In this document: positions 1 to 64,000 of the stretch, one piece after another | Layout of the letters: every line of letters begins with the position of its first letter | Position numbering within the stretch: position 1 is the first letter of the stretch | Assembly: GCA_013151445.1 (NCBI GenBank) | Contig: JAADIG010000052.1 | Span: forward strand, 2 to 64,001 | DNA: 64,000 bases | DNA from: Actinomycetota bacterium | GTDB lineage: Bacteria; Actinomycetota; Acidimicrobiia; Spongiisociales; UBA5794 | Reading direction: 5' to 3' | Made by a program: the position numbers and the translations under genes | Notes under the pieces: model-generated | The model's input: the letters and a program-made list of their open reading frames with translations, nothing else | Database searches by the model: none | What the model was told of the DNA's origin: nothing

Positions 1-1127
1 TCGGGCTCTCCCCCGACGGGTATCCGATAACTATCGAGTACGACCTGGAGACGATCGCCAGGCTCGACCGCGGAACCGGGACCGGCCTGTGGGCGCATCG
101 GAATCTGCTGCCGGTTTGGAATGTCCCGAACGATTACGCGGCGGATGTCGGACTGACTCCCACGATCCAATCGGCAGCTCTGAGCGACCGTTTCGGTGTC
201 GACCTTTGGATCAAGAACGAGAACACCAACCCCACGGGATCGTTCAAAGACAGAGGCCTTGCGGTGGGTGTCGCTCTCGGTGCTGCGCTCGGCGCCGAGG
301 GTTTCTTTCTACCGACCCAGGGCAATGCCGGCGTCGCCGGAGCATTCTTCTCGACCCGGTTGGGGCTCCTCCCCTGTGAGGTGACCATGCCCGATGGGTA
401 TCAGGGCGGCTTCTACCACCGTGCCGTTGAACACTACGGCGGGAACGTGACATTTGCGGGCGCAAATATTGCCGCGGCAGGAGCCCACGCTCGTCAACGT
501 ATGGCCGACGAGGTGAAGGCGGGTCGACGCGTGGACCTATCGACATTTTATGAGCCGGGCCGTCTTGAGGGTAAGAAGACCATGGGGCTGGAAATCGCAG
601 AGCAGTTCCCGGACGCATTGCCGGACTGGATCATCTACCCAACGGGAGGTGGCACCGGCCTCGTTGGCATCTGGAAGGCGTTCACAGAACTCGTGGCACT
701 CGGACACATCCCAATCGAAAGAAACCTTCCCCGCATGGTCGCGGTACAGTCGGAAGCTTGTGCTCCGGTAGTGGGCGCATTCGCCCGCGGTGACACCTCT
801 GTGTCAGCGATCACCTCCCAGGGAACTGTTGCTGACGGGCTCGATGTCCCCGGAGCAATCATGGGGCACTCGATTCTTGATGTCCTCAGCAAGTCGGAGG
901 GAACCGCAGTCGCTGTTTCGGAAACTTCGATCCGACGCGCCTTCAACGACCTCGGAGCGATTGGAATCCCCGCCGGTTATGAGGCTGCGGCGACCGTTGC
1001 CGCGCTTGGCTCTTTGACTGCGTCCGGCATCGTTGAGAGGGGACAGCGCGTGCTGCTCGTCAACACCGGTGGACCGGCCGTGGCGCTCGCGAAGTCGACG
1101 GTGGCGCCGGACAACAGTTTCCTATAG
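1..1127 (+). CDS. Threonine synthase-like PLP-dependent enzyme (Trp-synthase beta superfamily), 5' end outside window
   Basis: Frame 3 is open from position 3 with no upstream stop. Translation contains the PLP-lysine motif NENTNPTGSFKDRG and a glycine-rich TGGGTGLVG loop. The listed ATG at 264 is internal. Confidence 0.7.
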   Translation, partial: GLSPDGYPITIEYDLETIARLDRGTGTGLWAHRNLLPVWNVPNDYAADVGLTPTIQSAALSDRFGVDLWIKNENTNPTGSFKDRGLAVGVALGAALGAEGFFLPTQGNAGVAGAFFSTRLGLLPCEVTMPDGYQGGFYHRAVEHYGGNVTFAGANIAAAGAHARQRMADEVKAGRRVDLSTFYEPGRLEGKKTMGLEIAEQFPDALPDWIIYPTGGGTGLVGIWKAFTELVALGHIPIERNLPRMVAVQSEACAPVVGAFARGDTSVSAITSQGTVADGLDVPGAIMGHSILDVLSKSEGTAVAVSETSIRRAFNDLGAIGIPAGYEAAATVAALGSLTASGIVERGQRVLLVNTGGPAVALAKSTVAPDNSFL

Positions 1128-1169
1128 TTACCTGTAGATATTCGGGGTGGACCTGCCGACAGACATACC

Positions 1170-1562
1170 ATGGAGCAAGCCCTACCCCTGCACAAGAGCT
1201 TCGTGGATCTGCTTAGACAAGCATGGATCCAGCGCGACGCGTCCATCGTTGACAGATTCGTGGCTGATGATGTCGTCACGTCTCTCCAATCCGGAACCGA
1301 ACCCTTCATGGACAAAAAGGCGGTCATGCACCGTCTCGGCAACCTGTGGGTAGTCCAACGGGACATCTGGACTGACTGGACCGTCGTTTCTGACACCGCG
1401 GACACCTGCCGAATAATTGGCAGCGCCGGTTACACAAACGCTGCCTACATGACACGGGTGACGTTCGAGGGAACAACCTCGGTAACGTTCAGGGATGGCC
1501 TCGTGAGCCGTGTCAAGGTCGACGTCCAGGCAACCGTCGCACAAGGCGTCGACGCGGGTTAG
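1170..1562 (+). CDS. NTF2/SnoaL-like small protein (hypothetical)
   Basis: 130-aa ORF with the hydrophobic/aromatic pattern typical of the SnoaL-like fold. Preferred over the antisense ORF 1182..1586. Confidence 0.4.
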   Translation: MEQALPLHKSFVDLLRQAWIQRDASIVDRFVADDVVTSLQSGTEPFMDKKAVMHRLGNLWVVQRDIWTDWTVVSDTADTCRIIGSAGYTNAAYMTRVTFEGTTSVTFRDGLVSRVKVDVQATVAQGVDAG

Positions 1563-2143
1563 ATCGTGAGGTCCGCGTGCGTCCATGCCCTGGCAAACGC
1601 ATGCAGTGCCTTCGCCCGATGCGACATGACTGCCTTTTCCGATTCGGTTCGCTCGGCCAACGTTCGGCCATCGACGACGAATACGGGGTCATAGCCGAAC
1701 CCATTCACACCACGGCGTTGCATCGCGATAGTTCCCTCAAGCCGCCCCTCGACGGTCAACTCTATTCCTCCGGGCGCTGCGAACGCGATCGCGGTGACGA
1801 ATCGAGCGCTGCGGTGCTCGACACCCACGAGCTCGTTCAACAGCTTTGAAACGTTGTCCTCATCCGACGCGTCCGGTCCGGCATACCGGGCGCTGTGCAC
1901 ACCGGGCGCGCCCCCGAGTGCATCAACGAACAGGCCGGTGTCATCCCCAATTGCGGGTAGTCCGGTAGCAGCGACCACCGAACGTGCCTTCAGCAACGCG
2001 TTACCCACGAGCGTCGTTTCATACTCGTCCACGTCCGGCCAATCGAGCCCGCGCACAATTTCAACACCGAGTCCGCCGTCGCCGAGGATACGTTCAACCT
2101 CGGTGATTTTGTGCTCGTTCTTGGAGGCAATAACGATTCGCAT
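1559..2143 (-). CDS. rdgB: Non-canonical purine NTP pyrophosphatase RdgB (Ham1 family)
   Basis: MRIVIASKNEHKITEV N-terminus and FGYDPVF motif. Adjacent to rph, the classic rph-rdgB pair. Confidence 0.9.
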   Translation of the reverse strand: MRIVIASKNEHKITEVERILGDGGLGVEIVRGLDWPDVDEYETTLVGNALLKARSVVAATGLPAIGDDTGLFVDALGGAPGVHSARYAGPDASDEDNVSKLLNELVGVEHRSARFVTAIAFAAPGGIELTVEGRLEGTIAMQRRGVNGFGYDPVFVVDGRTLAERTESEKAVMSHRAKALHAFARAWTHADLTI

Positions 2144-2158
2144 AGTGCTATGAATTAT

Positions 2159-2866
2159 TCACGCATCTCGGGCGGCAGCTTGGGCAACAACCAGGTCCTT
2201 GATACCTGCGTGAGCAACGTCAAGCATCGCATCCAGCTCGGCCCGGCTGAACGGATCACCCTCGGCAGTGCCCTGAACCTCAACAAGCTTTCCCGACCCT
2301 GTCATGACGACATTGCAGTCAACATCGACCGCAACATCCTCGACATACTCAAGATCGAGGAGCGCCTCACCCTCGTAGAGACCAACGCTAATCGCGGCGA
2401 TATGATCAGAAATCGGTGACTCCTTGAGCCGCCCCTCGGAGACCCATGCATCGAACGCGTCGGCAAGAGCGATCCACGCACCGGTGATCGATGCGGTTCG
2501 AGTGCCTCCATCAGCCTGGAGGACGTCACAGTCAACCGTTGCAGTGATACCTGTCATCTTTGATAGATCCACCCCGGCACGCAATGATCGTCCGATCAGC
2601 CGTTGGATCTCCTTCGTACGTCCACCGCTGATCGACTTGCGATTGATGCGTGTAGTGCCGGAACCTGGGAGCATCGAATACTCGGCCGTTACCCACCCCT
2701 CGGGAGAGTCGCGCATCCACGGCGGTACCTTGTCCGAGAGCGACACGGTGCACAGCACACGAGTCTTCCCCATCGAGATCAGCACCGACCCGGGGGTCAT
2801 CTCGGTGAACCCTCGGACAATCTCCAAGGTTCGAAGTTCGTCGGCGGTGCGTCCAGTTCTCAACAT
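2159..2866 (-). CDS. rph: Ribonuclease PH
   Basis: Full-length 235 aa with RNase PH motifs (RTGRTADELR, ADGGTRTASITGA). Confidence 0.9.
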   Translation of the reverse strand: MLRTGRTADELRTLEIVRGFTEMTPGSVLISMGKTRVLCTVSLSDKVPPWMRDSPEGWVTAEYSMLPGSGTTRINRKSISGGRTKEIQRLIGRSLRAGVDLSKMTGITATVDCDVLQADGGTRTASITGAWIALADAFDAWVSEGRLKESPISDHIAAISVGLYEGEALLDLEYVEDVAVDVDCNVVMTGSGKLVEVQGTAEGDPFSRAELDAMLDVAHAGIKDLVVAQAAARDA

Positions 2867-2867
2867 A

Positions 2868-3647
2868 TCAGAAGGTCTCCTCTTCCAGGGTTATGGTCAA
2901 TCCGGGAGCCGCAAGCTGCACCTCACCAGGGTATTTAGCGGCCGCGACTGCAGCGACGACGTCGTCAACCGTCGCATCCAAATGAAGGTGTGTCAGCAAC
3001 AGTTGACCGGCAGCCGAGCGTGACGCCATCGTTACGGCCCCCGCCACCGTCAAGTGAAACGGATATGGTGTCGACTGGTCTCGATCGTTGCCGGCCTCGG
3101 CAATGAGCAGATCGGTTGCCGCGGCGAGTTCTTCCACCTTCGAACTCGGACCCGTATCCCCGGTGTAGGTGAGTGAACGGCGCAGATGGCTCACACGCAC
3201 CGCGATCGCCGGGACCGAGTGGTTGGCTTCAGCGAATGCACACTCCAACACACCCACAGTGATCACCTCGCCAGGCGTCGGTTCCTCAAACGTGACGATG
3301 TCCCGATAACCATGCGTTGGACCAGCCTGGAGCGCACCAGCAAAGGCCTCCTCAACCCCGGCAGGTGCAATCACCCGCAGCGCGGAACGCGTCCTCCCAG
3401 CCCGCCGCTCCGCGGCGATGTATCCGTAGAGTCCGAAGAGGTCCGCCAGGTGATCGACGTGCCGGTGGGTAACAACCACCGCATCCGGTACGTCTGGTAG
3501 AACACCGAAAAGAGGCTGCAAAGTACCGGAACCCATGTCGAGAACAAGCGAAGTTGTGTCGGCTGTGACAAGGTACCCGGATGCTCCGACCCCGCGTGTC
3601 GGACCGCCCGAGTTGCATCCCAGCACAGTCATCGTGAGATCACTCAT
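2868..3647 (-). CDS. MBL-fold metallo-hydrolase (Rv1339-like atypical phosphodiesterase)
   Basis: HRHVDHLADL metal-binding motif. The start chosen is MSDLTMTVLGCNSGGP, which gives an ATGA overlap with the upstream small membrane ORF. The longer listed ORF start (3788) is Arg-rich and overlaps that ORF. Confidence 0.75.
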   Translation of the reverse strand: MSDLTMTVLGCNSGGPTRGVGASGYLVTADTTSLVLDMGSGTLQPLFGVLPDVPDAVVVTHRHVDHLADLFGLYGYIAAERRAGRTRSALRVIAPAGVEEAFAGALQAGPTHGYRDIVTFEEPTPGEVITVGVLECAFAEANHSVPAIAVRVSHLRRSLTYTGDTGPSSKVEELAAATDLLIAEAGNDRDQSTPYPFHLTVAGAVTMASRSAAGQLLLTHLHLDATVDDVVAAVAAAKYPGEVQLAAPGLTITLEEETF

Positions 3648-3904
3648 CGAAACGTCAGGGCCAGAATCCATGCCACCGAAACACCCATGGCCACGACGAG
3701 GGGGCGACTTACCTTCTCGCGCCATACCCCGATCGAGTGCAGAGCTCCGATTAACCACAGCAACCCGAGCCCCGCTACGGCGGGCCATGGCATAACGAGC
3801 AGCGACACAACGATGAAAAACCCTGCCACAAGATGCATACCAAGTCCGATGTACGCAAACATCAGATGGTGGGGCGATATTTCCTCGGCGGGTTCAGCAG
3901 GCAT
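3644..3904 (-). CDS. Small two-TM membrane protein (hypothetical)
   Basis: 86 aa with two strongly hydrophobic segments. Its stop overlaps the MBL gene start (ATGA). Confidence 0.45.
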   Translation of the reverse strand: MPAEPAEEISPHHLMFAYIGLGMHLVAGFFIVVSLLVMPWPAVAGLGLLWLIGALHSIGVWREKVSRPLVVAMGVSVAWILALTFR

Positions 3905-3979
3905 ACGTGACGATGCTAGTGGAGTGGCACTGGCGTCAAGCTGCCCGCATCCCCGTGAGAGCGAGCCGGGGAAGCGCCT

Positions 3980-4402
3980 TCAAATGTCACCCAAACGGTG
4001 GCCGCCCGCGATTTCGACGGGGAACACGGACGTCTCGGTGAGTCGAAAAGCTCGCAACGTCGGCACAATTCCACCGAGGTCGACGATGACGTGGACCCAG
4101 TCGCGCTCAACGTCGGTCGCCCTGTCGGCGATAGACGGGTAGGCGGGACCACCAGGATGGGAATGGTAGATGGCTCCGATGGGTTCCCCCGACTGCTCCG
4201 CACCGCGCAGCGCACGCACAAGGGTTGCCGGGTCCATGGTGTATCGGTCCGGTGCGGCATCGATGTTCGGTATGGGATACACGCTTGTGACGGCTCCATT
4301 CAAAACACCCAACACGCCACACCCCTCGTTTGGCAGAACTGCGGCGACCGCGTCGACGATCAGACCCCGGATCGTTGCGGAGATGCGTATCGTCGCGATC
4401 AC
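3980..4402 (-). CDS. JAMM/MPN+ metalloprotease (Mec-like)
   Basis: Complete JAMM motif HSHPGGPAYPSIAD (H-x-H-x7-S-x2-D) and an upstream E-x-C-G (NEGCGVLG). A GTG start at 4402 overlaps the arcA stop by 2 nt (GTGA coupling). The alternative ATG at 4441 would overlap arcA by 43 nt. Confidence 0.75.
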   Translation of the reverse strand: MIATIRISATIRGLIVDAVAAVLPNEGCGVLGVLNGAVTSVYPIPNIDAAPDRYTMDPATLVRALRGAEQSGEPIGAIYHSHPGGPAYPSIADRATDVERDWVHVIVDLGGIVPTLRAFRLTETSVFPVEIAGGHRLGDI

Positions 4403-5628
4403 TGGCCGAGGGGTGCGCGCACGATGGGCTGGGTCATACATCGGCTACCACCACGCCCCCGACAGAGCTCGGAACTATCTAGCTCGAGTACCTCGACGCC
4501 GTGTTCACGGAGCCTGGCGTTGGTTTCGACGTTGCGGGAGTACGCCACGACCACACCGGGTGCCAGAGCGAGCGTGTTGTTGCCGTCGTCCCACTGCTCA
4601 CGAAGCCTTCCGATGGCATCTCCACCGGTCGGCAAGAGCGTCACGGACGACAGCCCTAACGCATCCAACAAGGCAGCTTCGAGCGATGGTGCAGCAACGA
4701 CCGACAGCCCACCCTCACCGTTAGCCCGGACAACGTGTACTGCCGTGCCGGTCAACAATCCCGGGAAAACGTTGAACGTCGATCGGTCAACCATCGTGAG
4801 CGCGGTGTCAAGGTGCATGAGTGCCCGAGCATGGGGCAGGTGCACAGCGATTACCTGCTCGACATCGGTTTCGTCGAACAGACGTCTGGCAAGAATCTCC
4901 ACGGCCGCCGGCGTGGTCCGTTCGCCGATGCCGAGGCAGACCGTCAGATCGTTCAATACCAACACATCACCCCCCTCGAGGGACGCTGGATACATATCTC
5001 CACGACTCGCACCGAACACCGACGTCGTAGGTTGGCCCGAGAACAGCGGGTGATGATCGTAGATCGCCGCGACATAGACCGACTCTCGGTGGCGTGCCGG
5101 GGTGGCCAACACGTTGCGCGACAGGTTTGATCCGATCCACGACGCGTTGTCGCGCATGAACAGCAGGTTCGGGAGCGGACTCAGCACATGATGGAAGCGG
5201 TCCGCCACCAGGTCAGCGAACACAGGATCGATGCCCCAAGCCCCAAGTTCGCGCTCCATGATCCCCCCGACGAGTACGTCAACGACGTGGCGCGCCGGGG
5301 CCTCCATCAACGCCGCCACTAGGGCTTCGGATACTGCGGGACCGCACTGTGTGCGTGTCAGCACCGACTCAAGTACACCGAGACGAACATCGAGTTGCCC
5401 CATAACGTCGTAAAGCAACTGGTCGAAGTACAGCACCTCGGTGCCTCGATCCGTCATGAGCCCAACGAATTCATCGTGTTCGTCTTGCGCGCGGTCAAGC
5501 CACAACAGATCATCAAACAGCAGAGCTTCCTTGTTATCCGGAGTGATACGGCCGATCTCGATACCGGGCCGATGGACCAACACGGTTTTCAGCACACCGA
5601 TCTCGGAGTTGATTGCCGGTTTCATCAC
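4399..5628 (-). CDS. arcA: Arginine deiminase
   Basis: 409 aa with the N-terminal SEIGVLKTVLVHRPG hallmark and the C-terminal catalytic Cys context GGSRCMTQPI. Confidence 0.9.
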   Translation of the reverse strand: MMKPAINSEIGVLKTVLVHRPGIEIGRITPDNKEALLFDDLLWLDRAQDEHDEFVGLMTDRGTEVLYFDQLLYDVMGQLDVRLGVLESVLTRTQCGPAVSEALVAALMEAPARHVVDVLVGGIMERELGAWGIDPVFADLVADRFHHVLSPLPNLLFMRDNASWIGSNLSRNVLATPARHRESVYVAAIYDHHPLFSGQPTTSVFGASRGDMYPASLEGGDVLVLNDLTVCLGIGERTTPAAVEILARRLFDETDVEQVIAVHLPHARALMHLDTALTMVDRSTFNVFPGLLTGTAVHVVRANGEGGLSVVAAPSLEAALLDALGLSSVTLLPTGGDAIGRLREQWDDGNNTLALAPGVVVAYSRNVETNARLREHGVEVLELDSSELCRGRGGSRCMTQPIVRAPLGQ

Positions 5629-6398
5629 GTTGCGTCGGCCGCCGCACTGCGAAACAGCATTGCGACCGCGAGGTCGCCATCGATATCGAGTGTGGCCAAC
5701 GATCCTCTCCCCCAGATCCAGCTGGCAAGCGAATGCGCTGGTCCGGTGATTGCGACATCTGGATCGTCAACACCCGTGACGAACTCCATGCCAGGCAACT
5801 CCTCGTAGTGCCTTCCCGACGTGGGCGAGGTGCCCTCAAAGGCACCAAGTTCCAGCATCCATGATGCCTCGACATCGGTGCACGCCAGGTACACGACCTT
5901 GTCGAACGGTATCCAGGTACCCCAGGGTGGACACCCTGTGAGGAGAACTTCGAGAACTTCGGCCGCACAATCAGCGGCGAACTCGCGTTCGAAGGGGACA
6001 ATGTCGCCCACCGCGATCTCCGCGTCGAGCCGATGTATCGCAGTCTCATGTGCCATGCGCCGCATCCAGAATCCGGCGGTCTGGTTCGAGGTGTGCCATG
6101 TGTACAGAGGCGTGGTCGGATCGATGCCGGCCAGTGCGCTCACCATGTCTCGTGCGGCCGCGCCGGCCCAGGCCACGACATCTCGCTCGGGGGCATCAAC
6201 CGGATCGGGGAAACGATCCGTGAGTCCCTCGTTAACCAGATCAAGTGTGCGTCGGTGGATTCGACCCAGATGAGCAACGACGTCTGTCACAGTCCACCCT
6301 GGACAGGTCTCGAGATCGAGATCAGGGTTCGACAGAGCGATGTCATGAAGCCGTTTCGCATCGGCAGTAATCGCATCGAGATAGGTGTTCCAATCCAT
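5625..6398 (-). CDS. Mycothiol-dependent maleylpyruvate-isomerase family (DinB/TIGR03083-like) protein
   Basis: [10 protein letters not shown] and H-rich N-terminal-domain signature. Its stop overlaps the arcA start (ATGA). Confidence 0.75.
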
Positions 6399-6468
6399 GT
6401 GGCAAGCCTACTCAGGTCCCAGACGCCGACGTGGACTACCCTCTCCCATCGAGCGACACTGGAGTGGC

Positions 6469-7587
6469 ATGGCGAAGACGATCGGCATCTTGACGGCGGG
6501 TGGCGACTCGCCGGGGCTCAACGCGGCAATCCGCGCCATCGGCAAGGCAGCGATCAGGTCTCACGGCATGCAGGTGATCGGCTTTCGTGACGGCTTTCGG
6601 GGTCTCATGCAAAACCAAACCATCAGACTCGACGGTGCGGCGCTCAGCGGCATTCTCACCCACGGTGGCACGATCCTCGGCACCAGCCGCGACAAACCAC
6701 ACAAGATGAAGGTGGGCGACCGCGTCCTGGACATGACCGATCTCATGATCGAGAACTGCGAACAGAACGGCATCGACACACTCATCTGCCTCGGCGGTGG
6801 CGGTACCCAAAAGAACGCCCTGCGACTCGCCAACGCGGGTCTTCGAATTATCACGCTCCCAAAGACGATCGACAACGACGTTTGGGGCACCGACCGGACG
6901 TTTGGGTTCGACACGGCGCTCGGCATCGCTACCGAAGCCATCGACAGGCTGCATTCGACCGCACACTCACACCATCGCATAATGGTGGTCGAAGTGATGG
7001 GACACAACACCGGCTGGTTGGCTCTCGGATCGGGCCTCGCTGGCGGCGGCGACGTTGTTGCCATCCCGGAAATCCCGTACAACCTGGATGCGCTTGCGGA
7101 AACTATCTCCCATCGCCGTGCAACGGGATCGACCTTCTCGATCGTCGTCGTCTCCGAAGGAGCCGTGAGCGCAGACCACCAGGCAAAGGTCGATATCGTC
7201 AACAGCGATCTTGCATCAGCGACCGGGGACTCCCGTGCAGGATTGAAGGCACAACTCAGGGCTCTTGAATCCGACGAAGGGCAGACCACCGCAGTGCTGG
7301 CAAGAGAGCTGGCTGACCGCACTGGTCTCGAGGCCAGGGTCACCATCCTCGGACACGTACAGCGCGGCGGCACCCCCTCGACGGTTGACAGAATTCTCGC
7401 CACGACGCTCGGCACGGAAGCAGCGCACGCTGCCGCCGAGGGTCTCTCCGGGATCATGATCGCCGCGCGCGGAGCCAACGTCGAGCATGTCGCTCTTGAG
7501 CAAGTGGCGGGACGACGCAAGACGGTTCCACTCGACCACCCGTGGGTTCGCTCCGCCAAGCGGCTCGGGGTCGGGTTCGGAATCTGA
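6469..7587 (+). CDS. pfkA: 6-phosphofructokinase
   Basis: [23 protein letters not shown] and ICLGGGGT motifs. Start chosen at the Met preceding the GGD motif. Confidence 0.9.
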
Positions 7588-8090
7588 TGATTCGGACACC
7601 GCTCGAAGCGGCGGTAATCGCAGCTGCACGCGCAACCGGCTTCCCCGTGGACTGTGTCGAATGTGATCCAAACCTCGCCGATACGGCAGCCTTCTGTGAG
7701 ACCTATGGGTACACGCCGAACCAGTCCGCCAATACGATCGTCGTGGCTTCACGCAGACCCGAGGGACTCATCGCTGCTTGTGTCGTCCTCGCAACCCACC
7801 GGCTCGACGTCAACGGAACCGTGCGAAAAAGGCTTGGTGCCCGCAAGGTGTCATTCGCACCCGCCGAGCTCACGACCGAGATCACCGGGATGGTGCTGGG
7901 AGGGGTGACCCCATTCGGTCTCCCCCCGGACGTTCCGGTATGGATCGATGCCGATGTCATGGCCGAACCGTATGTGATAGTTGGCGGGGGAAGCCGATCG
8001 CTCAAGCTGGGGGTTCCACCACAGGCACTCGCCGATCTCGCCCCCGCACAAGTCGTCGTTGGCCTGGCAAATGCGGTCCAAGAAACCTAG
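7587..8090 (+). CDS. YbaK/ProX-type aminoacyl-tRNA deacylase domain protein
   Basis: ~167-aa ORF with an ATGA start/stop overlap with pfkA. Translation compared by eye with the YbaK/ProX-type deacylase fold. Confidence 0.7.
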   Translation: MIRTPLEAAVIAAARATGFPVDCVECDPNLADTAAFCETYGYTPNQSANTIVVASRRPEGLIAACVVLATHRLDVNGTVRKRLGARKVSFAPAELTTEITGMVLGGVTPFGLPPDVPVWIDADVMAEPYVIVGGGSRSLKLGVPPQALADLAPAQVVVGLANAVQET

Positions 8091-8097
8091 ACGCACC

Positions 8098-8129
8098 GGA
8101 GCCCACCGGTTTCGATCCCGGTGGGCTCC
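8098..8129. terminator. GC-rich hairpin between convergent genes (putative bidirectional terminator)
   Basis: Perfect 12-bp inverted repeat ggagcccaccgg / ccggtgggctcc with an 8-nt loop. No U-tract. Confidence 0.45.
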
Positions 8130-8148
8130 CATGTCACGTCGGGAACAG

Positions 8149-8961
8149 TTACTCGTCGTACGACACAGCCTCATCAGGTGACGAGTTGAGCGTGAGCACA
8201 AACGCTGCGCACCGAGTGTCCCGGACTACTTCGACGGTGATCTGTCCGTTTCGTGCGCTGTAGACATCGCCGGTGGCCTCGTCGGCAACGAGATCAAAGG
8301 TCTGCGTCCCACCCGAGAACAACCACTCCGTCGCGAACGCGCCGGAGGTATCAGCAAGAACACGAGACGTGCCCATTTCAGCTTCACCGTTCGCCACAAT
8401 GCGCAAGGTCGCCGTCTCGCCAACGTCGAGGTTGGTGACGTACCCGGATGCGCGTACGAGAATATCTGCCCGCGGGGTTGTCCCAAGCGGACATCCCACA
8501 ACCGAACTCGTCACCACGGTACCGCTCGCGATGGTGAACGTGGTGTCACTATTCACCGTTACCAACGAGTCCGTGTCGAACGCGTAGAGCGCCGGCTGAA
8601 AGTCGGTCGGACTCATACCTCCCAATAGTTCCGCGTTGTCCGCGTTCGCCACCGTGGCGTCCTCGGCTCCGAGGTACTCCGCGAAACGACGCATGAATGC
8701 AGCCATCTGCCCACGGGTCACGTTGTCTTCGGGGCAGAAGTTGGTGTTCGCCGGCGGGTTGCAACCAGCGGTCACACCGGCTCCGGCCAACCACTCAATA
8801 TCCGTCTCAAAGATAGATCCGTCGTCGTCGGTGAAGGTGTCGCTCGCCGCGAATACCGCCACCGGGACCACCGAGACGACCATCATTGTCGCCACCGCAA
8901 CAAGTAGCTTGCGGGACCCCTTCTCTCTCAGTTTCTTGAAACTCACGTTCTCTTCTCTCAT
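8149..8961 (-). CDS. Secreted protein with one cysteine-containing SLH-like repeat
   Basis: Signal peptide, then FTDDDGSIFETDIEWLAGAGVTAGCNPPANTNFCPEDNVTRGQMAAFMRR, which fits the SLH consensus (F-D...I..L...GI.G...F.P...VTR.E.A.FL.RAL). Confidence 0.7.
   Translation of the reverse strand: MREENVSFKKLREKGSRKLLVAVATMMVVSVVPVAVFAASDTFTDDDGSIFETDIEWLAGAGVTAGCNPPANTNFCPEDNVTRGQMAAFMRRFAEYLGAEDATVANADNAELLGGMSPTDFQPALYAFDTDSLVTVNSDTTFTIASGTVVTSSVVGCPLGTTPRADILVRASGYVTNLDVGETATLRIVANGEAEMGTSRVLADTSGAFATEWLFSGGTQTFDLVADEATGDVYSARNGQITVEVVRDTRCAAFVLTLNSSPDEAVSYDE
8676..8838 (-). repeat. SLH-like repeat module (1 copy)
   Basis: Protein-level repeat shared with the genes at 9140, 13916 and 28523. Confidence 0.6.
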
Positions 8962-9139
8962 GTCCGTAGCTGACCTCTTGCCAGCATTACCGGTAGAGAC
9001 ACCCGCAGTCGTGGGTTCTTACACAGATGGGTACGATTTCTCGTTTGTCATTCCTTGCGCCACCTTGATGGGGTGTTGTTGCGTTGATAACTACTGACTG
9101 TGGTAATTTGCCCACTGTGTGTTCGACTAACAGGGGAAC

Positions 9140-11305
9140 ATGATGCCGTTTATACGACAGATGCTACGCACCGCGCTCACCGTTACGCTGGCCGCCAGCC
9201 TGCTTGTAGCAATACCAGGCCTTGCGTCCGCGGGTCAGGGTTTTCGGGACGACGATGGGAATATCCACGAGAACTCGATTGAGGCGCTCTCCAACGCGGG
9301 GATCACTCAGGGCTGCGGCACCGAGGAGTTCTGTCCCGACGAGGCGGTAACCCGCGGGCAAATGGCCGCATTCCTCGACCGAGCCCTTTCCCTGCCCCCG
9401 GCGAGCGGTGTCGAGTTCGACGACGACGACGGATCGATCTTCGAGGGATCCATTGAGAGGATCGCGGCCGTCGGGATTACCAAGGGGTGTAACCCGCCGG
9501 CGAACACCAACTTCTGCCCCGATAGTTTCGTAACCCGCGGGCAGATGGCAGCGTTCCTGGTCCGGGCACTCAACCTGACCGACACGGGATCTGCCTCGTT
9601 TGTGGATGACGACGGGTCGATTTTCGAAACAGATATCGAGAAGCTCGCCCAGGCTGGTATCACCCAGGGCTGCAACCCGCCGGCGAACGATCAGTTCTGT
9701 CCCTACTCTCGTGTGACGCGAGCACAGATGGCAACGTTCCTCACCAGAGCCCTCGACCTTCCGACCCAGCCGCCACCCGGATTCACCCTCGGGAACGAGG
9801 ACACGGCCCTCGTAACCCGATACGAGTCACGTCGCGATACCAGCGAGGGTCAGATACCCGATACCTACAACGCGCGGTACTCCCCACGTTCGTTCACCAC
9901 AGGTCTGGACGTCCTGCCCGATCCCGACGACGTCGACCTCGTCAATAGCCCGGGCCGCTACGACGGCTGGGATGTCCTCTCTCCGTCTACTCGCTGGGAG
10001 CACCTCAACCGCGGACCCGACCCGGATTGGTTCCGTTTCACCCTCAGTCGTGATGCCCGTGTCGGTGTCGTGTGGCGGAGCGACGAGACACCACCCGGGT
10101 GGTTATCCGGGTGGACGAAGGGCGGAACAGTCATCATCGACGACCGCATCCACGATGTCTACGAGAAGGACTTCGCGGCGGGTGAAATCAAACTCGGCAG
10201 CGTGGAGGGTCAGAACGGTTGGCGCAGAATGTATCTCGTGCTGCTCGCCGAGACCGATGGCACACCTACACCGACGCCACCGGCCCCCGAGGGTTGGTCC
10301 ACCCCATTGCCGAATCGACCGTGTTCTGCATGGGTACATGATCTCAACACAACCGTCGCCCCGGACGGCGAGTCCTATGTGAACTGGCACCCACAGATCG
10401 ATCCCGTCTACTGGTGTTCCTACGGGCACGATCACGGCTCCGACCCGGCAATCATCCCCGGCAACCCACTTGTCGGGTACGGATACGTAGCCGCCGCGGT
10501 GCCCCAGGTCGAACCTCATGGTGGGTTCAAGGAATTCATCATGGAGTCGCCCGATGGTGACTACTGGCTTAGATTCATCATCCATGCGGGGACAGCCTTC
10601 GAAAGACGAATCTGCGCCCGCTTCCACACGCTCTTCATCATGGTGTACGACAAAGCGGGAAACGAAAAGTTCTCGGTCGGATACAAGAACGACTACGGAA
10701 CAGCCACCGACAGTGACGGCAACGTATTAACACCGACAGATTGTGGATACTCAATGCCAGCGCTCGCCAACGAGGTTTCCGATCGGCAGAAACGCACCAT
10801 CAACGTCGGTGCTGCCAGCGATAACTACGAGCGTTGGGACTCAAGGTTCGAGACTGACGCGGTCCGCAACCTCGGCATGGTCGTGTTTGAGCACGAGTTC
10901 GATGTCATCAACCCGATATCAGCCTGTACGAACCGCACATGCAACGATGTTGTCGTGCGCGACCTTGAGCGGTTCGACGCGACACGAAGACAGATCTTCC
11001 TCGCCAGTTGGCGAGGAGACTTCGAGTTCGATGCCGATCACGCCCTCGGCCAGGGTGAGTATTTCACCGACCCCTTCGCCCAGGGCCTCGTGGACGCCTC
11101 GGCCTCGAACGCCCTGCGCCAATACGTCGAACCCGGTTTCAAGCTCACGATTGCAAAGAACGCGACCGCAAACCGAATCGGCTGTGTCTCGTGGGATCCG
11201 TGGAGCCAGGAATTCATCTGCTACCAAACCGGAGGCTCCGGGAACCGCGAGAATATCCCGTTCCCACCCCGCAAGAACCTCGAGTACGGCATCTGGCGCG
11301 ACTAA
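9140..11305 (+). CDS. Secreted protein, 3 x SLH-like repeats + ~500-aa domain of unknown function
   Basis: Signal peptide and three tandem ~55-aa repeats, each with GC(N)PP..FCP and VTRGQMAAFL.RAL. Divergent from the gene at 8149..8961. Confidence 0.75.
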   Translation: MMPFIRQMLRTALTVTLAASLLVAIPGLASAGQGFRDDDGNIHENSIEALSNAGITQGCGTEEFCPDEAVTRGQMAAFLDRALSLPPASGVEFDDDDGSIFEGSIERIAAVGITKGCNPPANTNFCPDSFVTRGQMAAFLVRALNLTDTGSASFVDDDGSIFETDIEKLAQAGITQGCNPPANDQFCPYSRVTRAQMATFLTRALDLPTQPPPGFTLGNEDTALVTRYESRRDTSEGQIPDTYNARYSPRSFTTGLDVLPDPDDVDLVNSPGRYDGWDVLSPSTRWEHLNRGPDPDWFRFTLSRDARVGVVWRSDETPPGWLSGWTKGGTVIIDDRIHDVYEKDFAAGEIKLGSVEGQNGWRRMYLVLLAETDGTPTPTPPAPEGWSTPLPNRPCSAWVHDLNTTVAPDGESYVNWHPQIDPVYWCSYGHDHGSDPAIIPGNPLVGYGYVAAAVPQVEPHGGFKEFIMESPDGDYWLRFIIHAGTAFERRICARFHTLFIMVYDKAGNEKFSVGYKNDYGTATDSDGNVLTPTDCGYSMPALANEVSDRQKRTINVGAASDNYERWDSRFETDAVRNLGMVVFEHEFDVINPISACTNRTCNDVVVRDLERFDATRRQIFLASWRGDFEFDADHALGQGEYFTDPFAQGLVDASASNALRQYVEPGFKLTIAKNATANRIGCVSWDPWSQEFICYQTGGSGNRENIPFPPRKNLEYGIWRD
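9236..9750 (+). repeat. Three tandem SLH-like repeat modules
   Basis: Repeated motif at both DNA and protein level. The antisense ORF 9307..9675 is its mirror image. Confidence 0.65.
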
Positions 11306-11356
11306 CTCCGCTGGCAGCGGAGGGACGCAGGTTACTCGTTCATATCGGCGATATGA

Positions 11357-12178
11357 TTGCGGGTGATGACATCCACGCATCTCGTAGTCTCGCCATGGGA
11401 GCGACTTGCGGCGCGCATCAGGATGCCCCTGACCGCCGTCACTGTCGTGTCGCTAGCGGTCGACGTGTTCCTACCAGTCCCGCGATGGTGGCCGTGGATA
11501 TACATCGCGACGGCGATCCCGGCGACCGCACTGTACTTCAGGCTGGCCACGCCGCACGCAGATCCCGTTGATGTCACGGCACCCGTGCAAGGTCGATGGC
11601 AAGCGGTGAACAGTCCCACGTCGCGGGTTCCCAGCCACTACGTTCACGCATGGGCCCAAACGTACGCGATCGATCTGGTTTTCGATCCAGCCGACGGGTC
11701 GCGCCCAGAAATGTCGTGGTGGCCGCTGGTGCGGCACCCGACAACATACCCGGGATTCGGACAGCCGATTGTGGCTCCGATCGATGGCACGGTCGTCCGC
11801 GTCCGTTCCTTCATGCGGGACCATCTGAGCCGATCCTCACCCCCGGCACTGCTCTACTTGTTAGTTGAGAGCGTCCGGGAGTTCTTCGGTCCCATCGGCA
11901 TCCTCGGTAACCACATCGTCATCCGCAGAGACGATGGGACGCACCTACTACTCGCCCACCTCCGGCAGGGCTCCTTGCTCGTCAAACGCGGCGATCGAGT
12001 GGCCCGGGGAACCAAGATCGCGGAATGCGGAAACTCCGGCAACTCCAGCGAACCACATGTGCACATCCAAGCGATGGACCGGGCCAGCGTGTGGATTGCC
12101 GCTGGTCTTCCAATCCGATTCGACCATGGGGAACCCCCGGCGAACGGTGATCTCCTACCGACCGATGCGACGCTGTAG
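11357..12178 (+). CDS. M23 family metallopeptidase (LytM domain), membrane-anchored
   Basis: GNHIVIRRDDGTHLLLAHL...CGNSGNSSEPHVHIQ matches the M23 HxxxD / HxH motifs. N-terminal hydrophobic segments. Start uncertain. Confidence 0.75.
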   Translation: MRVMTSTHLVVSPWERLAARIRMPLTAVTVVSLAVDVFLPVPRWWPWIYIATAIPATALYFRLATPHADPVDVTAPVQGRWQAVNSPTSRVPSHYVHAWAQTYAIDLVFDPADGSRPEMSWWPLVRHPTTYPGFGQPIVAPIDGTVVRVRSFMRDHLSRSSPPALLYLLVESVREFFGPIGILGNHIVIRRDDGTHLLLAHLRQGSLLVKRGDRVARGTKIAECGNSGNSSEPHVHIQAMDRASVWIAAGLPIRFDHGEPPANGDLLPTDATL

Positions 12179-12220
12179 CGAATCTGACGACCGATCGGAG
12201 CCGTGTGCCCGACGCACGAC

Positions 12221-13084
12221 CTACGGCTCGGTGCCGGGTGGTGGTTGTGGCAGGGTCGTCCGAGTCACCTGGTCATAACCAAGGTGTTGCTCTCGTGGGC
12301 GTGTGTCCGCCCCGGGGATCCGCGCCAGGAGGTCCGAAAACTCGGGAGCATCCGCATACTGCATCGCATCCAGTGCCGCCTCCGACAGCGCCCCCCTCGA
12401 AGCCAACGTGCGCCGATCCGAGTACGCCGTCCACAACCGGACCCCATGGGCCTGACCGCCAGAGGCCGACGGCAGCTCAACGTATGTGGACCGAGGACTC
12501 GCCAGCACAATCTTTCTCGCAACTCCATTCTCGAATCCCACGACCCGGTATTTGCCGACAATCAGGATGCGCAAACCGACGGTGTCAATGGAACCGATGG
12601 TTTCGGGCACGAACGCCGAGTCCGCCCGCTTGGAAAATGCGACTGCAACAACATCTCCCGAAACCAGGGTTCCGGCATCGGTACCGTCAGCCAAGAGAAT
12701 TTCGACCACCTTGACTGTCAACACTTGAAAGTCGTATGGCCCGTTCACGCCACGACCTTCGGAGTTCATGGAGGCCGGGGGTTCCGGGGTCCGGTACTCT
12801 TCAATGGCGGCCCCTCCAACCGAAACTATCTCGCCGACCATCACCAGCGGCGAACGTTTAACCGCCTGCTCGAAAGTCAGCTGCACCACAGAGGTAGCGT
12901 TGTATGAGCGGGACGGGTCAGAATCTTCGGTGACTGTGGGCGTAGCGAAGCCAACGTTCGCCTCGCCACCTGCAAGAGGCGGCTGAGCCTCGACGGTGAC
13001 TGCCGCACCGCTAGCGGCACATGCAGAAACGGCGAGAGTGACAACCAGGACGACGCAGAGCGTGCCGTGACGCTTCCGCCTCAT
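12221..13084 (-). CDS. Lipoprotein (hypothetical)
   Basis: MRRKRHGTLCVVLVVTLAVSAC, a signal peptide plus lipobox. Confidence 0.6.
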   Translation of the reverse strand: MRRKRHGTLCVVLVVTLAVSACAASGAAVTVEAQPPLAGGEANVGFATPTVTEDSDPSRSYNATSVVQLTFEQAVKRSPLVMVGEIVSVGGAAIEEYRTPEPPASMNSEGRGVNGPYDFQVLTVKVVEILLADGTDAGTLVSGDVVAVAFSKRADSAFVPETIGSIDTVGLRILIVGKYRVVGFENGVARKIVLASPRSTYVELPSASGGQAHGVRLWTAYSDRRTLASRGALSEAALDAMQYADAPEFSDLLARIPGADTRPREQHLGYDQVTRTTLPQPPPGTEP

Positions 13085-13449
13085 GTTGAGCATTGCTCGT
13101 AGCTCCTTTCAATCCACCACTCGTACAGGCGTCGGTTGCCGAACCGCGCGGGACCGGACTCGGCGGCCGCCGACATCACCCACAGACACCATCGTGTGTC
13201 GACTCCAACTGTTTTGACGGACTAACCCGGTTCCGTGGTTCCCGTGAACGTGTTCAAGTTTCCGGCGGCCCCGGCGACGCAACGGCCGGTTGGCTCCTAC
13301 CGGCCGATCGGCGCTGGCGGACAACCTCTTTACGACAGTGATCTCGCGGCCGAATTCCTGACCCGCCGCTGGGTCAGTCGGTTTCGCGAGGAGATATCCG
13401 AGACGTATGTAGAACCCTGCTGCGGGACGTTGTGTTCGTAATAACAGAG

Positions 13450-13904
13450 TCACATCCGCTCGAGACCGGTATTCATACCCCACGTTTCGAGCGCTCCAAC
13501 GAGGGCATCCGCGATGCCCGAACCGCGCAGCTCCGTGCGACCCACATGCCGGACGTCTCGTCCTCGCGAACATACGCACCGGCCATGGCCTCGACTGTTC
13601 CGTTGGCCTCGGCGACGAAGACGACCCGCTCTCCCCCGGCCGATGCGGTGGTCGCTCGCTCGGCCCACGGGTCGTCACCATAGGTTGGTGCGATATCCAG
13701 AGTCGTGGCGAACGCCGCGGAATCCTCGGCCAATCCCCGCAGACGGATTGCCCGCAGGGTTGCACCGTCACCGTCCCATATCCGCCGCACGGAGAGTTGC
13801 GTCGTTATCTCGCCACTGTATCGAAACCGTCTCCGAAGGACAGGAACGGCCTCTGCACCACAAGGCGCATGTTTCCTAAACTTTGGTAGGGTTGAAAGCG
13901 ACAC
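13450..13904 (-). pseudogene. GNAT family N-acetyltransferase, apparent frameshift
   Basis: The N-terminal two-thirds are in ORF 13473..13904. GNAT motif A (RGSGIADALVGALETWG) is in a different frame (ORF 13450..13668). The frames switch near 13560-13600. Confidence 0.4.
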
Positions 13905-13915
13905 ATTTGCGAGAC

Positions 13916-15001
13916 ATGGAAGTGGGACACATGCAACCTCGACGATTTGTTCTTCTCGGCCTGGCCGTGGTCACGGCGCTGTCCGTAGCCGTACCGGCAA
14001 CCGCAACCGATGCGTTCACCGATGTGCCGGACACCAACGTATTCTCGGCTGATATTCAATGGTTGGAGGATGCCGGCATCACCCAGGGATGCAACCCGCC
14101 AGCCAACGACCGCTTCTGCCCAACGGAGAACGTCACCCGCGAGCAAATGGCCGCATTTCTCGTCCGCTCACTCGGCCTCACCGACAACGGCGGCGGAAAC
14201 ACCTTCACCGACGACGATGGCTCCGTGTTCGAGAACGACATCGCCAAACTCGCCGCCGCAGGAATCACCCAGGGATGCAACCCACCGACCAACGACCGCT
14301 TCTGCCCAACAGAGAACGTCACCCGCGAGCAAATGGCCGCATTCCTCCATCGCTCCCTTGATCCGGCACCAAACCAGGTGCAGGATCTCATCGTCACCCT
14401 GAGCGGAGGCAGCAATGAGATAGACGTCTCGTGGGAGCCAAACCCCGAAGCGGACATTGCCAGCTACAACGTGTGGTTCAGCGAACTGCCGGGTGGAGCG
14501 AAGGCAATCGTCCCCGAGCCGTACACGTTCGGTCCTGCGACGAGGACGTCGGGACGTTGGTACATCATCGACTGGCCACGGGCGCAAACGTCGGGAGAGA
14601 CCTGTTATCAGGTCAGCGCCGTCGATGCCTCTGGTCAAGAAAGCCCCCGATCGGTAGAGGAGTGTTTTGACTCCACACCTGGCGCACCAACTCAGGTCAT
14701 GGGCGTGACCGTCGGGTTGGGCGGCGGCAGCGGAGAAGTGTTTGTGTCGTGGGACCCGAATCCTGAGGGCGACATTGCTTCCTACAACGCCTATTTCAGC
14801 GAGTTTCCCGGGGGACCGTACACGTACGTCCCGGAACCGTACTTCTTCGGACCGGACACACTCATGTCGGGTCGGGTCTACTTCATCGATCAGCCACGGG
14901 AAGACACAGTCGGCAAGACGTGTTATATCATCACCGCCGTCGACCTGAATGAAAAAGAGGGACCTGCCTCGGTGGAAGGATGCTTCGACCCTGACGCGTA
15001 G
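13916..15001 (+). CDS. Secreted protein, 2 x SLH-like repeats + 2 x FN3-like repeats
   Basis: Signal peptide (start at 13916 or 13931). Two SLH-like repeats nearly identical at DNA level, then two ~100-aa Ig/FN3-like modules. Confidence 0.75.
   Translation: MEVGHMQPRRFVLLGLAVVTALSVAVPATATDAFTDVPDTNVFSADIQWLEDAGITQGCNPPANDRFCPTENVTREQMAAFLVRSLGLTDNGGGNTFTDDDGSVFENDIAKLAAAGITQGCNPPTNDRFCPTENVTREQMAAFLHRSLDPAPNQVQDLIVTLSGGSNEIDVSWEPNPEADIASYNVWFSELPGGAKAIVPEPYTFGPATRTSGRWYIIDWPRAQTSGETCYQVSAVDASGQESPRSVEECFDSTPGAPTQVMGVTVGLGGGSGEVFVSWDPNPEGDIASYNAYFSEFPGGPYTYVPEPYFFGPDTLMSGRVYFIDQPREDTVGKTCYIITAVDLNEKEGPASVEGCFDPDA
14012..14333 (+). repeat. Two tandem SLH-like repeat modules (near-identical at DNA level)
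   Basis: 14081-14160 versus 14262-14345 are almost identical (atcacccagggatgcaaccc...cgcgagcaaatggccgcattc). Confidence 0.7.
14371..14998 (+). repeat. Intragenic tandem duplication (~310 nt x 2) encoding FN3-like modules
   Basis: Protein repeats ...VSWEPNPEADIASYNVWFSELPGG... and ...VSWDPNPEGDIASYNAYFSEFPGG... Confidence 0.65.
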
Positions 15002-15042
15002 ACCACGGCATCCAGTAACCGCACAACGCATTGGCCACTCCC

Positions 15043-15219
15043 ATGATCGACATCTTCCTACCGTCCACCGACAGCGGTGTGCTGTTTCAGCTTGTTCTCT
15101 GGACGGCCCTGACCGGGATCGCCGTGCGCCGTACCCGACAGAACAAGGACTACCGAATTCTTGCGATCGGTGTGAGTCTGCTGGTGTACTCGTTGATGGG
15201 CGTCCGTGCCCTCCACTGA
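15043..15219 (+). CDS. Small two-TM membrane protein, paralog of 15803..15985
   Basis: LVLWTALTGIAVRRTRQNKDYRILAIGVSLLVYSLMGVRALH aligns with the second copy. Confidence 0.45.
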   Translation: MIDIFLPSTDSGVLFQLVLWTALTGIAVRRTRQNKDYRILAIGVSLLVYSLMGVRALH

Positions 15220-15292
15220 CGATCCCCCTACCGATTCGGCACGCCGGAACCGGCCCTGGGAATAGAGCCGTGCGACTACTGTTGCCATCACT

Positions 15293-15802
15293 ATGAACAC
15301 TGCTGACCTCCTCAAGTTCCGTGCCGACAAGGACCGTTTCTTCAAGCTCTCCGAGCAGTCCCCCTTACGTCATGAGACCCAGCACGACTTCAATGGGCTT
15401 TCATACTTCGAGCCCAACGAAGATCTGGTCTTTGATGTCACGCTTGATGCCGTGGAGCCGACTGAAGTCACCATCGCAACCACCGCAGGCGAGGAGCGGA
15501 CATACTCGCGTGTGGCGACCGCAACCGTGTCGGTCGATGGAGAAGACACAGCCGTCGCGTTGTACTCGACCGGCCATGAAGGCCTCTTCTTACCCTTCCG
15601 GGATGCGACGTCCGGATCCGAAACCTACGGCGCCGGTAGATATATCGACGTTCATCCCCATGGTGACGGTACTGCCGTTATCGACTTCAACTATGCGTAC
15701 GCACCCTTTTGCGCATACAACGACAACTATTCCTGTGCCCTGCCACCGCATGAGAACTGGCTGTCAGTACCAATCCGAGCGGGCGAACGGAGCCCCGAGT
15801 AA
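15293..15802 (+). CDS. DUF1684 family protein
   Basis: FRADKDRFFK, ETYGAGRY and DFNYAYAPFCAYNDNYSCALPPHENWL are signature motifs of DUF1684. Confidence 0.75.
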   Translation: MNTADLLKFRADKDRFFKLSEQSPLRHETQHDFNGLSYFEPNEDLVFDVTLDAVEPTEVTIATTAGEERTYSRVATATVSVDGEDTAVALYSTGHEGLFLPFRDATSGSETYGAGRYIDVHPHGDGTAVIDFNYAYAPFCAYNDNYSCALPPHENWLSVPIRAGERSPE

Positions 15803-15985
15803 GTGAACGACTCCCTGGTATTGCTGGCTTCGACCAGTGGCAGCGCACCCGCACAACTCGTTGCCTGGGCAATTATCTCGCTCGTCGGCATCGGGATCGT
15901 GCGCAACAACAAGGACCTCCGGCTCCTCGTGATCGGTGTTAGTTTCTCCGCGTTCGGTGTGCTCCTCATCCGTGCGATCCACTAG
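15803..15985 (+). CDS. Small two-TM membrane protein, paralog of 15043..15219
   Basis: LVAWAIISLVGIGIVRNNKDLRLLVIGVSFSAFGVLLIRAIH. Starts immediately after the DUF1684 stop. Confidence 0.45.
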   Translation: MNDSLVLLASTSGSAPAQLVAWAIISLVGIGIVRNNKDLRLLVIGVSFSAFGVLLIRAIH

Positions 15986-16008
15986 CCCGTCGGCCTAAGA
16001 TTCGCTCC

Positions 16009-16995
16009 ATGTTCGATTTCGCTCGCTCCCCGGTTCCGGTTCGCGACAACCTCAAGCGTGCCTACCGCAACATCTGGGCCCATCTCGCCCAGCCCGGACC
16101 CGTACTCGACGCCTCCCACCGAAAAGTTCTTCTCGACGCCGCCCGCACTGGGCGCTCCGATGAGACACCCCCCACCGGTATCGCCCCACCGGCGCTCGAG
16201 CTACTCGCAACCACCTTGTACACAAACCCCGCCGCTGTCTCCGAGACGACAGTGCGCGACGCCGCAGACGAGGCCAGTGATGCCGCGGTGGCAGAAACGG
16301 TGGGCCTGGTGGCGATGCTCAGCGCAGTGGACGGTGCCCATCGGGTGTTGGGCGTCGAACTTGAAGCGCTCCCCAACCCCGCCCCGGGGTCACCTACCGG
16401 CCGAATCGCGCAAGGACTCAAACGACGGCGTACCCATATACCGATGCCCTCGGGTGCGATTCCCCGCGCTCTCGATCTGGTTCCCGAGGTCGCAACCGTA
16501 TGGCGCAACTCGTTCGGAGCGCAATACATGACCGAGAGCGAAATGGCGCTCCACGACTTCCGGCGGGTACCGGGACTCGATCGCGCTCAAATGGAACTCG
16601 TCTCCTCGCGCACTTCTCTGATTAACGAATGTTTCTACTGAACCATCAGCCATGTGCGGATGCTCCGTGAGAGCGCCATCAGCTTCGGATACGACCTCGA
16701 CCTCGCCACCGTCGGTGACCCGGCAATCCCCACCGCGATACCTGGCGGCAACGCCTTGCTCGACCTTGTTGATGTTGCCCTCGGCAAGTCGGACAAACCG
16801 CTTCTCGATGCGCAGCAGGCGATCATCAACACCCTGGGGCCCGAAGCCCTCGTCGACGCAGCCGCGGTCCTCGGCAACTTCGAAATGATGAACCGTGTCG
16901 CCGAGGGCACCGGGATCCCGATACCGCAGCAATCCATCGATCGCGAAAGCGAAATCGTTGCGGCGCTCGGGCTACTCGACCTCATCAAGGGTTAA
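16009..16995 (+). CDS. AhpD/carboxymuconolactone-decarboxylase (CMD) family protein with in-frame TGA (candidate selenocysteine, CxxU)
   Basis: ORFs 16009..16641 and 16654..16995 are in the same frame, separated only by TGA at 16639-16641. The sequence LINECFY-[TGA]-TISH fits the CMD motif N-G-C-x-Y-C-x-x-x-H, with TGA at the second Cys position. If the TGA is a true stop, the gene is 16009..16641. Confidence 0.5.
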
Positions 16996-17001
16996 CGCGA
17001 A

Positions 17002-17041
17002 CGGAGCCATCCTCTCCCTCGTCGGTGACAGGATGGCTCCG
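17002..17041. terminator. Hairpin between convergent genes
   Basis: 12-bp inverted repeat cggagccatcct / aggatggctccg with a 16-nt loop. Confidence 0.4.
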
Positions 17042-17062
17042 CTCGGATCGGGGCGAGTTGGC

Positions 17063-18211
17063 CTACTCGCCGCTTGGCTTGAGCTCGACAGTGATCGGCG
17101 TCCAGCCCGATCCGTTCACATCAACCCCAGCGGCCTTCAAGTTGTCGAGGGCTTCCTGGGCGATGTCGGTTCGGAATGCCCCGTCCGTCGGGGGTGCGGT
17201 GAGGATGCTCTCGGTGGTCGCGACTGAGACTGTCTGATCCCACAGACTCTTGTCGAGGAGACCGATACCGTTCGACGACGGCCAAATGAGACCGTTGATC
17301 TCGTTCATCTGCCACTTCTGATGCGACTCGCCGAGTGTTGGACCGGCTGCGAGCACGATGTCCACGCACTTGTCGACGTTGTCCCTACAGAATATCCAAC
17401 CCCGCATCGATGCTTCGACGAACTTCACCGCGTTAGCTCGATACTCGGGATCGGATTCGAGTTTGTCCGCATCCGCCCAGATGGCATCCTGGAGCATCGC
17501 GGTGCCGACGTCGTTCCAATTGATGACATTGAGATCATCGGCGGTGAACAGTTCACCAGTCTCCGGATTGGTTGTTTCGAGGACCTGTGCGTACTCGTTG
17601 TAGATCATTGCCTGGGCGGCATCGATTTCACCCGAGATGAGGGCCAGCATGTCGAACTGTTGCTGGACCAGCGTGACATCGGTGTCGGGATCGAGTCCTG
17701 CACTGCGCAATCCGGCGAGGAGCTCGAACTCGTTACCGAATCCCCAGTTACCGACCGTCTTACCGGCAAGATCGGCGACCGACGTTATGCCCTTGTCCTT
17801 GAATGAGACCTGGAGAGTCGCCGACCTCTCGAAGATCTGCGCGATGTTGGTGATGTTCAGGCCCTCTTCGCGAGGCACCAGGCCACGCGGAACCCACGAA
17901 ATCGCAAAGTCGGCGGCACCCGAATCCAAAACGGTTGCAGGCAGGATATCGATGCCACCCTGGGTGATCGTTACGTCGAGACCGAGATCCTTGTAAAACC
18001 CTTGGTCGACAGCGGCGTAATAGCCGGCGAACTGCGCCTGTGTGAACCACTGCAACTGCAACGTGATCGGTGTTAGTTCCTTCGCATCGCCACCACCATC
18101 AGCACCAGTCGTGGCCGTATCATCGGCACCACCACCGCACGCGGCGGCGATAAGCGCCATGGCAAGCACGAAACCGAACAGCCTCGCGTTGCCTTTCTTC
18201 CTCTTCGTCAT
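17063..18211 (-). CDS. ABC transporter substrate-binding lipoprotein (NMT1/THI5-like, NitT/TauT family)
   Basis: Lipobox LIAAAC and a NitT/TauT-type SBP fold. Confidence 0.85.
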   Translation of the reverse strand: MTKRKKGNARLFGFVLAMALIAAACGGGADDTATTGADGGGDAKELTPITLQLQWFTQAQFAGYYAAVDQGFYKDLGLDVTITQGGIDILPATVLDSGAADFAISWVPRGLVPREEGLNITNIAQIFERSATLQVSFKDKGITSVADLAGKTVGNWGFGNEFELLAGLRSAGLDPDTDVTLVQQQFDMLALISGEIDAAQAMIYNEYAQVLETTNPETGELFTADDLNVINWNDVGTAMLQDAIWADADKLESDPEYRANAVKFVEASMRGWIFCRDNVDKCVDIVLAAGPTLGESHQKWQMNEINGLIWPSSNGIGLLDKSLWDQTVSVATTESILTAPPTDGAFRTDIAQEALDNLKAAGVDVNGSGWTPITVELKPSGE

Positions 18212-18248
18212 AGACCCTCTCCTTGTCTAGTTTCCCTGGTCGGAACCC

Positions 18249-19034
18249 TTAACTGCCAGACCGCTCAATCTCCGTGACTCTCCATGGCATGAACCATCGT
18301 TCAAGACCAACCACGACGAGGTAAAGCGCCATCCCCATCAGCGTACCCGCGAGGACCCCGGCCCACGCAGATGAATAGCGTGACAGGGCGGCCTGCTGGA
18401 CAATCAGCTGGCCAAGCGCGGCCTGATCGCCACCGAAGTACTCGGCAACAATTGCTGCAATCACCGCAAGCGATGACGCGATCTTGAGTGAAGTAAAGAG
18501 GTATGGGAGTGCGTTGGGAATCCTGACCTCTTTGAGTGTCTCCCAGGTGCTCGCGGCGAACGATTCCATCAGATCGAGCTGGCCACGATGGACCTCCGTC
18601 AGTCCCCGCACTGAGTTCACAAACACCGGGAAGAACACCAAGAGGACAACGATGCCCTGGTTCGATCGTGGCGAACGAAGACCGAACCAGAAGTTAAAGA
18701 TTGGGGCGAGAGCGATTATGGGAATTGCGTTCACGGCCACTGCGAGCGGCGTCACCGCTTCGCTCACGATCTGGAACCGCGAGACAAGTATGGCAACCAT
18801 GATCCCGAGCAGCGCCCCCGCGATCAGACCAGTCACGGCAATGAACCCAGTGTTGGTGGTGGCCGTGATAATCGTGCTCCACTGCTCAACCACCTTGCCC
18901 GCAATAACGGAGGGACGCGGAAGAACGAAGGCCTTGGGGTTCAGCACGGTCAGCACCAACTCCCACAGGGCAAGACCGCCGACACCGACTACCAGTGGTG
19001 GGGCGATTGCGCGCAGCCTGGCATGGTTCGTCAT
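18249..19034 (-). CDS. ABC transporter permease (NitT/TauT family)
   Basis: Six-TM BPD-transporter pattern with an EAA-like loop. Stop/start overlaps with neighbours. Confidence 0.85.
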   Translation of the reverse strand: MTNHARLRAIAPPLVVGVGGLALWELVLTVLNPKAFVLPRPSVIAGKVVEQWSTIITATTNTGFIAVTGLIAGALLGIMVAILVSRFQIVSEAVTPLAVAVNAIPIIALAPIFNFWFGLRSPRSNQGIVVLLVFFPVFVNSVRGLTEVHRGQLDLMESFAASTWETLKEVRIPNALPYLFTSLKIASSLAVIAAIVAEYFGGDQAALGQLIVQQAALSRYSSAWAGVLAGTLMGMALYLVVVGLERWFMPWRVTEIERSGS

Positions 19035-19822
19035 GGCACCTCGACCGCTCGGAGAGCTTCGCGGACCTCGGTGATCTTGTTAAAGAACTCGGGGTCTTCG
19101 CGGGTACCGAACCCACGGGGTCCCAAATCCACATCGATGTCGGCGACTATACGGCCGGGTCGAGGCGACATCACGATCACACGTTGGGCGAGGAACACGG
19201 CTTCGGGGATTGAGTGTGTCACGAACACCACTGACGTTTGTGTGTCCTCCCATATCCGGAGGAGCTCGGCCTGCATATGCTCGCGGGTCATCTCGTCCAG
19301 CGCCCCAAAGGGTTCGTCCATCAGCAGAATCGAGGGCTTGAACGACAGGGCTCGCGCAATCGCGACTCGTTGCTGCATGCCGCCCGAGAGCTGGTTCGGA
19401 TAGTGATCGCCAAAGTCGCTGAGCTGGACAAGATCCAGCATCTCCGCACTACGTTTTGATCGTTGATCCTTGGACCAGCCGAGCAGTTCGAGTGGCAGTT
19501 CGATGTTCCTCGTTACGGTCCGCCAATCGAACAGGCTCGCACTCTGGAAGGCCATCCCGTAGTCCCGGTCGCGGCGAGCCTGATCGGCCGCCTTCCCATT
19601 CACAAATATCTCACCTTCTGTGGCGGGGACCAATCCGGCCATCAGACGGAGCAGGGTCGACTTGCCACAACCCGAGGGTCCGATCAGAGCAACAAACCCA
19701 CCCTGGCGGACCGACAGGTTGATACTTTCGAGAGCTACGACCTGATTCGGTTTGCCACGGCTGAAGATCTTGCTCGCTGCCCTTGCTTCGACGGCCACCG
19801 ATACGGGTGCGGAAGTGCTCAT
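19031..19822 (-). CDS. ABC transporter ATP-binding protein
   Basis: Walker A GPSGCGKST, LSGGMQQRVAIARAL signature and Walker B LLMDEPF. Confidence 0.9.
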   Translation of the reverse strand: MSTSAPVSVAVEARAASKIFSRGKPNQVVALESINLSVRQGGFVALIGPSGCGKSTLLRLMAGLVPATEGEIFVNGKAADQARRDRDYGMAFQSASLFDWRTVTRNIELPLELLGWSKDQRSKRSAEMLDLVQLSDFGDHYPNQLSGGMQQRVAIARALSFKPSILLMDEPFGALDEMTREHMQAELLRIWEDTQTSVVFVTHSIPEAVFLAQRVIVMSPRPGRIVADIDVDLGPRGFGTREDPEFFNKITEVREALRAVEVP

Positions 19823-20784
19823 ACGACTGGGTTCTCCTGCGCTCTTCCCCTAAGGGCGTAACGTTCGGCGATCGAGATGAGACCGAAAACGACAATGCCG
19901 AGCACAGCTGCACCGGCGACCGAGGCATAGAGACGTTCGGGACCCGTTGTGTACCGGGATGCGAAGTCGAGGATGAGACGACCGATGCCCCCACCGACAC
20001 CGGAAGAGATCTCGCCGACAATGGCACCGACAATGCTCGCTGATGCGGCGAGCTTCAATGCGGCAAAAAGGTACGGCACCGATGCGGGAAACCGCAGCTT
20101 AAGCAAGGTCTGCGTACGGCTCGCCGCATAGGAGTCCATGAGTTCGATCGATTCGGCGGACGGTGACTGAAGCCCCTTGAGCCCATTCACCGCGACTGGG
20201 AAAAAGGTGAGATAGGTCGCAATGATCGAAACCGACATCCACGCGTTCCACGTAAACGGCAGCCAGCCAAAGTTTGTTTGGCCCCAAATGACGATGATCG
20301 GCGCAATCGCGACCAGTGGGACTGTCTGAGACACTACGACATAGGGCATCAGTCCCCGCTCGATCGTCCGTGAACGCAACATAAGGATGGCCAGCGAGAG
20401 TCCGAGCACTATCCCGGCGACGAAACCAAAAAAGGCCTCACGTGCGGTGAACAGCGATGCCTCGAAGATGAACTGACCAAGCGTCTTGGCGTTTCGGCGC
20501 TGCGGTGGATCATCGAACTCGGATAGGATCGCCGAGATCGGCGGCATGATCAGATCATTGGTTGCTGGCATGACCGACCCAATCACCGGCCAGTCGCGTT
20601 GGGCATCATCGATCGACTGTCCCACGGCCTTGTACCCGCTGTACAGCAGACTCAGAGCGATAACGAAGGCCGCAAAAACCACGACCCTTCGTACGACGTT
20701 TCTCAGGCGAGCGCGGCGTTCGTAACGACGGATCTCGGCGCGCACTACAGCCGCGTCGACCCCTTCGTCCAGACTGTCCACCAC
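19819..20784 (-). CDS. ABC transporter permease (NitT/TauT family, second subunit)
   Basis: Polytopic membrane protein paralogous to 18249..19034. Confidence 0.85.
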   Translation of the reverse strand: MVDSLDEGVDAAVVRAEIRRYERRARLRNVVRRVVVFAAFVIALSLLYSGYKAVGQSIDDAQRDWPVIGSVMPATNDLIMPPISAILSEFDDPPQRRNAKTLGQFIFEASLFTAREAFFGFVAGIVLGLSLAILMLRSRTIERGLMPYVVVSQTVPLVAIAPIIVIWGQTNFGWLPFTWNAWMSVSIIATYLTFFPVAVNGLKGLQSPSAESIELMDSYAASRTQTLLKLRFPASVPYLFAALKLAASASIVGAIVGEISSGVGGGIGRLILDFASRYTTGPERLYASVAGAAVLGIVVFGLISIAERYALRGRAQENPVV

Positions 20785-20805
20785 TCGGTCCCTCCCTAGC
20801 GCCGA

Positions 20806-21807
20806 CTAACCATTGATTGCCGGGATGATCTCATCACCATAGGCGCGGAGAGTCTCCTCTTTGCCGTCGTGCTGGAGGTAGATCGAGAACTGGTCGACTC
20901 CCATATCCCGCAGCTCCCGGAGCCGAGCGATATGGTTTTCCACCGGGCCGAGAAGACAGAACCTGTCGATAAGGTCATCGCTCACGAAATCGACATGAGT
21001 GCTCTCGGAGCGACCGTGTTCCTGGTAGTCGTAACCCTTGCGCCCTTCAATGTAGGACGTGAGCTCGGCGGGGATGAGTGCAGTGTCGGTGCCGTATCGA
21101 CCGACGAGGTCCGCAACATGGTTACCGACCATGCCACCGAACCAGCGAACCTGGTCCCTCTGGTGTGCAATGTCATCGCCGACATAGGCGGGTGCCGCAA
21201 CGCACATGTAGAGGTCATCGGGGTTGCGTCCCGCGGATTCGGCAGCATCGCGCACCGCCTGAATCATGTACTTCGTCAGGTACGGATCGGCGAGCTGCAG
21301 GATGAATCCGTCTGCCTTCTGTCCGGTGAGAGCAAGCGTTTTCGGTCCGTACGCCGCCACGAGCATCGGGACTCGAGTTTTCTTCGCCCATGGGAACTGC
21401 ACCGTGACGCCGTTGTACTCGACTTCTTCACCCTGGGCCAGGGCCCTGATGATGTCGATTGACTCACCGAGCTCGGCAAGACGACAGGGTTTCTTGCCAA
21501 TCACCCGCAGCGCTGAGTCACCGCGACCCATGCCAATGACGGTCCGTTCTCCATACATCTCATTGAGCGTCGCAAAGAGGCTCGCGGTGACCGTGATGTC
21601 ACGTGTCCCCGGATTCGTAACCATCGGCCCAACGGTCATGTTTTGTGTTTTGGCGAGCATCTGTGAATAGATGACGAACGGCTCCTGCCAAAGGACGTGA
21701 CTGTCAAACGTCCATGCATAGTTGAAGCCCCTCTTCTCGGCCTCAACCGTCAGGTCGATGACGGCCTGCGCCGGTGGGTCGGTTTGAAAAACTACGCCAA
21801 AATCCAT
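20806..21807 (-). CDS. LLM-class (luciferase-like) flavin/F420-dependent oxidoreductase
   Basis: MDFGVVFQTD start and TIM-barrel LLM pattern. The start is chosen to avoid overlap with mmsA. Confidence 0.8.
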   Translation of the reverse strand: MDFGVVFQTDPPAQAVIDLTVEAEKRGFNYAWTFDSHVLWQEPFVIYSQMLAKTQNMTVGPMVTNPGTRDITVTASLFATLNEMYGERTVIGMGRGDSALRVIGKKPCRLAELGESIDIIRALAQGEEVEYNGVTVQFPWAKKTRVPMLVAAYGPKTLALTGQKADGFILQLADPYLTKYMIQAVRDAAESAGRNPDDLYMCVAAPAYVGDDIAHQRDQVRWFGGMVGNHVADLVGRYGTDTALIPAELTSYIEGRKGYDYQEHGRSESTHVDFVSDDLIDRFCLLGPVENHIARLRELRDMGVDQFSIYLQHDGKEETLRAYGDEIIPAING

Positions 21808-21818
21808 GCACTTGTCTC

Positions 21819-23306
21819 CTATTCGCTCTGTGGGAAACCGAGATCGATGGTGCTTGATGCAGGGTCGGGCCACCGACTCGTGATGACCTTCGCCTTGGTG
21901 TAGAAGTGGATCCCCTCCGGGCCGTACATGTGAGTGTCACCAAAGAGCGACTCCCCCCATCCGCCGAACGAGAATGATGCAACAGGCACCGGGATGGGAA
22001 CGTTGATGCCAACCATGCCAGCATCAACGTCAATCTGGAACTTGCGAGCAGCACCACCGTCACGGGTAAAGATCGCGGTGCCATTGCCCCAGGCATTCGT
22101 GTTGATCATCTCAAGCGCTTCGTCATAGGAGTCGACACGCACAACACCGAGCACGGGACCGAAGATCTCTTCGTCGTAACATTTCATGCCGGGTTTCACG
22201 TTGTCCAGCAGCGAAGGCGCCAGGAAGAAACCATCACCTTGGACTGGACTGTCACGGCCATCGACGAGCACGGTGGCACCCTCACCGGCGGCCTCAGCAA
22301 CATACGCCTCGACACGATCTCGATGTTCCCGGGTGATAAGCGGACCCATGCCCGACTCGGGGTCCGTTCCGGGACCAACCTTCACCTGCGGGATTCGCCT
22401 CTCGATGGCTTCAACCAGCGGGTCAGCGGCGGAACCGACAGCGACGACCACCGAGATTGCCATGCAACGCTCCCCCGCGGATCCATAACCTGCCGAAACT
22501 GCGGCGTCTGCCGCCACGTCAATATCGGCATCGGGCAGCACCACCATGTGGTTCTTCGCACCACCGAGCGCCTGAACACGTTTTCCACGGGCGGTGCCGG
22601 TCTCGTACACATATCGGGCGATCGGGGTTGAGCCGACAAAGCTGATTGCCTTCACCGTCGGATGCTCAAGCAGCCGATCGACTGCCACCTTGTCACCGTG
22701 GACGACGTTGAACACTCCCTCGGGAAGCCCGGCCTCATGAATCATCTCCGCAAGCAGCATCGTCACCGACGGGTCTTTCTCCGACGGTTTCAACACGAAG
22801 GTGTTCCCCGCCGCAATGGCGTTCGGGAACATCCACAGCGGGACCATGGCTGGGAAGTTAAACGGGGTGATACCAGCGACAACACCAAGGGGCTGGCGGA
22901 CCGTGTACACATCAACACCACGTGACGCCTGTTGCGTGAACTGACCCTGTAGCAGTTGGGCCGCGCCGCATGCGAACTCGATGTTCTCAAGTCCACGGGT
23001 GACCTCGCCCATCGCATCCGAGAGCACCTTGCCGTGTTCTGCGGTGAGCGCTGCGGCGATATCCGCCCGGTTCCGATGCGCTATCTCGCGAAACGCGAAC
23101 AGGACTGCGGTACGTTGGGCAAGTGACGTGTGCCGCCACGACTCGAAGGCCTTCGCAGCGGTGGAAACGGTGCGGTCTATTTCGTCAACCGTTGCGAGAG
23201 GCGTTGCCGCGGTCTGCTCTCCGGTGGCCGGGTTGTAGACCGGACTCGTGCGGTCCGATACCGACTCGACCATCTTCCCGCCAATGAAATGGGTAATTGT
23301 CTTCAC
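21819..23306 (-). CDS. mmsA: CoA-acylating methylmalonate-semialdehyde dehydrogenase
   Basis: VYNPATGE, GITPFNFPAMVPLWMFP and catalytic C in GSAGERCMA. GTG start with GAAAGGA upstream. The longer ORF N-terminus is out-of-frame shadow. Confidence 0.85.
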   Translation of the reverse strand: MKTITHFIGGKMVESVSDRTSPVYNPATGEQTAATPLATVDEIDRTVSTAAKAFESWRHTSLAQRTAVLFAFREIAHRNRADIAAALTAEHGKVLSDAMGEVTRGLENIEFACGAAQLLQGQFTQQASRGVDVYTVRQPLGVVAGITPFNFPAMVPLWMFPNAIAAGNTFVLKPSEKDPSVTMLLAEMIHEAGLPEGVFNVVHGDKVAVDRLLEHPTVKAISFVGSTPIARYVYETGTARGKRVQALGGAKNHMVVLPDADIDVAADAAVSAGYGSAGERCMAISVVVAVGSAADPLVEAIERRIPQVKVGPGTDPESGMGPLITREHRDRVEAYVAEAAGEGATVLVDGRDSPVQGDGFFLAPSLLDNVKPGMKCYDEEIFGPVLGVVRVDSYDEALEMINTNAWGNGTAIFTRDGGAARKFQIDVDAGMVGINVPIPVPVASFSFGGWGESLFGDTHMYGPEGIHFYTKAKVITSRWPDPASSTIDLGFPQSE

Positions 23307-23352
23307 CGAACTGTCCTTTCGAGGGTCACAGGCGTGTTCATCTGCACCGGTG

Positions 23353-24777
23353 TTAGTGAAGTCGAGCGGCGTTGCCGCGACGCAGATAGTTGCCGTCACC
23401 CTTGGCGCCAACGTACTCACCCGACACAACAATCGTCGCACCGCGTAACAACACCTGCTCAACCTTGCCCTGGACATCGAGCCCCTCATACGCTGAGTAG
23501 TCGACATTCATGTGATGTTGGGCGACGGACTTCGTCCAGGTTGCGCCCGGGTCGAAGATGACAATGTCAGCGTCGGAACCGACCGCAATGGTGCCCTTCT
23601 GCGGGTACAGACCGAACAGCTTTGCGGGTGTCGTGCAACACAATTCGATCCACCGATTCAGGTCAAGCCGCCCGTCGACGACCGCACCGTGGTACATCAG
23701 CTGGAATCGGTCCTCAACGCCGGGAAGTCCGTTCGGGATCGCGGTGAAGTCGCCCTCACCAAGACGCTTCTGGGTGCCAAGACTCGGATGATCCTCCATA
23801 CAGAACGGGCAATGGTCAGTTGAGACGACCTGGAGATCGTTGGTCGCCAAACCGGTCCATAGGGCATCCTGGTGACCATCGGCCTGGGCGCGAATCGGGG
23901 TTGAGCACACATATTTGGCCCCCTCGAAACCGGGCTTCGAGAGATGCTCCTCAAGACTGAGCCACAGATACTGTGGACAGGTCTCCGCAAAGACGGGTAG
24001 GCCGCGGTCACGGGCGGCAGCGACCTCAGCCAGCGCTTCTTTGGCCGACAGGTGCACGATGTACAGAGCGGCCCCCGCGAGTTCCGCAAGCGCGATCGCA
24101 CGGTGTGTCGCCTCTGCCTCGGTGATCGCTGGTCGGGTGATGCCGTGATACTTCGGGTCGGTCTCGCCACGCTCGATTGCCTGTTCGCGCAGGACGTCAA
24201 TAGCTATGCCGTTCTCGGCGTGCATCATGATCATGGCACCCGACTCGGCAGCCTTCTGCATGGCCCGCAGTATCTGCCCGTCGTCGGAGTACAAGACACC
24301 CGGATAGGCCATGAACAGCTTGAAACTTGTCACGCCTCGCTCGACGAGCGTGTCCATTTCCCCAAGCGTGTCGGCGTTGATATCACCTGCGATCATGTGG
24401 AACCCGTAGTCAATGGCGCAGTTCCCTGCGGCCTTCGCCATCCAACTGTCGAATCCCGCGATCATCGACTCGCCCTTCACCTGGACCGCAAAATCTACGA
24501 TGGTGGTCGTGCCACCCCATGCGGCGGCGCGGGTCCCCGTCTCGAAGTTGTCCGATGCCACCGTGCCCCCGAACGGAAGCTCCATGTGTGTGTGAACGTC
24601 GATCGAACCTGGTGTTACTAGCTTGCCAGTTGCGTCGATAACCGAATCCACACTCGATTCGAAGTCATGCGACCCTGGCGCAAGGACGGCAACAATCTTT
24701 TCTCCGTCAATGAGCACATCGGCCTTAACCGTGTCAATGGCGGTGACCACAGTCCCGCCTTTGATGAGTGTTTTCAT
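23353..24777 (-). CDS. Dihydropyrimidinase / D-hydantoinase
   Basis: MKTLIKGGTVV...DVHTHMELPF cyclic amidohydrolase signature. Strong SD GGAGGAAAAC before the ATG. Confidence 0.85.
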   Translation of the reverse strand: MKTLIKGGTVVTAIDTVKADVLIDGEKIVAVLAPGSHDFESSVDSVIDATGKLVTPGSIDVHTHMELPFGGTVASDNFETGTRAAAWGGTTTIVDFAVQVKGESMIAGFDSWMAKAAGNCAIDYGFHMIAGDINADTLGEMDTLVERGVTSFKLFMAYPGVLYSDDGQILRAMQKAAESGAMIMMHAENGIAIDVLREQAIERGETDPKYHGITRPAITEAEATHRAIALAELAGAALYIVHLSAKEALAEVAAARDRGLPVFAETCPQYLWLSLEEHLSKPGFEGAKYVCSTPIRAQADGHQDALWTGLATNDLQVVSTDHCPFCMEDHPSLGTQKRLGEGDFTAIPNGLPGVEDRFQLMYHGAVVDGRLDLNRWIELCCTTPAKLFGLYPQKGTIAVGSDADIVIFDPGATWTKSVAQHHMNVDYSAYEGLDVQGKVEQVLLRGATIVVSGEYVGAKGDGNYLRRGNAARLH

Positions 24778-24799
24778 GTTTTCCTCCAGGTCGTACAGG

Positions 24800-26095
24800 T
24801 TAAGTCTGGTCCACTTCTCGAATAGCGTCGACAAGCGTGGACGCACCAACGTCCATCTCGTCATCGGTGATGCTGAGCGGTGGGGCGATACGGAGTACAT
24901 TGCCGTACAACCCCCCTTTGCCGATGAGCATGCCACGATCCTTGCATGCCTCGAGCAGCGCTGCGGACTTTCCGGGATCCGGTCGGTTCGAATCGACCTC
25001 TACAGTCTCGATGGCGAGCATCAGTCCCTTGCCTCGCAGTTCGGCGATCCATTCGGTCTCGTTTACGACCGGTTCGAGAACTCGACGCAGCCGTTCCCCC
25101 TGCTTGAGACTATTGCCCTGGAGATCGTTGTCTATCAGGTAGTCAAGGTTCGCCAGCGCTCCAGCCGATACGAGGGGGTTGCCGCCGAACGTCGAGATCG
25201 AATTTGCACCCATGGAATCCATGATCTCCGCGGTCGTGACGACGCCGCCAAGGGCGAGTCCGTTTCCGACACCCTTTGCGAACGTCATGATGTCGGGGGT
25301 CATGTTGTGCGCCTGGTAGCCCCACATGTGCTCACCCGTGCGACCCCAGCCAGTCTGAACCTCGTCGGAAATGAATAGGATTCCGTAGCGGTCGAGCACC
25401 TTTTTGAACTCGCCGAAAAAGCCGTCGGGGGGTGTGGCGAATCCACCGACACCCTGGATCGGTTCGGCAATCATGCATGCCACCGTACCCGAGGTCATCA
25501 TGTCGATCACCTGCTCAAGGTCCTCGACACACGCCGCGGTGTAGGCGGCGTCATCAAAATCACGGAAGGGACTCCGCAGCCGATACGGGCCCTGCACAAA
25601 ATTGACCTTCAAGCCGGAGTAGCTGGTCGGTGACCAGGACCGGTGGCTCGTAAGCGACACCGCCGTGAACGATCGGCCGTGATAGCTGTTCCGAATAGCT
25701 AGAACCTCGTTGGAGCCGCGAAACGATGTTGCCAAAAGAATCGCGGCATCATTCGCTTCGGTACCCGACGGCGTAAAGAACACTCGAGCGTCGGGGATAC
25801 CGGACATCTCGGCAATCCGCTCGGCGAGCGTCACCATCTCGTCGGAGAGATAGAGGGTCGACGTATGAAGCATCTTCCCGGCCTGCTCTCTGATCGCCGC
25901 GACGACCTCGGGCACGTTGTAGCCGGTCATCGTGGTGAGGATGCCGCCGAAGAAATCCAGATACTTGTTCCCCTCCAGGTCCCAGACATGGCGCCCTTCA
26001 CCGTGGGAGATCCCGATCGGCTCGTCGTAGTAGAGAGCGAGCCACGATGGCATGACCGCCTTGTGTCGAGCAAGCAACTCGGCGTGTGTCGTCAT
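24800..26095 (-). CDS. Class-III (omega) aminotransferase, probable beta-alanine/aminoisobutyrate transaminase
   Basis: PLP AT-III fold (…SGTEANDAA…DEVQTGWGRTG…). Confidence 0.85.
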   Translation of the reverse strand: MTTHAELLARHKAVMPSWLALYYDEPIGISHGEGRHVWDLEGNKYLDFFGGILTTMTGYNVPEVVAAIREQAGKMLHTSTLYLSDEMVTLAERIAEMSGIPDARVFFTPSGTEANDAAILLATSFRGSNEVLAIRNSYHGRSFTAVSLTSHRSWSPTSYSGLKVNFVQGPYRLRSPFRDFDDAAYTAACVEDLEQVIDMMTSGTVACMIAEPIQGVGGFATPPDGFFGEFKKVLDRYGILFISDEVQTGWGRTGEHMWGYQAHNMTPDIMTFAKGVGNGLALGGVVTTAEIMDSMGANSISTFGGNPLVSAGALANLDYLIDNDLQGNSLKQGERLRRVLEPVVNETEWIAELRGKGLMLAIETVEVDSNRPDPGKSAALLEACKDRGMLIGKGGLYGNVLRIAPPLSITDDEMDVGASTLVDAIREVDQT

Positions 26096-26097
26096 GG

Positions 26098-26940
26098 TTA
26101 CCCCTCGGTGAGTGACCCGTAGGCGTCGGGGCGCCGGTCACGATAGAACGCCCACTGGTTGCGGGTCTCCTCGATCAGGTCCATATCGAGGTCCCGCACC
26201 ACGAGCTCGGCCGCCTGATCGGAAGCCGTGCCTTCCACGAACTGTCCACGGGGGTTCGCAAAATACGATGTCCCGTAGAAATCGTTGTCCCCGAGCGGTT
26301 CGATGCCTACCCGATTGATTGCACCCACGTAGTACATGTTCGCCGCGGCCGATGCTGTCTGCTCAAGTTGCCAGAGGTACGAGGACAGGCCGCGGCTCGT
26401 CGCCGATGGGTTGAACACGATCTCTGCGCCCGCAAGCCCAAGGGCTCGCCATCCTTCCGGGAAATGGCGGTCGTAACAAATGTAGACACCGACCTTGCCA
26501 ACGGCGGTTTCGAAGATGGGATAACCGAGGTTCCCAGGACGGAAGTAGAACTTTTCCCAGAATCCCTTGACCTGGGGAATGTGCGTCTTGCGATACTTGC
26601 CGAGGTAGGTGCCATCGGCGTCGATCACGGCGGCGGTGTTGTAGAGAAACCCCGGCTTTTCGAGCTCGTACATTGGCAACACGAGCACCATGTTGAGCTC
26701 CTTGGCGAGAGCCTGGAATCGTTTTGTAATCGGACCATCCGGGATCGCTTCGGCGTACCCGTAGTACTCGGTGTCCTGCACCTGGCAGAAGTATGGACCG
26801 TAAAACAGCTCCTGAAAACACATTACCTGGGCGCCGTCAGCAGCGGCATCGCGGGCGTACTGTTCGTGAAGATCGATCATGGACTCTTTGTCACCGGTCC
26901 ACTCGGTTTGCAGGATTGCTGCGCGTACGACTCTGCTCAT
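26098..26940 (-). CDS. Carbon-nitrogen hydrolase (beta-ureidopropionase / N-carbamoyl-amino-acid amidohydrolase-like)
   Basis: Nitrilase-superfamily E-K-C context (…CFQELF…YRKTH…VYICYDRHFPE). Confidence 0.8.
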   Translation of the reverse strand: MSRVVRAAILQTEWTGDKESMIDLHEQYARDAAADGAQVMCFQELFYGPYFCQVQDTEYYGYAEAIPDGPITKRFQALAKELNMVLVLPMYELEKPGFLYNTAAVIDADGTYLGKYRKTHIPQVKGFWEKFYFRPGNLGYPIFETAVGKVGVYICYDRHFPEGWRALGLAGAEIVFNPSATSRGLSSYLWQLEQTASAAANMYYVGAINRVGIEPLGDNDFYGTSYFANPRGQFVEGTASDQAAELVVRDLDMDLIEETRNQWAFYRDRRPDAYGSLTEG

Positions 26941-27059
26941 TTGCTCCATCCCATTCCGTGAGACACACATCGGCGACCGACCACCCGTCGGCTTGCACCG
27001 ACTATATGCACCAGACTACGTTGACACAACTAACTCTTTGTTACACACAAAAGACCTTC
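26941..27059. promoter_or_regulatory. Divergent promoter/operator region between catabolic operon and MocR regulator
   Basis: Three ACACA-core motifs (gtgagACACACatc, gttgACACAActa, tgttACACACaaa). Confidence 0.3.
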
Positions 27060-28391
27060 ATGATCGTACATCTGGCAGCCTCCACCACCGACCGCACCGC
27101 TCACGGTATCGCCCAGGCGATAGGATCCCTCGTCGCCGACGGAACCGTGAGTGTTGGTGAGCGGCTCCCGACCGTTCGCGAGGTGGCCAGGGTCATGGGA
27201 GTGAGCCCGACCACTGTGTCCGAAGCATGGCAGACCCTGCAACGCCATGGGATTATCGAGACTCAACGCCGACGCGGGACGTTTGTGTCGGAAAGGTCGG
27301 GGGCGATGGCGTCGCGTTTCTGGCAGGTACCGGTCGCCCGCGGTCGTTACGAGATTGACCTTTCCACCGGTACACCCGATCCGGACCTCCTCCCCGACCC
27401 GGCGGCTTTCTTTGGCGCGATGGGTCGTGCCCCTCGTATGACCTCGTACCTGGATCGCCCGGTTCTCGTCGGTCTCGAGGAACAGCTTCGCAGTACGTGG
27501 CCGTTCGATCCCGAATACATCACGGTTGTAAACGGGGCACTTGATGCTCTCGATAGGGTCATCGCGACCGCGATCCCGTTTGCCAGCAAGGTGATCGTTT
27601 CGGATCCGACATTCCCCCCGATCCTCGACATGCTGGACCTCGTCGGGGCGACGGCGATCGGCGTGGCGATCGACGAGGAAGGCCTCGACCCTGGCGCCGT
27701 TGCAGAGGCTCTCCACAGGAACGATGTTGCGGCAATCATTGTTCAACCCCGGGCGCATAACCCAACCGGCGCTTCATGGTCACGTACTCGCACGGCCGAA
27801 CTCGCCAGCGTCCTGGGGCCAACGTCACTCGTTATCGTCGAAGACGACCATTCGGGCCCCGTGTCTGGTGCCGAACTCCACAGCCTGGGAACATACCTCC
27901 CCGGTCGTGTCACCCACATTCGAAGTTTTTCCAAGTCACATGGGCCCGACTTCCGTCTCGCCGCCATCGGTGGCCCCGCAGACCCGGTCATGAGTCTCAT
28001 CCGGCGCCGCCGTCTCGGCCCTTCCTGGACGAGTCGGTTGCTCCAGCAGCTGTTGCTCGACATGCTCCGATCTCCCAAGGTCGGCGCGGAGGTGGAACAT
28101 GCAGCTCAGATTTATCGGCAGCGGTGGGTCACAATGTATGACTCGCTCTCGGAACGTGGCGTGTCGGTACGAACCGGGAGCGGGCTCAATATGTGGGTGC
28201 CGGTACGCGACGAGACCGTCGCAACAGTTTCGCTCGCTGCCAACGGGATCGGCGTTGCACCGGGTCGCCCGTTTTGTATCGCGGCCGGCGGCGCCCCCCA
28301 CGTGCGGATCACGACAAGCGTGATCGCAACCGAGCCTTCGGTCGTTGCGAACAAGATTGCTGACGCTGCGCTGCTCGATCCGCGGGCATGA
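27060..28391 (+). CDS. MocR-type GntR regulator (HTH + PLP aminotransferase-like domain)
   Basis: N-terminal HTH (LPTVREVARVMGVSPTTVSEAWQTLQRHGII) followed by a fold-type-I aminotransferase-like domain. Confidence 0.8.
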   Translation: MIVHLAASTTDRTAHGIAQAIGSLVADGTVSVGERLPTVREVARVMGVSPTTVSEAWQTLQRHGIIETQRRRGTFVSERSGAMASRFWQVPVARGRYEIDLSTGTPDPDLLPDPAAFFGAMGRAPRMTSYLDRPVLVGLEEQLRSTWPFDPEYITVVNGALDALDRVIATAIPFASKVIVSDPTFPPILDMLDLVGATAIGVAIDEEGLDPGAVAEALHRNDVAAIIVQPRAHNPTGASWSRTRTAELASVLGPTSLVIVEDDHSGPVSGAELHSLGTYLPGRVTHIRSFSKSHGPDFRLAAIGGPADPVMSLIRRRRLGPSWTSRLLQQLLLDMLRSPKVGAEVEHAAQIYRQRWVTMYDSLSERGVSVRTGSGLNMWVPVRDETVATVSLAANGIGVAPGRPFCIAAGGAPHVRITTSVIATEPSVVANKIADAALLDPRA

Positions 28392-28522
28392 CCGGACGAT
28401 CCCCGGCTGCTCGCTTCAGGTAAGAATCCATTTGGCCGATACTGATGCCAGGCCACGGATCGGTAACTCCCCGCCGGATCCGGGCTGCACACGAGACCGC
28501 CGACGCAGGACATCACGACCCC

Positions 28523-31048
28523 ATGACTACACGCCTCCGGACGTGGAGCGCCGCAGCCGCTTTCCTCACGTTCGCCGCGCTAGTGCCGCTCACTGCCACT
28601 CCGGCAACGGCCGCTACCGACACGACCTACCTTGACGAGGGGTACGAGTCGACTCCCGCAACATGGAGCGCGGGCTGGTTTGATGCCGACATCGGTGCCC
28701 GCAACCGTATTACCTCGATCGCGGACGGTATCGACGGACAGGGCATCAAGGTAACCATTCCTCGCGATGAGCATTTCGGGTCCGCAATGCGGTGGGAGTT
28801 CGAGGCGAACGGAAAGACCGAACCGGACGAGCTCTACTACAGGTACTGGCTCCGATTCCCCATCGGTTTCGCAAACTACGGCCAGGGCAAACTTCCCGGA
28901 CCGTCGGGCCTTTACTCAAGCTCCGGCCGGAACAAGATCAAACCAAGCGACGCCAACCCGGGTTGGTCGGCGCGAATGATGTTCACATCACCCGACCCGG
29001 GACGAACCGCAACTAACACCCAGATCGGCTACTACGTGTACCACCGTGGGCAGCCCGGGTCGTCCGGAGAGACCGAGCCATGGCAGGACTCCCCTGGGGT
29101 TCTTGAGCACGGTCAGTGGTACTGCATCGAAGGCCGGGTGGCGATGAACACACCCGGTGTTGCAAACGGTGTTCTTGAAGGGTGGGTTGACGAGAAACTT
29201 GCCTACTACGAGAACGATTTCACGTTCCGAGGCGCATCGGATGCAGGCATCAACGTCCGCGAATTCTGGTTTGACACTTACTACGGCGGCGATGCGACCG
29301 CACCCGGTTCACTCTCATTCGACTTCGACGAACTAGTGCTCTCGGACCAACGCGTCGGGTGTGGCGAACGAGGATCCGGGTTCCGCGACACGAGTGGCAA
29401 CGTTCATGAGTCCAACGTCGACAAGCTGGCATTCGCCGGTATCACGAAGGGCTGTAACCCGCCGAACAATTCACGCTTCTGCCCCGATGACAACGTGAGT
29501 CGGGGCCAAATGGCGGCGTTCCTCGACCGTGCGTTAGACCTGGCGCCCACGACCACGGATTTCTTCGATGATGATGCCGGTTCGGTGTTCGAGGCGAACA
29601 TCAACCGTCTCGCCGCGTCCGGAATCACTCTCGGATGCGGGGTGAGGACATACTGCCCGAATGATCGTGTCACTCGTGGTCAGATGGCCGCCTTCCTCAC
29701 AAGGGGGCTTTCCCTCCCGACCGGAGGGTCCGACCTGTTTGTCGACGACAACGGGTCTCCGTTCGAGAACGCTATCGACAGAATGGCATCGGCCGGTATC
29801 ACGGCCGGGTGCAATCCCCCGGCCAATGACCGTTTCTGTCCGTATAACAACGTCACCCGTGGACAAATGGCGTCGTTCCTGAGTCGGGCGCTTAAGCTCC
29901 CGACCCCGCCGCCGCCGCCGCCCGGGTACGTTGCTCCGACGATCCCAGACGGTTACGACGCGGTTGTACCTCTTGGGTGGTCGATCCAGGATGTGATCGA
30001 ACAACAGCCCGCAGGAGCGAAGATTCTGGTGCGTGCCGGCACCTACGAACGCCAGGAGATCCGTCCCAAGGCCGGCCAGACGATCGTCGGAGAACCGGGA
30101 ACCAAGCTCGATGGGTTGTGGGCCTACAGCTATGCGTTCACGGACATCAACAACCCGGTAGATGGAGTGACAATCAGCGGATTCGAGGTGACGCGCTACA
30201 ACTCCGTGGCAGGGACGGGTGCGATTCACGGTGCCGGCAACAACTGGACGGTGTCGAACTGCGTCGTGCACGACAACAAATACAACGGTGTCACCGTGTC
30301 CGACGGAGGCACCATCACCGGATGCAGAATCTATGACCACAACTACGAGGCGATCATTCTCACCAATGTGAAGAACGTCACCATCTCGAACAATGAGATC
30401 GACAACAACGGTGACCCTTCCAATTATCAGGCGGGCGTCGATGCGAAGTACCAGGCCGGTATCAAGCTCGTCAACACCGCCAATGTGGTGATTTCGGGGA
30501 ACAACATCCGCGACAACGCCGGTTACGGCATCTGGGGATACACCGACAACATCAATACCGTGTATTCGAACAACACGATCACCAATAACTGGCGGGGTGG
30601 CATCAACCACGAGCTGTCCTACAGCGTGTCGATAGCAGACAACGTTATCAAGAGCAACGGTGTTGCGCCGACATCACCGAAGCCGGACAACCTCTACGAC
30701 GCCGGCATTGTTGTACGAGGACCCGATGCCACGATCACCGGGAACACACTCGACGGGAACCACAACGGCATCGGCATCATCGGCTACGACCTCGACGGGC
30801 AGACCGGTCGTTACGGGTCGCTCAAGGCGTCCGGAGCGCTTGTGAGCAACAACACCATCACCAACTCGGGACAAACCGGGGTCGTCACCAATGGTGCGAA
30901 CATTGCAACCGGCGTGTTTACCGACAACCGCTACTTCTATCCGAATGTCTCCTCCTACTGGTTCCGTGACGGCACCGGTGGTGGACGTACATGGTCTCAG
31001 TGGCAGACCAGCGGCCAGGATCCGAACGGTACGTTCACGATCAACTAA
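28523..31048 (+). CDS. Secreted enzyme: lectin/lyase-like N-domain + 3 x SLH-like repeats + right-handed beta-helix (pectate-lyase-fold) domain
   Basis: Signal peptide MTTRLRTWSAAAAFLTFAALVPLTATPATA. Three SLH-like repeats at 29381-29900. PbH1-type repeats (NNWTVSNCVVHDNKYNGVTV...ISNNEIDNNGD...ISGNNIRDNAGYGIWG). Confidence 0.8.
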   Translation: MTTRLRTWSAAAAFLTFAALVPLTATPATAATDTTYLDEGYESTPATWSAGWFDADIGARNRITSIADGIDGQGIKVTIPRDEHFGSAMRWEFEANGKTEPDELYYRYWLRFPIGFANYGQGKLPGPSGLYSSSGRNKIKPSDANPGWSARMMFTSPDPGRTATNTQIGYYVYHRGQPGSSGETEPWQDSPGVLEHGQWYCIEGRVAMNTPGVANGVLEGWVDEKLAYYENDFTFRGASDAGINVREFWFDTYYGGDATAPGSLSFDFDELVLSDQRVGCGERGSGFRDTSGNVHESNVDKLAFAGITKGCNPPNNSRFCPDDNVSRGQMAAFLDRALDLAPTTTDFFDDDAGSVFEANINRLAASGITLGCGVRTYCPNDRVTRGQMAAFLTRGLSLPTGGSDLFVDDNGSPFENAIDRMASAGITAGCNPPANDRFCPYNNVTRGQMASFLSRALKLPTPPPPPPGYVAPTIPDGYDAVVPLGWSIQDVIEQQPAGAKILVRAGTYERQEIRPKAGQTIVGEPGTKLDGLWAYSYAFTDINNPVDGVTISGFEVTRYNSVAGTGAIHGAGNNWTVSNCVVHDNKYNGVTVSDGGTITGCRIYDHNYEAIILTNVKNVTISNNEIDNNGDPSNYQAGVDAKYQAGIKLVNTANVVISGNNIRDNAGYGIWGYTDNINTVYSNNTITNNWRGGINHELSYSVSIADNVIKSNGVAPTSPKPDNLYDAGIVVRGPDATITGNTLDGNHNGIGIIGYDLDGQTGRYGSLKASGALVSNNTITNSGQTGVVTNGANIATGVFTDNRYFYPNVSSYWFRDGTGGGRTWSQWQTSGQDPNGTFTIN
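29381..29900 (+). repeat. Three tandem SLH-like repeat modules
   Basis: FRDTSGNVHESNVDKLAFAGITKGCNPPNNSRFCPDDNVSRGQMAAFLDRAL and two further copies. Confidence 0.65.
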
Positions 31049-31097
31049 AGATGTGTTCGGAAAGGGGCGACACAAGAGGGCGGAACAGGAGAACAAC

Positions 31098-31811
31098 ATG
31101 TCCCTAGCGAATCACAAGCGGCAGGCCTCGGTCAGCCTGAACCCACAAGCCATCATGGTCACGATCGGTGTGATCGTCATCGCCCTGGCTGGTGCGAACG
31201 TCGTCGTCGCACTGATCCGCCAACTCGCCGAGCAACCGGCTGCCGGCCTCGATGTATTCGACTTGAACGCCGAGCAGAGTATTTCTTCCTGGTTCTCGTC
31301 CGCCCTCCTCCTTATCGCATCGGGCCTTGCGGCTGCGATCGCAGTGAAAACAACGACCATGACATGGCGATGGGCGGGACTTGCCGCGATGTTGCTGCTC
31401 GCATCGATCGATGAAACCATCGCCGTACACGAACGACTCTCGGAACCAGTCGGGAATCTGCTGAACATCTCGGACTCGTTTCCGTTTGCTTGGGTGTTGC
31501 CGTTCATTGTGATCGGTGCCGCCCTCTTTCCCACCTATCTCGGTCTGCTCCGTTCGCTTGAACGTCAATATCAGATCCTGTTTGTTCTGTCGGCGGTGAT
31601 CTATCTCGGTGGCGCCGTGGGCCTTGAGATCATCGGTGGATTCTTGCTCAACATCTTCGGATCCGGCGTTGCGACCGAGCTTGAGGTGATCGTCGAGGAA
31701 TCAGCAGAAATGCTGGGTATGGGACTCTTCATAAGCTCCCTGTTCCAGTTGTTCAGCGTGCCAGACCTGCAAAGCGAACCAGCGCTGCAAAAAGAAGAGA
31801 CTCTCCGCTAG
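31098..31811 (+). CDS. Polytopic membrane protein (hypothetical)
   Basis: AGGAG SD 8 nt before the ATG. At least five hydrophobic helices. Confidence 0.6.
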   Translation: MSLANHKRQASVSLNPQAIMVTIGVIVIALAGANVVVALIRQLAEQPAAGLDVFDLNAEQSISSWFSSALLLIASGLAAAIAVKTTTMTWRWAGLAAMLLLASIDETIAVHERLSEPVGNLLNISDSFPFAWVLPFIVIGAALFPTYLGLLRSLERQYQILFVLSAVIYLGGAVGLEIIGGFLLNIFGSGVATELEVIVEESAEMLGMGLFISSLFQLFSVPDLQSEPALQKEETLR

Positions 31812-31822
31812 GGAGAGTCTCT
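31796..31822. terminator. Bidirectional intrinsic terminator
   Basis: 11-bp stem agagactctcc / ggagagtctct with a 5-nt loop. On the minus strand it is followed by TTCTTTTTG, directly after the tmRNA 3' end. Confidence 0.55.
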
Positions 31823-31829
31823 TTCGGTG

Positions 31830-32183
31830 TGGAGGTGGGGGGAGTCGAACCCCCGTCCTATGAGGTTTTAGCGCCGGCATCTCCGAGCGCAGCCAACAGC
31901 GAGCATTTCGGAAACATGGGACCGCCGTCGGCAAAGTTTCCCTCGTTCCTAGTCGGAATTAATCTTGAGCTCTCAGTCCCGACCCCTGAGAGCAGCATCC
32001 CGTATTGCGTTACCCGGGACCGGCGAGACGGGAACCCTCCGGGCGGATAGACCGCTTAGTTAGGCGGCCAGTGCCATGTTTTCATCGGCACGTATTTGTT
32101 TACCGGCTTTTAACGAGGACTCCGGTGTACCTCGGCTCGCTTCCGGACACTTCAACCCTCACAGTCGAAACCATGTCACCCCC
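31830..32183 (-). ncRNA. ssrA: tmRNA (SsrA)
   Basis: 5' GGGGGUGACAUGGUUUCGAC... and 3' ...GGACGGGGGUUCGACUCCCCCCACCUCCA tRNA-like ends. An internal tag ORF is present. smpB is adjacent. Confidence 0.8.
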
Positions 32184-32250
32184 AAATCTGTGGGTACGAC
32201 ACCGTTAGTGTGCAGTTGCATTGTATCAGCTCACCACGACAGTGGGGCCG

Positions 32251-32721
32251 TTACCGCCGCTCCTCGCGCAGCGCACGATCCATCTCGCGACCCTGCTCTC
32301 GGGCACGAATCGCCTGGCGTTTGTCATAACTTCGCCGGCCGCGGACCAAGGCAATTTCGATCTTTGCCCTGCCGTCACGAAAGTAGATCTTGAGCGGGAC
32401 GAGCGTGAGACCCTCTTCGTTGATACGACCCTCCAGCCGATCGATCTCCCGACGGTGCATCAACAGTTTGCGTCGACGTTCAGGGTCGTGACCACCGTCG
32501 CGAGCAAACACGTACGGTGCAATGTGCATACTCTCCAGCCAGACCTCGCCAGCGCGGATTTCCGCATAGGCATCCTTTATGACCACCTGCGAGTCCCGCA
32601 GTGACTTGACTTCCGATCCGGTGAGCACCATGCCACATTCCCAGGTGTCGAGGATGTCATAGTCATATCGGGCCCGCCGATTGGTGGCGACGGTCTTGTC
32701 GGAGTCGGTGCTCTTGGTCAC
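32251..32721 (-). CDS. smpB: SsrA-binding protein SmpB
   Basis: 156 aa with a basic C-terminal tail (…GRRSYDKRQAIRAREQGREMDRA…). Adjacent to ssrA. Confidence 0.9.
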   Translation of the reverse strand: MTKSTDSDKTVATNRRARYDYDILDTWECGMVLTGSEVKSLRDSQVVIKDAYAEIRAGEVWLESMHIAPYVFARDGGHDPERRRKLLMHRREIDRLEGRINEEGLTLVPLKIYFRDGRAKIEIALVRGRRSYDKRQAIRAREQGREMDRALREERR

Positions 32722-32726
32722 GAGGG

Positions 32727-33911
32727 CTAGAAGTACGGTACCGGGTTAACCGGTGTGCCATTAACCCTCACCTCGAAGTGAAGGTGCGGACCGGTCGAGA
32801 GACCCGATGATCCCACAAAACCGATGATGTCGCCCGCCGCGACCTGTTGACCAACCGAGACATTCACTGCCTTTTGGTGGGCGTAGAGCGTCGTCATCCC
32901 ACCGGGATGCACGATCAGTACGCTGTAGCCGTATCCACCGTTCCACCCCGCGAGCACAACCTTGCCACTTGCCGCTGCCCTGATATTTGTGCCGCGAGCA
33001 CCCGCCATGTCCAACCCGGTGTGCATGCGGGAGGTTCCAAGGATCGGGTGAATACGGGGACCGAATGGTGAGGTAATCCGGCCGGGAACGGGACGGAGAA
33101 GAACCCCGGGGGTTGTCCCGCTGGGGTTGTTGTTCTCGCGGATCAAGGCCTCGATGCGCTCACGATCCTCGACGAGGGAATCGCGGGCATTCTCATAGTG
33201 GGCGATCTGGTCTTCGATCTCGGCGAGCAGGGAAGCCTGGCGATCGAGTTCGGCGGCTTGCGCCTCCTGACGTTCGGTGACGCGGTCGCGAACGGCCGCG
33301 AGGCGTGCTTCGGTACTCGCAAGCTTTGTCACCAGCTCCGCCTGTTTCGCCTCTTCGTCATCGATGAGCTCTTGCTGACGGTCCTCTTGCTGCTCCAGAG
33401 TTTCGAGCCGAACGAACAGCTGGTCATTGCGAGCCGAAGCACGATCCAGGTACTCACCACGGACAAGCACCTCGGTGACATCCGATGCATCGAGAAGAAA
33501 CACCCGGGTGTCGGTGGCACCGTTGACGTACTCGCGCCGGGCAAGACCCACTGCGGTATCACGATTCAGATTGATCTCAGAGCTCACGGCCTCAAGCCGG
33601 GCGTAGGAGACATCGAGCCTTTGGCGCAGTGAATCAAGTGTGTCCAGGCCGCGCTCAAGATCGAGCGTAGCCCCGAGTAGTTCCGTTTCTGCTTCGCTCA
33701 GCGTGGCGTTGATTTCGTCGAGGACGCCTTCCGTTGCGAGGATCTCGTCACCGATGGCGGTCCGGTCCCCTTCCGACGCCTTGATCTCGGTCGCCATGTC
33801 ACTCAGACGTTTCTGAACTTCGTCGAGATCACCCTCAAGATCGGCACCCGCGGACACCGGTATTGCCAGTACCAGCAGAATGCTCAGAACGAGGGAAAGA
33901 CGTTTCATCAC
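32727..33911 (-). CDS. Coiled-coil M23 metallopeptidase (EnvC-like, FtsEX-associated)
   Basis: Signal peptide, ~250 aa of coiled coil, then C-terminal M23 motifs (HTGLDMAG…GSSGLSTGPHLHFEV). Confidence 0.8.
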   Translation of the reverse strand: MMKRLSLVLSILLVLAIPVSAGADLEGDLDEVQKRLSDMATEIKASEGDRTAIGDEILATEGVLDEINATLSEAETELLGATLDLERGLDTLDSLRQRLDVSYARLEAVSSEINLNRDTAVGLARREYVNGATDTRVFLLDASDVTEVLVRGEYLDRASARNDQLFVRLETLEQQEDRQQELIDDEEAKQAELVTKLASTEARLAAVRDRVTERQEAQAAELDRQASLLAEIEDQIAHYENARDSLVEDRERIEALIRENNNPSGTTPGVLLRPVPGRITSPFGPRIHPILGTSRMHTGLDMAGARGTNIRAAASGKVVLAGWNGGYGYSVLIVHPGGMTTLYAHQKAVNVSVGQQVAAGDIIGFVGSSGLSTGPHLHFEVRVNGTPVNPVPYF

Positions 33912-33914
33912 GAC

Positions 33915-34793
33915 CTACAACTTGATGCCGCGATGCAGCGTGAGACTGAGGGCACTACCAACAAACCCGACGAGCGCCCCGAAGGCGACGATCAGGATCG
34001 ACCACTGGGACAGGAAGCCGCTTCCCACGTCAATCGAAATAAGGTTGGGAAGGTCGGCCTGGAGAGCCATCCGGTACAGCATGACAATGAATCCGACCGC
34101 AAAGAGTCCGCCGAGAGTCCCCTCGACCACACCCTCAATGACGAACGGTGTCCGCACAAACCATCGGCTTGCCCCAACGAGCTGCATGATTTCTATTTCC
34201 TCGCGGCGCGCATAGATCGCCATATGAATCGTATTCGCAATGAGTGCGATTGCAGCGAATCCGAGCGCGGTGGCGAGGACCAGGGAGAATGTTTGCAGCG
34301 AGGTACGTAACGAGATCAGGCGTTTCACTGCATCGTCGGCTGAGCGCACCTGGTCGACACCGGGGAGCCCCTGGAGTTGCGCCTGAATGCGTTCGACCTC
34401 TTCCAGATCCGAGGGGGCGACCCTCAGCGATGTCGGAATGAACGAAGGATCGTCCTCCAGCAACCGCAGTTGTGATGGGTCGTTGGCGAACAATCGACGG
34501 GCCTCATCGATGGCCTGCAGCTTCGAGAAAAACACTACCGAGTCGACACCGTCCCACGCCGCAACCGCCTCGACGAGGGCGGCGGGATCCGGAACGTCAT
34601 CGCGCAAATAGGCGATGACGCGAACATCGTTGGACCACTCTTCGAGCGTGACTTCGGCGATCTGACCGAAAATCACCGATCCGAACGTGAGGAACAGCGA
34701 GATAAAGACGGCAAGGACTGCTCCGAGCACAACGACAAGGTTGCGGGAGATGTTTCGAAACGCCTCCGAGAGCATGTAGGACACACGCCTCAT
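33915..34793 (-). CDS. ftsX: Cell-division ABC permease FtsX
   Basis: Four-TM FtsX topology. ATGA overlap with ftsE. Confidence 0.85.
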
Positions 34794-35869
34794 ACGGTCT
34801 CCTCCTCGGTGCCTGGGGTTTCCACATCGTCGGACTCACCGATCTCGGAAGACTCTACCGAGTCGTCGGTCGGCGGTACAGTCGTGGTGTCCCCCGAAAC
34901 AGTCGCGTCGGTCACCGCAGTGTCGGTCACCGCAGTATCGGTCACCGCAGTATCGGTCACCGCAGTATCGGTCACCGCAGCGTCGGTCACCGCAGCGTCG
35001 GTCACGGCAGCATCAGCTACCGCAGCTTCGGCTGTGACTGCTTCGGCGGCGCCGTCCTCGGTCTTGCTTGGTTTGGAGGTGTCACCGGAGATCGCGGTGT
35101 CGGGAATTGTGGTCAGTTCCGTTTCGTCACCAGGTGTGACCACAACCGGAGTCTCCTCGGTCGGTCCGATAGACACCTTGCGGCGCCTCACCGTTTGATA
35201 ACCGCCTGCATCCTGGTCACGTACGATACGGCCCCGCTCGAGTTGAACAACGCGGCGCCGCATCGCGTCGACGATGGCATGGTCGTGTGTCGCCATCACC
35301 ACGGTGGTCCCCGTCCGGTTGATTCTGTCGAGGATGCGCATAATGCCAACCGAGGTTGCTGGATCAAGGTTCCCGGTCGGTTCGTCAGCGAGGAGGATCA
35401 ACGGGCGATTCACGAACGCTCGCGCCACCGAGACCCGCTGTTGCTCGCCGCCCGATAGCTGCTTGGGATATCTGTCCGATTTCGCCGAGAGACCAACAAG
35501 TTTCAGCACCTGCGGTACCTGGGTATTGATGACGTGGCGCGGCTTGCCGGTCGCCTCAAGGGCGAATGCGACATTCTCATACACCGTCTTGTTCGGGAGT
35601 AGTTTGAAATCCTGGAACACGGTGCCGATGGATCGCCGCAACATCGGGATCTTCCAGTTGGGAAGTTTTGAGGCGTGTTTCCCGGCAACCCAGATATCAC
35701 CGTTGGTGGGTTTTTCCTCGCGCATCATCAGACGCAACATCGTTGACTTTCCAGACCCTGATGCTCCCACGAGAAACACGAAATCGCCCTTGTCAACCTC
35801 TAACGAAGCATCCTTGAGGGCAACGACGCCACCGTCATACATCTTGGTGACGTTTTGGACGCGAATCAT
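34790..35869 (-). CDS. ftsE: Cell-division ABC ATPase FtsE with ~130-aa low-complexity C-terminal extension
   Basis: Walker [24 protein letters not shown], and a tail of (AVTD[AT]) x8. Confidence 0.85.
34901..35040. repeat. 15-bp tandem repeat (~9 copies) inside ftsE tail
   Basis: Repeat unit gtcggtcaccgcagt with variants. Frame-preserving unit length. Confidence 0.7.
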
Positions 35870-35993
35870 GTAGTTCCTATTTCATCTCGGAGACCCGCAG
35901 CGCACGCGGTCGCACTTTGTGTTGGTGTCCCCTCCGCCACAGAAGGGAATGCTACCGACGAGACGGGTTTAGGCCAACTGTAGTCCGGGTAGG

Positions 35994-37125
35994 TCATTCG
36001 GCTCCCTCCGAATCCGAGGTCTCGTGTTGCTCTCTGCGCCACTGCAAATACCCCTCGACGAAGGCGTCAATGTCCCCATCGAGAACGCCCTGCACGTTGC
36101 CGACCTCAACATTGGTCCGGAGATCTTTCACCATCTGATAGGGCTGCATGACATACGAACGAATCTGCCGACCCCACCCAGCTTCGGACTTGTCACCACG
36201 CACGGCGTCGATTTCCGCGATTTGAAGTTGGCGAGAATGCTCAGCCAGGCGAGAGGCAAGGATCTGCATTGCACGATTCTTGTTCTGAAGCTGCGACCGC
36301 TCGTTCTGGCAGGCGACAACGATCCCGGTAGGCAGATGCGTGATCCGGACCGCAGAATCCGAGGTGTTGACATGCTGCCCCCCGGCCCCCTGCGAGCGAA
36401 ATGTGTCGATCCGAAGATCGTCCTGGTTGATCTCGATCTCATTCGCCCCGATTTCAGGAACCACATCGACACCCGCAAAGCTTGTGTGTCGTCGAGCCTG
36501 GGAGTCGAACGGTGAGATGCGTACCAACCGATGGGTTCCGCGCTCGCTCTCGAAGATGCCATACGCATGGTCACCGCTGATCGTTACCGTCGCCGACTTG
36601 ATCCCCGCCTCATCGCCCGCCTGAATCTCGTCGATAACAAACTGCAGGGGGCTGCGCTCCAGGTAGCGCACATACATTCGCAGCAGAATCTCCGCCCAGT
36701 CCTGAGCATCGACTCCACCAGCGCCAGCGTGCACGCTCAGGATGGCAGTTCGGTCGTCGTACTCGCCGAAATACAGTGTCTCTCTTTCGAGCTCCGCAAC
36801 CGTCACTCCAAGCGTTGCGAGCTCGGCAACCAGTTCGGCCTCGGAGTCGGTGTCACCCTCTTCGATCGCGAGTTCGAGCAGCGTCTCGGTATCGTCCAGA
36901 GTTTCGGCGAGACCGCCGACCCGCTCGATGATGCCCTCGAACCGAGAGAGCCTTCGAGTGACGGTGCGGGCGCGCTGGGGGTCTTCCCACAGATCCGGCT
37001 GTGCTGCGATCTCCCGCAACGTTTCGAGCTCAACTTCCTTGCCCGGGATGTCAAAGGAACCTCCGGGCATCGTCAAGACGGGCACGCAGTTCGTTGATCT
37101 GGGCATGGGGATCAGAAACATTCAT
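35994..37125 (-). CDS. prfB: Peptide chain release factor 2, with programmed +1 frameshift
   Basis: Frame 0 reads MNVSDPHAQINELRARLDDARRFL and ends at the minus-strand motif GGAGG-TTC-CTT-TGA-C (37051-37056). The +1 frame continues DIPGKEVELETL...SPFDSQARRHTSFAGV...GGQHVNT. Confidence 0.85.
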
Positions 37126-37170
37126 AACAGGCGCGATGGTAACCACATGACACGAGGCCGCGATGTCGCG

Positions 37171-39804
37171 TTACGCCACCGCCCCGGGTTTTCCATGACA
37201 GTGTTTATATTTCTTGCCCGATCCACAATGACATGGTTCGTTGCGCCCGATTTTGTCCTTGACACGAACTGTCGGGCGTTTCGTCGTCGGTCCAGATGTC
37301 TGGACATTCTTGGGGCGCTGGGGCTGCGTCCGCTGCTCAACCTTGACGTGATACACATAGCGAATTCCGTCGCGCTTGACGGAGTCCACAAGGGATGCGA
37401 ACGCGTCATACGCCTCATGTTGATATTCGACCAGGGGGTCTCGTTGCGCGAGGGCACGGAGTCCGATCCCCGACCGCAAGTAGTCCATCGCAGCTAGATG
37501 GTCACGCCACTTGTTGTCAATCACGGTGAGGATCACTGACCGCTCCAACTGGTGCAGCAAGTCCGTACCGAGTTCCTCCTCGCGAGCCTTGTACGCGTTC
37601 GCCGAGTCGGCGAGATACGCTTCGACGACATCATCCTCGGTCAGCACCTCCGGGTCGCCGAACGATTCCCTTGTCAATGACGCCGGGTAAAGCTGCGCCA
37701 TGTTGTTCTGGAGCTCTTCCCAGTCCCAATCGAACGGCTCAACACCCTGAATGATGAAGAGCACCTCTTCCTCGATGACCTCCTGCCTCCAGGTATCGAC
37801 GAGCGTCTTAGTATCGTCGTCCTGCAGAACCTGGTTTCGCCACTCATAGATGATCTTGCGCTGAGTGTTCATCACTTCGTCGTACTTCAGCACGTTTTTG
37901 CGAATCTCGAAGTTCTGTGACTCGACCTGAGTTTGTGCCCGCTCGATGGCCTTGGAGACCATGCTGGCTTCGATAGGGACATCGGGTGGGATCTTGAGCC
38001 GGGCCATGATCGACGCAACGCGCTCGTTGGCGAACCGACGCATCAGATCGTCGGTCAAAGAGAGATAGAAGCGGGACTCCCCCACGTCACCCTGGCGTCC
38101 GGAACGACCTCGCAGCTGGTTGTCGATACGGCGCGAGTCATGACGTTCGGTGCCCAGGACATAGAGTCCGCCGGCGTCAAGCACGATCTGTTTCTTGTCT
38201 GCGGTTTCCTTGGTAAACCTGTCGATTGCGGTCGCAAGAAGTGCCGGGTAATCCTCGGAGTCCGTCTCGACCCCCTGACGCCGTAGCTCCTGCTCGGCGA
38301 GCGCTTCGGGGTTACCACCGAGCTGGATGTCAACACCACGTCCCGCCATGTTGGTTGCGACCGTGACCGAACCCGGCTGACCGGCCTGGGCAACGATTAC
38401 ACCCTCATTGGCGTGCTGTTTGGCGTTGAGAACTTGATGTTTCACGCCGTTGCGATCGAGGTAGCTCGACAGCAGTTCGGATTTTTCGATGGAGATCGTG
38501 CCAACCAGAATCGGCTGCTGGGCGGCGTGCCGTGCAACAATATCTGCCACCAACGCGTCGAACTTCGCGTCCTCGTTGACGTACACAAGGTCCGGTTGGT
38601 CGGCGCGCGCAATCTCACGATTCGTTGGCACGACAACGACGTCAAGATCGTAGATCTCCTTGAACTCACCCTGTTCGGTGATCGCCGTACCCGTCATCCC
38701 CGCAAGCTTTTCGTACATGCGGAAGTAGTTCTGCAGGGTGATCGTCGCAAGCGTCTGGTTCTCTTCCTTGACCCGGACGCCTTCTTTGGCTTCGATCGCC
38801 TGATGTTGTCCTTCCGAGTACCGCCGGCCCTCAAGGACACGTCCGGTGAATTCGTCGACGATCATCACCTCACCGTCCTTGATGAGGTAGTCAACGTCCA
38901 GCTCGTAGAGTTCCTTTGCCTTCAGCGCGACATCGAGATGCTGAATCATGTCGACGTTGGCGAAGTCATACATGTTTTCGATGCCGAGGATTTCCTCGAC
39001 TCGATGGACACCCTCTTCTGTGGTGATTACCTGACGCTTCTTCTCGTCGACTTCATAGTGAACGTCACGTCTCAGGGTCTTGGCGATACGGGCAAACTCC
39101 TTGTACCACTTACCCGACTCGCCGACGATGCCGGAAATAATGAGCGGAGTTCGTGCTTCGTCGATGAGGATCGAGTCAACCTCATCGATAATCGCGTAGG
39201 CGTGCCCGCGCTGGACCATGTTCTCGGGCCGCATTGCCATGTTGTCGCGGAGATAATCGAAACCAAATTCGTTGTTCGTGCCATGCGTAATATCTGCTTC
39301 GTACGCTGGACGACGCTCCTGGGGAGTCATCGATCCCTGGATGAGGCCAACCTTGATCCCAAGGAACTCGTGGACACGACCCATCCATTGGGCATCGCGC
39401 GCGGCAAGGTAATCGTTCACGGTCACGATATGGACCCCGCGCCCGGTGAGGGCGTTCGCGTAGGCTGGCATTGTTCCAGCAAGGGTCTTTCCCTCTCCCG
39501 TACGCATCTCGGCGATCATGCCCCGGTTTAGGGCACCAGCACCGACTATCTGGACGTCGTAGTGACGCTGCCCGAGGACACGTTTTGCGGCCTCACGAAC
39601 GACGGCGAACGCCTCGACCTCAATGTCGGCGACCGTGGCGCCGTTGGCGATACGGTCACGGAATTCCGTGGTCTTGGCACGCAGTTCGTCGTCGGTGAGG
39701 TCAACGACACCAGGCTCGGCGGCATTGACGGCGTTGACAAGAACTTGAAGTTGCTTAAGCGGCTTGCCTTCACCAAAACTCAAGACTCTGTTGAAAATTG
39801 ACAT
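37171..39804 (-). CDS. secA: Preprotein translocase ATPase SecA
   Basis: MSIFNRVLSFGEGK start, DEAD-motor motifs and the C-terminal zinc finger CHCGSGKKYKHCHG. The upstream part of the 1082-aa ORF is Arg-rich shadow overlapping the next gene. Confidence 0.9.
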   Translation of the reverse strand: MSIFNRVLSFGEGKPLKQLQVLVNAVNAAEPGVVDLTDDELRAKTTEFRDRIANGATVADIEVEAFAVVREAAKRVLGQRHYDVQIVGAGALNRGMIAEMRTGEGKTLAGTMPAYANALTGRGVHIVTVNDYLAARDAQWMGRVHEFLGIKVGLIQGSMTPQERRPAYEADITHGTNNEFGFDYLRDNMAMRPENMVQRGHAYAIIDEVDSILIDEARTPLIISGIVGESGKWYKEFARIAKTLRRDVHYEVDEKKRQVITTEEGVHRVEEILGIENMYDFANVDMIQHLDVALKAKELYELDVDYLIKDGEVMIVDEFTGRVLEGRRYSEGQHQAIEAKEGVRVKEENQTLATITLQNYFRMYEKLAGMTGTAITEQGEFKEIYDLDVVVVPTNREIARADQPDLVYVNEDAKFDALVADIVARHAAQQPILVGTISIEKSELLSSYLDRNGVKHQVLNAKQHANEGVIVAQAGQPGSVTVATNMAGRGVDIQLGGNPEALAEQELRRQGVETDSEDYPALLATAIDRFTKETADKKQIVLDAGGLYVLGTERHDSRRIDNQLRGRSGRQGDVGESRFYLSLTDDLMRRFANERVASIMARLKIPPDVPIEASMVSKAIERAQTQVESQNFEIRKNVLKYDEVMNTQRKIIYEWRNQVLQDDDTKTLVDTWRQEVIEEEVLFIIQGVEPFDWDWEELQNNMAQLYPASLTRESFGDPEVLTEDDVVEAYLADSANAYKAREEELGTDLLHQLERSVILTVIDNKWRDHLAAMDYLRSGIGLRALAQRDPLVEYQHEAYDAFASLVDSVKRDGIRYVYHVKVEQRTQPQRPKNVQTSGPTTKRPTVRVKDKIGRNEPCHCGSGKKYKHCHGKPGAVA

Positions 39805-39845
39805 GAGGTAGCAATTGTAGAGCGCTCCGAGGCTATCGGAGCGCC

Positions 39846-41189
39846 TTAACTCTGTGCCGGCGAGTTTGACCGCGCAATCGTCTCCAACAACGTCGCCGGG
39901 TCGAAGTCGGCCTGCTGTGGCAGCAGCTGAACAGCGACGTCGCTCACGTTGATAACCAAAGGTTCGGGGCTGATCTCGGCACCCTTGGTATCGCGTACGA
40001 TGAACGTGGCGAGCGGTGCGTCGGGCTCCGTGGGGCGCTCTGCAACCACCACCGTCTCGCCGGTCTTCAGCCGGAGGATTGAACCGGGAGGGAACACACC
40101 CATCATGGAAATGAACGCCTTGACGACGTCGGGATCGTACGAGGAACCGGCGGCACCGAGCACAACGTCGAGAGCGCGAGCTGGCGTCTCTGCCCTTCGA
40201 TATGACCGGCGTGTCGTTATTGCATCGTAGGTGTCGACCACAGATACGATTCGAGAAAATATGTGGGGCCGGCGAGTTCTGCGATAGCTGGGGTAACCCT
40301 GACCATCGAAACGGGCGTGGTGCTCCAATGCGACCGTCGCGGCGATTTCGTTGCCCTCTCCCCCGGCCGCAAGAATCGCAAGAGCACCCTCTTGGGGATG
40401 GAGCTGGATCTCCTTCCATTGACCATCGTCAAGACGCCCAGGCCAGTTGAGGGTGGCTGCCGAGACCGCTACTTTCCCGATGTCATGGAGCACGGCACCG
40501 ACGCCGACCGGTACCAAACTCTCCTTGTCGACACCGATCATCCGACCCGTTGCGAGAGCGAGAATGCACGTGTTCACGGAATGAAAGAACGTGTACTCGT
40601 CGTGACTCTTCACGGTCGACAACAACAAAGACGCACTGGAATGGGATACGGCGTGTTCAAACAATCCCTCGACTGCATCAACAACCGCGGACAGCTCGAT
40701 CGCCCCCTGGCTTGCCATTGAGCTCGTGACGCCGCGTAGAGCGTCGATGCCGTCGGTATATGACCGGCGCACCGCTGACATCGATGATTCCTCGGGTTCC
40801 AAACCGGACAGGGAGTAGTCATTGAGTCGGACGGTGCCATCCGCCGGTAGGTCGTCAGAGGAACCGCCAATAAACGCGGCGAGATCTTCAAGGTCGTCGT
40901 GCGATAGGGGCGCTTCGAGGGTTATCGAGTCAATGCCCCGTGCCTGCATGTCACGCAGAAGCACGTGATACTCCAACGAGGTATGCGGCAGCACAATACG
41001 ATCGAGATAAAACGCCGAGTCAAAAATCGCAATATCGGTCCGACCGACACCGGATAGGAGCTCTGCGGCCGCAGTTTCGGCGGTGATGGCCGCCTCCACA
41101 GTCAACGGATGGGCGACCGGGTACAGGCTCAGCTGGCGCATCAACCGGCGCAACGCCCGTAGAAAATGGCTGACCTCACGTTCCTTCAT
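39846..41189 (-). CDS. HD-GYP domain protein (predicted c-di-GMP phosphodiesterase) with N-terminal domain of unknown function
   Basis: HDIGK … HHARFDGQGYP motifs. Confidence 0.8.
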   Translation of the reverse strand: MKEREVSHFLRALRRLMRQLSLYPVAHPLTVEAAITAETAAAELLSGVGRTDIAIFDSAFYLDRIVLPHTSLEYHVLLRDMQARGIDSITLEAPLSHDDLEDLAAFIGGSSDDLPADGTVRLNDYSLSGLEPEESSMSAVRRSYTDGIDALRGVTSSMASQGAIELSAVVDAVEGLFEHAVSHSSASLLLSTVKSHDEYTFFHSVNTCILALATGRMIGVDKESLVPVGVGAVLHDIGKVAVSAATLNWPGRLDDGQWKEIQLHPQEGALAILAAGGEGNEIAATVALEHHARFDGQGYPSYRRTRRPHIFSRIVSVVDTYDAITTRRSYRRAETPARALDVVLGAAGSSYDPDVVKAFISMMGVFPPGSILRLKTGETVVVAERPTEPDAPLATFIVRDTKGAEISPEPLVINVSDVAVQLLPQQADFDPATLLETIARSNSPAQS

Positions 41190-43150
41190 AACTGTCCCAA
41201 ACTCTCACGAGCCGCATCGCGGAACGCTCGCGTCTGGCTACTGAGGGTGAACCGTTTCGATGCGAAACCCTTCAGGGTCTCGCGGCCGAGCTCCGTGTTG
41301 CGGCTCCCGAGAATCTTGATGACCTGAATTGCGACTTCCGGACGTAGACGTTCCTTGGCAAGCTCATCAGTAAGCAACTGGTCAAGGTCGTCCGCCTCGT
41401 TTGACCGCAGGAGGGATGCTCCCGTCTGACGAACCCGCTCGTTTTCGTCACCGAGGCTACGAATCAGGATCGGAGCCGCGTTCTGGCGCATGAGTCTCAC
41501 CAGGCTACGCAGCACCTCGACGCGGACACGGTACTCCTCGTGGGATAACAGGCGCCGCAGACCTGGGACAGCAGCGTCGCGGTCCGTCTTCCCGAGGACA
41601 ATCGCGAGGTTGCGAATCACGTACCAGGGTTGATGGTTCAAGTAGTCGTCGAGTACACGTGGGTTGCGGTTTGCGGACGCCGCGAGCAACTCCGTGATGG
41701 CGCGGCGCACCTGGCCGTCTTCTTCCATGGCAAGGTGCTGGACAAGGGGGTCAACGGCCGCGATACCAAAGTCAGCGAACAGGTCGAGTGCACCCTGATC
41801 CGGGTTGGACCCACCACTCACCTCGATCACCGTACGAACGGTTTCTGGCGTCAAGATTCGGGCAACACCCTCGTGGACAATGCCGGTTCGGTCGTGGGAG
41901 TACGACGGGTCCGAAAGAACTGCCGCGACAAAAACCCGGGCGCTCGAGAGATCGGAGGCACGAAGCAGACGCACGACCCGCCCACCCCAGACACGGACGA
42001 CTCTGTAGAACCGATCATCGCGGTACTCGCATTCGAGCAGCGCCCGCAGAGTCGCCCGCGCAAGTACGTCGTAGTCGATGGGAACCTGCATCTCGTCACG
42101 CAACGCAACAAGGGTGTCTCCCATCTCCTGTTGAGAAACATCCGTCACGACCGCGGATACGCGGGCCGCGACAGCCATGCGTTTGGCTTCGACATCTCGC
42201 GAAGATTCCAGGCCCTCGAGCAGATCGGCCGGCGATGCAGATGAGTCAAACGAAGCCAGCTCGGCGTATTCCAGGAGAAGTTTGCGACCTCGCTCACTCA
42301 GGTCGGGGAGGAATGCAGACAATTCGGCACCGGTGAACTGGTCGAGGAACACTTGATGCCGTTCGTCTTTGAGCCGTTCCAGAGACCGCTCCATAACCTC
42401 AAGTTGCACGTTGTGGGGAAGATAGAAGAAGGACTCGATGAACGTACGAAACCCCTTCCATACATCAACCTCTCCCTGGCGGAGCGTCGCAATCATTGCC
42501 TTGGGGCGCGCCGCCAACGGCCATGCCGTTGTGTGGAGTTCTTCGATCCCACCCATGAACTCGTCGGCAGGATCCGCCTCGCCTGCGAGTACGACTGTGG
42601 CAATGTCGACGGGGTCTTCACCACGTTGCGCGGCGGCCGCAGCCGCGATCGTCATGTTTGCGTAGTCGCCTTCTTCGTCGTCCCCATTTTCCTCATCGAG
42701 CTCACCCCCGCCCTCGACAAACGAAAGCAGGCCCCGCTCGAAAACCTCGACCCCACCCAGACCCAGCGCACGCACCACCGCATGGGCGCCCCCTTCTGTG
42801 CGTACCTCGTCATCACTGGTGGCGATAACAGCAAAGAATTCGATCAGGGCCTGGGCCGAGATCGATGCGTTGAAACGAAGAAACTCGATGTCATGCACGA
42901 ACAATTCGCGAGCAAGACGTTCGGCACCCTCGCGAGTCTCCACTTCGTCGCCGGAATCGTCGAGAAAGATCCCCGGACCGACACTAACTGTGACCGGAGA
43001 TTCGAGATCGCGCAACACGTCGAGTGCACGCGTGAATGCCGGTTGACTCCCGGGGTCTGGGTACAACGAGAAGGTCGTCCACGCCGTCCCGACCGCATCG
43101 AGAACGGCCTTGAGCTCACCCGCGGATGATTCCGGCTCTACGGCCCACAT
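41186..43150 (-). CDS. HEAT/PBS-lyase repeat protein (hypothetical)
   Basis: 654 aa with an acidic patch and C-terminal HEAT-like repeats (…VIRNLAIVLGKTDRDAAVPGLRRLLSHEEYRVRVEVLRSL…). Overlaps HD-GYP start by 4 nt. Confidence 0.6.
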   Translation of the reverse strand: MWAVEPESSAGELKAVLDAVGTAWTTFSLYPDPGSQPAFTRALDVLRDLESPVTVSVGPGIFLDDSGDEVETREGAERLARELFVHDIEFLRFNASISAQALIEFFAVIATSDDEVRTEGGAHAVVRALGLGGVEVFERGLLSFVEGGGELDEENGDDEEGDYANMTIAAAAAAQRGEDPVDIATVVLAGEADPADEFMGGIEELHTTAWPLAARPKAMIATLRQGEVDVWKGFRTFIESFFYLPHNVQLEVMERSLERLKDERHQVFLDQFTGAELSAFLPDLSERGRKLLLEYAELASFDSSASPADLLEGLESSRDVEAKRMAVAARVSAVVTDVSQQEMGDTLVALRDEMQVPIDYDVLARATLRALLECEYRDDRFYRVVRVWGGRVVRLLRASDLSSARVFVAAVLSDPSYSHDRTGIVHEGVARILTPETVRTVIEVSGGSNPDQGALDLFADFGIAAVDPLVQHLAMEEDGQVRRAITELLAASANRNPRVLDDYLNHQPWYVIRNLAIVLGKTDRDAAVPGLRRLLSHEEYRVRVEVLRSLVRLMRQNAAPILIRSLGDENERVRQTGASLLRSNEADDLDQLLTDELAKERLRPEVAIQVIKILGSRNTELGRETLKGFASKRFTLSSQTRAFRDAARESLGQL

Positions 43151-43156
43151 AGCCGA

Positions 43157-43807
43157 CTACCCGATTGAAATGAGATTCTCGCGCACTGCATAGAGCACCG
43201 CTTCGTTGCGCGAGTGCAAACCCAGCTTGTCGAGAATGTTCCGGATATGGTTCTTGACTGTGTTCTCCGAGATAAACAATGATTCCCCTATCGACCGTGA
43301 GGTCATCCCCTTTGCAACTAACTGCAATACCTCGATCTCACGTCCGGTCAAGGTGGGTTTCCGAGCCTGCAGAAGCTCCTGATGACGCAGCAGCACACGA
43401 CAGACGTCGAATAACTTTCCGGCCATCTGCGACGAGATCACCGCACCCCCATCGACAACTGCGCCAATCGACTCGACCAGCTTGTCGAACGGTGTGTCTT
43501 TGACGATGTAACCTCGAGCGCCGCTCTTGAGTGCGGACAGCATGTCTTCTTCGCTCTCCGATCCGGTGAGCAGAACAACCTGGCAACCCGGGGCCACCGC
43601 AGTGATTTTCTCGACAACTTCGAGCCCAGAAATACCCGGCATCAACACATCGAGCAGGACGATGTCGGGTTGAAACTGCTCGGCGCTCGCGACCGACCCC
43701 TCCGCGGTGTCGGCTTCGCCGACCACGTCAAAACCGGCACCTCGCAATGCGGAGGTCAGTCCGGCTCGGAAAAGGGGTACGTCATCAACGACGAGCAGTC
43801 TGGTCAT
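43157..43807 (-). CDS. NarL/FixJ-family response regulator (REC + LuxR HTH)
   Basis: LLVVDDVP…D(55)VLMPG receiver domain and a C-terminal LuxR HTH (LTGREIEVLQLVAKGMTSRSIGESLFISENTVKNH). Confidence 0.85.
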   Translation of the reverse strand: MTRLLVVDDVPLFRAGLTSALRGAGFDVVGEADTAEGSVASAEQFQPDIVLLDVLMPGISGLEVVEKITAVAPGCQVVLLTGSESEEDMLSALKSGARGYIVKDTPFDKLVESIGAVVDGGAVISSQMAGKLFDVCRVLLRHQELLQARKPTLTGREIEVLQLVAKGMTSRSIGESLFISENTVKNHIRNILDKLGLHSRNEAVLYAVRENLISIG

Positions 43808-44352
43808 GTTGGTTCAATCAGTCCTAGAGATCCGTCACGACGGTGGTACAGCACACAATGTTTGCCGGTATCGGCGTCCAGAAAGAAGAAAAAAGCGTGA
43901 CCTAACATCTCCATCTGAAGCACAGCCTCCTCAACTAACATTGGCCTCATTTCGAACCGTTTGGTCCTTACGACCGCTGGCCCTCCGTCATGATCATCAT
44001 CGGGAAGCTGGTCGACGGCATTGAGATGTTTCTTTTCGGCATTTCGCGAACGTTGGTAGAGGCGTTCCTTGAGCCGGCGAAGCTGACGCTCGAACTTTTC
44101 GAGCGCAATGTCAAGAGCGGCGACATCGTCCGGCGCACTCGACTCCACACGAACCGTATGACCAGCCTGGTGGGTCGTGATTTCCACCTTGAACTTTTCA
44201 TTCACGAGACGAGGATTGTGCTCCTGGGTGAACTCGACATCCGTTGACCCCCCGGTATTGAAGATCCGGCCCGCGTGCCTCACCTTCTCCTCGGCGATCT
44301 CACGAACATGGTCCCGTACCTGCATATTGCTGCCGTGCACTCGAACGTTCAC
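43804..44352 (-). CDS. hpf: Ribosome hibernation promoting factor (long HPF)
   Basis: RaiA/HPF N-domain (…EVTPALRE-like, KFERQLRRLKER) plus C-terminal dimerisation domain. Probable GTG start. Stop overlaps RR start (ATGA). Confidence 0.75.
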   Translation of the reverse strand: MNVRVHGSNMQVRDHVREIAEEKVRHAGRIFNTGGSTDVEFTQEHNPRLVNEKFKVEITTHQAGHTVRVESSAPDDVAALDIALEKFERQLRRLKERLYQRSRNAEKKHLNAVDQLPDDDHDGGPAVVRTKRFEMRPMLVEEAVLQMEMLGHAFFFFLDADTGKHCVLYHRRDGSLGLIEPT

Positions 44353-44491
44353 TGGGTCTCCTTTCGGGAGCGAAAACCCGCGCCACACAACCGCGCGGGC
44401 ACTGGGAGAATGCGATCAAACGAGGCGCTGCTAGACGCAGGGCGGGCCCTTGGCCTCAACACGCTCGGCTTCTCAGCCACGCCGCCTCCTT

Positions 44492-45088
44492 TTAATGATC
44501 GTCGCTGTGACGATCTCTCGCGCTTCCTATTTTAGCGGATGCGGTGGCTAATAGCGCACCGACGACGTGGCCTGTGATCGACTGGACAGCACTGTCGATC
44601 GTGAGTCCAGTCGTCACGACATCATCGACCAGCAAGGCGCCATCAGGTACGGTTCGGATCGGTGTAAAACGAACGGTCGCACGATGGCCTGTACCGGCGT
44701 GGCTCGGCCACCACACGGAGGCAGCGAACGCGTGTATGACCGGTAGCCCGACGATGCGCCCCACGGAGTGAGCGAGTTCGACCGCAGGATCGACGCCGTA
44801 TCGAACACGACGCAGCACCGACCGTGGCAGCGGTACCAGGACCCGAGCCTCTCCCGGGACTAGGGCTGCCATCGGGTTCGCCAGGAGCGTCGCATTGCGC
44901 ACCGCAGCGCGGTACTTCAACTCGTGTACTAACAATCGTGCGGTGCCCTCGTGCCTGAATGCCGCCCGGGCAAGCACCCCGGCGGGTGTTATCCGTTCTG
45001 GTGCCAACTGCAACGACTGCCGACACGACTCACACAGCGGCCCCGCACCCCATGCCCCACAGGCTGCGCACATCGGAATACTCACCAT
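44492..45088 (-). CDS. ComF-family phosphoribosyltransferase-domain protein
   Basis: N-terminal Cys-x2-Cys pairs and a C-terminal PRTase motif LLVDDVVTTGLT. Confidence 0.75.
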   Translation of the reverse strand: MVSIPMCAACGAWGAGPLCESCRQSLQLAPERITPAGVLARAAFRHEGTARLLVHELKYRAAVRNATLLANPMAALVPGEARVLVPLPRSVLRRVRYGVDPAVELAHSVGRIVGLPVIHAFAASVWWPSHAGTGHRATVRFTPIRTVPDGALLVDDVVTTGLTIDSAVQSITGHVVGALLATASAKIGSARDRHSDDH

Positions 45089-45219
45089 ACCGACACCCTA
45101 TCGGTGGTTCGGGGTGGTAACTAGTGCCCCGACGAATCTGGAAACCACTACGTCGAACGGTTGGGAAACTACTCAGCGTGGTCTATTGTGACTTTGGGTA
45201 GTTGAAAGGAAGGCATAGA

Positions 45220-47097
45220 GTGACCTTTGACGTCGCAGCAACACGCGAGAAGAACAGACAACGACGCCTCGCACGACTTCTCGTCGTTCTTGCGCCATTG
45301 GCAGCATGGGTTTGGACCCGGCACATCATGCAGCGCAACCCGATCAGTCCCGGTTTCCCCAATCTGGGGCCGGACGCCATTCTCTGGGTCCCCGGACTCG
45401 GGATCGTTCTGGTGCTCGCCCTGGTATTGATTCTTCCGATGAAGGGCAACAGCAAATCGCCGCACACGATCTACCTGCCGGAACAGATCGATGTCAGCTT
45501 TTCTGATGTCAAGGGTCTGGGCAACGTGAGCCGCGAGGTCCAACACACACTTGAGGTTTTCCTCAACCACAAACGCTTCCGCGAAGAGATGGGGGGAAAT
45601 CCTCGCCGCGGTGTGCTTTTCGAGGGCCCTCCCGGGACGGGCAAAACCCACGTCGCCAAGGCGCTCGCGGCGGAGGCTGGCGTGCCATTTCTCTATGTGT
45701 CATCGACCGCGTTTCAGTCCATGTGGTACGGCGCCACGGCACGCAAGATTCGCAGTTACTTCCGCGATCTCCGCAAGATTGCCCGCGAGCACGGTGGTGC
45801 AATCGGATTCATTGAAGAGATCGATGCCATTGCCCTCAAGCGGGGTGCCATGTCAGGTTTCACACCACGGACAGAATCCGCCGGTTCAGTGGTCAACCGC
45901 AACGCCATGTCATCGGGGACGGGTGGCGTGGTCAACGAGCTTCTGATTCAAATGCAGTCGTTTGATGAGCCAACACGGCGCATCAGATTCAAGAACTGGT
46001 TCATTCGCCTGGCGAACGGCTACCTGCCAGCCCACCGTCAGATCAAGACCGCAGTACCGGGCTTTGCGAACGTTCTCTTGATCGGGGCAACCAACCGTGC
46101 CGATGCGCTCGATCCGGCGCTACTGCGACCCGGACGTTTTGATCGGATCCTTCATTTCGGACTCCCCAACCAGGTGGACCGCATGGAACTCGTCGAGTAC
46201 TTCATGGCTTCGCGATCACACGTTGCCGGTCTCGCCGCACCGAATCGCATCAAAGCAACCGCTGCCCGCACGATGGGCTACAGCCCGGCATCGCTTGAGA
46301 GGCTCTTCGACGAGGCACTCCTCGTCGCGTTGCGCGATGGTCGCAAGGAATTCACGGAGAATGATCTCCATCAGGCCCAAATGGAAGTCGAGATCGGTCT
46401 TCCCAACCCAACGGTGTACACCCCCGAGGATCGCGAAACCGTAGCAACACATGAGGCGGGGCATGCCGCGGTCGCGTACCTTGTTGGCAAGAATCGCCGT
46501 CTTGAGGTGCTCTCGATCGTCAAACGCAAGGACAGCCTGGGACTTTTGAGCCATCGAGACGTCGACGAACGCCACGGCAATACACATTCAGAAATGGTCG
46601 CCAGCCTGCAAATATCTCTTGGCGGCATGGTGGCTGAAGAAGAATTCTTCCACGAGTCCGGTACCGGTCCATCGGGAGATCTCAAGGCAGCAACCACGAC
46701 TGCGTGCATGATGGTCGGGGTCTACGGACTCGGCGATTCTCTCGCTTCCTTCCTCGCCGTTCCGGACTCCCCGCTCGCCTCCTCCCTCGTCGGGCGGGTA
46801 CTCGACAACCCGGGCGCAAAGGCCGAAGTCGAGACGATCCTGGCATCCGCCAAGACGCAGACATCGGATCTCATCCGCGACCACCGCTACCTTGTCGAGG
46901 CACTGCGCGACGCCTTGCTGGAGCGTGAGGAGCTGATCGGTGACGAAATCCTTGAAGTCCTCAGACTCGCCGAGACCCAGGCCCTGAAGTCGGGAAGGGT
47001 CGTCGTGCAGTTATCGGACGACGGAGCCGACATCGTCGAACCTGCCAAGGACATCAACCTGTTCAAGGCGCAAGCTCCGCGAGAGCAACCGAACTAG
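45220..47097 (+). CDS. FtsH-like AAA+/M41 zinc metalloprotease paralog
   Basis: SD AAGGAAGG before a GTG start. Two TMs without a periplasmic domain. Walker A GPPGTGKT, second-region-of-homology LLRPGRFDR and the M41 motif HEAGHA. Confidence 0.8.
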   Translation: MTFDVAATREKNRQRRLARLLVVLAPLAAWVWTRHIMQRNPISPGFPNLGPDAILWVPGLGIVLVLALVLILPMKGNSKSPHTIYLPEQIDVSFSDVKGLGNVSREVQHTLEVFLNHKRFREEMGGNPRRGVLFEGPPGTGKTHVAKALAAEAGVPFLYVSSTAFQSMWYGATARKIRSYFRDLRKIAREHGGAIGFIEEIDAIALKRGAMSGFTPRTESAGSVVNRNAMSSGTGGVVNELLIQMQSFDEPTRRIRFKNWFIRLANGYLPAHRQIKTAVPGFANVLLIGATNRADALDPALLRPGRFDRILHFGLPNQVDRMELVEYFMASRSHVAGLAAPNRIKATAARTMGYSPASLERLFDEALLVALRDGRKEFTENDLHQAQMEVEIGLPNPTVYTPEDRETVATHEAGHAAVAYLVGKNRRLEVLSIVKRKDSLGLLSHRDVDERHGNTHSEMVASLQISLGGMVAEEEFFHESGTGPSGDLKAATTTACMMVGVYGLGDSLASFLAVPDSPLASSLVGRVLDNPGAKAEVETILASAKTQTSDLIRDHRYLVEALRDALLEREELIGDEILEVLRLAETQALKSGRVVVQLSDDGADIVEPAKDINLFKAQAPREQPN

Positions 47098-47139
47098 GCA
47101 GCTAGCGATACCGCTGGGTCTACGTGCGGCGGTCGGTGG

Positions 47140-47283
47140 TTACGACTCGCGCGGCGTTGCCTCGTCAACAAGCATCACGGGTATCCCGTCGCGTACCGGA
47201 TATGCAAGGCCGCATGACGCACAGACGAGGGCAGCGCGCTCGGCGTTCTCACCGAGGTCGCCGTGACAGGCTGGGCATTGCAT
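47140..47283 (-). CDS. Trm112/YcaR-like small zinc-ribbon protein (not in ORF track, 47 aa)
   Basis: Minus-strand translation MQCPACHGDLGENAERAALVCASCGLAYPVRDGIPVMLVDEATPRES*, the classic Trm112-like pattern. Confidence 0.55.
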   Translation of the reverse strand: MQCPACHGDLGENAERAALVCASCGLAYPVRDGIPVMLVDEATPRES

Positions 47284-47319
47284 GATCGCTAATAGTTCGG
47301 GGGTAATAAGTGGCATCGT

Positions 47320-48657
47320 TTACATCTCCTTGGCAAGGATCGTGCTCACTCGTGTGACGAGTTCGTCAACCTCGGTAGCCGTTGGGGCTTCCACGTTTAG
47401 CCGGAGCACGGGTTCGGTATTCGAAGGACGTACGTTAAACCACCGATCGCCAAGGTCGACGGTAAGGCCGTCGAGACGATCCTGGTCGGCGTCGGCGAAC
47501 GAGTCCGCCAGTGCTTCGATAGCGCCACTCTTGTCCGGCACGTCGAAGTTGATCTCACCCGATGCAGCATACGGTTCAAAGTCTTTGCGGAGTTCGGAGA
47601 GCGGCACCCCGGCCTCGGACACGACTTGGAGCAGTACGAGCATCGCCAACATACCGGAGTCGGCACGGAAGTTATCCCTGAAGTAGTAGTGCCCGGAATG
47701 TTCCCCACCAAAAACGGCGCCCGAATCTTTCATTACCTGTTTGATAAAGGAGTGACCGACCTTGGTGCGGACCGGTGTTCCACCCGCCGCGACGATTGCC
47801 TCGGGAACTGCCTTCGAGCAGATGAGGTTGTGCACGATCGATGCACCGGGGAACCGGTGCAGAAACCACGTCGCAATGATCGCGGTAGTCGTACTCCCTG
47901 GCAGCGGCACCCTTTGATCGTCGATAAAGAATGCCCGGTCGGCGTCACCATCGAAAGCAACGCCAATGTCGGGATTCTCACGGCCCATGAGAGCAATGAG
48001 ATCGACGAGGTTCTCCGGACGCAGTGGGTCCGCAGGGTGATTCGGAAACGTACCGTCCCGGTCCAGATAGAGGCCGATGAGATCAGCCTCGATCCGATCG
48101 AATACCGTGTGGAGCGCAACGCCGGCCATACCATTGCCGCCGTCGGCTGCGACCCGCAGCGGTTTGAAATGTCCAGCATCGACGACCGTGAAGAGATGGT
48201 CCACATACCCCGAGAGAATGTCGACGGACCGAACGCTGGCACGCGGCCGCTCGTCGGAGGGGGGATCGATCGCGATGCTCTTGACGTTCAACAGACCACT
48301 CTCGACACCGACGGGTGCGGCGCCAGCCAAACACATCTTGATGCCATTCCACTCGCTCGTATTGTGCGAGGCGGTGATCATCACACCGGGTATCGATTCG
48401 ACACCGGAGTAGTAGTACATCATGTCGGTCGCGATTTCGCCGAGATAGTCGACCTCGACACCTCGTGACGTGATCCCCTCAATCACCCCGTCACGAATAT
48501 CGGGAGATGAGACCCTGCAGTCATGTCCGACCGCAATGCGGTCAACTTCAGCGAACTCTGCGAATCCAATACCTATGCGACGTCCAACTTCGGTGTTGAT
48601 CTGGCTTGGCGCTACGCCGCGAACGTCATAAGCCTTGAAGATCGAGTCAAAATCCAT
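47320..48657 (-). CDS. manB: Phosphomannomutase/phosphoglucomutase
   Basis: Active-site TASHN and Mg loop DGDADR. Confidence 0.85.
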   Translation of the reverse strand: MDFDSIFKAYDVRGVAPSQINTEVGRRIGIGFAEFAEVDRIAVGHDCRVSSPDIRDGVIEGITSRGVEVDYLGEIATDMMYYYSGVESIPGVMITASHNTSEWNGIKMCLAGAAPVGVESGLLNVKSIAIDPPSDERPRASVRSVDILSGYVDHLFTVVDAGHFKPLRVAADGGNGMAGVALHTVFDRIEADLIGLYLDRDGTFPNHPADPLRPENLVDLIALMGRENPDIGVAFDGDADRAFFIDDQRVPLPGSTTTAIIATWFLHRFPGASIVHNLICSKAVPEAIVAAGGTPVRTKVGHSFIKQVMKDSGAVFGGEHSGHYYFRDNFRADSGMLAMLVLLQVVSEAGVPLSELRKDFEPYAASGEINFDVPDKSGAIEALADSFADADQDRLDGLTVDLGDRWFNVRPSNTEPVLRLNVEAPTATEVDELVTRVSTILAKEM

Positions 48658-48730
48658 GACCTAAGTCTAGAACTCTGCGCAGACAACCTCGGCCCGATCG
48701 TCACAACAGCAACCCGGGTAGAATCGACCC

Positions 48731-49447
48731 ATGCCCGAACCGCAATCTGTCTTTTCGATCGTCATCCCTATCCACAACGAGGCTGGCTTTCTGCCCCAGG
48801 CACTACCGGCCTTGCAGGCCGAGCTCGCCGATCTTGGGGTCCCATTCGACATCAATCTCGTCGAAAACGGATCGACCGACGGAACAGCACAAACGGCGCT
48901 CGCGGAGGCGGCCAACTTCCCCGAGGTACGGATCACCCAACAGCCGGTCGCCGACTACGGCACCGCCATGCTTGCAGGGTTCATGGAAGGTACCGGAACG
49001 TGGGTCGTCAACTTCGACATCGACTACACATCGGCGTCCTTCCTAAAGCAGGTGCTCGCTGACGGAACCGACGCCGATGTCATCCTCGCATCGAAACGAG
49101 CACCCGGGTCAGATGATCGCCGCGGGTATGTCCGAAGACTTGCGACGTTTGCGTTCAACACCGTGTTACGCATCCTGGTCAAGAGTTCAGTGTCCGACAC
49201 GCACGGCATCAAGGCTGTACGACGAGACGTGGTCCAGGATCTCGCTCCGAAGGTGGTGTCGCGCAAGGACCTATTCGACACCGAACTTGTGGTCCGAGCC
49301 GGTCACGCCGGCTACCGGATTGTCGAATTCCCCATCGTCGTGGAGGAACAGCGCGAAGCACGATCGAAGCTGTGGAAGAGGATTCCGCGTACCCTTCGGG
49401 GAATCTGGCGGATTCGCCGACAGCTCAAGACCGAAGGCGTTCTCTAG
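48731..49447 (+). CDS. GT2 polyprenyl-phosphate glycosyltransferase (Ppm1/GtrB-like catalytic domain)
   Basis: FSIVIPIHNE … DxD-type motifs. 238 aa. Confidence 0.8.
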   Translation: MPEPQSVFSIVIPIHNEAGFLPQALPALQAELADLGVPFDINLVENGSTDGTAQTALAEAANFPEVRITQQPVADYGTAMLAGFMEGTGTWVVNFDIDYTSASFLKQVLADGTDADVILASKRAPGSDDRRGYVRRLATFAFNTVLRILVKSSVSDTHGIKAVRRDVVQDLAPKVVSRKDLFDTELVVRAGHAGYRIVEFPIVVEEQREARSKLWKRIPRTLRGIWRIRRQLKTEGVL

Positions 49448-49488
49448 GGTTCGTCAGCGGGCAGGGACGGCGTCCCGCGTTGCCATAT

Positions 49489-49953
49489 CTAGGAGACGGC
49501 TTCCGTATCGACGTTGTCGGGGTTGTCGTTGAGATCCGACCCGAAAACCAGATCGCGATATGCGGCGAACTTCGGGAGAAGGATAATTCCGGAGGCTATG
49601 ACCAGGACAGCGTTCTCCCCGAGACGCGAGAGTTCAAACCGGCGAGCTGCGAACGCAATTATCTGGTCGGTGACCGCGAGCGCAACAACGTTGACTCCGA
49701 AGAACTTTGCTGTCTCTCGCAGTGACCCGGTGGCGTCATCGGCGTCGAACGTCCACTTTCGGTTGAGGATATATGCAAGCGCAGTACCGATAGCGAACGC
49801 GGCAACATTTGCGGGTCGCAGGTCCATACCGACGGTGCGAAGGACATTGAACACCAGGAAATAGAACAGCGTGTTGCCCACACCAATGATGCCCATTTTG
49901 ACGACCTGCCCCATCGCCTTCTTACTCACGAACGACGCCAGGTAACGTTTCAT
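49489..49953 (-). CDS. GtrA family membrane protein
   Basis: Four-TM GtrA pattern (…GVGNTLFYFLVFNVL…). Confidence 0.75.
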   Translation of the reverse strand: MKRYLASFVSKKAMGQVVKMGIIGVGNTLFYFLVFNVLRTVGMDLRPANVAAFAIGTALAYILNRKWTFDADDATGSLRETAKFFGVNVVALAVTDQIIAFAARRFELSRLGENAVLVIASGIILLPKFAAYRDLVFGSDLNDNPDNVDTEAVS

Positions 49954-52151
49954 GCGTCCACCAGCTCATGATCCTTACGGCGCCGGTACGTCCACACACC
50001 TAGTCCGAGGAATGTTATCGCGGTGATTCCCATTCCAACCTTTTCGGCAGGTGACCGAGAGAATCGAAGGATTACATTTTCCTGGGTCGGCACGACAATC
50101 ATGAGACTCGGCGACGCCCGATAGGGGCCGTCCGCACCTTCGACGGTCCAGTTCGGGAAGTACGAGGTTTTTACAAGAACGGGGACACCAATGCCATCGG
50201 TCTTGAAACTCACCGAGTTGTCATCCATCACAATGTCCGTAACCGTGACCTCCTGATCTACCGCGGTTGGAGGTGGCCAATCCCCCACCGTTGAGACTCG
50301 TTGCCACGACTCCGGGCCGTCCTTCACCATCCACCGGTCAATGAGCGAGAGATCGTCATACCACTCGAGGGAAGCATCGACGAAGTTCTCGGGACCGTCG
50401 TAAACAACTGGTTCGAATAGTGCGGGGATGACCAGTTCGTTCTCGGGCAGTTTGAAAATCGACCAGATCGGGGTCTCGGAAATCAGTTCCAAGTTGAACT
50501 TAACTGCCTCGTCTTTGGCGTCCTGGGTCATCGCGATGTAATAACTGACCCCATACAGTTCGAGATGTTTGATCCCCCGCTCAAAGTCGAAATTTCGATA
50601 ATTCAGGCCCCGGACTGGGTTCGACGGGTTACGCGAGACCTCTGCGGCGTTCAGGAAATGGAATGGTGTGGTGAGTGACGACTCGAAGAACAGACCTTCC
50701 ATGGACGTGTGCCCCGGCGAGAAGTACGGCAATAGCATGAGCGCCATCGGAGTTCCGTATTTGTTGAGCTCGTCGGAGTTGGCCTCCCACATGATGCGTC
50801 CCTCGGGAAGCTGGTCGACCTCATCGAGCAGGGCTTCCAATTCAGGCCACGCGGCCTTGCCCTCATACCCGGAATAGTTCCAACTTGCCCAGCCTGGTGT
50901 GTCGTGGATGCCCGCCACACTGATGTTGAATAACAGCAGAACGGCTACCGCACCGGCGACCAACTGGTTCTCTTCTCGCTCAGCAAACAGTCTCGAAACC
51001 CGCATGACAGCCAGACCGATAGCGATCCCAGCGAAGATAAAGAATCCGACGTACCAGAACGGCAACAACCTTGCGTTGTAGATTTTCGATAGACCCCAGT
51101 CGGGTAACCAGCGGTAGCCGACAACCGAGACTATGACCATTGTGATTGGTACCACGACGTTCTCGCGCCGGTAGATGGTCCATGCCATACCGAGAAGACC
51201 CAGGATGAATATTGGGAAGAACTCGTTGGGGAGGGGCGTCGCGATCTGTTCGTACCCGCCGTCACCGAGGAGTCCCCGCACAGGGCTCCAGTTCATGTCG
51301 GAGGTCATGCCGTTGGCGGTCAGCAGCAGCGGAAGGGCCCAGAACGCAGCAATGCCGAAACCAACCAACCACGACATCACCATCGCGCCGGCGGCCTTCT
51401 TTCGAAGGAGCACCGGGATCGAGACAATAATGACAACCATCGTCGGCACGATGTGGGACATCGCCAAAAGAGCAAGAACAATCCCCGCTTTCGGCGAGAA
51501 TCTGCGGCCCTCTGCCTGATCCCGAATGATGATCCCAAGGTAGACCAGGCTGAGCGACAGGGCCCACGAGAACGAGAACTCTCCAGCCAGGGTCGACTTA
51601 ATATTGCCGCCGAAAATCGAGAAGCTTTCCATGAACACGTACATGGAGCCGGTGAAACCGGCTATGCCGGCGACGATTCGATGAAAACCCATCGACCGGA
51701 CGAAGAAGTAGCTGGCGGCCGGCATCGTGACCAGACCCATGATGGTGGCCAACTTGAACGCCACCCCGTACGGCAGCACCGCGTTGAGGATGACGGTCAG
51801 GATTGCCGGCAGCGGGAAGTAGAAAAAGAGCGCCGGGAACCCGGCGTACCAATCCTGGGACCAACCTTGCACACGGAAGTTGCCGAGAAAGGAGTCCTGC
51901 AAGATCTGAGGCAGCAGAACGTGGGCCCCCATGTCGCCGCCGGTTGGTGTGTTGGCAACAAACAGGGCGGGAAACTGGAAGTCGATGCTGATCAGCGGGA
52001 ATCCATCGATGGCACGAACCGAACCAACGAACCCGGCCATGATGAAGAAGATCAGCAGTGTCGGGACGCCAACGGCGATGAGCACGAAGAGCCGATCGCG
52101 GTTGAGGCGGCGACGCGGCTGTTGTGCCGCTTTGTGAGGGGTTTGGTCCAC
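49950..52151 (-). CDS. Large polytopic membrane protein, putative GT-C-type glycosyltransferase (YfhO/GtrC-like)
   Basis: ~12 TM N-half plus a ~300-aa extracytoplasmic C-domain. Co-located with GT2 and GtrA. Confidence 0.55.
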   Translation of the reverse strand: MDQTPHKAAQQPRRRLNRDRLFVLIAVGVPTLLIFFIMAGFVGSVRAIDGFPLISIDFQFPALFVANTPTGGDMGAHVLLPQILQDSFLGNFRVQGWSQDWYAGFPALFFYFPLPAILTVILNAVLPYGVAFKLATIMGLVTMPAASYFFVRSMGFHRIVAGIAGFTGSMYVFMESFSIFGGNIKSTLAGEFSFSWALSLSLVYLGIIIRDQAEGRRFSPKAGIVLALLAMSHIVPTMVVIIVSIPVLLRKKAAGAMVMSWLVGFGIAAFWALPLLLTANGMTSDMNWSPVRGLLGDGGYEQIATPLPNEFFPIFILGLLGMAWTIYRRENVVVPITMVIVSVVGYRWLPDWGLSKIYNARLLPFWYVGFFIFAGIAIGLAVMRVSRLFAEREENQLVAGAVAVLLLFNISVAGIHDTPGWASWNYSGYEGKAAWPELEALLDEVDQLPEGRIMWEANSDELNKYGTPMALMLLPYFSPGHTSMEGLFFESSLTTPFHFLNAAEVSRNPSNPVRGLNYRNFDFERGIKHLELYGVSYYIAMTQDAKDEAVKFNLELISETPIWSIFKLPENELVIPALFEPVVYDGPENFVDASLEWYDDLSLIDRWMVKDGPESWQRVSTVGDWPPPTAVDQEVTVTDIVMDDNSVSFKTDGIGVPVLVKTSYFPNWTVEGADGPYRASPSLMIVVPTQENVILRFSRSPAEKVGMGITAITFLGLGVWTYRRRKDHELVDA

Positions 52152-52222
52152 AGTCAGAGAATAGTGCTTCGTTCAGTTACGTCTGCGAAGGACGCGAAGC
52201 GGTACCCGGGCTAGTACGCCGC

Positions 52223-52477
52223 TCATGCCTTCTTGGGGACATCGACCAGGGCATCGAGGTCGAGCACTTCGCCGTCGCGGTTGTACCAGCGCGACTCACA
52301 AACATGGCACGAGCAGAAGTCCACTTCGCCCCCATCCGGAAGCGTCAGCTGGATTTGGATGACGCTGTTGGCGCCACAAGTTTTACACGTGAGTGTCGAC
52401 GTCACGCCGTTCACTCCTCCATCGGGTCGCACCACTGTACTACGAACCGGTCGACCCGAGAGCAGGATTCTCGTCAT
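52223..52477 (-). CDS. Small zinc-ribbon protein (hypothetical)
   Basis: TCKTCGAN…CSCHVCES Cys clusters. Start at an internal Met, because the upstream part of the ORF is Arg-rich shadow. Confidence 0.35.
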   Translation of the reverse strand: MTRILLSGRPVRSTVVRPDGGVNGVTSTLTCKTCGANSVIQIQLTLPDGGEVDFCSCHVCESRWYNRDGEVLDLDALVDVPKKA

Positions 52478-52772
52478 TGCCAGCAATACCCTGGGCAACG
52501 TGTTCGGGCAGCTCGTCGAGCTTGCCGAGATACTTCGAGCGACGTTTCCCGTCTTCACTCCAATAGGCGTACCAGTACGGCCCGTGGGGACACCGCGAAC
52601 AGGTTGGTTTCCCACATCGGACAGACTGGCTGCGAACTTTGATCTCTGGCGCCGTCGCACCGAGCGCCACGCCATGGATCTGCAAACGTGCCTGGGCCAG
52701 CATGAGCAACCGGCGGAGTTCGGGTTCACCCATCTCTCTGACGGCTTCTAGGACATCGCGGTCAATCGGCAT
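52440..52772 (-). CDS. Small Cys-rich protein (hypothetical)
   Basis: CGKPTCSRCPHGPYWYAYWSEDGKRRSKYLGKL. Confidence 0.4.
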   Translation of the reverse strand: MPIDRDVLEAVREMGEPELRRLLMLAQARLQIHGVALGATAPEIKVRSQSVRCGKPTCSRCPHGPYWYAYWSEDGKRRSKYLGKLDELPEHVAQGIAGNDENPALGSTGS

Positions 52773-52784
52773 AGTTTTACCCGG

Positions 52785-53003
52785 CTATCGCTTTAGCCCG
52801 GTGACGGCGAACAACCGACGGCGATCGACTCGCCCCCACCCAACTGGAGGCATGATTCGATCGGCGTGGCGGGAACACATCAGGTAGCCGGAGCCCGGCG
52901 TCGGCAGATGGACCAACGGCTCCAACGACACCGAACGTGCGGCGTAGTTGTATCGCATAACGGCGACTGCGGGCTGTGAACAGCGGACACAAAGCGGGAC
53001 CAT
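52785..53003 (-). CDS. DUF3499-like protein
   Basis: MVPLCVRCSQPAVAVMRYNYAARSVSLEPL…GYLMCSRHADRIMPPVGW, compared from memory to mycobacterial DUF3499 (Rv3258c-like). Confidence 0.5.
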   Translation of the reverse strand: MVPLCVRCSQPAVAVMRYNYAARSVSLEPLVHLPTPGSGYLMCSRHADRIMPPVGWGRVDRRRLFAVTGLKR

Positions 53004-53078
53004 AGAAAGAAAGGTAGGCGTCTAGCGCGCCATCACCAAGGACCCGCGTCGCTCCCGTCGTCGAATCACAAAACCGTC

Positions 53079-53486
53079 TTACGCGTCATTCGGGCGCGTA
53101 AGACCGTGTAGCCGGGCCATTTGTGCGAGTTCCTTCAGCGACTTTGCGGACAACTTCCCTGCCCGCTGCCACAAGACCCGACGGTCTTCGGCGACCAGAA
53201 GCGTGAGTGGGACAGCGTCGACCCCTAGCTCCTCGAGAGTTGCTGATTCGAGTTCGTATGTGAACTCTCGCAATGGAACCGAGAGTTTGCGAAGGTCCGC
53301 GGCAACGATTTTGCACCGCGAACATCCCGTCGAGCTGAAGAGGACAACACCCGGCGGAACCGGCACGTCCCCGAATGAAATCGGGTCATGTTGTGGCTGG
53401 CTGAATCGATTGGCCGCAAAGGTCAGTCCCGCAACGGCCGCGGCGAGCACGACAACGACAAGGACTCGAACCGCCACGTCACCCAT
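53079..53486 (-). CDS. Membrane-anchored thioredoxin/glutaredoxin-like protein (CxxC)
   Basis: Signal anchor plus STGCSRC. Confidence 0.6.
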   Translation of the reverse strand: MGDVAVRVLVVVVLAAAVAGLTFAANRFSQPQHDPISFGDVPVPPGVVLFSSTGCSRCKIVAADLRKLSVPLREFTYELESATLEELGVDAVPLTLLVAEDRRVLWQRAGKLSAKSLKELAQMARLHGLTRPNDA

Positions 53487-54870
53487 CGATGGCTACACCG
53501 GCTATGAACGCAATGCCGTTCTCGGTCTGCTGTGACCATCCGACCGTGATTGGTTGTGTCGCCTCAACCAACCACCCCGCAACCGCAGAGTCATACGGCA
53601 CTGCGACTCGTTGCACCGTACCCGCCTGCAGCAAGATCTTGCGCTGATCACCGGTTCGAATGCCCATGGGAGTCAACAAAACAGTTGCCGACTGCGTACC
53701 GGAGTTCATCAACCAGATCGTCGAGAGACCGGTCTCCTCGCTTGCAGGACCCGGCACTAACCATGAAGTCGCTTCCTCCTGGGTGCCCGCTACGCCAGCC
53801 AGTGGGCCCTGTACGGCATCGATGGAAAGATCGGTTGATCCACCTTCGCCATCGAGTGCACTCACCTCCGGTATCGATTCCGCAACGACCGCAGCAGCAA
53901 TCTCACTATCACCCCGCACGACAATGCCGATCGCCTCACCGCTGAAATCTGCCAGGGATTCGCGGCGTGGATTGAGCGGATCAACGATGAACGCACGGAC
54001 ATCGGGACTGATGCCGTCGACCGTAAGGATCTCTACCGTGACCTCAACCGGACCGTCACCAGTAGCCGCGATAATGACCTCGGCCGTCAGGTTCTCTTGA
54101 GAAGCAACCGGGAAGAACCACTGTGTCGCCGCACCGGTCGCTGGCCAAACCGCCGCTCCGCCCTCGGCTGTCAGGATTGCCGAGGGAATGACGTTCCCCT
54201 CCGTTGCGACAATTTTCAACACGAGATCGTCGAGCCTCCCGGCGAGGTCGGTGAGATCGACATCGATCCAACTCCGACCGGCTACTGGCAGGGTATCGAG
54301 ATCGGGTAACTCAAACGTACCGAACTCACTGACAGCGGTAACCGAAACGAATGCCGTATCTGGGTACGGGTTGAACAGCCGCATCGAGAACTCGCGGCCC
54401 GCCCTCGTGGTTCCACCAACCAACCACCATTCCGCAGGTGTGGCGACAATGCATCGATCGGCCGCAAAAGAGGAGGCACCTTGCACGGTTGCCGACGCCG
54501 TAGCCGGTCCGGCTTGGAACTCAACCGAGGCCGGTGCTGGCCCCTGGAGAACGACATCGGCGAGCCGAAGAGTTCGCGCGCCCGCATCGGTGATGGACAC
54601 CGTCTTTTGAGCTGGCTCTTCGCCCGGCAGCGGACTCGGGACTGATAGCGCAGCACGGGCGGTAACAAGCGCCATCAACTGCACCGTCGACGAAGCTTGC
54701 GAGCCGGTTTCGCCCCATGGGCAGAACCACACCGTGGACCCGGCTGATGCCCCCAGATCGGGTGCCTGCGGCCCATCGAAGTCGGGCCCGGCGGGTGTGT
54801 TTGGAGCACGCAAGCCCATCGCTGCGGTTGCCAGCGTGGCGACTATCAGAAGTGCGACAAACCTACGCAT
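53479..54870 (-). CDS. Secreted protein of unknown function (DUF5719-like?)
   Basis: Signal peptide. Co-oriented with, and overlapping, the upstream GT2-membrane gene. Confidence 0.55.
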   Translation of the reverse strand: MRRFVALLIVATLATAAMGLRAPNTPAGPDFDGPQAPDLGASAGSTVWFCPWGETGSQASSTVQLMALVTARAALSVPSPLPGEEPAQKTVSITDAGARTLRLADVVLQGPAPASVEFQAGPATASATVQGASSFAADRCIVATPAEWWLVGGTTRAGREFSMRLFNPYPDTAFVSVTAVSEFGTFELPDLDTLPVAGRSWIDVDLTDLAGRLDDLVLKIVATEGNVIPSAILTAEGGAAVWPATGAATQWFFPVASQENLTAEVIIAATGDGPVEVTVEILTVDGISPDVRAFIVDPLNPRRESLADFSGEAIGIVVRGDSEIAAAVVAESIPEVSALDGEGGSTDLSIDAVQGPLAGVAGTQEEATSWLVPGPASEETGLSTIWLMNSGTQSATVLLTPMGIRTGDQRKILLQAGTVQRVAVPYDSAVAGWLVEATQPITVGWSQQTENGIAFIAGVAIDG

Positions 54871-57625
54871 ACTGCTCCCTACCCCATATCGCTAACCCGG
54901 CCAGGGCGGCCAATCCAAACAAGGCACCGAATGCCCGTTGCCGAATCAGGGGTCGCGGTGTGAACGAAATCTCACCGCTTCGTCCGTCGACGCTGTTTCC
55001 CCAAAGCTGCTGCTGCCACCCGTTGGGGTCCCAGAACGAATTTGGGTTGGTCCCAAGAAACACCGGGCCATCGGTCGCCGGACCCGTGTACACGGTGCCG
55101 TTGGTCACCCAGGGGGGATCCACTCCGGAGACAACCGCCCCCTGGGTCTCCGGCATGGTGAATGCAACACTGACGCCGGCACCCACCGAGACGATGTCCA
55201 ACTGACTCCGCAGGACCGCCTCGAGTGGGGAATCGTCCAACACGACCGCCCATCCGATCCCCATATCCGAGAGGCGCTCCCCTCCCCGAAATTCGTTGCC
55301 GTCGATCATGTCACGCAGGATGCGGTCAAGAGCGGAATCTGCGGTTGATGGAGCTCCCTGCCACAGATCCCACAGTTTCATGCCCGACGCCGGGACCACC
55401 CGATAGGTTGCACCTCTCACGTCCCGCACGTCACCGGGAATGGCATCGGAGGACCCGATGACGAGGATCCGAGCAGAGGTGTCCTCGGGTTGGCTCCGTG
55501 AGATGAACCCGATGCTGTCCGCTAGTTCCGATCCGGGCAGCCCCGCCCGCCCCCCGATGAGTGACGTCGCGACCGACCCGGCCAATGCGATCATCCCAAT
55601 GCCCACCACGACGACGCCGATTCGCACACCCCCGGCTTGTTCGGTGCCAATCGCATCAATGGCGACAGCGGCAACGATCGCAAGCCCCAAACCCGTCAGG
55701 GCAACCCCCGACACGCCGATCGCGGTACCGGCTTCAACTCGAGATGCGAAGACACCAGCGGCGGTGATGATTCCTGCCCATGCGGCGACATCGCGAAGGC
55801 GGTCGGTTGCTCCAACGATCCCGCCAACCACCACAGCGATCAACCCAAGCCCAACGATCGGCGATATGTCCCAGAAAAATGTCCCTTGCCGGAACCATTC
55901 ACGGGGATCATCGATCCCGAGGATCCACGGCAGCACCGCTATCGCTCCGGCGGCAACACCGACAACGGCCGGTACGGCACCTATGAGCGGAGTCCAACCC
56001 CGTGCGGCCACTACCAGCCAGACGGCAAGGGCACCGACTACCGCAAGCAACAACGCCGGTTCGGCAAACATCACGAGTCCCGAGGTGACACCCACCTGAG
56101 CTAACCAGCCGATACGACTTCTCAAGGCGCGGGGGAACGGGCGAAGTACAGCAAGAACCGCCCATGGCAACGCCCCCATCCCGATGATGCTGGCCACAAG
56201 CCCACGGTTCGCCAGCTCCGCTGCCGCCGGCCCCGCGATATATCCGAACCCTCCGAGCGCTCCGGCCACCGCACCGATGCCCCAGAGTTTTGCGAGACGA
56301 CCAACCCCCCAGACGGCGGCCGCGACGGCCCCCACCAGGACCACGGTGTAGGCGAATGCCGAAGAAAACGGGAGGACCCTGTCCACAATCCCAAAGAGGC
56401 CGGCAATCGGGGGAAGTGGATCGCCGGACCCAAACCCGGCCGGGTTCCACCCACCAGCGTACGCACCGAAGAGGTCTCCCGTCGGTGGTAGCGGTGCGTT
56501 GTATCCCACGGCACTCGTCACTCCCCCAATGATTGCGCGGGTCAGCAGTGCGACAAAACCGACACCGAGACCTGCCGCGACGAACGCTGGCTGTTTCAGT
56601 TCGCTCGTGAGGGTATCAATATCGAACCCACCGCGATCGACGATGCGGCTTCTCAAACGGTCCATCAACCGCGACCCAATACCGCGAAACGCGATCGAAC
56701 CCCCGACCTGGAAGCGGAACAGTTCGGTATCTCCAAGCCCCGCCGAACGTACCGCCATGGTCGTCCGCCGCTGCCGCAAGGTCTCGACGATATGAGCGGC
56801 ATTCCAAAGCCACGCCTTCACCGTTGCGGGTCCCGTCCATGGACGGGCAAACAATGTTGTGATCCCCTCCAACAAACCGACGAGGAGTCGCATAGGAAGA
56901 GTCCATGCCAGGGTGACCAGGGAATATGACGTGATCATCGATTGGATGCGGTCGGCCTCGACGCGCCACGGTTCGCTCTGGGGAGTGTCGAGCGGAACTG
57001 CAACAATCGACGATGGCGCCACCACGATGCGAGCTCCGGCAAGACGTGCTCGGTTACAGAACCCGAGAGACGTCCCCTCGTTGGCGATAGCCCCTTCACC
57101 AACACCGATGCCCTTGGCCAGGTCGCGGCGCACAAGAGCGGAAACCAACCTCACGGCCGCAACATCACGCACGACGTCGTACTGACCCTGATCAAGCTCG
57201 GTATCGACGAAGGTTGTGGCATCGACACCAAAAACGTCTGTCGTCATCCCAACCGAGATGAGAGTGCGATCCTCAGAAGCAGCGATCAATTTCGAACCGA
57301 CGACACTTGCATCGTTGCGTTCGGCCTCCCCGACGAGGGCATCGAGTGCGAGTGGCTCCGGGATCAGCCCGGCCTGCAGGAACCACAGGAAGTGGACCTC
57401 CGCACCGACGCTCGCAAGGAAAATAGCGAACGACGCATGCCACGGGACACCAAGTGTCCGTGTCGCCTCGCGGACAGTCTTGTCACCGCCGACGATTACC
57501 GGCGTCACCGCCCCGTACACTTGGGCACTAACGGCATCGAGGGTTTCGGTGAGCGATACGCCGGACTCTGCGACGATAACGGCTACGACGCGACTCGCTG
57601 ATCGGGACTCAGAAGGAGATGACAT
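54863..57625 (-). CDS. GT2 glycosyltransferase fused to large polytopic membrane domain
   Basis: N-terminal GT2 domain (RVVAVIVAESG…), then >15 predicted TM helices. The start is chosen at M44 of the ORF (57625) to limit overlap with cofD. Confidence 0.7.
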   Translation of the reverse strand: MSSPSESRSASRVVAVIVAESGVSLTETLDAVSAQVYGAVTPVIVGGDKTVREATRTLGVPWHASFAIFLASVGAEVHFLWFLQAGLIPEPLALDALVGEAERNDASVVGSKLIAASEDRTLISVGMTTDVFGVDATTFVDTELDQGQYDVVRDVAAVRLVSALVRRDLAKGIGVGEGAIANEGTSLGFCNRARLAGARIVVAPSSIVAVPLDTPQSEPWRVEADRIQSMITSYSLVTLAWTLPMRLLVGLLEGITTLFARPWTGPATVKAWLWNAAHIVETLRQRRTTMAVRSAGLGDTELFRFQVGGSIAFRGIGSRLMDRLRSRIVDRGGFDIDTLTSELKQPAFVAAGLGVGFVALLTRAIIGGVTSAVGYNAPLPPTGDLFGAYAGGWNPAGFGSGDPLPPIAGLFGIVDRVLPFSSAFAYTVVLVGAVAAAVWGVGRLAKLWGIGAVAGALGGFGYIAGPAAAELANRGLVASIIGMGALPWAVLAVLRPFPRALRSRIGWLAQVGVTSGLVMFAEPALLLAVVGALAVWLVVAARGWTPLIGAVPAVVGVAAGAIAVLPWILGIDDPREWFRQGTFFWDISPIVGLGLIAVVVGGIVGATDRLRDVAAWAGIITAAGVFASRVEAGTAIGVSGVALTGLGLAIVAAVAIDAIGTEQAGGVRIGVVVVGIGMIALAGSVATSLIGGRAGLPGSELADSIGFISRSQPEDTSARILVIGSSDAIPGDVRDVRGATYRVVPASGMKLWDLWQGAPSTADSALDRILRDMIDGNEFRGGERLSDMGIGWAVVLDDSPLEAVLRSQLDIVSVGAGVSVAFTMPETQGAVVSGVDPPWVTNGTVYTGPATDGPVFLGTNPNSFWDPNGWQQQLWGNSVDGRSGEISFTPRPLIRQRAFGALFGLAALAGLAIWGREQYA

Positions 57626-57626
57626 A

Positions 57627-58598
57627 GTGACCATTCTGGAGCCGACGGCGAATAATCGCAATCTATCCCTAGTTGCACTCTGCGGAGGCGTCGGTGGTGC
57701 GCGCCTCGTGAGGGCCCTTGACAGGCTGCTCCCGACAGCCTCGATTACCGCCATTGTGAACGTCGGTGACGACGAGAAACGCTACGGAGTGCACGTCGCA
57801 GCCGATATCGACACCGTGCTCTACACGCTGTCTGACATCGTTGGACCCCAGGGCTGGGGCATCGACGGCGATACAACGACCATGATGACCACACTGAACA
57901 AACTCGGTGTAGATACGGCGTTTCACCTGGGCGATCGCGACTTCGCCCACTGCCTGTGGCGCACCAACCGACTCTCAGAAGGATCTTCTCTCTCTGCAAC
58001 AACAACGCATTTGGCCACCACGCTCGGAGTTCGGCCAAAGGTGCTCCCCGCTACTGATGACCCAGTCGCGACTGCAGTACAGATTGCTGATGGCTCCTGG
58101 CTTACGTTCCAGGAGTACTTTGTGGAACGAGGACATCGCGACGAGGTGCGAACACTCCGATACGACGGGGCTGACGTTGCCACCGCGGCACCGGGAGTCA
58201 TCGATGCAATCGCGAACGCCGACGCGGTCATCATCGCACCATCAAACCCTCCCCTCTCCATCTGGCCAATCTTGGCGATTCCTGGCATCAGACACTCCCT
58301 CGAAACCCACGACCGCGTCATCGCCGTGAGCCCACTGTTTTCGGGGACAGCGCTCAAGGGACCCGCCCGGCAGGTACTCGAATCGCTGGGCCTTGGAAGT
58401 GGAACCGCAAGCATCTTGGCTGCCTACGATGCCCTGATCGACTATCTCATCATCGACGCCGGTGACTCGGCCGACACACAGTTGTCCAATGCCAGAACCG
58501 TCGTGGAGGCAGTCGACACCCGGCTCACGCCCGTAGATCGGGCGCAGGACCTGGTGGCAACTATCACACGCCTGATAGGAGAAACCAATGCGAATTGA
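57627..58598 (+). CDS. cofD: 2-phospho-L-lactate transferase
   Basis: LCGGVGGARL motif. AAGGAG SD 8 nt before a GTG start. Confidence 0.8.
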   Translation: MTILEPTANNRNLSLVALCGGVGGARLVRALDRLLPTASITAIVNVGDDEKRYGVHVAADIDTVLYTLSDIVGPQGWGIDGDTTTMMTTLNKLGVDTAFHLGDRDFAHCLWRTNRLSEGSSLSATTTHLATTLGVRPKVLPATDDPVATAVQIADGSWLTFQEYFVERGHRDEVRTLRYDGADVATAAPGVIDAIANADAVIIAPSNPPLSIWPILAIPGIRHSLETHDRVIAVSPLFSGTALKGPARQVLESLGLGSGTASILAAYDALIDYLIIDAGDSADTQLSNARTVVEAVDTRLTPVDRAQDLVATITRLIGETNAN

Positions 58599-59283
58599 AG
58601 TGTGGAGCGTCTCAGGTATCGGAGAGGTTTATCCCACCGACGACGTCGCCCAACATATCATCGACGCTATTGCCGTTACCCCGGAAGGTCTCGTTGCCGG
58701 CGACATCGTCGTGGTGACCCACAAAATCGTCTCCAAGGCCGAGGGGGAGATCCGATCTGCCGCGACAGACGACGAGTATCGCCGGATCATCGAATCCGAG
58801 GCCGCAGAGATTATCCGCCGCCGTGGACCGCTAGTAATCACCCAGACGCACCATGGTTTTATCTGCGCCAATGCCGGGGTTGACCGGTCAAATGTCGAAG
58901 GCGACAACGTCGTTCTCCTTCCAAGACGGCCGGACAGGTCTGCCCATCTCATCCGCATGCGGCTCGAACAGGCTTTTGGCTGTGCGATTGGTGTATTGAT
59001 CACCGACACCTTCGGCCGACCGTGGCGTCGCGGACTGACCGACGTAGCCATCGGATGTTCGGGGGTGCTATCTGTCGTCGACCTCAAGGGCAGCCATGAC
59101 ATGCAGGGACGCGTCTTGGAGGTGTCCGAGGTGGCAGTAATCGACGAGATTGCCGCAGCCGCAGACCTTGTGATGGGCAAAGCAAGCGGCAACCCGGTTG
59201 CCGTCGTGCGAGGACTAGACCTGGCCGGAAACGGTCGCGCCAGCGACCTCGTCCGCCCCGCTGCGGAGGACATGTTTCGGTGA
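58588..59283 (+). CDS. cofE: Coenzyme F420-0:L-glutamate ligase (stand-alone CofE, no nitroreductase domain)
   Basis: 231 aa with a CANAGVDRSN-type motif. Stop is followed directly by fpg. Confidence 0.85.
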   Translation: MRIEVWSVSGIGEVYPTDDVAQHIIDAIAVTPEGLVAGDIVVVTHKIVSKAEGEIRSAATDDEYRRIIESEAAEIIRRRGPLVITQTHHGFICANAGVDRSNVEGDNVVLLPRRPDRSAHLIRMRLEQAFGCAIGVLITDTFGRPWRRGLTDVAIGCSGVLSVVDLKGSHDMQGRVLEVSEVAVIDEIAAAADLVMGKASGNPVAVVRGLDLAGNGRASDLVRPAAEDMFR

Positions 59284-59286
59284 ACG

Positions 59287-60171
59287 ATGCCTGAGCTCCC
59301 CGAGATTGAAGCCTATCTCCATGCACTTCGCCCACGGATCGTGGGAGCGACGCTCGAAAACTCCCGTATCCGATCATTCTCTGTGCTCAAGACCTACGAT
59401 CCGCCCATCGCGGCCGTCCATGGAGCTGTCGTCGCAAAACTCTCGCGTCTCGGCAAACGAGTCGTTATCGAGACGGACCGCAAGATTGCCCTCGTTATCC
59501 ACCTGATGGTGGCCGGACGTTTCCAATGGCACGAAACCCCCCAACCGATTCCGAAGAGGTTAGGACTCGCAGCGTTCGACTTCTCAACTGGTTCGCTCAT
59601 GCTCACCGAGGCAGGCTCGAAGCAGCGGACCCGTTTGCATGTGGTCTCCCACAAAACCCTCACCGACCTCGACCCGGGCGGTATCGAAATCGCCACAGCG
59701 ACGCGCGACGAGTTTGTGCAAGGCCTGCTCGCGGAGCGTCATACGCTGAAACGTGCGCTCACCGACGCCCGTCATCTCTCCGGAATCGGTGGTGCGTTCG
59801 CCGACGAAATCCTTTTCCGGGCCGCACTGTCACCACTCCAGATGAACACGAACCTCGAGCCTGACGAGCTTGACCGACTCCACCTTGCGGCCGTCGACAC
59901 CCTCAACGAATGGACACGGATTCGGATCGAGGAGACAGGTGACGACTTCCCGAAAAGAGTAACTGCGTTCCACCCCGCAATGGCAGTACACGGAAAATAC
60001 GGTAAACCCTGCCCGAAGTGCCAGACATCGATCCAGCGAATCTCCTATGCACATCGGGAAACCAACTATTGTCCGGTGTGTCAGACGGGGGGGAAAATCC
60101 TCGCCGACCGATCTCTCTCACGCCTCTTGAAGGAAGATTGGCCGTCGAATGTGGACGAACTTGAAGGATAA
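59287..60171 (+). CDS. Fpg/Nei family DNA glycosylase
   Basis: MPELPEIE N-terminus and a C-terminal zinc finger CPKCQ…CPVCQ. Confidence 0.85.
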   Translation: MPELPEIEAYLHALRPRIVGATLENSRIRSFSVLKTYDPPIAAVHGAVVAKLSRLGKRVVIETDRKIALVIHLMVAGRFQWHETPQPIPKRLGLAAFDFSTGSLMLTEAGSKQRTRLHVVSHKTLTDLDPGGIEIATATRDEFVQGLLAERHTLKRALTDARHLSGIGGAFADEILFRAALSPLQMNTNLEPDELDRLHLAAVDTLNEWTRIRIEETGDDFPKRVTAFHPAMAVHGKYGKPCPKCQTSIQRISYAHRETNYCPVCQTGGKILADRSLSRLLKEDWPSNVDELEG

Positions 60172-60304
60172 AACCGCATACTGTCTGAATCTGGGCGAAA
60201 GTGACTAAACACCAACGGCAGGTACGCCGAAGTAGAACCAGGAAGTTGAAGCCGACGGGCAACACGAGATGTGGACTCGTCGGAAGACAAAGGATGATCG
60301 ACGA

Positions 60305-61672
60305 ATGCAAGAGCGGCTGAAAATCGCAGCGGTGGGAAGCGGCTATGTCGGAACGGTTGTTTCCGCCTGTTTCTCCAAACTCGGTCACGAAGTTGTCGGA
60401 GTCGAGATCGACTCCGACAAGCTCGCCCAGCTGCAGGCGGGAATTCCCCCCTTCTGGGAGGGTGGACTCGATGATCTGCTCGCCGAGCAGGTCGGTTCCG
60501 GCAACCTCACCTTCACCGATGATATGGATGCTGCACTGGCGGGAACCGACGTAATCTTTCTCTGTGTCGGAACACCATCGGGTACCGACGGTCACCCCGA
60601 TATGTCCTATGTCATCAACGCCGCACGGGCGATCGGCAGATCCTTGCAGGGACACAACGTTATCGTCACAAAGTCAACGGTTCCCATCGGGTCGGGTATG
60701 TGGCTCAACGCAACAATCGATGATGCCCTCGCTGACGCCGCGTCAAGCGCAACGTTTTCGGTTGTATCGAACCCCGAGTTCCTTCGTGAGGGAACGGCCA
60801 TCGAGGACTTCTTGCATCCCGAGCGAATCGTTCTCGGGTCCGACGACCCTGCCGCTATTGACCTCGTCCATCGTGCATTCCAGCCGATCCTCGACCAAAC
60901 CTTTGACGGTGGACGTCCCGAAGTCCAGCCGGCCATGGTTCACACCGGTCTGGTGACAGCCGAGACCGTGAAATACGCGGCAAACGCTTTTCTCGCAGCC
61001 AAGATCTCGTTTATCAACGAGATCTCTCAAATCTGTGAACGGGTGGGGGCCGATATCACCGACGTGGCCACCGCAATCGGTCTCGACTCACGCATCGGAA
61101 ACAAGTTCCTCAACGCCGGTATCGGCTGGGGTGGATCCTGTTTTGGTAAGGACCTGGACGCTCTCGCTGCCATTGCACGGGACTATGGACTGCACCCCCG
61201 CATGCTCGATGCAGTTCGCGAGGTCAACAGATCTCAGCGTCATCTCATCGTTGAGAAATTGCAAGCCGAACTCAAGACCCTTCGGGGCCGTCGTGTCACA
61301 CTCCTCGGTCTATCGTTCAAGCCCGGTACCGATGATCTCCGCGATGCACCGGCCATAGATATCGCTTCACGATTGGTACAGCTCGGGGCAACTGTTTCTG
61401 CGTTCGATCCAGTCGTCAAAACATTTGACGAGGTTCCTGAGGTGTGGATCAAGGACGACGTATACGCCGCGGTCGATCGCGCGGATGCCGTCGTCCTGAT
61501 TACTGAGTGGCCGGAATTCAAAGATGTCGACTATGGACGCGTGGCCAACGTCATGCGTGGCGACTACTTCCTCGACGGACGTAACTTCCTCGACCCGCAA
61601 GAGATGATGAGCGCCGGTCTCCACTACGGGTCCATCGGCAGACTCTCCGCCAAAGTGACCCAACCGGTCTGA
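60305..61672 (+). CDS. ugd: UDP-glucose 6-dehydrogenase family
   Basis: IAAVGSGYVGT Rossmann motif and catalytic GWGGSCFGKD. SD AAGGATGA. Confidence 0.85.
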   Translation: MQERLKIAAVGSGYVGTVVSACFSKLGHEVVGVEIDSDKLAQLQAGIPPFWEGGLDDLLAEQVGSGNLTFTDDMDAALAGTDVIFLCVGTPSGTDGHPDMSYVINAARAIGRSLQGHNVIVTKSTVPIGSGMWLNATIDDALADAASSATFSVVSNPEFLREGTAIEDFLHPERIVLGSDDPAAIDLVHRAFQPILDQTFDGGRPEVQPAMVHTGLVTAETVKYAANAFLAAKISFINEISQICERVGADITDVATAIGLDSRIGNKFLNAGIGWGGSCFGKDLDALAAIARDYGLHPRMLDAVREVNRSQRHLIVEKLQAELKTLRGRRVTLLGLSFKPGTDDLRDAPAIDIASRLVQLGATVSAFDPVVKTFDEVPEVWIKDDVYAAVDRADAVVLITEWPEFKDVDYGRVANVMRGDYFLDGRNFLDPQEMMSAGLHYGSIGRLSAKVTQPV

Positions 61673-61742
61673 CACGGACCCAGCCTCTCGGACACGCTCT
61701 GTCGCTCCTGTGAGAGCACGATCTGGTGGATCCAAAAGACCT

Positions 61743-61773
61743 CGAGGGTCCGCATATGCAGTGCGGACCCTCG
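61743..61773. terminator. Bidirectional hairpin between convergent ugd and sugar-transferase genes
   Basis: Perfect 12-bp stem cgagggtccgca / tgcggaccctcg with a 7-nt loop. Confidence 0.5.
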
Positions 61774-61803
61774 TAGAGGTAACTTGGAAATCTTCGGTTG
61801 TGT

Positions 61804-62493
61804 CTAGAAGCCGGTCCTCTTGCCCATTGCGGCCGGGATCGTACGGATCAGTATCGCCAGGTCCTTACCGAACGAGAGATTCTTCAGATACGCAAGGTCG
61901 ACATCGGTCGCCTCGTGAAGAGGAATCTCGCCTCGTTCGGAAACCTGCCACAACCCGGTAACCCCAGGCCTCACAATGTGACGCTGGTGCTGCCACGGTT
62001 CATAGTTGTTCACGATATCGACAAGCTCCGGACGAGGTCCCACCAGGCTCATACTGCCCAACAGTACGTTCCAGAACTGGGGCAACTCGTCGAGGCTGTA
62101 CTTGCGCAGGAACCCGCCGAGGGGCGTAACCCTTGGATCGTGCTCCGACTTGTGGGTGATCCTTCGGTCTGGACCCACATAGTGCATGGGGATCGCCCGC
62201 CGGTCGGAGTTCATGGTGCGCAGTTTGAACACCTTGAACGTGTCACCGTCTTTGCCTACCCGCTCCTGCACAAACAACGGGTGTTTCCCCATCGTTAAAC
62301 GGATCGCGAGCAATATTGGAATGATAAGCGGCAACGTGAGAACGCTGAGAACGAGTCCACCAACTCGGTCAAATACGGGTTTCACGAACCGCACATAAAG
62401 TGGTGATGCCACACGGACATCGACTGGTTGAACTACCGTGGCTGGTACGTCCACCGTACCAATCAAACGATTGTTAAATTCCCCCGACAACAT
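61804..62493 (-). CDS. Polyprenyl-phosphate sugar-1-phosphate transferase (bacterial sugar transferase family, WbaP C-domain-like)
   Basis: LDELPQFWNVLLGSMSLVGPRP signature. Confidence 0.85.
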   Translation of the reverse strand: MLSGEFNNRLIGTVDVPATVVQPVDVRVASPLYVRFVKPVFDRVGGLVLSVLTLPLIIPILLAIRLTMGKHPLFVQERVGKDGDTFKVFKLRTMNSDRRAIPMHYVGPDRRITHKSEHDPRVTPLGGFLRKYSLDELPQFWNVLLGSMSLVGPRPELVDIVNNYEPWQHQRHIVRPGVTGLWQVSERGEIPLHEATDVDLAYLKNLSFGKDLAILIRTIPAAMGKRTGF

Positions 62494-62754
62494 GCCTAAC
62501 CCCTATCCTGAGCCCTTGAGTTGTGCTTCGTCATCGATTCCTCGGTGACGATGCCCTTCCTTTTCCCAACAATCGTCCTCAAGCCCTGAAAACGACTACA
62601 CAGCGTGGTAACGCTGTCACCACTTTGTGTGGTATTACGAATACTACGAGGAGCTAGGCCCTTTCGTCAATGGGGCCAGCGCCTCATTTGCTGAAACACA
62701 AAGTGACTACGCGTAGCATCATCACCTATATATCAACTCGTTAAAGAAGAGTCA

Positions 62755-63921
62755 ATGAACGTTCTCCAGATACATACGAGATATCAACAAAGTGGCGGCG
62801 AGGATACCGTCGTTGCGGCCGAGGCCAACCTACTGGAACAGGCGGGCCATACGGTGCGTCTGTTCGAAGCCAAGAATGCTGGCGGATTGGCCGGTGCGAG
62901 CCAGCTCGTCGCTTCGCCGTGGAACCCACGATCAGCGCATCGACTGGCGTCAAGCATCCAGGGTGAGCGACCCGATGTGGCCCACATCCACAACACCTGG
63001 TTTGCGATGTCACCCTCTGTCGTGCGCCGGTTACGAGCGGCGGGAGTACCGACCGTGATGACGTTGCACAACTACCGGCTCGTGTGTGCCAACGCCCTGC
63101 TGTTGCGCGACGGCCGACCCTGCGAGTTGTGCGTGACAGGCTCCCCGAGCCAGGCAATCCGGTATGGGTGTTACCGGTCGCGACCCGAATCCGTCGTTGC
63201 CGCTGGTGCAATCGCTCTTGCGGCGAAGACCGACGTGTGGGGAAAAAACGTCGATGTGTTCCTCGCCCTCACGGACTTTATGAAAACCATCATGGTGCGA
63301 GCCGGCCTCCCCGCTGAGAAGATCGTTGTAAAACCAAACTTCACTGTCGACCCCGGACCGCGCATCCGGCCTGCCGACCAATCCGATACGGTGATCTTCG
63401 TTGGTCGACTATCGGAGGAAAAGGGAGCACACCGGCTACTCGAAGCGTGGCGCGCGGCTCCGCCAAGCAATCTCCGACTCAAGATTGTCGGTGACGGGCC
63501 GCTGCGATCGATCCTGGAAGCCAAGGCGCCATCGTCGGTCGAGTTTCTCGGGTCTATTCCTCATGCCGAAGTTCCCGTCCTGCTCAGGTCGGCCAGAGCG
63601 ATGGTGTTCCCCTCCACCTGGTACGAGGGTCTGCCCATGACGATCATCGAGGCCTTCGCTTCGGGATTGCCGGTCCTGGCAAACAATCTCGGCGCAATGG
63701 CGTCGGTCGTCAAACCGCTCGGGGAACGCTGGTTGGTACCGGCCACCGATACGACAAATGTCGATCCGTGGATCGATGCCCTCACCCGTCTCTCGGATTC
63801 GTCGGCGATTGGAGCCGCCAGTGCGCAGGCCCGGGCAGCATATGAGGCGTCCTACACCCCCAAGGCGAACCTCACCGCTCTCACCGGTGCCTATCAACGA
63901 GCCCGTGAGACCGCAACGTGA
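62755..63921 (+). CDS. GT4 family glycosyltransferase
   Basis: E-x7-E retaining GT4 motif region (…FPSTWYEGLPMTIIEAFASGLPV…). Confidence 0.85.
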   Translation: MNVLQIHTRYQQSGGEDTVVAAEANLLEQAGHTVRLFEAKNAGGLAGASQLVASPWNPRSAHRLASSIQGERPDVAHIHNTWFAMSPSVVRRLRAAGVPTVMTLHNYRLVCANALLLRDGRPCELCVTGSPSQAIRYGCYRSRPESVVAAGAIALAAKTDVWGKNVDVFLALTDFMKTIMVRAGLPAEKIVVKPNFTVDPGPRIRPADQSDTVIFVGRLSEEKGAHRLLEAWRAAPPSNLRLKIVGDGPLRSILEAKAPSSVEFLGSIPHAEVPVLLRSARAMVFPSTWYEGLPMTIIEAFASGLPVLANNLGAMASVVKPLGERWLVPATDTTNVDPWIDALTRLSDSSAIGAASAQARAAYEASYTPKANLTALTGAYQRARETAT

Positions 63922-64000
63922 CCCGCGTGGAATTCGGCAAAGTTCCGTGGTGAACGGCCGATACAAAGACCGGTAGCCCATAGAGACACTGAGTCGGTAG

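What the first reader, a model, noticed from the sequence alone, without database searches (positions are those of the whole stretch)
39846..44352. hpf cotranscribed with a response-regulator / HEAT-repeat / HD-GYP module inserted between hpf and secA
- In mycobacterial-type synteny comF, hpf and secA are consecutive.
- Here three genes lie between hpf and secA: a NarL-type response regulator, a 654-aa HEAT/PBS-lyase-repeat protein and an HD-GYP phosphodiesterase (HD…GYP motifs intact).
- The junctions hpf/RR (ATGA) and HEAT/HD-GYP (4 nt) overlap. hpf is therefore probably co-expressed with a c-di-GMP-degrading signalling unit.
- The unit has no histidine kinase. The HEAT protein may be the sensor or scaffold.
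- This suggests coupling of ribosome hibernation to second-messenger turnover.
Basis: partly seen in the sequence, partly recalled or inferred. Interest (0 to 1): 0.6.

Follow-up and report, generated by a model that had tools for sequence, protein, structure and literature searches.

The report
hpf–regulator–HEAT–HD-GYP operon before secA
In this uncultured Acidimicrobiia bacterium the ribosome-hibernation gene hpf is packed into one tight gene string with an OrrA-type orphan response regulator and an undescribed two-gene cassette (a HEAT-repeat protein plus an HD-GYP cyclic-di-GMP-type phosphodiesterase); the gene order is real and old, but a working link between hibernation and second-messenger turnover is only inferred.

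Summary
**Observation: confirmed.** On the minus strand lie comF, hpf, a NarL-type response regulator (RR), a 654-aa HEAT protein, a 447-aa HD-GYP protein, secA and prfB. The hpf/RR and HEAT/HD-GYP junctions are ATGA overlaps. The RR/HEAT gap is 6 nt.

**Interpretation: partly right.** The three genes are two separable units.

- **The RR is not an insertion.** An hpf-RR pair occurs across Actinomycetota. It matches the Streptomyces hpf (SCO3009)-orrA (SCO3008) locus by position. OrrA's kinase is encoded elsewhere, so the missing kinase is expected.
- **HEAT + HD-GYP is a self-contained cassette.**
  - It stands alone, nearly always with a 4-nt overlap, in other Actinomycetota and in metagenome contigs.
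  - In one order-level Acidimicrobiia clade it sits between the RR and secA, and it has been lost from that slot several times.
  - The two proteins share an unnamed N-terminal domain.
  - A complex model passes its controls (0.68 against 0.30).
- **The HD-GYP looks active.** Its catalytic residues are invariant in 28 orthologues. The genome has GGDEF and EAL genes and no SMODS cyclase was found, so c-di-GMP is the likeliest substrate.

**Limits.** Co-transcription is supported only by conserved tight spacing. No RNA data exist.

**Seen before.** The scan found the same operon in at least five other genomes and read it the same way.

**Verdict:** new variant of a known kind, moderate interest.

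The parts
44492..45088 (-). comF (ComF-family phosphoribosyltransferase-like protein), upstream neighbour
   Evidence: Weak TIGR00201 comF match. It holds a conserved position upstream of hpf in all related loci.
44349..44480 (-). 43-codon upstream ORF between comF and hpf. Its stop overlaps the hpf start (GTGA). It may be a leader or a remnant of a comF tail.
   Evidence: It has an AAGGAGG site 5 nt before its GTG. It is kept only within the genus. In several other relatives comF itself runs on to overlap the hpf start.
43804..44352 (-). hpf, long-form ribosome hibernation-promoting factor (182 aa)
   Evidence: PF02482 plus PF16321. TIGR00741 scores 60.7 bits against a cut-off of 40.9. GTG start with AAGGAG.
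43157..43807 (-). OrrA-type orphan NarL-family response regulator (216 aa)
   Evidence: REC plus GerE domains. D8, D9, D53, T81 and K103 are invariant or nearly so in 95 orthologues. It follows hpf across Actinomycetota. L088 shows mtrA-mtrB-lpqB-comF-hpf-RR, the same order as SCO3013 to SCO3008.
41186..43150 (-). HEAT-repeat partner protein (654 aa). It consists of an N-terminal alpha/beta domain (about residues 10-140), a conserved helical middle (about 165-400) and HEAT repeats (about 440-654).
   Evidence: HEAT_2. AF2 model with pLDDT 82. Alignment A2. 795 cluster representatives match its non-HEAT half.
39846..41189 (-). HD-GYP phosphodiesterase (447 aa). It consists of an N-terminal domain (1-125) homologous to that of the HEAT protein, a linker helix, the HD-GYP catalytic domain (about 190-365) and a small C-terminal beta-barrel (366-447).
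   Evidence: HD_5. PmGH 4mcw E 1.3e-23. Bd1817 Z 17.5 over model residues 12-366. Metal ligands and the GYP motif are invariant in 28 orthologues.
37171..39804 (-). secA (877 aa), downstream neighbour with its own 41-nt leader
   Evidence: All SecA Pfam domains are present. ATG at 39804. The HD-GYP>secA gap is 41-161 nt in relatives.

Best explanation
This is a conserved, probably co-transcribed string hpf - orphan NarL-type regulator - HEAT protein - HD-GYP, built from two evolutionary units.

**Unit 1: hpf plus an OrrA-type response regulator.**
- This is the ancestral actinobacterial pair.
- The regulator has an intact phospho-acceptor pocket. It is presumably phosphorylated by a kinase encoded elsewhere and acts as a transcription factor.

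**Unit 2: a self-contained two-gene cassette.**
- It was acquired once at the base of an order-level Acidimicrobiia clade and later lost from several lineages.
- Its HD-GYP enzyme most likely hydrolyses c-di-GMP.
- The HEAT protein most likely binds the catalytic domain of the enzyme and controls or targets it.
- Both proteins carry the same unnamed N-terminal domain. That domain may receive a common signal or mediate assembly.

**Proposed working.** Conditions that switch on hpf (starvation or stress) also make the regulator and the phosphodiesterase complex. Ribosome hibernation, a transcriptional switch and a fall in c-di-GMP would then come on together.

**Shown:** gene identities, conserved order and spacing, separability of the two units, the shared N-domain, conserved catalytic residues, and a complex model that passes its controls.

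**Inferred:** one transcript, enzyme activity and substrate, physical binding, and any functional tie to hibernation.
For: **Gene identities and locus**
- Pfam, NCBIfam and PDB identify the genes.
- The order comF-hpf-RR-HEAT-HDGYP-secA-prfB is found in 18 of 20 loci from about 17 genera.
- Spacing is -4 to +27, -4 to +8 and -4 nt in every cassette locus.
- No intergenic terminator was found.

**Regulator is ancestral**
- hpf-RR adjacency holds in about 80 loci, including Actinomycetes, Mycobacteriales and Frankiaceae MAGs.
- L088 is mtrA-mtrB-lpqB-comF-hpf-RR.
- SCO3009 is HPF (PMC7157823). SCO3008 is OrrA, a NarL orphan RR with the kinase OhkA (PMC9739842; bioRxiv 10.64898/2026.01.30.702861).
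- The RR phospho-pocket is invariant or nearly so in 95 orthologues.

**Cassette history**
- It is confined to one strongly supported clade. About 6 label changes are needed, at least 3 of them forced.

**Cassette stands alone elsewhere**
- Stand-alone pairs occur in L022, L114, L117 and an ENA contig.
- Further pairs lie in G116, G070, G042 and G307.

**Shared N-domain**
- hhalign gives E 1e-4.
- The two AF2 models have the same order of secondary-structure elements.
- The HEAT profile hits the partner's N-domain and the reverse also holds.

**Enzyme**
- H203, H235/D236, H264, H290, H291, D295, G296, G298, Y299, P300 and D319 are conserved.
- Bd1817 gives Z 17.5, and PmGH and PA4781 give about 13.6.
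- The genome has 5 GGDEF, 3 EAL and 4 HD_5 matches, and no SMODS match.

**Binding**
- The complex model scores 0.68 against a best control of 0.30. That mark was reached by 58 of 80 solved complexes and by 2 of 110 mismatched pairs. These counts hold only roughly here, because my own alignments were used.
Against: - There is no transcript evidence. Only DNA metagenome runs hold the stretch.
- The cassette works without hpf or the RR in many genomes. It was lost repeatedly here while hpf-RR stayed. Its place may reflect a permissive slot. In Actinomycetes the same RR-secA slot holds unrelated genes: AlkZ-like, GNAT and TPP enzymes.
- Residues of the modelled interface are not more conserved than the rest. 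For HEAT the means are 0.56 against 0.50, reached by 469 of 5000 shuffles. For the HD-GYP they are below the domain mean.
- The Glu that ligates the third metal in PmGH aligns with Tyr here, although a conserved Glu lies one residue earlier. The metal count and the product (pGpG or GMP) are therefore open.
- OrrA orthology rests on position and family. It was not tested by a reciprocal search against a named Streptomyces genome.
Confidence: 0.6

Rival explanations
1. Neighbourhood without shared function. The HEAT/HD-GYP cassette landed in a permissive slot downstream of the hpf-RR pair. It is read through from the same promoter, but its signalling role has nothing to do with ribosome hibernation or with the regulator.
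For: - The cassette is autonomous elsewhere.
- It was lost at least 3 to 5 times from this slot.
- The RR-secA slot is variable across the phylum.
Against: The RR>HEAT gap stays at -4 to +8 nt in every lineage that keeps the cassette, down to about 63% secA identity. This argues for selection on coupled expression rather than neutral adjacency.
Confidence: 0.3
2. The HD-GYP acts on another nucleotide (3'3'-cGAMP, c-di-AMP, pGpG), or it is mainly a sensor or adaptor whose output goes through the HEAT protein rather than through hydrolysis.
For: - V-cGAP3 (5z7c) is the second-best sequence match (E 4e-21).
- PgpH, a c-di-AMP enzyme, is a fold match.
- A DAC cyclase is present in the genome.
- The HD_5 score is the second-lowest of the four copies in the genome: 60.8 bits against 130, 106 and 49.7.
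Against: - No SMODS-type cyclase was found in a genome that is 98% complete.
- GGDEF and EAL genes are present.
- All catalytic ligands and the GYP motif are invariant in 28 orthologues, which argues for an active enzyme.
Confidence: 0.15
3. The regulator and the cassette form one signalling path. The RR, like DevR in mycobacteria, responds to c-di-GMP, or it is bound by the HEAT protein. The phosphodiesterase would then tune the regulator that controls hpf.
For: - There is a precedent: c-di-GMP binds the C-terminal domain of the NarL-type DevR (review PMC12564702).
- RR and HEAT genes are tightly coupled wherever they co-occur.
Against: - The RR is equally conserved in genomes without the cassette.
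- It has no Trp, so it has no VpsT-type W[F/L/M][T/S]R motif (sequence).
- No interaction was tested.
Confidence: 0.12

Closest known systems
Streptomyces hpf (SCO3009) - orrA (SCO3008) locus in the mtrAB-lpqB ... secA region
   Same: - A long-form hpf is followed directly by an orphan NarL-family response regulator, with comF upstream and secA downstream.
- An Actinomycetota MAG locus (L088) shows mtrA-mtrB-lpqB-comF-hpf-RR.
- The literature names SCO3009 as HPF and SCO3008 as OrrA.
   Different: - Here hpf and the RR overlap by 4 nt. In Actinomycetes-type loci the gap is 28-255 nt.
- mtrAB-lpqB is not adjacent in the window.
- The slot before secA holds HEAT/HD-GYP here, and AlkZ-like, GNAT or other genes there.
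- RR identity to the Actinomycetes-type orthologues is only 47-51%.
- The known OrrA targets (wblA and a DUF5999 gene) were not examined.
Structurally solved HD-GYP phosphodiesterases: Bd1817 (3tm8), PmGH (4mcw), PA4781 (4r8z), DvhD (9rbz), V-cGAP3 (5z7c)
   Same: - The same catalytic fold and the same H..HD..H..HH..D plus GYP signature.
- Bd1817 aligns over model residues 12-366, so the alignment includes part of the N-terminal region.
   Different: - The input domain is neither REC nor PAS, and it has no Pfam match. DUF3391 was not found.
- There is an extra C-terminal beta-barrel.
- The enzyme is encoded as an obligate gene pair with a HEAT protein that carries the same N-domain. No solved HD-GYP has such a partner.
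RpfG-type HD-GYP proteins that bind partner proteins through the GYP region (my own knowledge of the Xanthomonas RpfG-GGDEF work; not checked here)
   Same: The complex model places the HEAT protein against the HD-GYP catalytic domain. The contacts include residues 300-314, directly after the GYP motif.
   Different: - The partner is a HEAT-repeat protein, not a GGDEF protein.
- The contact is only modelled.
PBS-lyase / CpcE-type HEAT repeat proteins
   Same: HEAT_2 and PBS-type repeats occur in the C-terminal third.
   Different: - CpcE equivalog score is 19 bits against a cut-off of 330.
- There is no phycobiliprotein context.
- Two-thirds of the protein is not HEAT repeat.

Membership tests
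HD-GYP phosphodiesterase (Pfam HD_5, PF13487) | Domain match above the curated cut-off | tested here: met
   61.7 bits against a cut-off of 27.2, residues 196-355. All 28 orthologues match.
HD-GYP phosphodiesterase (Pfam HD_5, PF13487) | Metal-ligand set H...HD...H...HH...D and the HHxxxDGxGYP motif | tested here: met
   H203, D236, H264, H290, H291, D295, G296, G298, Y299, P300 and D319 are invariant, and H235 nearly so, in 28 orthologues. They align residue for residue with PmGH.
HD-GYP phosphodiesterase (Pfam HD_5, PF13487) | Third-metal Glu of the trinuclear PmGH class | tested here: inconclusive
   The PmGH Glu aligns with Tyr199. The conserved Glu198 lies one residue earlier.
HD-GYP phosphodiesterase (Pfam HD_5, PF13487) | Fold similarity to solved HD-GYP enzymes | tested here: met
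   Bd1817 Z 17.5; PmGH 13.7; DvhD 13.6; PA4781 13.5. Foldseek E is 1e-4 to 1e-6. The catalytic loop 263-303 is modelled with low confidence.
HD-GYP phosphodiesterase (Pfam HD_5, PF13487) | Hydrolysis of c-di-GMP | not testable with these tools
   Needs an enzyme assay. Context only: GGDEF and EAL genes are present and no SMODS cyclase was found.
OrrA-type orphan NarL response regulator | REC plus GerE/LuxR HTH architecture with an intact phospho-acceptor pocket | tested here: met
   D8, D9, D53, T81 and K103 are kept in 95 orthologues.
OrrA-type orphan NarL response regulator | Gene lies directly downstream of hpf in the comF-hpf-...-secA region, with no adjacent kinase | tested here: met
   SCO3009 is HPF and SCO3008 is OrrA. 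No HisKA_3 kinase lies on the window's contig.
OrrA-type orphan NarL response regulator | Reciprocal best match or tree placement with Streptomyces SCO3008 | not tested
The nearest Actinomycetes-type orthologues are 47-51% identical.
OrrA-type orphan NarL response regulator | Activates wblA and a DUF5999 gene | not testable with these tools
   Known from ChIP-seq and proteomics in Streptomyces only.
Long-form HPF | S30AE N-domain plus C-terminal dimerisation domain | tested here: met
   PF02482 (residues 15-110) and PF16321 (137-190) of the ORF as listed. TIGR00741 is above its cut-off.
Phycobilin lyase CpcE/F (PBS-lyase HEAT) | Equivalog-level match and a bilin context | tested here: not met
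   19.2 bits against a cut-off of 330. Only the repeat type is shared.
DUF3391-HD-GYP proteins | PF11871 N-terminal domain | tested here: not met
   No member of A1 matches at E up to 1. The only hint is a language-model lead at 0.82.

The most novel reading that the evidence does not exclude
The HEAT protein and the HD-GYP enzyme form a dedicated heteromeric phosphodiesterase of a kind not yet described. Its two subunits carry the same sensory N-domain. In this Acidimicrobiia order the complex has been recruited into the hibernation operon. Entry into or exit from ribosome hibernation would then be gated by c-di-GMP through the OrrA-type regulator or through direct docking of the HEAT scaffold.
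Probability: 0.12. Interest if true: 0.75.

Novelty: new variant of a known kind. Interest (0 to 1): 0.45.

Why it matters
- **A new partner type for HD-GYP enzymes.** HD-GYP enzymes are the least understood c-di-GMP phosphodiesterases. Their partners and inputs are known in only a few cases.
- **A widespread, unnamed family.** The cassette is a gene pair with an obligate HEAT-repeat partner and a shared, unnamed N-terminal domain. 795 cluster representatives match the HEAT protein's non-HEAT half. It would be a new regulatory format for this enzyme class and is directly testable by co-expression.
- **A natural experiment.** Its placement in a tight string with hpf and an OrrA-type regulator could show whether c-di-GMP and ribosome hibernation are co-regulated in Actinomycetota.
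- **A point for Streptomyces work.** The hpf-orrA pairing is phylum-wide and is translationally coupled in Acidimicrobiia.
- **If only co-location:** the result is still a cleaner annotation of a recurrent locus.

Tried and rejected
- **BLASTP of the two cassette proteins** found nothing. The shared N-domain appears only with profiles.
- **N-domain to N-domain heterodimer.** This was my first idea and the complex model did not bear it out. The model puts the contact between HEAT residues 231-271 and 346-391 and the HD-GYP catalytic domain.
- **Interface conservation.** The test gave no enrichment, so the exact interface is not supported beyond the model's own score.
- **DUF3391 as the identity of the N-domain.** No Pfam match.
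- **Actinomycetes genes in the RR-secA gap as diverged HEAT/HD-GYP.** They are AlkZ-like, GNAT and TPP enzymes.
- **Promoter and terminator scan.** Nothing above the shuffled expectation and nothing in the intergenic gaps.
- **RNA evidence.** Only DNA runs from hydrothermal-vent metagenomes hold the stretch. I did not lay reads.
- **VpsT-like c-di-GMP motif in the RR.** Absent, since the protein has no Trp.
- **The 43-codon ORF before hpf.** Conserved only within the genus, so it is not part of the main finding.
- **Short-HEAT variants (L054, L069, L077).** Their HD-GYP partners lack the LYPxxHP motif. This is suggestive covariation, but it rests on three probably related genomes, so it carries little weight.


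Full report
**What is there**

On the minus strand of the window the ORF list and family scans give this order:
- prfB (35994-37121)
- secA
- a 447-aa HD_5/HD protein (39846-41189)
- a 654-aa HEAT_2 protein (41186-43150)
- a 216-aa REC+GerE response regulator (43157-43807)
- a long-form hpf
- comF (44492-45088)

Reading the junctions:
- hpf starts at GTG 44352, behind AAGGAG.
- hpf and the regulator overlap in ATGA.
- The regulator and the HEAT gene are 6 nt apart.
- The HEAT and HD-GYP genes overlap in ATGA.
- secA starts at ATG 39804, 41 nt after the HD-GYP stop.

The 1082-aa 'secA' ORF in the list is an artefact of an open upstream frame.

The organism is an uncultured Acidimicrobiia bacterium from hydrothermal-vent metagenomes. 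It is close to 'Bacterium BMS3Bbin02'.

**Is the arrangement more than chance?**

- The HEAT protein has full-length homologues in 25 of 41 related genomes. This count includes one unpublished genome, G038, which I did not use further.
- I took 20 kb around 20 of these hits. Eighteen show the same string comF-hpf-RR-HEAT-HDGYP-secA-prfB, from about 17 genera and several families.
- In cassette loci the exact distances are hpf>RR -4 to +27 nt, RR>HEAT -4 to +8 nt and HD-GYP>secA 41-161 nt. HEAT>HD-GYP is -4 nt in every full-length cassette locus, and -1 nt in one short-HEAT locus.
- A consensus scan finds no terminator in any intergenic gap and nothing above the shuffled expectation.
- This conserved packing is the only evidence for one transcript. 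No RNA run holding the stretch was found.

**The regulator is ancestral, not inserted**

A scan of one genome per species with the regulator returned 80 loci.
- In nearly all of them hpf lies directly upstream and secA downstream.
- This includes loci at 47-51% identity from Actinomycetes, Mycobacteriales and Frankiaceae MAGs.
- One of these, L088, reads mtrA-mtrB-lpqB-comF-hpf-NarL RR, with equivalog-level NCBIfam matches for MtrA and MtrB and family-level matches, below the equivalog cut-offs, for LpqB.
- In Streptomyces coelicolor SCO3013-3011 are mtrA, mtrB and lpqB. SCO3009 is HPF (PMC7157823). SCO3008 is the orphan NarL-type regulator OrrA.
- OrrA's kinase OhkA (SCO1596) is encoded elsewhere. 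OrrA activates wblA and a DUF5999 gene (PMC9739842; bioRxiv 10.64898/2026.01.30.702861).

The window's regulator is thus the positional counterpart of OrrA. I did not have a named Streptomyces sequence for a reciprocal test.
- Its phospho-acceptor pocket (D8, D9, D53, T81, K103) is kept in 95 orthologues, so a kinase is expected.
- The genome has seven HisKA_3 kinases, none on this contig.
- In Actinomycetes-type loci hpf and the RR are 28-255 nt apart. In Acidimicrobiia they are coupled.

**The HEAT/HD-GYP pair is a separable cassette**

- About 30 Acidimicrobiia loci have hpf-RR followed directly by secA, with a gap of 46-586 nt.
- In Actinomycetes the RR-secA slot holds unrelated genes: AlkZ-like, GNAT and a TPP enzyme.
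- On a secA tree of 67 loci the cassette is confined to one clade with 100% SH-aLRT support. It has 49 rows, 21 of them with the cassette.
- Within that clade the cassette occurs in the early branches and in several subclades. Six label changes are needed, at least three of them forced by supported branches. One gain and several losses is the simplest history.
- Two relatives carry a second HEAT+HD-GYP pair elsewhere. The pair in L022 stands between a divergent USP-ABC1 kinase gene and a convergent hydrolase gene.

A profile of the non-HEAT half of the protein (A3) finds 795 cluster representatives at E up to 1e-3 among 1.84 billion proteins. Most are 580-690 aa long.
- In every distant case where the downstream gene was visible it is an HD_5 gene, usually with a 4-nt overlap. 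One contig has an RsiG gene next door.
- In an even sample of the phylum the profile hits 28 of 301 genomes and 22 of 199 genera. This count includes one unpublished genome, G126.
- In G116, G070, G042 and G307 the pair is again HEAT protein (650-785 aa) followed by HD-GYP (439-507 aa). No hpf, secA or close RR lies nearby.

**The two proteins share a domain and are modelled to bind**

- BLASTP between them shows nothing.
- The first roughly 100 residues align profile to profile, with E 1e-4 and probability 57%.
- The AF2 models give the same order of elements in both: two helices, a hairpin, helix, strand, helix, strand. Confidence is high.
- The HEAT-derived profile hits the N-terminus of the neighbouring HD-GYP in several unrelated genomes, and the reverse also holds.
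- Pfam has no model for this domain. DUF3391 does not match.
- The best solved relative is Bd1817, with Z 17.5 over model residues 12-366, followed by PmGH, DvhD and PA4781.
- The C-terminal 80 residues form a small beta-barrel.

A complex model of HEAT 10-654 with HD-GYP 1-355 scores 0.68 against a best control of 0.30.
- That mark was reached by 58 of 80 solved complexes and by 2 of 110 mismatched pairs. It holds only roughly here, because my own alignments were used.
- Contacts run between HEAT residues 231-271 and 346-391 and HD-GYP residues 215-228, 250-251, 266-288 and 300-314, next to the GYP loop.
- The interface residues are not more conserved than the rest. I therefore take the model as support for binding, not for the exact contact.

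**Is the enzyme active, and on what?**

- All metal ligands and the GYP motif are invariant or nearly so in 28 orthologues. They align with PmGH.
- The Glu that holds the third metal in PmGH is shifted by one position, so the metal count is open.
- The genome encodes 5 GGDEF, 3 EAL and 4 HD_5 matches, one DAC, and no SMODS cyclase at 98% completeness.
- c-di-GMP is the likeliest substrate. This is inference.

**How it most likely works**

- Conditions that induce hpf also produce the regulator and the HEAT/HD-GYP complex.
- HPF silences ribosomes. The phosphorylated regulator changes transcription. The phosphodiesterase lowers c-di-GMP, under control of the HEAT partner and of whatever the shared N-domain senses.
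- A direct path from c-di-GMP to the regulator has a precedent in DevR (PMC12564702) but no support here.
- The rival reading is that the cassette merely occupies a permissive slot. Its autonomy and repeated loss favour that reading. The strict retention of translational coupling wherever it is kept argues against it.

**Comparison, novelty and verdict**

- The hpf-orrA pairing is known as gene numbers in Streptomyces, but I found no discussion of it.
- No paper that links HD-GYP with a HEAT partner, or c-di-GMP with an hpf operon, turned up.
- The scan itself has met this operon in at least five other genomes, and the follow-ups reached the same reading. I consulted these after forming mine.
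  - the complex model with its controls;
  - the negative conservation test of the interface;
  - the gain and loss count on a tree;
  - the cross-detection of the N-domain in distant pairs.
- I rate it a new variant of a known kind, of moderate interest.

Noticed in passing
window 44349-44480 (-): A 43-codon ORF with a strong AAGGAGG site starts 11 nt after the comF stop and ends in GTGA on the hpf start codon. It is kept in the two genomes of the same genus, with poor peptide conservation. In several other relatives comF itself runs on to overlap the hpf start.
   Followed up: partly
window 37171-40419 (-): The ORF list shows secA as 1082 aa, overlapping the HD-GYP gene. The SecA_DEAD profile starts at residue 215 and the real start is ATG 39804, with no obvious Shine-Dalgarno sequence in the 41-nt leader.
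   Followed up: yes
L054, L069, L077 (relatives): Three genomes have a short HEAT protein (344-358 aa) that keeps only the C-terminal half. Their HD-GYP partners have lost the LYPxxHP motif of the N-domain. This may be co-variation between the two N-terminal parts.
   Followed up: partly
G000 contig C86:887-2642: The window's genome carries two further HD_5 (HD-GYP) genes next to each other on contig C86, and a GGDEF+HD_5 fusion on C8.
   Followed up: no
ENA contig of P0133: A distant HEAT/HD-GYP pair lies next to an RsiG-family gene. RsiG is the c-di-GMP-binding anti-sigma factor family of Actinomycetota. This is a small hint that the cassette lives in c-di-GMP circuits.
   Followed up: no
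L058, L059: Two loci with typical Acidimicrobiia hpf-RR-secA synteny come from MAGs labelled 'uncultured Kiloniellales' (Pseudomonadota). On the secA tree they sit inside Acidimicrobiia, so they are probably mis-binned or mislabelled.
   Followed up: partly
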